Source: a virus (lineage: Duplodnaviria; Heunggongvirae; Uroviricota; Caudoviricetes). From it: DNA of 4,363 nt. The stretch is from IMG/VR virus record IMGVR_UViG_3300029417_000050, positions 1 through 4,363 of that record; one strand, written 5' to 3'. Both the position numbers and the translations under genes were made by a program. The notes under the pieces are model-generated. The model was given only the letters and a program-made list of their open reading frames with translations. It did not search any database and was not told the origin of the DNA. Below, piece after piece: positions 1-4,363 of the stretch (positions within the stretch are counted from its first letter, which is position 1; the number at the start of each line of letters is the position of its first letter).

Positions 1-345
1 GTACTGACCGTTTTCGTCAGTGGTGCCGATGATATTGGAAACGGTCTGCGCGAGTTTCGCTTCCTCGTCGTCGCCGGTGCCGTCTTCCACACGCACGACA
101 ACGGTGACCGGTTTTGACTGGTCGGCGATGGCCTGCAACGATGCCGCCAGCGTGCCTTTTTTACCGGCCTTTGCAATTGCGCTCTGCACATTGGTAATCA
201 GCACCGGTTTATTGAGGGGGAAGGTTTCCGCATCCGCATCGCTGGCCGTGCAGACCATGCCGACAATGGCGGTGGATACGGTGGAAATGACGCGGGTGCC
301 GTCGTTAATCTCCAGCACCTGCACGCCGTGATGATAGTCACTCAT
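1..345 (-). CDS. FI: Phage tail sheath protein, N-terminal 115 codons (P2 gpFI-like); gene continues beyond window start
   Basis: Reverse-complement of 1..345 translates without stops from ATG at 345..343: [115 protein letters not shown]. From memory this matches the N-terminus of P2-type tail sheath proteins. GGAG lies about 8 nt upstream of the ATG (355..352 on minus strand). Absent from the ORF track because no stop falls inside the window. Confidence 0.8.
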
Positions 346-404
346 CCGTTTAACTCCGTGGTTAATGGGTGAGTGATATTTTCAGTTGTGCCGGAGATGT
401 CAGG

Positions 405-998
405 CTATTTGTCCCGGTTGGCTAAGGGATGACACAATTTATTTTTTGTCACGGAGGCGGGGAATTTTTTATAGAGCGTGGACAGGCCAATATCAAAAAT
501 CAGTGCCACGCGTTGACGTGATTCCCCTGCAGCCAACAACCGCCCGGCCTGCTCCCACTCACTCGCGGTGAGTTTCGGACGTCTGCCACCAATACGACCT
601 TTAGCTCTGGCCGCTTCCAGTCCGGCGCGAGTCCGCTCGACAATGAGTTCTCGTTCCATTTCAGCCAGGGCACCCATCACATGAAAGAAAAAACGTCCCA
701 TCGGCGTGCTGGTATCAATGGCATCCGTCAGGCTGCGAAAATTAACGCCGCGTTCGCGCAGTTCCTCAACCAGAATGACCAGATGCCGCATACTACGCCC
801 CAGCCTGTCCAGCTTCCAGACCACCAGAGTGTCACCTGCTGATAATGTTCTGAGCAGTTTTTTCAGTCCCGGTCGGTCGGACTTCGTGCCGCTGATTTTA
901 TCCTCAAAAATCAGCTCACATCCTGCACACTCCAGCGCGTTACGCTGCAATTCCGTGTTCTGGTCATTTGTTGACACGCGCACATAGCCAATAAGCAT
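405..998 (-). CDS. Serine-recombinase DNA invertase (Gin/Pin/Cin/Hin family)
   Basis: Protein begins MLIGYVRVSTNDQNTELQRNAL (catalytic-serine 'VRVSTNDQ' motif of resolvase/invertase N-terminal domain), followed by GDTLVVWKLDRLGRS, MGRFFFHVMGALAEMERELIVERT and a C-terminal helix-turn-helix region (GRRPKL...ALIFDIGLSTLYKK). About 197 aa is the typical size for this family. Start is placed at ATG 998 because AGGGGG (1010..1005) sits 6 nt upstream; the ORF track's ATG at 1004 is directly adjacent to that motif. Stop TAG at 407..405. Confidence 0.93.
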   Translation of the reverse strand: MLIGYVRVSTNDQNTELQRNALECAGCELIFEDKISGTKSDRPGLKKLLRTLSAGDTLVVWKLDRLGRSMRHLVILVEELRERGVNFRSLTDAIDTSTPMGRFFFHVMGALAEMERELIVERTRAGLEAARAKGRIGGRRPKLTASEWEQAGRLLAAGESRQRVALIFDIGLSTLYKKFPASVTKNKLCHPLANRDK

Positions 999-1025
999 GA
1001 GCATCCCCCTGAATAAAAACCGGAG

Positions 1026-1400
1026 ATGATGCCAGTTGCCCGTTATCTCTGCATTTTCATAAACGTTGGTTTGGGAGAAGCGGCGAAAAGGAATGTGGGG
1101 ACTGGGGCGAATCAGATACCTGATATGTCATCATATGCATCAGGTTCAGGCTGGCGAAAAATGCCAGATGGTTCAATTGAACAGTGGGGAGGAATTCGTT
1201 TTCCTGGTGAACACGAGCCTGTATCCGCCAATGTTTCATTCCCAATTCCATTTACACAGACACCGGACATTATAATTGTGTTCGATGGTGGTTTCGGGGG
1301 CGGGAATATGTGGGGGGCGACCAACTGGAGCACTACCGGCTTCATAGCTCACTGCAATTATGGTCTTGAAGGTGGTGCGTTTTTCGCTAAGGGCTGGTAA
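1026..1400 (+). CDS. Silent alternative tail-fiber C-terminal cassette (Sv'-like); no own start, functional part begins at the crossover (about 1066/1080) and encodes 106 aa after the shared GLGE
   Basis: Frame is open from 1026 but the ATGATG at 1026 has GGAG directly abutting it with no spacer and sits in the site/invertase intergenic region. The frame passes through the crossover site encoding VGLGE in the same frame as LGLGE in the expressed fiber. Ends TAA 1398..1400, overlapping the next ATG (TAATG) of a tail-fiber assembly gene. Gly/Trp-rich C-terminus ([15 protein letters not shown]) is consistent with a fiber tip. Confidence 0.65.
1054..1079. repeat. 26-bp invertase crossover site, invertase-proximal (gix/hix/pix-like)
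   Basis: Sequence ttttcataaacg-tt-ggtttgggagaa. The right half ggtttgggagaa resembles the conserved GGTTTT-GATAA half-site of gix/hix sites as I recall them. The 15-bp ttggtttgggagaag (1066..1080) is a perfect inverted copy of 2903..2917. Lies 55 bp upstream of the invertase start, as in Mu/P1/e14. Confidence 0.72.
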
Positions 1401-1843
1401 TGATGAAATATCTGTACGTAAACAACCTGGCATATCCTTACGAACTTCAGTCTCTTTATGTTGAAAAAGGTGAATGGCCTGAAGAAAAAGGTGTTGATAT
1501 AGACGAAGTAATTTTCAGGGAATATTTCTATGATACACCACCAGAAGGAAAATACAGATGTGTCGGAGAGGATGGACTGCCTGCATGGGCAGATATTCCT
1601 CCACCAACACGTGAAGAACAAATTGCATCAGCCGAAACTAAAAAGCAGCAATTGATTAACCAGGCCAACGAATACATCAACAGTAAACAATGGCCAGGTA
1701 AAGCATCAATTGGTCGTCTGAAAGGTGAGGAACTGGCGCAATATAATTTGTGGCTGGATTATCTGGACGCACTGGAGCTGGTCGATACTTCCAGTGCACC
1801 AGATATTGAATGGCCTACTCCTCCGGCAGTTCAGGCCAGATGA
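1400..1843 (+). CDS. Tail fiber assembly protein (chaperone), cognate to the silent cassette (U'-like)
   Basis: 147 aa. C-terminus LWLDYLDALELVDTSSAPDIEWPTPP matches the conserved Tfa C-terminal motif, compare AVLDYIDAVTATDTSTAPDVIWPELP in the convergent gene. Start ATG overlaps the upstream stop (TAATG). Antisense to the late structural operon in this orientation. Confidence 0.85.
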   Translation: MMKYLYVNNLAYPYELQSLYVEKGEWPEEKGVDIDEVIFREYFYDTPPEGKYRCVGEDGLPAWADIPPPTREEQIASAETKKQQLINQANEYINSKQWPGKASIGRLKGEELAQYNLWLDYLDALELVDTSSAPDIEWPTPPAVQAR

Positions 1844-2417
1844 CATCCGGCGCGGTGCTGGTATCTGTTGCCGTCACCGCGTCAATGTAATCCAGCACGG
1901 CGTTAAGTCGGGTTGTTTCTGCCTGCGTCAACTTCCGTCCGGCCTGTAATTTCAGCTGAATCAGACTAATGGAAGCCATTGCTGCATTAATCAGTGACTG
2001 GCGCTGTGCTTCTGCCGCGTCTAGTGCGGCGCTATGCTGTGCCTCGGTATCCGTCACCCATTTCTCACCATCCCATTTATCGTATGGCGTTAATGGGGCG
2101 ATAGTGGTTGTATTTTCAGGGTAATCACCCGGAACTGTGATTTCTTTGGTATCTCCCGTTTCGGTACTATAGACAACTTCACCGCGATGGTCTGGCACAT
2201 ATTCCCATGAATTTAAATCTACAGAGCGACAGATTGCATAACCAGCTTTATGTGTACCTGGTGCATCCAGACAGGAACATGCCGGGATACCGACGCCGAC
2301 AGCGAGATATTCAGTTGATGTAGAAATATATTCCCGCGTTTCGCCATCATAGTTATGTACGATGATTTCCCCATCATTTAAAGCGTAACCGTCTTTTCCC
2401 AAAATAGCCTGTTCCAT
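1815..2417 (-). CDS. Tail fiber assembly protein (chaperone), cognate to the expressed fiber (Mu U / P2 G / lambda Tfa family)
   Basis: 200 aa. Conserved Tfa C-terminal motif RLNAVLDYIDAVTATDTSTAPDVIWPELPEE. ATG 2417..2415 immediately follows the fiber stop TAA 2420..2418 (TAAATG). Stop TAG 1817..1815. Confidence 0.88.
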   Translation of the reverse strand: MEQAILGKDGYALNDGEIIVHNYDGETREYISTSTEYLAVGVGIPACSCLDAPGTHKAGYAICRSVDLNSWEYVPDHRGEVVYSTETGDTKEITVPGDYPENTTTIAPLTPYDKWDGEKWVTDTEAQHSAALDAAEAQRQSLINAAMASISLIQLKLQAGRKLTQAETTRLNAVLDYIDAVTATDTSTAPDVIWPELPEE

Positions 2418-3743
2418 TTATGCAGCCCTCACAATGTAGTTAAATGCAATGTTTCGCGGGCTACCATCACCGGCGCCGGAACTGACATGATTGGTTCTAT
2501 CCATTCGTTTACTGTCATTTGTTGTTCCACTCCCATCCTTCCACGAATACAATATCCCGCCATCGCCAATGCTCAACTGCACCGCAAATACGGATGATGT
2601 ACCTAATTCACCAACATCTCTAGCCATGAGTGGGTTCCCTGTCCATCCATGCATTTCATGGTTATGTTCAAGGATAGATGCTGCCTGACTTGAAAGCAGC
2701 AGTCTCGCGGAATCAACACCTCGCCCATCATCCCACCCGCGAATAAACTCACCGCGCAAATCCGGTAATTTTAACTTTGGGTAAGCCTTTGCCAGTTTTG
2801 GGTACTCTTCGGCAGAAAAAGGTGCACCGTTGCATTTCAGCCAGCCTGTTGGTGGTGTGGCTGAAGGCCACGGAACAGGCACACCAACGGGTAACGCTGA
2901 GCCTTCTCCCAAACCAAGGTATGCGAGAAGACCGGCAACATCCTTTCCACTCAAATGAGTCAGCGTCTCATCCAGTGGCTGCTTACCTGACAGCGCATTG
3001 TTAATGGTGGTGCTGAATTTCGGGTCATTGTTAATGGCCGCGGCAATTTCTTTCAGTGTGTCCAGTGTGGCTGGCGCACCGTTAATCAGAGCGGTAATAG
3101 CGGCCTGTACAAACGCAGTGGTCGCAATCCGCGTGGTGTTATTTCCTGCGGCAGGCGTCGGCGCTTTTGGTTCTCCGGTAAATGTCGGATTATGTTTCTG
3201 TGCATACTGGGTATGAGGGTCCTGTGCGGCAATGTGTTTTCTCATCTGGTCATCCACATACAGCCTTAATTCCAGGACTTCATCATCCACGTATTTACGG
3301 GTCGCCAATACCACCGACGGGTCGATTTTCAGCGTAATAGCTTCGGTATTCGTGACAACCAGAATCATGCGGATAGTCTGGGTACGACCACTTCCTTCCT
3401 GCAACTGCGGTTTGTACGTTTCCGGGCAGTTCGCCACCGCAATGAGTACGCCTTCATCATCATAAAGCCCAATCTCACGGATCCAGAATCCGCCCTCGTT
3501 CTCAGGGATGATTTGCTCCGCAATAATCTGGCTCTGGTTGTTCGGGTCAACACTCAGAAGATTCAGCGGTGCAATGCGTTTCTGATTAATCAGTTTTGTC
3601 TGTGCCGGGTCTGGTGTCGGCAAGACACCATTCGCATCACCAACGGCCATTTGCGTCAGATTCAGCTTACTGCCGAGCATCGTCGCGTTAGCCAGGCGTG
3701 CTGCGCCCTGATTAGTCAGAATGGCGTAGTATTTCACTGTCAT
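2418..3743 (-). CDS. Phage tail fiber protein (P2 gpH-like constant N-terminus fused to the currently expressed variable C-terminus)
   Basis: 441 aa. N-terminal region (MTVKYYAILTNQGAARLA...MAVGDANGVLP...GGFWIREIGLYDDEGVLIAVAN...KPQLQEGSGRTQTIRMILVV) resembles the conserved N-terminal domain of P2 H-type fibers. C-terminal part contains WLKCNGAPFSAEEYPKLAKAY...LPDLRGEFIRGWDDGRGVD, a phage tail-collar-like motif. ATG 3743..3741 overlaps the stop of the upstream gene (ATGA). Confidence 0.92.
   Translation of the reverse strand: MTVKYYAILTNQGAARLANATMLGSKLNLTQMAVGDANGVLPTPDPAQTKLINQKRIAPLNLLSVDPNNQSQIIAEQIIPENEGGFWIREIGLYDDEGVLIAVANCPETYKPQLQEGSGRTQTIRMILVVTNTEAITLKIDPSVVLATRKYVDDEVLELRLYVDDQMRKHIAAQDPHTQYAQKHNPTFTGEPKAPTPAAGNNTTRIATTAFVQAAITALINGAPATLDTLKEIAAAINNDPKFSTTINNALSGKQPLDETLTHLSGKDVAGLLAYLGLGEGSALPVGVPVPWPSATPPTGWLKCNGAPFSAEEYPKLAKAYPKLKLPDLRGEFIRGWDDGRGVDSARLLLSSQAASILEHNHEMHGWTGNPLMARDVGELGTSSVFAVQLSIGDGGILYSWKDGSGTTNDSKRMDRTNHVSSGAGDGSPRNIAFNYIVRAA
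2904..2929. repeat. 26-bp invertase crossover site inside the tail-fiber gene (constant/variable junction, codons about 272-280)
   Basis: Plus strand ttctcccaaacc-aa-ggtatgcgagaa; its reverse complement ttctcgcatacc-tt-ggtttgggagaa shares the core tt plus the right half-site exactly with 1054..1079, and 7 of 12 positions in the other half. Encodes LLAYLGLGE in the fiber. Confidence 0.72.
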
Positions 3744-4351
3744 GCGTTTACTCTCAGGTTATCAATTAAATGAATGGCCGAGGCCGGGAAATAATCCCCT
3801 CCGACAATAATGGCCTCCGGGGTGTAGGGATAAACCGTCAGGGCGTCACCGTGATAGCATCCCGCACCGGCAAAAATGTTGCCGGTTGTACTTAAGCTGA
3901 TAGCCAGTCCCGTCAGATGGCGGCTTGCCGGTTTTGCATCAGCAACGAGGCGCTCCAGCTCCTGATACATTTCCTCGGTAATACCCTGCTCAAGCACACC
4001 AACAACGATGCGGAACGTCCCCGGCTCCTCGTTGAGTTGCCACCACTCCCTCACCTCAATCAGATAGCCGAGCGGCTCCACCACACGCCGGATTGCGCCT
4101 ATAGTGCCCTTATGGCAGTGAATGAAATACGCATCGCGGATAACAGCGCGTTTTGTCGCTTCCGGCCACTTATCATCCCAGCGGTCAACCGAAAATGACC
4201 ACGCCAGCCACGGCAGCAGATTTGCCGGACAGGTATCCGGGTTCCACAGTTCACGAATCCTGACCGGCGTTTTTTCAATTTCCGCACAGGCTTTTGCGGC
4301 GGCAACTTCAAGCGGTGATGAGCCGGTCGGCAGCAGTCGCGAATCACTCAT
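3740..4351 (-). CDS. Phage baseplate/tail protein (P2 gpI-like)
   Basis: 203-aa ORF directly upstream of, and translationally coupled to, the H-like fiber gene (ATGA overlap at 3743..3740), which is the position gpI holds in P2-like tail clusters. GGAGG (4360..4356 on minus strand) lies 4 nt upstream of ATG 4351..4349. Family assignment is from context and recalled similarity, not a search. Confidence 0.78.
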   Translation of the reverse strand: MSDSRLLPTGSSPLEVAAAKACAEIEKTPVRIRELWNPDTCPANLLPWLAWSFSVDRWDDKWPEATKRAVIRDAYFIHCHKGTIGAIRRVVEPLGYLIEVREWWQLNEEPGTFRIVVGVLEQGITEEMYQELERLVADAKPASRHLTGLAISLSTTGNIFAGAGCYHGDALTVYPYTPEAIIVGGDYFPASAIHLIDNLRVNA

Positions 4352-4363
4352 CCGAGCCTCCGG

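What the first reader, a model, noticed from the sequence alone, without database searches (positions are those of the whole stretch)
405..2929. Complete tail-fiber inversion switch: invertase plus about 1.9-kb invertible segment
All parts of a Gin/Pin/Cin-type host-range switch are present: a serine invertase (998..405), a crossover site 55 bp upstream of it (1054..1079), a second inverted site inside the fiber gene (2904..2929), and between them two fiber C-termini with their own chaperones in opposite orientations. In the orientation captured here the 441-aa fiber and the 200-aa chaperone are expressed; flipping would express the other pair. This is seen directly in the sequence, but the family is well known, so it is an instance of an established mechanism rather than a new one.
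Basis: partly seen in the sequence, partly recalled or inferred. Interest (0 to 1): 0.8.

Follow-up and report, generated by a model that had tools for sequence, protein, structure and literature searches.

The report
Invertible tail-fibre switch in P2-like prophage
This is a real and complete DNA flip-switch that lets a P2-like prophage of E. coli alternate between two tail-fibre tips (and so, presumably, two host ranges), but it is an ordinary, widespread and already described member of the Gin/Pin/Cin/Hin family.

Summary
A 197-aa serine invertase (998..405) has the catalytic Ser9. It is 88% identical to e14 Pin and 77% to Mu Gin. It sits 55 bp from a 26-bp crossover site (1054-1079) that is 26/26 identical to the e14 site beside pinE. 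A second, inverted site (2904-2929) lies inside the tail-fibre gene. The 1850-bp segment between the cores carries two fibre tips, each with its own chaperone, in opposite orientations. Flipping in silico gives an in-frame 386-aa fibre in place of the 441-aa one. Public genomes stand in for the read-mapping test. The flipped arrangement occurs contiguously in E. coli EA2 and NCTC9040. The two orientations are about equally common (121 vs 101 complete genomes). Two O157:H7 isolates carry 5196-bp loci that become identical, with 0 mismatches, once the segment between the homologous sites is reverse-complemented. The breakpoint maps to the 15-16 nt shared stretch that holds the core dinucleotide. 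The element is a P2-like prophage with the switch in the known Z/fun cargo slot between the chaperone gene G and the sheath gene FI. Inversion in P2-like E. coli prophages has already been shown experimentally (PMC4272514). Only the Fis enhancer and the host-range effect remain inferred. The finding is correct but already known, so interest is low.

The parts
405..998 (-). Serine DNA invertase, 197 aa (Pin/Gin/Cin/Hin subfamily). The catalytic Ser9 lies in YVRVSTNDQ and a C-terminal HTH is present. The basic helix-B residues are K46, K47 and R50.
   Evidence: Pfam Resolvase 3e-52 plus HTH_7 5.6e-13. Mu Gin structures 3UJ3/4M6F match at E=1.7e-94 over residues 1-182. Identity is 88% to e14 PinE, 79% to P1 Cin and 77% to Mu Gin. 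The helix-B motif was checked.
909..980 (-). Presumed recombinational enhancer (sis, Fis-dependent): invertase codons 7-30, homologous to the enhancer annotated in P1 cin.
   Evidence: The P1 record annotates the enhancer at cin nt 19-90. The window is 76-86% identical to pin, gin and cin here, against 67-78% in the rest of the gene. Two G-N13-C 15-mers are conserved in the lineages. The planned synonymous-site test was not significant (p=0.31), so this part is inferred.
1054..1079 (.). Invertase-proximal crossover site, TTTTCATAAACG TT GGTTTGGGAGAA. The core dinucleotide is 1066-1067.
   Evidence: The site is 26/26 identical to the e14 site next to pinE. The breakpoint in flipped relatives maps to 1066-1080.
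1067..2916 (.). Invertible segment, 1850 bp core to core.
   Evidence: In silico flip. The flipped arrangement is found contiguously in E. coli EA2 (100% coverage, 96.9% identity, one piece) and NCTC9040. The segment parts are on the opposite strand to the flanks in L002 and L003.
1068..1400 (+). Silent alternative fibre C-terminus (gp53-like C domain, about 111 aa). It has no start codon of its own inside the segment and is fused to the constant part after a flip. The mechanical ORF 1026-1400 starts outside the segment.
   Evidence: Pfam Gp53-like_C 6.9e-07. In-frame fusion. Weakly similar to the e14 StfP C-terminus.
1400..1843 (+). Silent alternative tail-fibre assembly chaperone, 147 aa (TfaP-like).
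   Evidence: Pfam Caudo_TAP 9.6e-34. 60% identical to e14 TfaP over the C-terminal 98 aa.
1815..2417 (-). Chaperone in the expressed orientation, 200 aa (TfaE-like). Its 3' end overlaps the other chaperone gene tail to tail by 29 bp.
   Evidence: Pfam Caudo_TAP 1.3e-31. 87% identical to e14 TfaE.
2418..2916 (-). Variable fibre C-terminus in the expressed orientation (collar domain, StfE-type, about 166 aa).
   Evidence: Pfam Collar 1.9e-14 at residues 287-334 of the 441-aa fibre. 51% identical to the e14 stfE fragment.
2904..2929 (.). Distal crossover site inside the fibre gene, TTCTCCCAAACC AA GGTATGCGAGAA. The core dinucleotide is 2916-2917. It encodes ...LLAYLGLGE...
   Evidence: It resembles the other e14 site, TTCTCGAAAACCTTGGTTTGGGAGAA.
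2917..3743 (-). Constant N-terminal part of tail fibre gene H (about 275 aa), shared by both fibre forms.
   Evidence: Pfam Phage_tail_fib 2.6e-62 at residues 1-150. Translations of both states.
414..444 (-). Sequence homologous to the Ogr-type activator binding site of the P2 P_F late promoter. It lies inside the last ~13 codons of the invertase ORF and marks the junction of the cassette with the P2 backbone.
   Evidence: Alignment with the annotated P2 region.
1..345 (-). Context: N-terminal part of tail sheath gene FI.
   Evidence: Pfam Gp18_domIII_N. Annotation of relatives.
3740..4351 (-). Context: baseplate gene I (Tail_P2_I), upstream of the fibre gene in the same late operon.
   Evidence: Pfam Tail_P2_I 4e-56.

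Best explanation
This is a two-site, Pin/Gin-type site-specific inversion switch in the tail module of a P2-like (Peduovirus) prophage of E. coli. The invertase binds as dimers to the two 26-bp sites. With host Fis bound to an enhancer inside the 5' end of its own gene (inferred), the dimers form a synaptic tetramer. It cuts both sites at the central AA/TT dinucleotide through Ser9, rotates one half by 180 degrees and religates. This turns the 1850-bp segment around. The constant 5' part of fibre gene H (about 275 codons, driven by the late operon promoter upstream of the window) is therefore joined in frame to one of two tips. One is a collar-domain tip followed by a TfaE-like chaperone; this is the captured state, with a 441-aa fibre. 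The other is a gp53-like tip followed by a TfaP-like chaperone; this is the flipped state, with a 386-aa fibre. Virions made from the two states should carry different receptor-binding tips and adsorb to different hosts. Shown here: the parts, the in-frame fusion, the family assignment, and precise inversion at these sites in natural populations. Inferred: Fis/enhancer dependence, expression, and the host-range consequence.
For: Parts and domains. The sites are above chance and there are only two. In-frame flip. The invertase aligns end to end with Mu Gin and has Ser9; it is 88% identical to Pin. The proximal site is identical to the e14 pix site. The flipped arrangement is contiguous in EA2 and NCTC9040, with 121 vs 101 genomes per orientation. 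Breakpoints lie inside the shared 15 nt that contain the core. The O157:H7 pair is identical after flipping, 0 mismatches in 5196 bp. Both fusion ORFs are intact in that clone. The identical invertase sits beside the segment in both orientations in other assemblies. Inversion in P2-like prophages of E. coli E2348/69 was shown experimentally by sequencing (PMC4272514).
Against: There are no reads from the source sample, so inversion of this particular copy is not shown. All six exact or near-exact copies retrieved (L010-L015) are in the captured orientation, but they were retrieved through the captured-state fibre protein, so that sample is biased. Enhancer conservation beyond protein-coding constraint was not significant in the planned test. 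The candidate Fis cores are 49 bp apart; I recall a 48-bp spacing for Hin, but that is from memory and was not confirmed in the papers read. No convincing promoter for the invertase was found. In the 99.75%-identical copies L010 and L011 the prophage appears to lack head and lysis genes, so a host-range function may be moot there.
Confidence: 0.93

Rival explanations
1. The switch is anatomically complete but frozen in this copy. The invertase is not expressed or its enhancer is defective, so the segment no longer flips and the second cassette is a silent fossil.
For: All retrieved exact or near-exact copies are in one orientation. No clear sigma-70 promoter lies upstream of the invertase. The enhancer test was inconclusive.
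Against: All ORFs are intact and both sites keep identical inner halves and cores. The copies were retrieved through the captured-state protein, which biases orientation. The identical invertase protein lies beside segments in both orientations elsewhere. A 97.9%-identical relative is in the flipped state.
Confidence: 0.04
2. The main selected function lies in the lysogen rather than the virion. Inversion, by this invertase or by a related one acting in trans, creates a fibre-derived protein that alters the cell surface or blocks adsorption of other phages. This was reported for PinQ, the e14 P segment and StfE2. A variant of this rival is that the element is a defective prophage or tailocin remnant.
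For: PMC12529663 reports such an effect for the homologous e14 segment. The segment genes are of the e14 types and the proximal site is identical to the e14 site, so cross-action is plausible. L010 and L011 suggest a prophage lacking head and lysis genes.
Against: The fibre gene sits in a normal P2 late tail operon with baseplate, sheath, tube and tape-measure genes intact. Nothing here shows expression in the lysogen. This rival does not exclude the host-range function.
Confidence: 0.03
3. The inverted repeat is a chance match or an assembly artefact, and the two cassettes arose by duplication without any inversion.
For: The repeat is short (27 nt, 81%), and other chance repeats of similar length occur in the window.
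Against: The 14-mer is expected 0.01 times by chance. The site is identical to a known pix site. Reciprocal exchange occurs exactly at the sites in independent complete genomes.
Confidence: 0.003

Closest known systems
P segment / PinE of the cryptic prophage e14 (E. coli K-12)
   Same: This is the closest invertase (88% aa identity). The invertase-proximal site is identical (26/26) and the distal site is very similar. The gene order is the same: fibre constant part, site, tip plus chaperone, inverted chaperone plus tip, site, invertase. The cassette types are the same, with TfaE 87% identical, a collar-type StfE tip and a TfaP-like chaperone. The segment sizes are similar, 1850 bp here against 1797 bp reported for e14 (PMC12529663).
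   Different: The host element is a P2-like myovirus tail module, not the lambdoid remnant e14. The constant part is a P2 H-type N-terminus (Phage_tail_fib). The gp53-like tip is only weakly related to StfP. The invertase carries a 13-aa C-terminal tail read from P2 promoter DNA.
G segment / Gin of phage Mu
   Same: The mechanism and layout are the same (S constant part, gixL, Sv U / U' Sv', gixR, gin). The invertase is 77% identical and aligns with the solved Gin structures over 182 residues. The sites are 26 bp with the AAACC..GGTTT half-site pattern.
   Different: The Mu core dinucleotide is GA, whereas here it is AA. The G segment is about 3 kb. The tips and chaperones are different families.
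C segment / Cin of phage P1 (and Min of p15B)
   Same: The invertase is 79% identical. The enhancer annotated in P1 lies at the homologous position in the gene.
   Different: In P1, cin lies on the other side of the segment and ends at cixL. The C segment is 4.2 kb. p15B has six sites, from my own knowledge, whereas this window has two.
Invertible tail-fibre loci of P2-like prophages in E. coli (EPEC E2348/69, O157:H7, phage 'P2' of O157:H43 T22, pro483; Fin of Salmonella Fels-2, the last from my own knowledge)
   Same: This is the same kind of element. Phase variation by inversion in P2-like prophages was shown by sequencing (PMC4272514). Invertases are noted as frequent cargo of the P2 Z/fun hotspot (bioRxiv 10.1101/2024.10.15.618418). 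Deposited P2-like phages carry the same module, and OQ383618 has a 100% identical invertase.
   Different: Nothing of kind differs; only the allele combination of tips does. One EPEC locus has three repeats and four variants, whereas this one is the simple two-site form.

Membership tests
Fis/enhancer-dependent DNA invertases (Hin/Gin/Cin/Pin subfamily of small serine recombinases) | N-terminal serine-recombinase catalytic domain with the nucleophilic serine (Ser9 in Gin, Ser10 in Hin). | tested here: met
   Pfam Resolvase 3e-52. YVRVSTNDQ aligns with Gin residues 5-13, and Ser9 is invariant in Pin, Gin and Cin.
Fis/enhancer-dependent DNA invertases (Hin/Gin/Cin/Pin subfamily of small serine recombinases) | Small size (about 190 aa) with a C-terminal helix-turn-helix DNA-binding domain. 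| tested here: met
   197 aa, with HTH_7 at residues 140-183. It aligns with Gin up to residue 182.
Fis/enhancer-dependent DNA invertases (Hin/Gin/Cin/Pin subfamily of small serine recombinases) | Two 26-bp crossover sites in inverted orientation. Each is an imperfect dyad around a 2-bp core, and the cores are identical when the sites are read in the same sense. | tested here: met
   The sites are 1054-1079 and 2904-2929 and the cores are TT and AA on the + strand. The 14-mer is expected 0.01 times by chance. The proximal site is identical to e14 pix, and Mu gix shows the same pattern.
Fis/enhancer-dependent DNA invertases (Hin/Gin/Cin/Pin subfamily of small serine recombinases) | A cis-acting recombinational enhancer with two Fis sites, located in the 5' part of the invertase gene. 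| tested here: inconclusive
   The region homologous to the annotated P1 enhancer (window 980..909) is better conserved than the rest of the gene, and two G-N13-C cores are conserved. However, synonymous-site conservation in codons 7-30 against the rest gave p=0.31. A post hoc test on two flanking peaks gave p=0.001 but was not pre-planned. Fis binding cannot be tested with these tools.
Fis/enhancer-dependent DNA invertases (Hin/Gin/Cin/Pin subfamily of small serine recombinases) | Basic helix-B surface that contacts enhancer DNA (Hin Lys47, Arg48, Lys51; PMC3798978). | tested here: met
   GLKKLLRTL has K46, K47 and R50 at the equivalent positions, as in Pin and Cin.
Fis/enhancer-dependent DNA invertases (Hin/Gin/Cin/Pin subfamily of small serine recombinases) | The enzyme catalyses inversion, not deletion, of the DNA between the sites. 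| tested here: met
   Tested indirectly. Natural relatives differ by a precise conservative inversion at the homologous sites, with 0 mismatches in 5196 bp after the flip in two O157:H7 isolates. The flipped state is contiguous in EA2 and NCTC9040. It was not tested for this exact copy.
Phage tail-fibre host-range inversion switches (Mu G, P1 C, e14 P type) | One site lies inside the fibre gene, so that a constant N-terminal part is fused in frame to alternative C-termini. | tested here: met
   Both fusions are open: 441 aa and 386 aa. In a relative they are 499 aa and 473 aa.
Phage tail-fibre host-range inversion switches (Mu G, P1 C, e14 P type) | Each alternative tip is followed by its own assembly chaperone, and the two pairs are in opposite orientation. 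| tested here: met
   Two Caudo_TAP genes converge tail to tail between the two tips.
Phage tail-fibre host-range inversion switches (Mu G, P1 C, e14 P type) | The two orientations give particles with different adsorption specificity. | not testable with these tools
   Inferred from the different tip domains, Collar and Gp53-like_C, and from Mu and P1 precedent.
P2-like phages (Peduovirus) tail module | Gene order W-J-I-H-G ... FI-FII-E-T, with an accessory cargo slot (Z/fun) between G and FI and the P_F promoter before FI. | tested here: met
   Tail_P2_I, the fibre, the chaperone and the sheath lie in this order. The full modules are seen in relatives. The P_F region is near-identical to P2 from window ~425 to the FI start.

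The most novel reading that the evidence does not exclude
The invertase-proximal site is base-for-base the e14 pix site and the cassettes are of the e14 types. This prophage's invertase and the resident Pin-family invertases (PinE, PinQ and others) may therefore flip each other's segments in trans. One fibre fusion made in the lysogen might then act like StfE2 and block adsorption of unrelated phages, making the switch a phase-variable host defence rather than only a virion host-range device. Nothing here tests expression or defence. Cross-complementation among Gin, Cin, Pin and Hin is established knowledge, but a defence role for a P2-like module is not.
Probability: 0.07. Interest if true: 0.5.

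Novelty: already known. Interest (0 to 1): 0.12.

Why it matters
As a discovery it matters little. It is one more copy of a textbook mechanism, in a prophage family where the switch is common and has been shown experimentally to flip. The practical points are these. Assemblies capture one arbitrary orientation. Annotation pipelines then mis-call the silent tip as a free-standing gene, or call the flipped fibre a pseudogene. Host-range prediction for P2-like phages and tailocins should consider both fibre forms. The near-equal frequency of both states in complete genomes, and the exact flip within the O157:H7 clone, show the switch is active in nature.

Tried and rejected
(1) NCBIfam gave no invertase-specific family above its cut-off; only distant serine-recombinase models scored, all far below threshold, and nothing matched the fibre or chaperones. 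(2) The sigma-70 promoter scan was uninformative, with 6 sites against 4.9 expected and none placed convincingly upstream of the invertase. The terminator-like hits (12 vs 4.6 expected) include a weak hairpin at 1037..1018 between the site and the invertase start, which I did not pursue. (3) The planned synonymous-site test for the enhancer was not significant. The post hoc two-peak version is reported only as a hint. (4) An exact 40-mer scan of species-representative genomes found nothing. The source was instead located by exact-protein look-up. (5) I searched for extra crossover sites that would make this a multi-inversion system like the three-repeat EPEC locus or p15B Min; there are none at up to 7 mismatches in 26. 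(6) I first thought some fetched loci had not reached the sandbox. In fact several records share one file, and the analyses were redone. (7) Structure prediction and the large protein searches were not run, because sequence-level identification was unambiguous.


Full report
OBSERVATION. The window is the tail module of a P2-like prophage, with all late genes on the minus strand. In order these are baseplate gene I (4351..3740), tail-fibre gene H (3743..2418, 441 aa), a chaperone (2417..1815, 200 aa), a serine recombinase (998..405), and the start of sheath gene FI (345..1). On the plus strand lie a second chaperone (1400..1843, 147 aa) and a fibre C-terminal fragment (to 1400). The longest inverted repeat in the window is 1054-1080 / 2903-2929. 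Read as 26-mers the sites are TTTTCATAAACG-TT-GGTTTGGGAGAA and TTCTCCCAAACC-AA-GGTATGCGAGAA. The halves facing into the segment, together with the core, are perfect reverse complements (14/14), and the arms match 21/26 overall. The 14-mer occurs exactly twice, on opposite strands, where 0.01 matches are expected; none of 200 shuffles gave two. No third site exists at up to 7 mismatches in 26. The core-to-core segment is 1850 bp.

READING FRAMES. Both sites read xTT GGT TTG GGA GAA (..GLGE..) in the frame of the fibre. Reverse-complementing 1067..2916 replaces the collar-domain tip with the gp53-like tip and gives an uninterrupted 386-aa fibre followed by the 147-aa chaperone. The mechanical ORF 1026-1400 begins at an ATG outside the segment and is not a gene in its own right.

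THE ENZYME. The 197-aa protein has Pfam Resolvase plus HTH_7. It aligns end to end with the solved Mu Gin structures (E=1.7e-94) and has the nucleophile Ser9 in YVRVSTNDQ. It is 88% identical to e14 PinE, 79% to P1 Cin and 77% to Mu Gin. The basic helix-B residues that contact enhancer DNA in Hin (PMC3798978) are present as K46, K47 and R50. All homologues start at MLIGY, which supports the start at 998 rather than the upstream ATG at 1004.

THE SITES AND CASSETTES ARE OF THE e14 TYPE. The invertase-proximal site is 26/26 identical to the site next to pinE in E. coli K-12, and the distal site closely resembles the other e14 site. The 200-aa chaperone is 87% identical to TfaE. The collar tip is 51% identical to the stfE fragment. 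The 147-aa chaperone is 60% identical to TfaP over its C-terminal part. The gp53-like tip is only weakly related to StfP. The layout, with the constant part, the segment and then the invertase all downstream in the direction of fibre transcription, is that of Mu and e14, not P1.

DOES IT FLIP? Reads were not available, so I used public genomes as a population-level test. The captured arrangement is covered at 80% or more in 121 complete E. coli genomes. An in silico flipped query is covered at 80% or more in 101 genomes, including EA2 (100% coverage, 96.9% identity, one piece) and NCTC9040 (97.9%). A wrongly oriented segment caps coverage at about 57%, so these counts separate the two states. 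At the left junction, NCTC9040 and EA2 follow the window's left flank up to ...AAACG. They then share TTGGTTTGGGAGAAG and continue as the reverse complement of the window's right junction. This places the exchange within window 1066-1080, which contains the core.

The cleanest case is within one clone. O157:H7 strains ECP19-2498 and BB24-1 carry 5196-bp loci encoding the same protein accessions in mirrored order. Their junctions are reciprocally swapped. The two loci become identical, with 0 mismatches, when the stretch between the homologous sites is reverse-complemented, and 16 equivalent breakpoint pairs span the core. Both fusion ORFs are intact there (499 and 473 aa). The identical 197-aa invertase occurs in thousands of assemblies, next to segments in both orientations and with several different cassettes. 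Inversion at these sites is therefore a recurrent, precise event in nature.

ENHANCER. P1 annotates the Cin enhancer at cin nt 19-90. The homologous stretch here is window 980..909. It is more conserved than the rest of the gene (76-86% vs 67-78% identity to pin, gin and cin). However, the planned test of synonymous-site conservation (codons 7-30 vs the rest) gave p=0.31. Two local peaks of synonymous conservation (codons 1-12 and 25-36) flank a fully variable stretch and coincide with two conserved G-N13-C 15-mers centred 49 bp apart. A post hoc test gave p=0.001. I treat Fis/enhancer dependence as inferred from homology, not shown.

CONTEXT. In canonical P2 the interval between G and FI holds the dispensable fun(Z) gene and the Ogr-activated P_F promoter. 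Here it holds the second cassette and the invertase. Homology to P2 resumes inside the last ~13 codons of the invertase ORF. The 13-aa tail that Pin lacks (…KLCHPLANRDK) is therefore encoded by the P_F activator-site region. The window is 100% identical to a contig of assembly GCA_030870405.1 and 99.75% identical to two others.

COMPARISON WITH WHAT IS KNOWN. This is the Gin/Cin/Pin/Hin mechanism, and the family features that can be tested in silico are met (see the membership table). The specific setting is also described. Goldberg et al. 2014 detected phase variation by inversion in two P2-like prophages of EPEC E2348/69, one with two variants and one with four, alongside e14 and Mu (PMC4272514). 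A 2024 survey notes that a DNA invertase, accompanied by inversion of adjacent genes, is often found in the P2 Z/fun hotspot. Deposited P2-like phages carry the same module, one with a 100% identical invertase. The only recent twist in this area is the report that inversion of the e14 segment by PinQ yields a fibre chimera that blocks T2 adsorption (PMC12529663). My data neither support nor exclude an analogous role here.

VERDICT. The mechanism is assigned with high confidence; the Fis dependence and the host-range effect are inferred. Novelty: already known. Interest is low (0.12).

Noticed in passing
window 405-444 (- strand): The invertase ORF runs about 13 codons into DNA homologous to the P2 P_F promoter's activator (Ogr) binding site. 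Its C-terminal tail (…KLCHPLANRDK), which e14 Pin lacks, is therefore encoded by the regulatory region of the next operon. This also marks the cassette/backbone junction at about 437-440.
   Followed up: partly
window 1026-1400 (+); L001 4026-4424; L002 1526-2062: RefSeq annotates the silent fibre tip as a free-standing CDS ('gp53-like domain-containing protein' or 'phage tail protein'). The CDS starts at an ATG outside the invertible segment and so spans the crossover site. This is an annotation artefact of inversion switches.
   Followed up: yes
L009 2855-4276 (E. coli O157:H7 BB24-1): In the flipped-state O157:H7 genome, PGAP marks the fibre gene as an incomplete pseudogene and adds a separate gp53-like CDS. 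Translation shows one intact 473-aa ORF.
   Followed up: yes
L010 and L011, 1-4500 (contigs 99.75% identical to the window): Upstream of the tail module the order is gpA, then small ORFs including a weak reverse-transcriptase (RVT_1) hit, then a truncated gene V (83 aa in L011), then W. The head, lysis and R/S genes expected between the old/tin hotspot and V are absent. That copy therefore looks like a defective prophage that keeps its tail genes and a retron-like cargo.
   Followed up: no
L019, L023, L024 (same invertase protein): The identical invertase flanks quite different segments. One is a 3.3-kb segment with a 602-aa fibre and a 427-aa silent tip (L019). One is a deletion variant with a 318-aa fibre and no chaperones (L023). 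One has collar-type sequence on both sides (L024). This suggests cassette exchange and decay around a constant invertase.
   Followed up: partly
window 1815-1843: The two chaperone genes converge and overlap tail to tail by 29 bp, and the C-terminal peptides are similar on both strands (…APDIEWPTPPAVQAR and …APDVIWPELPEE). The inverted repeat I3 (1753-1770 / 1879-1896) reflects this shared C-terminal motif.
   Followed up: no
window 1018-1037 (- strand): A weak terminator-like hairpin followed by a T-run lies between the proximal crossover site and the invertase start codon. It includes the TGGCATCAT stretch, most of which is conserved in e14 and Mu. It might limit read-through from the fibre operon into the invertase gene.
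   Followed up: no
L008/L009 fibre, residues ~250-310: The constant part of the O157:H7 fibre carries an extra ~58-aa repeat-like insertion (…TTAFV…AP..LDTL.E.AAA..NDP.FSTT..NAL… appears twice) relative to the window's fibre. The fibre shaft length therefore varies by duplication of a repeat unit.
   Followed up: no

What the first reader, a model, noticed from the sequence alone, without database searches (positions are those of the whole stretch)
1054..2929. Crossover sites are frame-matched so inversion makes an in-frame fiber fusion
Both sites encode G-L-G-E in the same codon phase relative to the 26-bp site (ggt ttg gga gaa occupies site positions 15-26 in both). Recombination at the central tt would join fiber codons 1-280 to a different 106-aa C-terminus ([12 protein letters not shown]...FFAKGW) in place of the present 161-aa one (GSALPVG...IVRAA). 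The predicted alternative fiber is 386 aa. The perfect inverted identity is 15 bp (1066..1080 versus 2903..2917); the outer half-sites diverge.
Basis: seen in the sequence. Interest (0 to 1): 0.7.

Follow-up and report, generated by a model that had tools for sequence, protein, structure and literature searches.

The report
Pin-type invertible phage tail-fibre switch
This is an ordinary, long-known phage DNA-inversion switch: a Pin-family invertase flips an 1.85-kb segment of a P2-like prophage, so that the tail-fibre gene gets one of two alternative receptor-binding ends, each with its own assembly chaperone.

Summary
Two 26-bp sites in inverted orientation (1054-1079 and 2904-2929) share the inner half-site plus core, TTCTCCCAAACC-AA, and a 15-bp perfect inverted repeat. 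Both encode G-L-G-E in the same codon phase. Inverting the segment in silico gives one uninterrupted 386-aa fibre ORF that ends at TAA 1398-1400. That predicted state exists in nature. The inverted window aligns end to end (96.9%) with a prophage of E. coli EA2, whose annotated fibre is 386 aa and 97% identical. E. coli NCTC9040 carries the segment at 99.2% identity in the opposite orientation.

The site next to the invertase is identical (26/26) to the published pixR of the E. coli e14 element. The fibre-side site matches pixL at 23/26. The invertase is 88% identical to e14 PinE, 79% to P1 Cin and 77% to Mu Gin. It retains the stretch that P1 annotates as the inversion enhancer, with two Fis-like motifs 48 bp apart.

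The setting is a P2-like tail module (gpI, fibre H, chaperone, sheath FI). This is the classic Gin/Cin/Pin host-range switch, already shown to invert in P2-like prophages of E. coli. It is real and well formed, but not novel.

The parts
405..998 (-). Pin-type serine DNA invertase, 197 aa. An alternative ATG at 1004 would add 2 aa.
   Evidence: Pfam Resolvase (E = 2.9e-52) plus HTH_7 (E = 5.5e-13). It is 88% identical to e14 PinE, 79% to P1 Cin and 77% to Mu Gin. Ser9, Arg7, Asp64, Arg65 and Arg68 are invariant in that alignment. RefSeq relatives are annotated at the same 594-bp length.
909..980 (-). Inferred recombinational (Fis) enhancer inside the 5' end of the invertase gene. Fis-like 15-mers lie at 962-976 and 914-928, centres 48 bp apart.
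   Evidence: This stretch is colinear with the annotated 'enhancer of Cin-mediated C-segment inversion' (cin nt 19-90) in the phage P1 record. It shares 57 of 72 identical bases with P1, 55 with Mu gin and 62 with e14 pinE. The two matches to GNNYRNNWNNYRNNC (centres nt 30 and nt 78) are conserved in all four genes. Fis binding itself was not tested.
1054..1079 (-). Crossover site next to the invertase, of pixR type: TTCTCCCAAACC AA CGTTTATGAAAA. The core dinucleotide is at 1066-1067.
   Evidence: It is 26/26 identical to the published pixR (PMC3241671 Table 3) and to the site beside pinE in E. coli K-12 e14 (L006 4606-4631).
1068..1400 (+). Silent variable fibre cassette: G-L-G-E, then a 106-aa C-terminus (AAKRNVGTG...FFAKGW), then TAA.
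   Evidence: Pfam Gp53-like_C, E = 4.9e-07. After in-silico inversion it becomes the C-terminus of a 386-aa fibre. It is found fused to the fibre in E. coli EA2 and HKUOPY1.
1400..1843 (+). Tail-fibre assembly chaperone of the silent cassette, 147 aa. Its ATG overlaps the cassette's TAA (TAATG).
   Evidence: Pfam Caudo_TAP, E = 9.6e-34. The junction sequence is shown.
1815..2417 (-). Tail-fibre assembly chaperone of the expressed cassette, 200 aa, TfaE-like. It starts directly after the fibre stop codon.
   Evidence: Pfam Caudo_TAP, E = 1.3e-31. The DNA is 85% identical to e14 tfaE.
2418..2915 (-). Currently expressed variable C-terminus of the fibre: G-L-G-E plus 161 aa (GSALPVG...IVRAA), StfE-like.
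   Evidence: Pfam Collar domain at residues 287-334. It is homologous to the e14 stfE cassette, which has the same GSALPVGVPVPWPSATPPTGWLKCNGA start and NIAFNYIVRAA end.
2904..2929 (+). Crossover site inside the fibre gene, of pixL type: TTCTCCCAAACC AA GGTATGCGAGAA. The core dinucleotide is at 2916-2917.
   Evidence: It matches the published pixL at 23 of 26 positions. The identical 26-mer sits at the same place in all five related prophages and phages examined (L001-L005) and in L009.
2918..3743 (-). Constant N-terminal part of the tail fibre (P2 gpH-like), outside the invertible segment.
   Evidence: Pfam Phage_tail_fib N-terminal domain, residues 1-150, E = 2.6e-62. It keeps the same orientation relative to gpI in both natural orientations of the segment.
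3740..4351 (-). P2 gpI-like baseplate/tail protein. This is context and shows the late tail operon reads into the fibre.
   Evidence: Pfam Tail_P2_I, E = 4e-56.
1..345 (-). N-terminal part of the tail sheath protein (P2 FI-like), cut by the window edge. This is context.
   Evidence: Pfam Gp18_domIII_N. It is annotated as tail sheath protein in relatives.

Best explanation
Positions 1067-2916 form the invertible segment of a Pin-type (Hin/Gin/Cin/Pin, 'Din' family) DNA-inversion switch, inserted between the tail-fibre gene and the sheath gene of a P2-like prophage.

Inferred mechanism, by family:
- The serine invertase (405-998, - strand) binds as dimers to the two inverted 26-bp pix sites.
- The sites are synapsed on a Fis-bound enhancer that lies in the 5' end of the invertase's own gene.
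- The invertase makes 2-bp staggered cuts at the identical AA/TT cores (1066-1067 and 2916-2917), rotates the half-sites, and religates.

Shown from the sequence:
- The fibre promoter, start codon and first ~276 codons lie outside the segment.
- Both sites encode G-L-G-E in the same phase.
- Either orientation therefore yields a complete fibre. The present one is a 441-aa fibre with a Collar/StfE-type tip, followed by a 200-aa TfaE-like chaperone. The flipped one is a 386-aa fibre with a gp53-like tip, followed by a 147-aa chaperone.

Inferred consequence, by analogy with Mu and P1: a lysogen population produces phage with two receptor specificities.
For: - Sites and frame.
- In-silico inversion gives one 386-aa ORF.
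- Site 1 equals the published pixR at 26/26; site 2 matches pixL at 23/26; the cores are identical AA.
- Invertase: Resolvase + HTH_7 domains, 88% identical to PinE, catalytic residues invariant.
- Enhancer-equivalent region: two Fis-consensus matches 48 bp apart, colinear with P1's annotated enhancer.
- Both orientations occur in nature. The window order matches E. coli 2017.02.04CC (L001).
- The inverted order matches E. coli EA2 end to end, 4364 aligned bp at 96.9%, with a 386-aa fibre 97% identical to the prediction.
- NCTC9040 carries window segment 1063-2920 at 99.2% identity, flipped relative to flanks that are 97% identical.
- All four junction types are found among complete E. coli genomes. 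At 80% query coverage or more, the counts are 308, 10, 53 and 717 genomes.
- Each cassette carries its own Caudo_TAP chaperone.
- Literature: e14 P-segment inversion fuses ORFs, and P2-like prophage tail-fibre loci invert within clonal E. coli cultures (PMC4272514).
Against: - Nothing here shows switching in the particular genome the window comes from. Only one orientation is in hand.
- The fibre-side site differs from e14 pixL at three outer-half positions.
- The Fis motif is degenerate, so the enhancer assignment rests on homology and spacing, not on binding.
- No convincing sigma-70 promoter for the invertase was found between 998 and 1066. The only promoter-like hit, 1157-1130, lies inside the segment and is at chance level.
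- A change of host range was not tested.
Confidence: 0.93

Rival explanations
1. Frozen relic. The architecture is that of a Pin switch, but in this genome it no longer flips, because the invertase is poorly expressed or inactive or the prophage is defective. Only the present 441-aa fibre would then ever be made.
For: Only one orientation is seen in the window. No clear invertase promoter was found. The invertase has a 13-aa longer, unrelated C-terminal tail compared with PinE. Among genomes, the gp53-like cassette lies in the silent position (53 genomes) more often than fused to the fibre (10 genomes).
Against: The invertase ORF is intact, with every catalytic and family-invariant residue present. 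Both sites are intact with identical cores. Both cassettes and both chaperones are uninterrupted ORFs. Near-identical segments occur in both orientations in other strains. RefSeq relatives have the same 197-aa invertase.
Confidence: 0.06
2. The orientation polymorphism among strains arises from RecA-dependent homologous recombination between the inverted repeats, not from site-specific recombination.
For: Some relatives (L002, L004) carry much longer inverted duplications of the constant fibre region, which could support homologous exchange.
Against: In this window the perfect identity is only 15 bp, far too short for efficient RecA recombination (established knowledge). The break in colinearity between window-orientation and inverted-orientation relatives falls within the 26-bp sites. 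A cognate invertase sits next to the segment.
Confidence: 0.01
3. A chance inverted repeat with no recombination function.
For: None beyond the shortness of the perfect repeat (15 bp).
Against: Site 1 is 26/26 identical to the published pixR. The repeat is positioned exactly at a frame-matched fibre junction. It is conserved in all relatives. Both orientations occur in nature.
Confidence: 0

Closest known systems
Pin / P segment of the e14 element of E. coli K-12 (pinE, stfP/ycfK-tfaP, stfE-tfaE, pixL/pixR)
   Same: - The invertase is 88% identical.
- The invertase-proximal site is 26/26 identical; the fibre-side site matches at 23/26.
- G-L-G-E is encoded in the same phase at both sites.
- The expressed cassette is StfE/TfaE-like.
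- The two chaperone genes converge and overlap by 29 bp in both.
- The invertase reads away from the segment, about 55-70 bp from the site.
   Different: - The host element is a P2-like myovirus tail module (gpI, gpH-like N-terminus, FI sheath), not the defective lambdoid e14.
- The second cassette is a gp53-like tip rather than the e14 StfP tip.
- The constant part of the fibre is 276 codons of a P2 H-type protein.
- The invertase has a longer C-terminal tail.
Gin / G segment of phage Mu and Cin / C segment of phage P1 (S/S' fibre, U/U' chaperones)
   Same: - The logic is the same: a constant fibre N-terminus outside the segment and two alternative C-termini, each with its chaperone, inside it.
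- 26-bp sites with a 2-bp core.
- An enhancer inside the invertase gene's 5' end.
- The invertases are 77-79% identical.
   Different: - The site sequences differ (gix core GA; cix outer halves differ).
- Those segments are longer (3-4.2 kb).
- The cassettes are unrelated.
- In P1, cin is oriented with its 3' end toward cixL.
Invertible tail-fibre loci of P2-like prophages in E. coli (for example EPEC E2348/69, Goldberg et al. 2014, PMC4272514); Peduovirus records with a DNA invertase between the chaperone and sheath genes
   Same: - Same genomic position and gene order.
- Inversion was shown experimentally in clonal cultures, with alternative fibre C-termini.
- Invertases in this P2 hotspot, with inversion of adjacent genes, were also noted in bioRxiv 10.1101/2024.10.15.618418.
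   Different: - One EPEC locus has three sites (a four-variant shufflon). This window has exactly two.
- I did not align the EPEC loci to the window.
Hin / H segment of Salmonella
   Same: Same invertase subclass: two 26-bp sites and a Fis-bound enhancer with two sites inside the invertase gene (PMC3798978).
   Different: Hin flips a promoter to switch flagellins. Here a coding-sequence fusion is switched.

Membership tests
Enhancer-dependent serine DNA invertases (Hin/Gin/Cin/Pin, 'Din' family) | Small (~190 aa) serine recombinase: an N-terminal resolvase catalytic domain plus a C-terminal HTH | tested here: met
   Pfam Resolvase (residues 3-135) and HTH_7 (residues 138-181), 197 aa.
Enhancer-dependent serine DNA invertases (Hin/Gin/Cin/Pin, 'Din' family) | Catalytic serine near the N-terminus and the conserved Arg/Asp active-site residues | tested here: met
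   Ser9, Arg7, Asp64, Arg65 and Arg68 are invariant with PinE, Cin and Gin. Identity is 77-88%.
Enhancer-dependent serine DNA invertases (Hin/Gin/Cin/Pin, 'Din' family) | Two 26-bp recombination sites in inverted orientation (12-bp half-sites around a 2-bp core) that match published family sites | tested here: met
   Site 1 matches pixR at 26/26 and site 2 matches pixL at 23/26 (PMC3241671 Table 3). The sites are inverted relative to each other.
Enhancer-dependent serine DNA invertases (Hin/Gin/Cin/Pin, 'Din' family) | Identical core dinucleotides in the two sites, so that the staggered ends can religate after rotation | tested here: met
   Both cores are AA (TT on the other strand), at 1066-1067 and 2916-2917.
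Enhancer-dependent serine DNA invertases (Hin/Gin/Cin/Pin, 'Din' family) | Cis-acting recombinational enhancer with two Fis sites, within the 5' part of the invertase gene | tested here: inconclusive
   Window 909-980 is colinear with P1's annotated enhancer (57/72 identical). Two Fis-consensus matches 48 bp apart are conserved in pin, cin and gin. The motif is degenerate and the region is also coding sequence, so conservation alone is not proof. Fis binding cannot be tested here.
Enhancer-dependent serine DNA invertases (Hin/Gin/Cin/Pin, 'Din' family) | The segment actually inverts | tested here: met
   This was met for close relatives, not for the source strain itself. The inverted window is colinear with E. 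coli EA2 over 4364 aligned bp. NCTC9040 carries the segment at 99.2% identity, flipped. Switching within a single culture cannot be tested with these tools.
Phage tail-fibre C-terminus switching cassettes (Mu S/S'-U/U', P1, e14 type) | The crossover lies inside the fibre ORF; the constant N-terminus and start codon lie outside the segment; both fusions are in frame | tested here: met
   The ORFs are 441 aa (present) and 386 aa (inverted). The natural 386-aa counterpart is 97% identical.
Phage tail-fibre C-terminus switching cassettes (Mu S/S'-U/U', P1, e14 type) | Each alternative C-terminus is followed by its own tail-fibre assembly chaperone | tested here: met
   There are two Caudo_TAP genes, 1400-1843 (+) and 1815-2417 (-). 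Each is directly coupled to its cassette.
Phage tail-fibre C-terminus switching cassettes (Mu S/S'-U/U', P1, e14 type) | The two orientations give different host range | not testable with these tools
   The two tips belong to unrelated Pfam families, Collar and Gp53-like_C. This fits different receptors but was not tested.
P2-like (Peduovirus) tail module | Gene order gpI - fibre H - chaperone G - sheath FI, with matching domains | tested here: met
   Tail_P2_I, Phage_tail_fib, Caudo_TAP and the sheath domain were found. The best phage hits are Peduovirus records with the same order.

The most novel reading that the evidence does not exclude
The most novel reading not excluded concerns the 'silent' cassette ORF 1026-1400. 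It has its own ATG upstream of the pix site, and RefSeq annotates it as a free-standing gp53-like protein. It might be expressed on its own from the invertase side. Alternatively, this prophage's Pin might act in trans on other invertible loci of the host, as Fels-2 Fin does on the Salmonella H segment. Either would give the switch a role beyond phage host range.
Probability: 0.05. Interest if true: 0.35.

Novelty: already known. Interest (0 to 1): 0.1.

Why it matters
The finding matters little beyond correct annotation. It shows that the ORFs next to the invertase are the silent half of a switchable fibre gene, not an independent gene or a pseudogene. RefSeq relatives call the equivalent ORF a 'gp53-like domain-containing protein', and e14's stfE is flagged as a pseudogene. 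It also shows that this prophage can probably produce virions with two receptor specificities. That is useful for predicting host range or engineering P2-like phages and tailocins. The principle has been established since the 1980s.

Tried and rejected
- Third site (shufflon): I searched for a third crossover site using the 14-nt half-site plus core at up to 3 mismatches. Only the two known copies were found, so this is a simple two-state switch.
- Invertase promoter: I scanned 300-1200 for a promoter. The single weak hit lies inside the segment and is at chance level, so the promoter remains unassigned.
- Papers not held: the e14 analysis (PMC331406) and Johnson's review (PMC4384473) could not be read. 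Statements about the minimal enhancer distance and about Fin cross-talk therefore rest on my own knowledge.
- Paper search: a search combining Fis, enhancer, Pin and tail fiber returned nothing.
- Protein database and structure searches: I did not use them. Annotated DNA relatives at 95-99% identity already answered the question.
- Source organism: not determined. The best complete E. coli genome match is 95.6% identical over 91% of the window.
Full report
**Observation**

The window carries two 26-bp sequences in inverted orientation. One is at 1054-1079: TTTTCATAAACG TT GGTTTGGGAGAA on the + strand. The other is at 2929-2904 on the - strand: TTCTCGCATACC TT GGTTTGGGAGAA. They agree at 21 of 26 positions. 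The perfect inverted identity is exactly 15 bp, 1066-1080 against 2903-2917. The pair is the top-ranked inverted repeat in the window (I1).

In both sites the codons ggt ttg gga gaa (G-L-G-E) occupy site positions 15-26 in the reading frame of the flanking ORF. For the 441-aa ORF 2418-3743 (- strand) these are residues 277-280. For ORF 1026-1400 (+ strand) they are residues 15-18.

I inverted the segment in silico at three equivalent boundaries: 1066-2917, 1067-2916 and 1068-2915. All three give the same uninterrupted 386-aa ORF, read from 3743 downward and ending at the TAA now at 1398-1400. It consists of 280 constant residues plus the 106-aa tail [12 protein letters not shown]...FFAKGW. One refinement: the core TT forms bases 2-3 of codon 276, so the physical junction is at codon 276 and the proteins first differ at residue 281.

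**Gene content**

Pfam assigns the ORFs as follows:

| Coordinates (strand) | Length | Pfam assignment | Role |
|---|---|---|---|
| 3740-4351 (-) | 203 aa | Tail_P2_I | P2 gpI-like tail protein |
| 2418-3743 (-) | 441 aa | Phage_tail_fib (N-terminus), Collar (residues 287-334) | Tail fibre; the Collar domain lies beyond the crossover |
| 1815-2417 (-) | 200 aa | Caudo_TAP | Tail-fibre assembly chaperone |
| 1400-1843 (+) | 147 aa | Caudo_TAP | Second chaperone |
| 1080-1400 (+) | 106 aa | Gp53-like_C | Tip of the silent cassette |
| 405-998 (-) | 197 aa | Resolvase + HTH_7 | Serine recombinase |
| 1-345 (-) | 115 aa (cut) | Gp18_domIII_N | Start of a tail sheath protein |

This is the P2 order I-H-G-FI, with an invertase and a second, oppositely oriented tip-plus-chaperone cassette inserted between the chaperone and sheath genes. 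The best phage matches are Peduovirus records with this same order and an annotated 'DNA invertase' or 'hin'.

Each tip is tightly coupled to its chaperone. The arrangement is TAATG at 1398-1402, and TAA followed directly by ATG at 2420-2415 on the - strand.

**Identity of the sites and the enzyme**

Table 3 of PMC3241671 lists the published sites of the family. The invertase-proximal site, read on the - strand, is TTCTCCCAAACC AA CGTTTATGAAAA. That is pixR at 26 of 26 positions. The fibre-side site, TTCTCCCAAACC AA GGTATGCGAGAA, matches pixL at 23 of 26. Both cores are AA.

I fetched the e14 element of E. coli K-12 and found the two published pix sites at the expected places. The window's invertase is 88% identical to e14 PinE, 79% to P1 Cin and 77% to Mu Gin. 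The catalytic Ser9 and the Arg/Asp residues are invariant.

In e14, both pix sites also encode G-L-G-E in the same phase. The e14 stfE cassette begins GSALPVGVPVPWPSATPPTGWLKCNGA and ends NIAFNYIVRAA, like the tip currently expressed in the window. The adjoining chaperone DNA is 85% identical to tfaE. Frame-matching is therefore an inherited property of pix-type switches, not a peculiarity of this locus.

No third site is present at up to 3 mismatches. This is a two-state switch, not a shufflon.

**Enhancer**

The phage P1 record annotates the 'enhancer of Cin-mediated C-segment inversion' at cin nucleotides 19-90. The colinear stretch of the window's invertase gene is 909-980. It shares 57 of 72 bases with P1, 55 with Mu gin and 62 with e14 pinE.

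Two matches to the degenerate Fis consensus GNNYRNNWNNYRNNC are conserved in all four genes. The consensus is from my own knowledge of Hübner and Arber 1989 and Finkel and Johnson 1992. The matches are centred at gene nucleotides 30 and 78, which correspond to window 962-976 and 914-928, and are 48 bp apart. A two-Fis-site enhancer is a defining feature of this invertase subclass (PMC3798978). The 48-bp spacing as the canonical value is my own knowledge.

I rate this feature as consistent but not proven. The motif is weak, and the region is also under protein-coding constraint.

**Does it flip in nature?**

Yes, in close relatives.
- **Same orientation.** E. coli 2017.02.04CC has the window's orientation.
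- **Inverted orientation.** The in-silico inverted window aligns as a single 4364-bp HSP at 96.9% with a prophage of E. coli EA2. The uninverted window breaks into three pieces at the sites. EA2's annotated fibre is 386 aa and 97% identical, without gaps, to the predicted fusion.
- **Closest segment, flipped.** E. coli NCTC9040 holds window 1063-2920 at 99.2% identity, in the opposite orientation relative to flanks that are 97% identical.

All four junction types occur among complete E. coli genomes, counted as genomes with at least 80% coverage of a 500-bp junction probe:

| Junction | Genomes |
|---|---|
| Fibre + Collar tip | 308 |
| Fibre + gp53-like tip | 10 |
| Invertase next to gp53-like tip | 53 |
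| Invertase next to Collar tip | 717 |

These counts mix different prophages, including e14, and are not an orientation ratio.

Goldberg et al. 2014 showed by sequencing and PCR that the e14 P segment and tail-fibre loci of P2-like prophages invert within clonal E. coli cultures. They also showed that inversion gives alternative fibre C-termini (PMC4272514).

**Mechanism**

Shown here:
- the site sequences and their identical cores;
- the frame match at both sites;
- two complete alternative fibre ORFs, each with a cognate chaperone;
- an intact invertase of the Pin lineage;
- natural occurrence of both orientations.

Inferred from the family:
- dimers on each pix site synapse on a Fis-bound enhancer in a supercoiled loop;
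- the invertase makes 2-bp staggered double-strand cuts at the cores through Ser9;
- a 180° subunit rotation and religation follow.

Inferred by analogy with Mu and P1:
- the two tips recognise different receptors, so a lysogen population hedges its host range.

Not established:
- activity in the source strain;
- the invertase promoter. The scan gave only one chance-level hit, which lies inside the segment.

**Comparison and novelty**

This locus works like the Pin/P segment of e14 and passes the membership tests of that family. It sits in a P2-like prophage, carries one StfE/TfaE-type cassette, and carries a gp53-like cassette in place of e14's StfP tip. Sequences 95-99% identical are already in RefSeq and GenBank with the invertase annotated. 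The site sequences were published in 1985. Inversion in P2-like prophages has been demonstrated experimentally.

The finding is correct and cleanly verified, but it is already-known biology. Interest is low.

**Rivals**

- **Frozen relic (about 6%).** The switch may no longer flip in this host. I cannot exclude this without reads or PCR from the source strain. The intact ORFs and sites argue against it.
- **RecA-mediated inversion (about 1%).** This is implausible with only 15 bp of identity.
- **Chance repeat.** This is refuted by the 26/26 match to pixR and by the natural inverted relatives.

Noticed in passing
window 1815-1843: The two convergent tail-fibre chaperone genes overlap by 29 bp at their 3' ends, on opposite strands. 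Both encode a similar C-terminal motif (…TSSAPDIEWPTPP… and …TSTAPDVIWPELP…). The same 29-bp overlap occurs between tfaP and tfaE in e14 (L006 3518-3546).
   Followed up: partly
window 1026-1400; L001 2526-2924; L006 4120-4656: The silent cassette has an in-frame ATG upstream of the pix site ([18 protein letters not shown]...). RefSeq annotates the equivalent ORF in relatives as a free-standing 'gp53-like domain-containing protein', and e14's stfE is flagged as a pseudogene. These are most likely annotation artefacts of a switchable gene half.
   Followed up: partly
L004 1-239 and 212-237; L002 2566-2591: In E. coli HKUOPY1 and in 'Escherichia phage P2' from O157:H43 T22, both sites have the fibre-type outer half-site GGTATGCGAGAA. 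HKUOPY1 also has at least 238 bp of the constant fibre region duplicated in inverted orientation beside the second cassette. The inverted repeats there are therefore much longer than 26 bp. In the T22 phage the invertase is annotated as only 495 bp.
   Followed up: no
L009 3454-3744 versus window 2920-2988: The NCTC9040 fibre (1383 bp, 460 aa) has about 220 extra or divergent bases in the constant part, just upstream of the crossover site. The invertible segment itself is 99.2% identical. This suggests mosaic exchange at the end of the constant region.
   Followed up: no
window 1018-1037 (- strand): A terminator-like hairpin followed by a T-run lies between the pix site and the invertase start codon, on the strand of the late fibre operon and the invertase. 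It could insulate the invertase from read-through out of the fibre operon. This is a pattern match only.
   Followed up: no
window 405-455 (- strand): The invertase has a C-terminal tail (…SVTKNKLCHPLANRDK) that is 13 aa longer than in e14 PinE and unrelated to the tails of Cin and Gin. Relatives in RefSeq share the 197-aa length.
   Followed up: partly
(E. coli complete genomes): The junction counts are skewed. The gp53-like tip is found in the silent position more often (53 genomes) than fused to the fibre (10). The Collar/StfE-type tip is very common next to an invertase (717 genomes), probably because e14-like elements are included in that count.
   Followed up: partly

What the first reader, a model, noticed from the sequence alone, without database searches (positions are those of the whole stretch)
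1026..1843. Silent cassette is start-less, AT-rich, and encodes an unrelated receptor-binding tip
The alternative fiber segment has no credible start of its own and is followed by its own chaperone, so it can only be expressed after inversion. Its 106-aa tip shows no visible similarity to the expressed 161-aa tip. Hand counts on 60-nt samples give about 35% G+C at 1400..1459 versus about 62% at 61..120, and the 5' part of the other chaperone gene (about 2100..2417) also looks AT-rich while both conserved chaperone 3' ends look GC-richer. This points to modular acquisition of tip-plus-chaperone pairs from a different source than the constant region.
Basis: partly seen in the sequence, partly recalled or inferred. 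Interest (0 to 1): 0.55.

Follow-up and report, generated by a model that had tools for sequence, protein, structure and literature searches.

The report
P2-like prophage invertible tail-fibre switch
This is an ordinary, already described phage host-range switch: a Gin-like invertase flips an 1.9-kb DNA segment so that one tail-fibre gene ends in either of two unrelated receptor-binding tips, each with its own chaperone.

Summary
The window is the tail-fibre region of a P2-like (Peduovirus) prophage and is 100% identical to a public assembly contig. An invertase 80% identical to Mu Gin (405-998, minus strand) lies next to an invertible segment bounded by 27-nt inverted repeats (1054-1080 and 2903-2929). 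The finding (1026-1843) is the parked cassette: a 106-aa Gp53-like tip and a 147-aa chaperone.

The GC counts are exact. The tips are unrelated (BLASTP E=34, hhalign probability 0.2%, disjoint Pfam, PHROG and PDB relatives). The cassette has no start of its own. Near-identical E. coli prophages carry the segment flipped, giving the predicted 386-aa fibre.

"AT-rich silent cassette" is misleading. The parked tip is 50% G+C, like the expressed tip. The 35% sample lies in the chaperone gene, and the 62% comparator lies in the sheath gene. At third codon positions both cassettes are depressed, most strongly in the chaperone N-terminal parts (0.28 and 0.34, against 0.58 in core genes).

Modular exchange is well supported. 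Across 75 loci the distal tip co-varies with the chaperone N-terminus. The same cassette occurs with different fibre shafts, different invertases and a non-P2 baseplate. All of this is established biology, so interest is low.

The parts
1..345 (-).
   Evidence: Translation MSDYHHGVQ...; the matching genes are annotated as tail sheath protein in relatives; GC3 0.71
405..998 (-). Serine DNA invertase of the Gin/Cin/Pin/Hin group, 197 aa, catalytic Ser9 present
   Evidence: Pfam Resolvase plus HTH_7; PDB 3UJ3 DNA-invertase at E=1.7e-94; 80% identity to Mu Gin over 181 aa; the ATG at 998 has the strong Shine-Dalgarno sequence (-9.4 kcal/mol)
1026..1079 (+). Short open leader ([18 protein letters not shown]) that begins outside the invertible segment and runs through the crossover site; probably not a real translation start
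   Evidence: GGAG lies 0 and 3 nt from ATG 1026 and 1029, and there is an in-frame stop at 1014; no promoter-like site points into it; leaders differ across 40 silent loci and some have no Met; PGAP nevertheless annotates the ORF
1054..1080 (.). Left crossover site (inverted repeat arm) next to the invertase gene
   Evidence: Repeat I1, 27 nt, 81% complementary; 16-nt core found only at the two sites, 0 of 200 shuffles give two matches; the orientation of homology to L004 and L005 switches here
1080..1400 (+). Parked (silent) variable tip Sv', 106 aa plus stop, Gp53-like_C domain
   Evidence: Pfam PF21882 at 30.2 bits, cut-off 24.9; phrog_1396 tail fiber; weak PDB matches to short tail fiber gp92 and to an R2-type pyocin; fused in frame to the constant region in L004 and L005
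1400..1843 (+). Chaperone U' of the parked cassette, 147 aa; N-terminal ~87 codons have very low GC3; C-terminal ~65 aa are conserved
   Evidence: Pfam Caudo_TAP at E=1e-33; GC3 0.28 for codons 1-87, Fisher p=5e-8 against core genes; C-terminal part 43% identical to U
1815..2417 (-). Chaperone U of the expressed cassette, 200 aa; its 3' end overlaps U' by 29 nt
   Evidence: Pfam Caudo_TAP at E=1e-31; phrog_105; GC3 0.34 for codons 1-107 and 0.56 for codons 108-200; the mosaic break with L006 falls at 2096
2418..3743 (-). Expressed tail-fibre gene (P2 H homologue), 441 aa: constant part 3743-2904 (280 aa) and variable Collar-domain tip 2903-2421 (161 aa)
   Evidence: Pfam Phage_tail_fib at residues 1-150 and Collar at 287-334; PDB 2XGF (T4 gp37 tip) at E=2e-15; the exact protein is found on 23 public contigs
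2903..2929 (.). Right crossover site, inside the fibre ORF (encodes ...AYLGLGE)
   Evidence: orientation of homology switches here
3740..4351 (-). P2 gpI-type baseplate protein; upstream gene of the late operon
   Evidence: Pfam Tail_P2_I at E=4e-56; annotated phage tail protein I in relatives

Best explanation
The window holds a two-state, invertase-driven host-range switch in the late tail operon of a P2-like prophage.

How it works: the fibre gene on the minus strand has a constant 280-aa N-terminal part that attaches to the baseplate. A 26/27-bp crossover site lies in frame at the codons for GLGE. A Gin-like serine recombinase, encoded just outside the segment, exchanges strands between this site and its inverted copy 1.85 kb away. 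That flips the segment 1054-2929.

In the orientation seen here, the constant part is joined to a 161-aa Collar-type tip (related to the T4 gp37 tip), followed by its chaperone U. The second cassette, a 106-aa Gp53-like tip plus chaperone U' (the finding), faces the other way with no promoter or start of its own. After inversion, the constant part is joined in frame to the Gp53-like tip, giving a 386-aa fibre, with U' translated behind it. The Collar cassette is then the parked one.

Both cassettes are mosaic modules drawn from a pool shared among enterobacterial phages. The exchanged unit is the distal tip plus the N-terminal, fibre-binding domain of the chaperone. It is flanked by conserved sequence: the crossover site and proximal tip on one side, the chaperone C-terminal trimerisation domain on the other.

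Shown here: the anatomy, the frame, both orientations in close relatives, and the mosaic pattern.
Inferred: that inversion is active in this strain, and that the two tips recognise different receptors.
For: - P2-like context and synteny. The window is 100% identical to L010.
- Invertase: Resolvase plus HTH_7, PDB Gin-type DNA-invertase at E=1.7e-94, 80% identical to Mu Gin.
- Crossover sites: 27-nt inverted repeat, only two copies, 0 of 200 shuffles give two matches, same central dinucleotide in both.
- In-frame fusion predicted at 386 aa and observed as an 1161-nt (386-codon) fibre CDS in E. coli EA2.
- In L004 and L005, window 1063-2920 aligns in the opposite orientation to both flanks at 97-99% identity.
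- The fused junction occurs in 4 complete E. coli genomes and the parked junction in 41.
- In IMG/VR loci, 38 are parked next to an invertase and 30 are fused to a long ORF.
- Tips unrelated.
- Modular exchange: mosaic breaks at 1154/1539, 2096, 2356/2704 and 2461/2712. Distal-tip classes pair with chaperone N-terminal classes while the chaperone C-terminus stays 91-97% identical. The same tip class is joined to ORFs of 208, 232 and 391 aa and sits beside invertases 54-98% identical to this one.
- The cassette also occurs in a non-P2 tail module.
- Literature: Tfa chaperones have a variable fibre-binding N-domain and a conserved C-domain (PMC9608196). Inversion in P2-like prophages has been measured in EPEC (PMC4272514). 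Fibre and chaperone swapping plus an invertase at this P2 hotspot has been described (bioRxiv 10.1101/2024.10.15.618418).
Against: - Inversion was not observed in this strain. The window is a single assembled state, and all six exact or near-exact contigs retrieved (L008-L013) have the same orientation.
- The Fis-dependent enhancer expected in the 5' part of the invertase gene was not tested.
- The parked junction outnumbers the fused junction about 10 to 1 among complete E. coli genomes. That could mean a biased or slow switch.
- The receptors of the two tips are unknown.
Confidence: 0.93

Rival explanations
1. The silent cassette was recently imported from a lower-G+C donor, and its AT-richness marks that foreign origin, in contrast to a native constant region and expressed cassette.
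For: GC3 of U' codons 1-87 is 0.28 against 0.58 in core genes (p=5e-8). The finding as a whole is 45.7% G+C against 51.2% for the window. The full-length parked tip is rare in isolated phages, with one record at 42% identity.
Against: The parked tip is 50% G+C, the same as the expressed tip. The expressed cassette shows the same GC3 depression (tip 0.42, chaperone N-part 0.34), so the signal does not separate silent from expressed. Low GC3 is a property of these chaperone N-domain classes in every context examined (mean 0.35 over 75 loci). This fits a long-circulating shared pool better than a recent import. No low-G+C donor was identified.
Confidence: 0.15
2. ORF 1026-1400 is an independent gene, as PGAP annotates it ('gp53-like domain-containing protein'), translated from ATG 1026 or 1029 in the parked state to give a free 124-aa tip fragment.
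For: ATGs at 1026 and 1029 with GGAG just upstream (-6.6 kcal/mol for 1029). PGAP annotation in relatives. The leader KPEMMPV... recurs within the P2-like subgroup.
Against: The Shine-Dalgarno spacing of 0 and 3 nt is too short. No promoter-like site faces the ORF. The leader lies outside the invertible segment and fuses to whichever tip is parked, so it is not part of the cassette. In other contexts the open frame upstream of GLGE has only 2-8 codons and no Met. A tip lacking the baseplate-attachment domain has no obvious way to enter a virion.
Confidence: 0.04
3. The switch is frozen: a relic whose invertase or sites no longer work, so the parked cassette is a fossil that is never expressed.
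For: All retrieved contigs with the exact fibre protein share one orientation. The parked junction is about ten times more frequent than the fused one in complete genomes. The repeat arms are only 81% complementary.
Against: All ORFs in both cassettes are intact. The invertase is full length with Ser9 and is 80% identical to Gin. The conserved half-site and central dinucleotide are identical in both arms, and imperfect outer half-sites are normal for this family (own knowledge). L005 carries the segment at 99.2% identity in the flipped orientation, so the inversion there is recent.
Confidence: 0.05

Closest known systems
Phage Mu G segment with Gin (also P1 C segment with Cin and e14 P segment with PinE)
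   Same: The invertase is 80% identical to Gin. It is encoded just outside one end of the segment. The ~26-bp dyad crossover sites are in inverted orientation, with one inside the fibre ORF. The layout is a constant N-part, two alternative C-parts each followed by a chaperone, and convergent cassettes.
   Different: The fibre and tip proteins have no detectable similarity to Mu S or S'. Only the chaperone C-terminal domain matches (30% over 73 aa). The segment is 1.9 kb against 3 kb in Mu. The variable tips are short (106 and 161 aa). The backbone is P2-like, not Mu-like. The crossover sequence shares about 16 of 26 positions with gix (counted by eye).
Invertible fibre loci of P2-like prophages (EPEC E2348/69 prophages in PMC4272514; P2-like Z/fun hotspot in bioRxiv 10.1101/2024.10.15.618418; annotated phages such as Peduovirus 'P2' KC618326, pro483 and MET_P1_103_31)
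   Same: Same gene order: I, H, chaperone, chaperone', tip', invertase, sheath. Identity is 92-98% over the flanks. The switch is two-state.
   Different: The cassette content differs. The best-matching annotated records lack window 1155-1538, or 2357-2703. One EPEC locus is a three-site shufflon, whereas this window has only two sites.
Tfa-type tail fibre assembly chaperones (Mu Tfa, PDB 5YVQ; Pam3 gp25)
   Same: A variable N-terminal domain that binds the distal fibre plus a conserved C-terminal helical domain (PMC9608196). Here the two chaperones match only over the C-terminal ~79 columns, and the N-domain co-varies with the tip.
   Different: No structure or binding data exist for these two chaperones. 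Whether they stay on the virion, as in Mu, is unknown.

Membership tests
Gin/Cin/Pin/Hin-type invertible tail-fibre segment | Small serine recombinase (Resolvase catalytic domain plus C-terminal HTH, about 190 aa, catalytic Ser9) encoded next to the segment | tested here: met
   197 aa, Resolvase plus HTH_7, E=1.7e-94 to PDB 3UJ3 DNA-invertase, 80% identity to Mu Gin; sequence MLIGYVRVS places Ser at position 9.
Gin/Cin/Pin/Hin-type invertible tail-fibre segment | Two ~26-bp imperfect dyad crossover sites in inverted orientation with the same central dinucleotide | tested here: met
   TTTTCATAAACGTTGGTTTGGGAGAA and TTCTCGCATACCTTGGTTTGGGAGAA, both with central TT. Only two copies; 0 of 200 shuffles give two matches.
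Gin/Cin/Pin/Hin-type invertible tail-fibre segment | One site lies inside the fibre ORF, so inversion swaps the C-terminal part in frame | tested here: met
   in-silico flip gives an open 386-aa fibre; 386-codon fibre CDS in E. coli EA2.
Gin/Cin/Pin/Hin-type invertible tail-fibre segment | Both orientations occur | tested here: met
   Met for close relatives: L004 and L005 have 1063-2920 inverted relative to the flanks at 97-99% identity; 4 fused against 41 parked junctions. Not tested within the source strain, because no reads are available.
Gin/Cin/Pin/Hin-type invertible tail-fibre segment | Fis-dependent recombinational enhancer within the 5' part of the invertase gene | not tested
   The first 260 nt of the gene align with Mu gin without gaps, but Fis sites were not evaluated and activity cannot be tested with these tools.
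P2-like (Peduovirus) tail module | gpI-type baseplate protein, fibre with the P2 H-type N-terminal domain, and sheath FI downstream, in P2 gene order | tested here: met
   Tail_P2_I, Phage_tail_fib; synteny with Peduovirus records, including J, W, V, sheath, tube and gpE.
Tfa / Caudo_TAP tail fibre assembly chaperones | PF02413 match, with a conserved C-terminal domain and a variable N-terminal domain | tested here: met
   116.8 and 109.9 bits, cut-off 22.1; similarity confined to the C-terminal ~79 columns, hhalign 99.3%.
Gp53-like_C tip domain (PF21882) | Pfam score above the gathering threshold | tested here: met
   30.2 bits against a cut-off of 24.9, residues 45-112 of the 124-aa ORF.
Phage tail Collar domain tip (PF07484; T4 gp37-tip-like) | Pfam score above the gathering threshold and similarity to a solved collar or needle tip | tested here: met
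   53.8 bits against a cut-off of 24. PDB 2XGF at E=2.1e-15, covering residues 282-424.

The most novel reading that the evidence does not exclude
The parked cassette may not be fully silent. The ATG at 1029, which lies outside the segment and fuses in frame to whichever tip is parked, could drive low-level synthesis of a free tip fragment together with its chaperone in the lysogen. One possible role would be a receptor-blocking or superinfection-exclusion factor. Nothing found here supports this beyond the existence of the ATG, a mis-spaced GGAG, and conservation of the leader within the P2-like subgroup. That conservation is equally well explained by constraints on the crossover site and the invertase promoter.
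Probability: 0.03. Interest if true: 0.5.

Novelty: already known. Interest (0 to 1): 0.12.

Why it matters
As biology it adds little. Invertase-driven tail-fibre switching and mosaic exchange of tips and chaperones have been textbook cases since Mu, P1 and e14, and both have been described for P2-like prophages.

Two practical points follow:
- Annotation pipelines call the parked tip a stand-alone gene, which it very probably is not.
- Anyone engineering or predicting the host range of P2-like phages or tailocins should treat the distal tip plus the chaperone N-terminal domain as the unit to transplant. The chaperone C-terminal domain and the GLGE crossover region are the natural splice points.

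The Gp53-like tip carried here has only one full-length relative among isolated phages (42% identity), so its receptor is unknown.

Tried and rejected
- My first codon-position counts for the parked tip and my first tip comparisons used the wrong frame, 1081 instead of 1080. They wrongly suggested normal GC3 in the tip and near-zero tip identity. Both were redone. The sheath frame was also corrected to 345-1.
- Terminator-like hairpin at 1037-1018 (minus strand), between the crossover site and the invertase start: the fold is not better than shuffles (z=-1.05). Dropped.
- Extra crossover sites that would make a shufflon, as in one EPEC P2-like prophage: none found with up to 3 mismatches.
- NCBIfam gave no family for the fibre, tips or chaperones, and only below-cut-off recombinase hits for the invertase. 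Uninformative.
- Promoter scan: 4 sites against 3.2 expected, none placed to drive the parked cassette. This is weak negative evidence only.
- I considered structure prediction of the parked tip, and large-database homology searches to build deeper tip profiles. I skipped both because Pfam, PHROG, PDB and hhalign already agree that the tips are unrelated.

Full report
**What the window is.** All long ORFs except two lie on the minus strand. In order they are:
- the 5' end of a tail sheath gene (345-1)
- a 197-aa serine recombinase (998-405)
- a 200-aa chaperone (2417-1815)
- a 441-aa tail fibre (3743-2418)
- a P2 gpI-type baseplate protein (4351-3740)

Two plus-strand ORFs sit between the recombinase and the minus-strand chaperone: 1026-1400 (124 aa) and 1400-1843 (147 aa). 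Pfam assigns these families:
- Resolvase plus HTH_7 to the recombinase
- Caudo_TAP to both chaperones
- Phage_tail_fib (N-terminal) plus Collar to the fibre
- Gp53-like_C to ORF 1026-1400
- Tail_P2_I to the last gene

A 27-nt inverted repeat (1054-1080 and 2903-2929) brackets the two chaperone genes and both fibre tips. Its 16-nt core occurs only at these two places, and 0 of 200 shuffles give two matches. Megablast places the window in P2-like (Peduovirus) prophages of E. coli and relatives. The exact fibre protein is on 23 public contigs, and one of them (L010, GCA_030870405.1) is 100% identical to the window.

**Checking the observation.** The tip lengths (106 and 161 aa) and the in-frame junction at the codons for GLGE are correct.

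The two tips are unrelated by every test:
- BLASTP gives E=34.
- They belong to different Pfam families and disjoint PHROG families.
- Their solved-structure relatives differ. The expressed tip matches the T4 gp37 tip 2XGF at E=2e-15. The parked tip matches a short tail fiber gp92 and an R2-type pyocin only weakly.
- A profile-profile comparison gives probability 0.2% over 7 columns. The same procedure gives 99.3% for the two chaperones, which serves as a positive control.

The chaperones share only their C-terminal ~65-79 residues.

**The 'start-less' claim.** It is essentially right, with a caveat. ATGs exist at 1026 and 1029, with GGAG 0 and 3 nt upstream, and NCBI's PGAP annotates the ORF in relatives. 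Several things argue against a real start:
- These ATGs lie outside the invertible segment.
- An in-frame stop sits at 1014.
- No promoter-like site faces the ORF.
- In genomes with the segment flipped, the same leader is fused to the other tip.
- Across 40 parked loci the leader varies, and in several there is no Met at all.

The cassette therefore has no start of its own.

'AT-rich silent cassette' does not describe the tip. I first made a frame error here: searches used 1081 instead of 1080. correct it.
- The parked tip is 50.0% G+C, the expressed tip 50.3%, and the constant region 51.3%.

Third-codon-position G+C, with Fisher p values against the core genes:

| Region | GC3 | p |
|---|---|---|
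| Core genes (sheath, invertase, constant region, gpI) | 0.58 | – |
| Parked tip | 0.43 | 0.005 |
| Expressed tip | 0.42 | 2.5e-4 |
| U' codons 1-87 | 0.28 | 5e-8 |
| U codons 1-107 | 0.34 | 2e-6 |
| U' C-terminal part | 0.42 | 0.015 |
| U C-terminal part | 0.56 | not significant |

There is a real compositional anomaly, but it affects both cassettes. It peaks in the two chaperone N-terminal domains and does not single out the silent cassette.

**Does the segment invert?** I built the flipped junction in silico (constant region joined to the parked tip) and searched complete E. coli genomes.
- Four genomes carry the flipped junction over its full length at 92-98% identity. Forty-one carry the parked junction as in the window.
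- In E. coli EA2 and NCTC9040 the gene order is I, fibre (386 aa in EA2, exactly as predicted), U', then U and the Collar tip on the other strand, then invertase and sheath.
- Against these loci, window 1-1080 and 2903-4363 align in one orientation and 1063-2920 in the other, at 95-99% identity. The orientation change therefore falls inside the repeats.

The invertase is 80% identical to Mu Gin, has Ser9, and matches the solved Gin-type invertase at E=1.7e-94. Both sites have the same conserved half-site and central TT. Only two sites exist, so this is a two-state switch and not a shufflon. Inversion in this particular strain was not observed: all six near-identical contigs have the same orientation.

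**Modular exchange.**
- The best-matching records lack discrete blocks of the window: 1155-1538 (distal parked tip plus the first 46 codons of U') in L001 and L002 (L003 lacks the nearly coincident 1139-1536), 2357-2703 in L002, and 2462-2711 in L003.
- An E. coli O55:H7 locus shares only 460-2096 (invertase, parked tip, U', and the C-terminal half of U). There the cassette sits beside a non-P2 baseplate (DUF2612, gp47-like J) next to pphA. The break at 2096 is where GC3 drops.
- Among 75 IMG/VR loci encoding U' relatives, distal-tip identity falls into classes, each with its own chaperone N-terminal class: 93/100%, 74/78%, and 17-30/22-48%. Meanwhile the chaperone C-terminus stays 91-97% identical and the proximal 25 tip residues stay 40-96% (66-96% in all but one four-locus class).
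- The same tip class is found parked (112-131-codon open frames) or fused to ORFs of 208, 232 or 391 aa. It sits beside invertases 54-98% identical to this one.

The exchanged unit is therefore the distal tip plus the chaperone N-terminal domain, spliced at conserved flanks. This matches published structures, in which the variable N-domain of Tfa-type chaperones binds the distal fibre and the conserved C-domain mediates trimerisation (PMC9608196).

**Comparison with what is known.**
- The anatomy matches the Mu G segment point for point, but the fibre cargo is unrelated in sequence.
- Inversions in P2-like prophages have been quantified experimentally in EPEC (PMC4272514).
- Fibre and chaperone swapping with a nearby invertase at this P2 hotspot has been described (bioRxiv 10.1101/2024.10.15.618418).
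- From my own knowledge, horizontal exchange of tail-fibre and chaperone segments among P2, Mu, P1, lambda and T-even phages was argued from sequence in the early 1990s (Haggard-Ljungquist et al. 1992; Sandmeier et al. 1992, 1994). I could not retrieve those papers here.

**Verdict.** The finding is real and mostly correctly read. It describes an ordinary, well-understood system that is already annotated in public records. The headline claim, AT-richness of the silent cassette, is overstated. The correct statement is a third-position depression in both cassettes, centred on the chaperone N-domains. Novelty: already known. Interest: low.

Noticed in passing
window 1815-1843, 1753-1770 and 1879-1896: The two convergent chaperone genes overlap by 29 nt at their 3' ends. 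Inverted repeat I2 (18 nt, 83%) is the DNA image of the shared C-terminal motif (LDYLDA / LDYIDA) encoded on opposite strands. It is a possible internal substrate for homologous exchange between cassettes.
   Followed up: partly
window 1026-1400; L001 2526-2924; L004 5265-5801: PGAP annotates whichever tip is parked as a stand-alone gene ('gp53-like domain-containing protein' or 'phage tail protein'), using an ATG that lies outside the invertible segment. This is most likely a systematic annotation artefact at such loci.
   Followed up: yes
L007 (Escherichia phage vB_EcoM_IME392) 2969-6814: A 116-kb phage carries a fibre with a Gp53-like tip (42% identical to the parked tip) plus a chaperone, followed in tandem by a collar fibre plus a chaperone. 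All are on one strand and there is no invertase. It has the same two tip kinds, apparently both expressed at once instead of alternately.
   Followed up: no
L006 (E. coli O55:H7 DEC5E) 6791-8754 and 8754-14826: The same invertase, parked tip and chaperone block (91% identical to window 460-2096) is attached to a non-P2 baseplate cluster (DUF2612, baseplate J/gp47 family, spike) beside pphA. The switch module moves between phage types.
   Followed up: partly
L008 and L009 1278-2514 (same prophage, 99.7% identical to the window): A gene with a weak RVT_1 (reverse transcriptase) match lies just after the gpA replication gene, at the known P2 old/tin hotspot. It may be a retron-type defence gene. 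The baseplate V gene region looks disrupted in L008.
   Followed up: no
window 2640-2665 (minus strand), fibre residues about 360-368: The expressed tip contains EHNHEMHG, a pair of His-x-His motifs, within the stretch that matches the T4 gp37 tip (2XGF). In gp37 such motifs coordinate metal ions (own knowledge). The parked tip has none.
   Followed up: no
window 1018-1037 (minus strand): A terminator-like hairpin lies between the crossover site and the invertase start. Its folding energy is not better than shuffled sequence (z=-1.05).
   Followed up: yes
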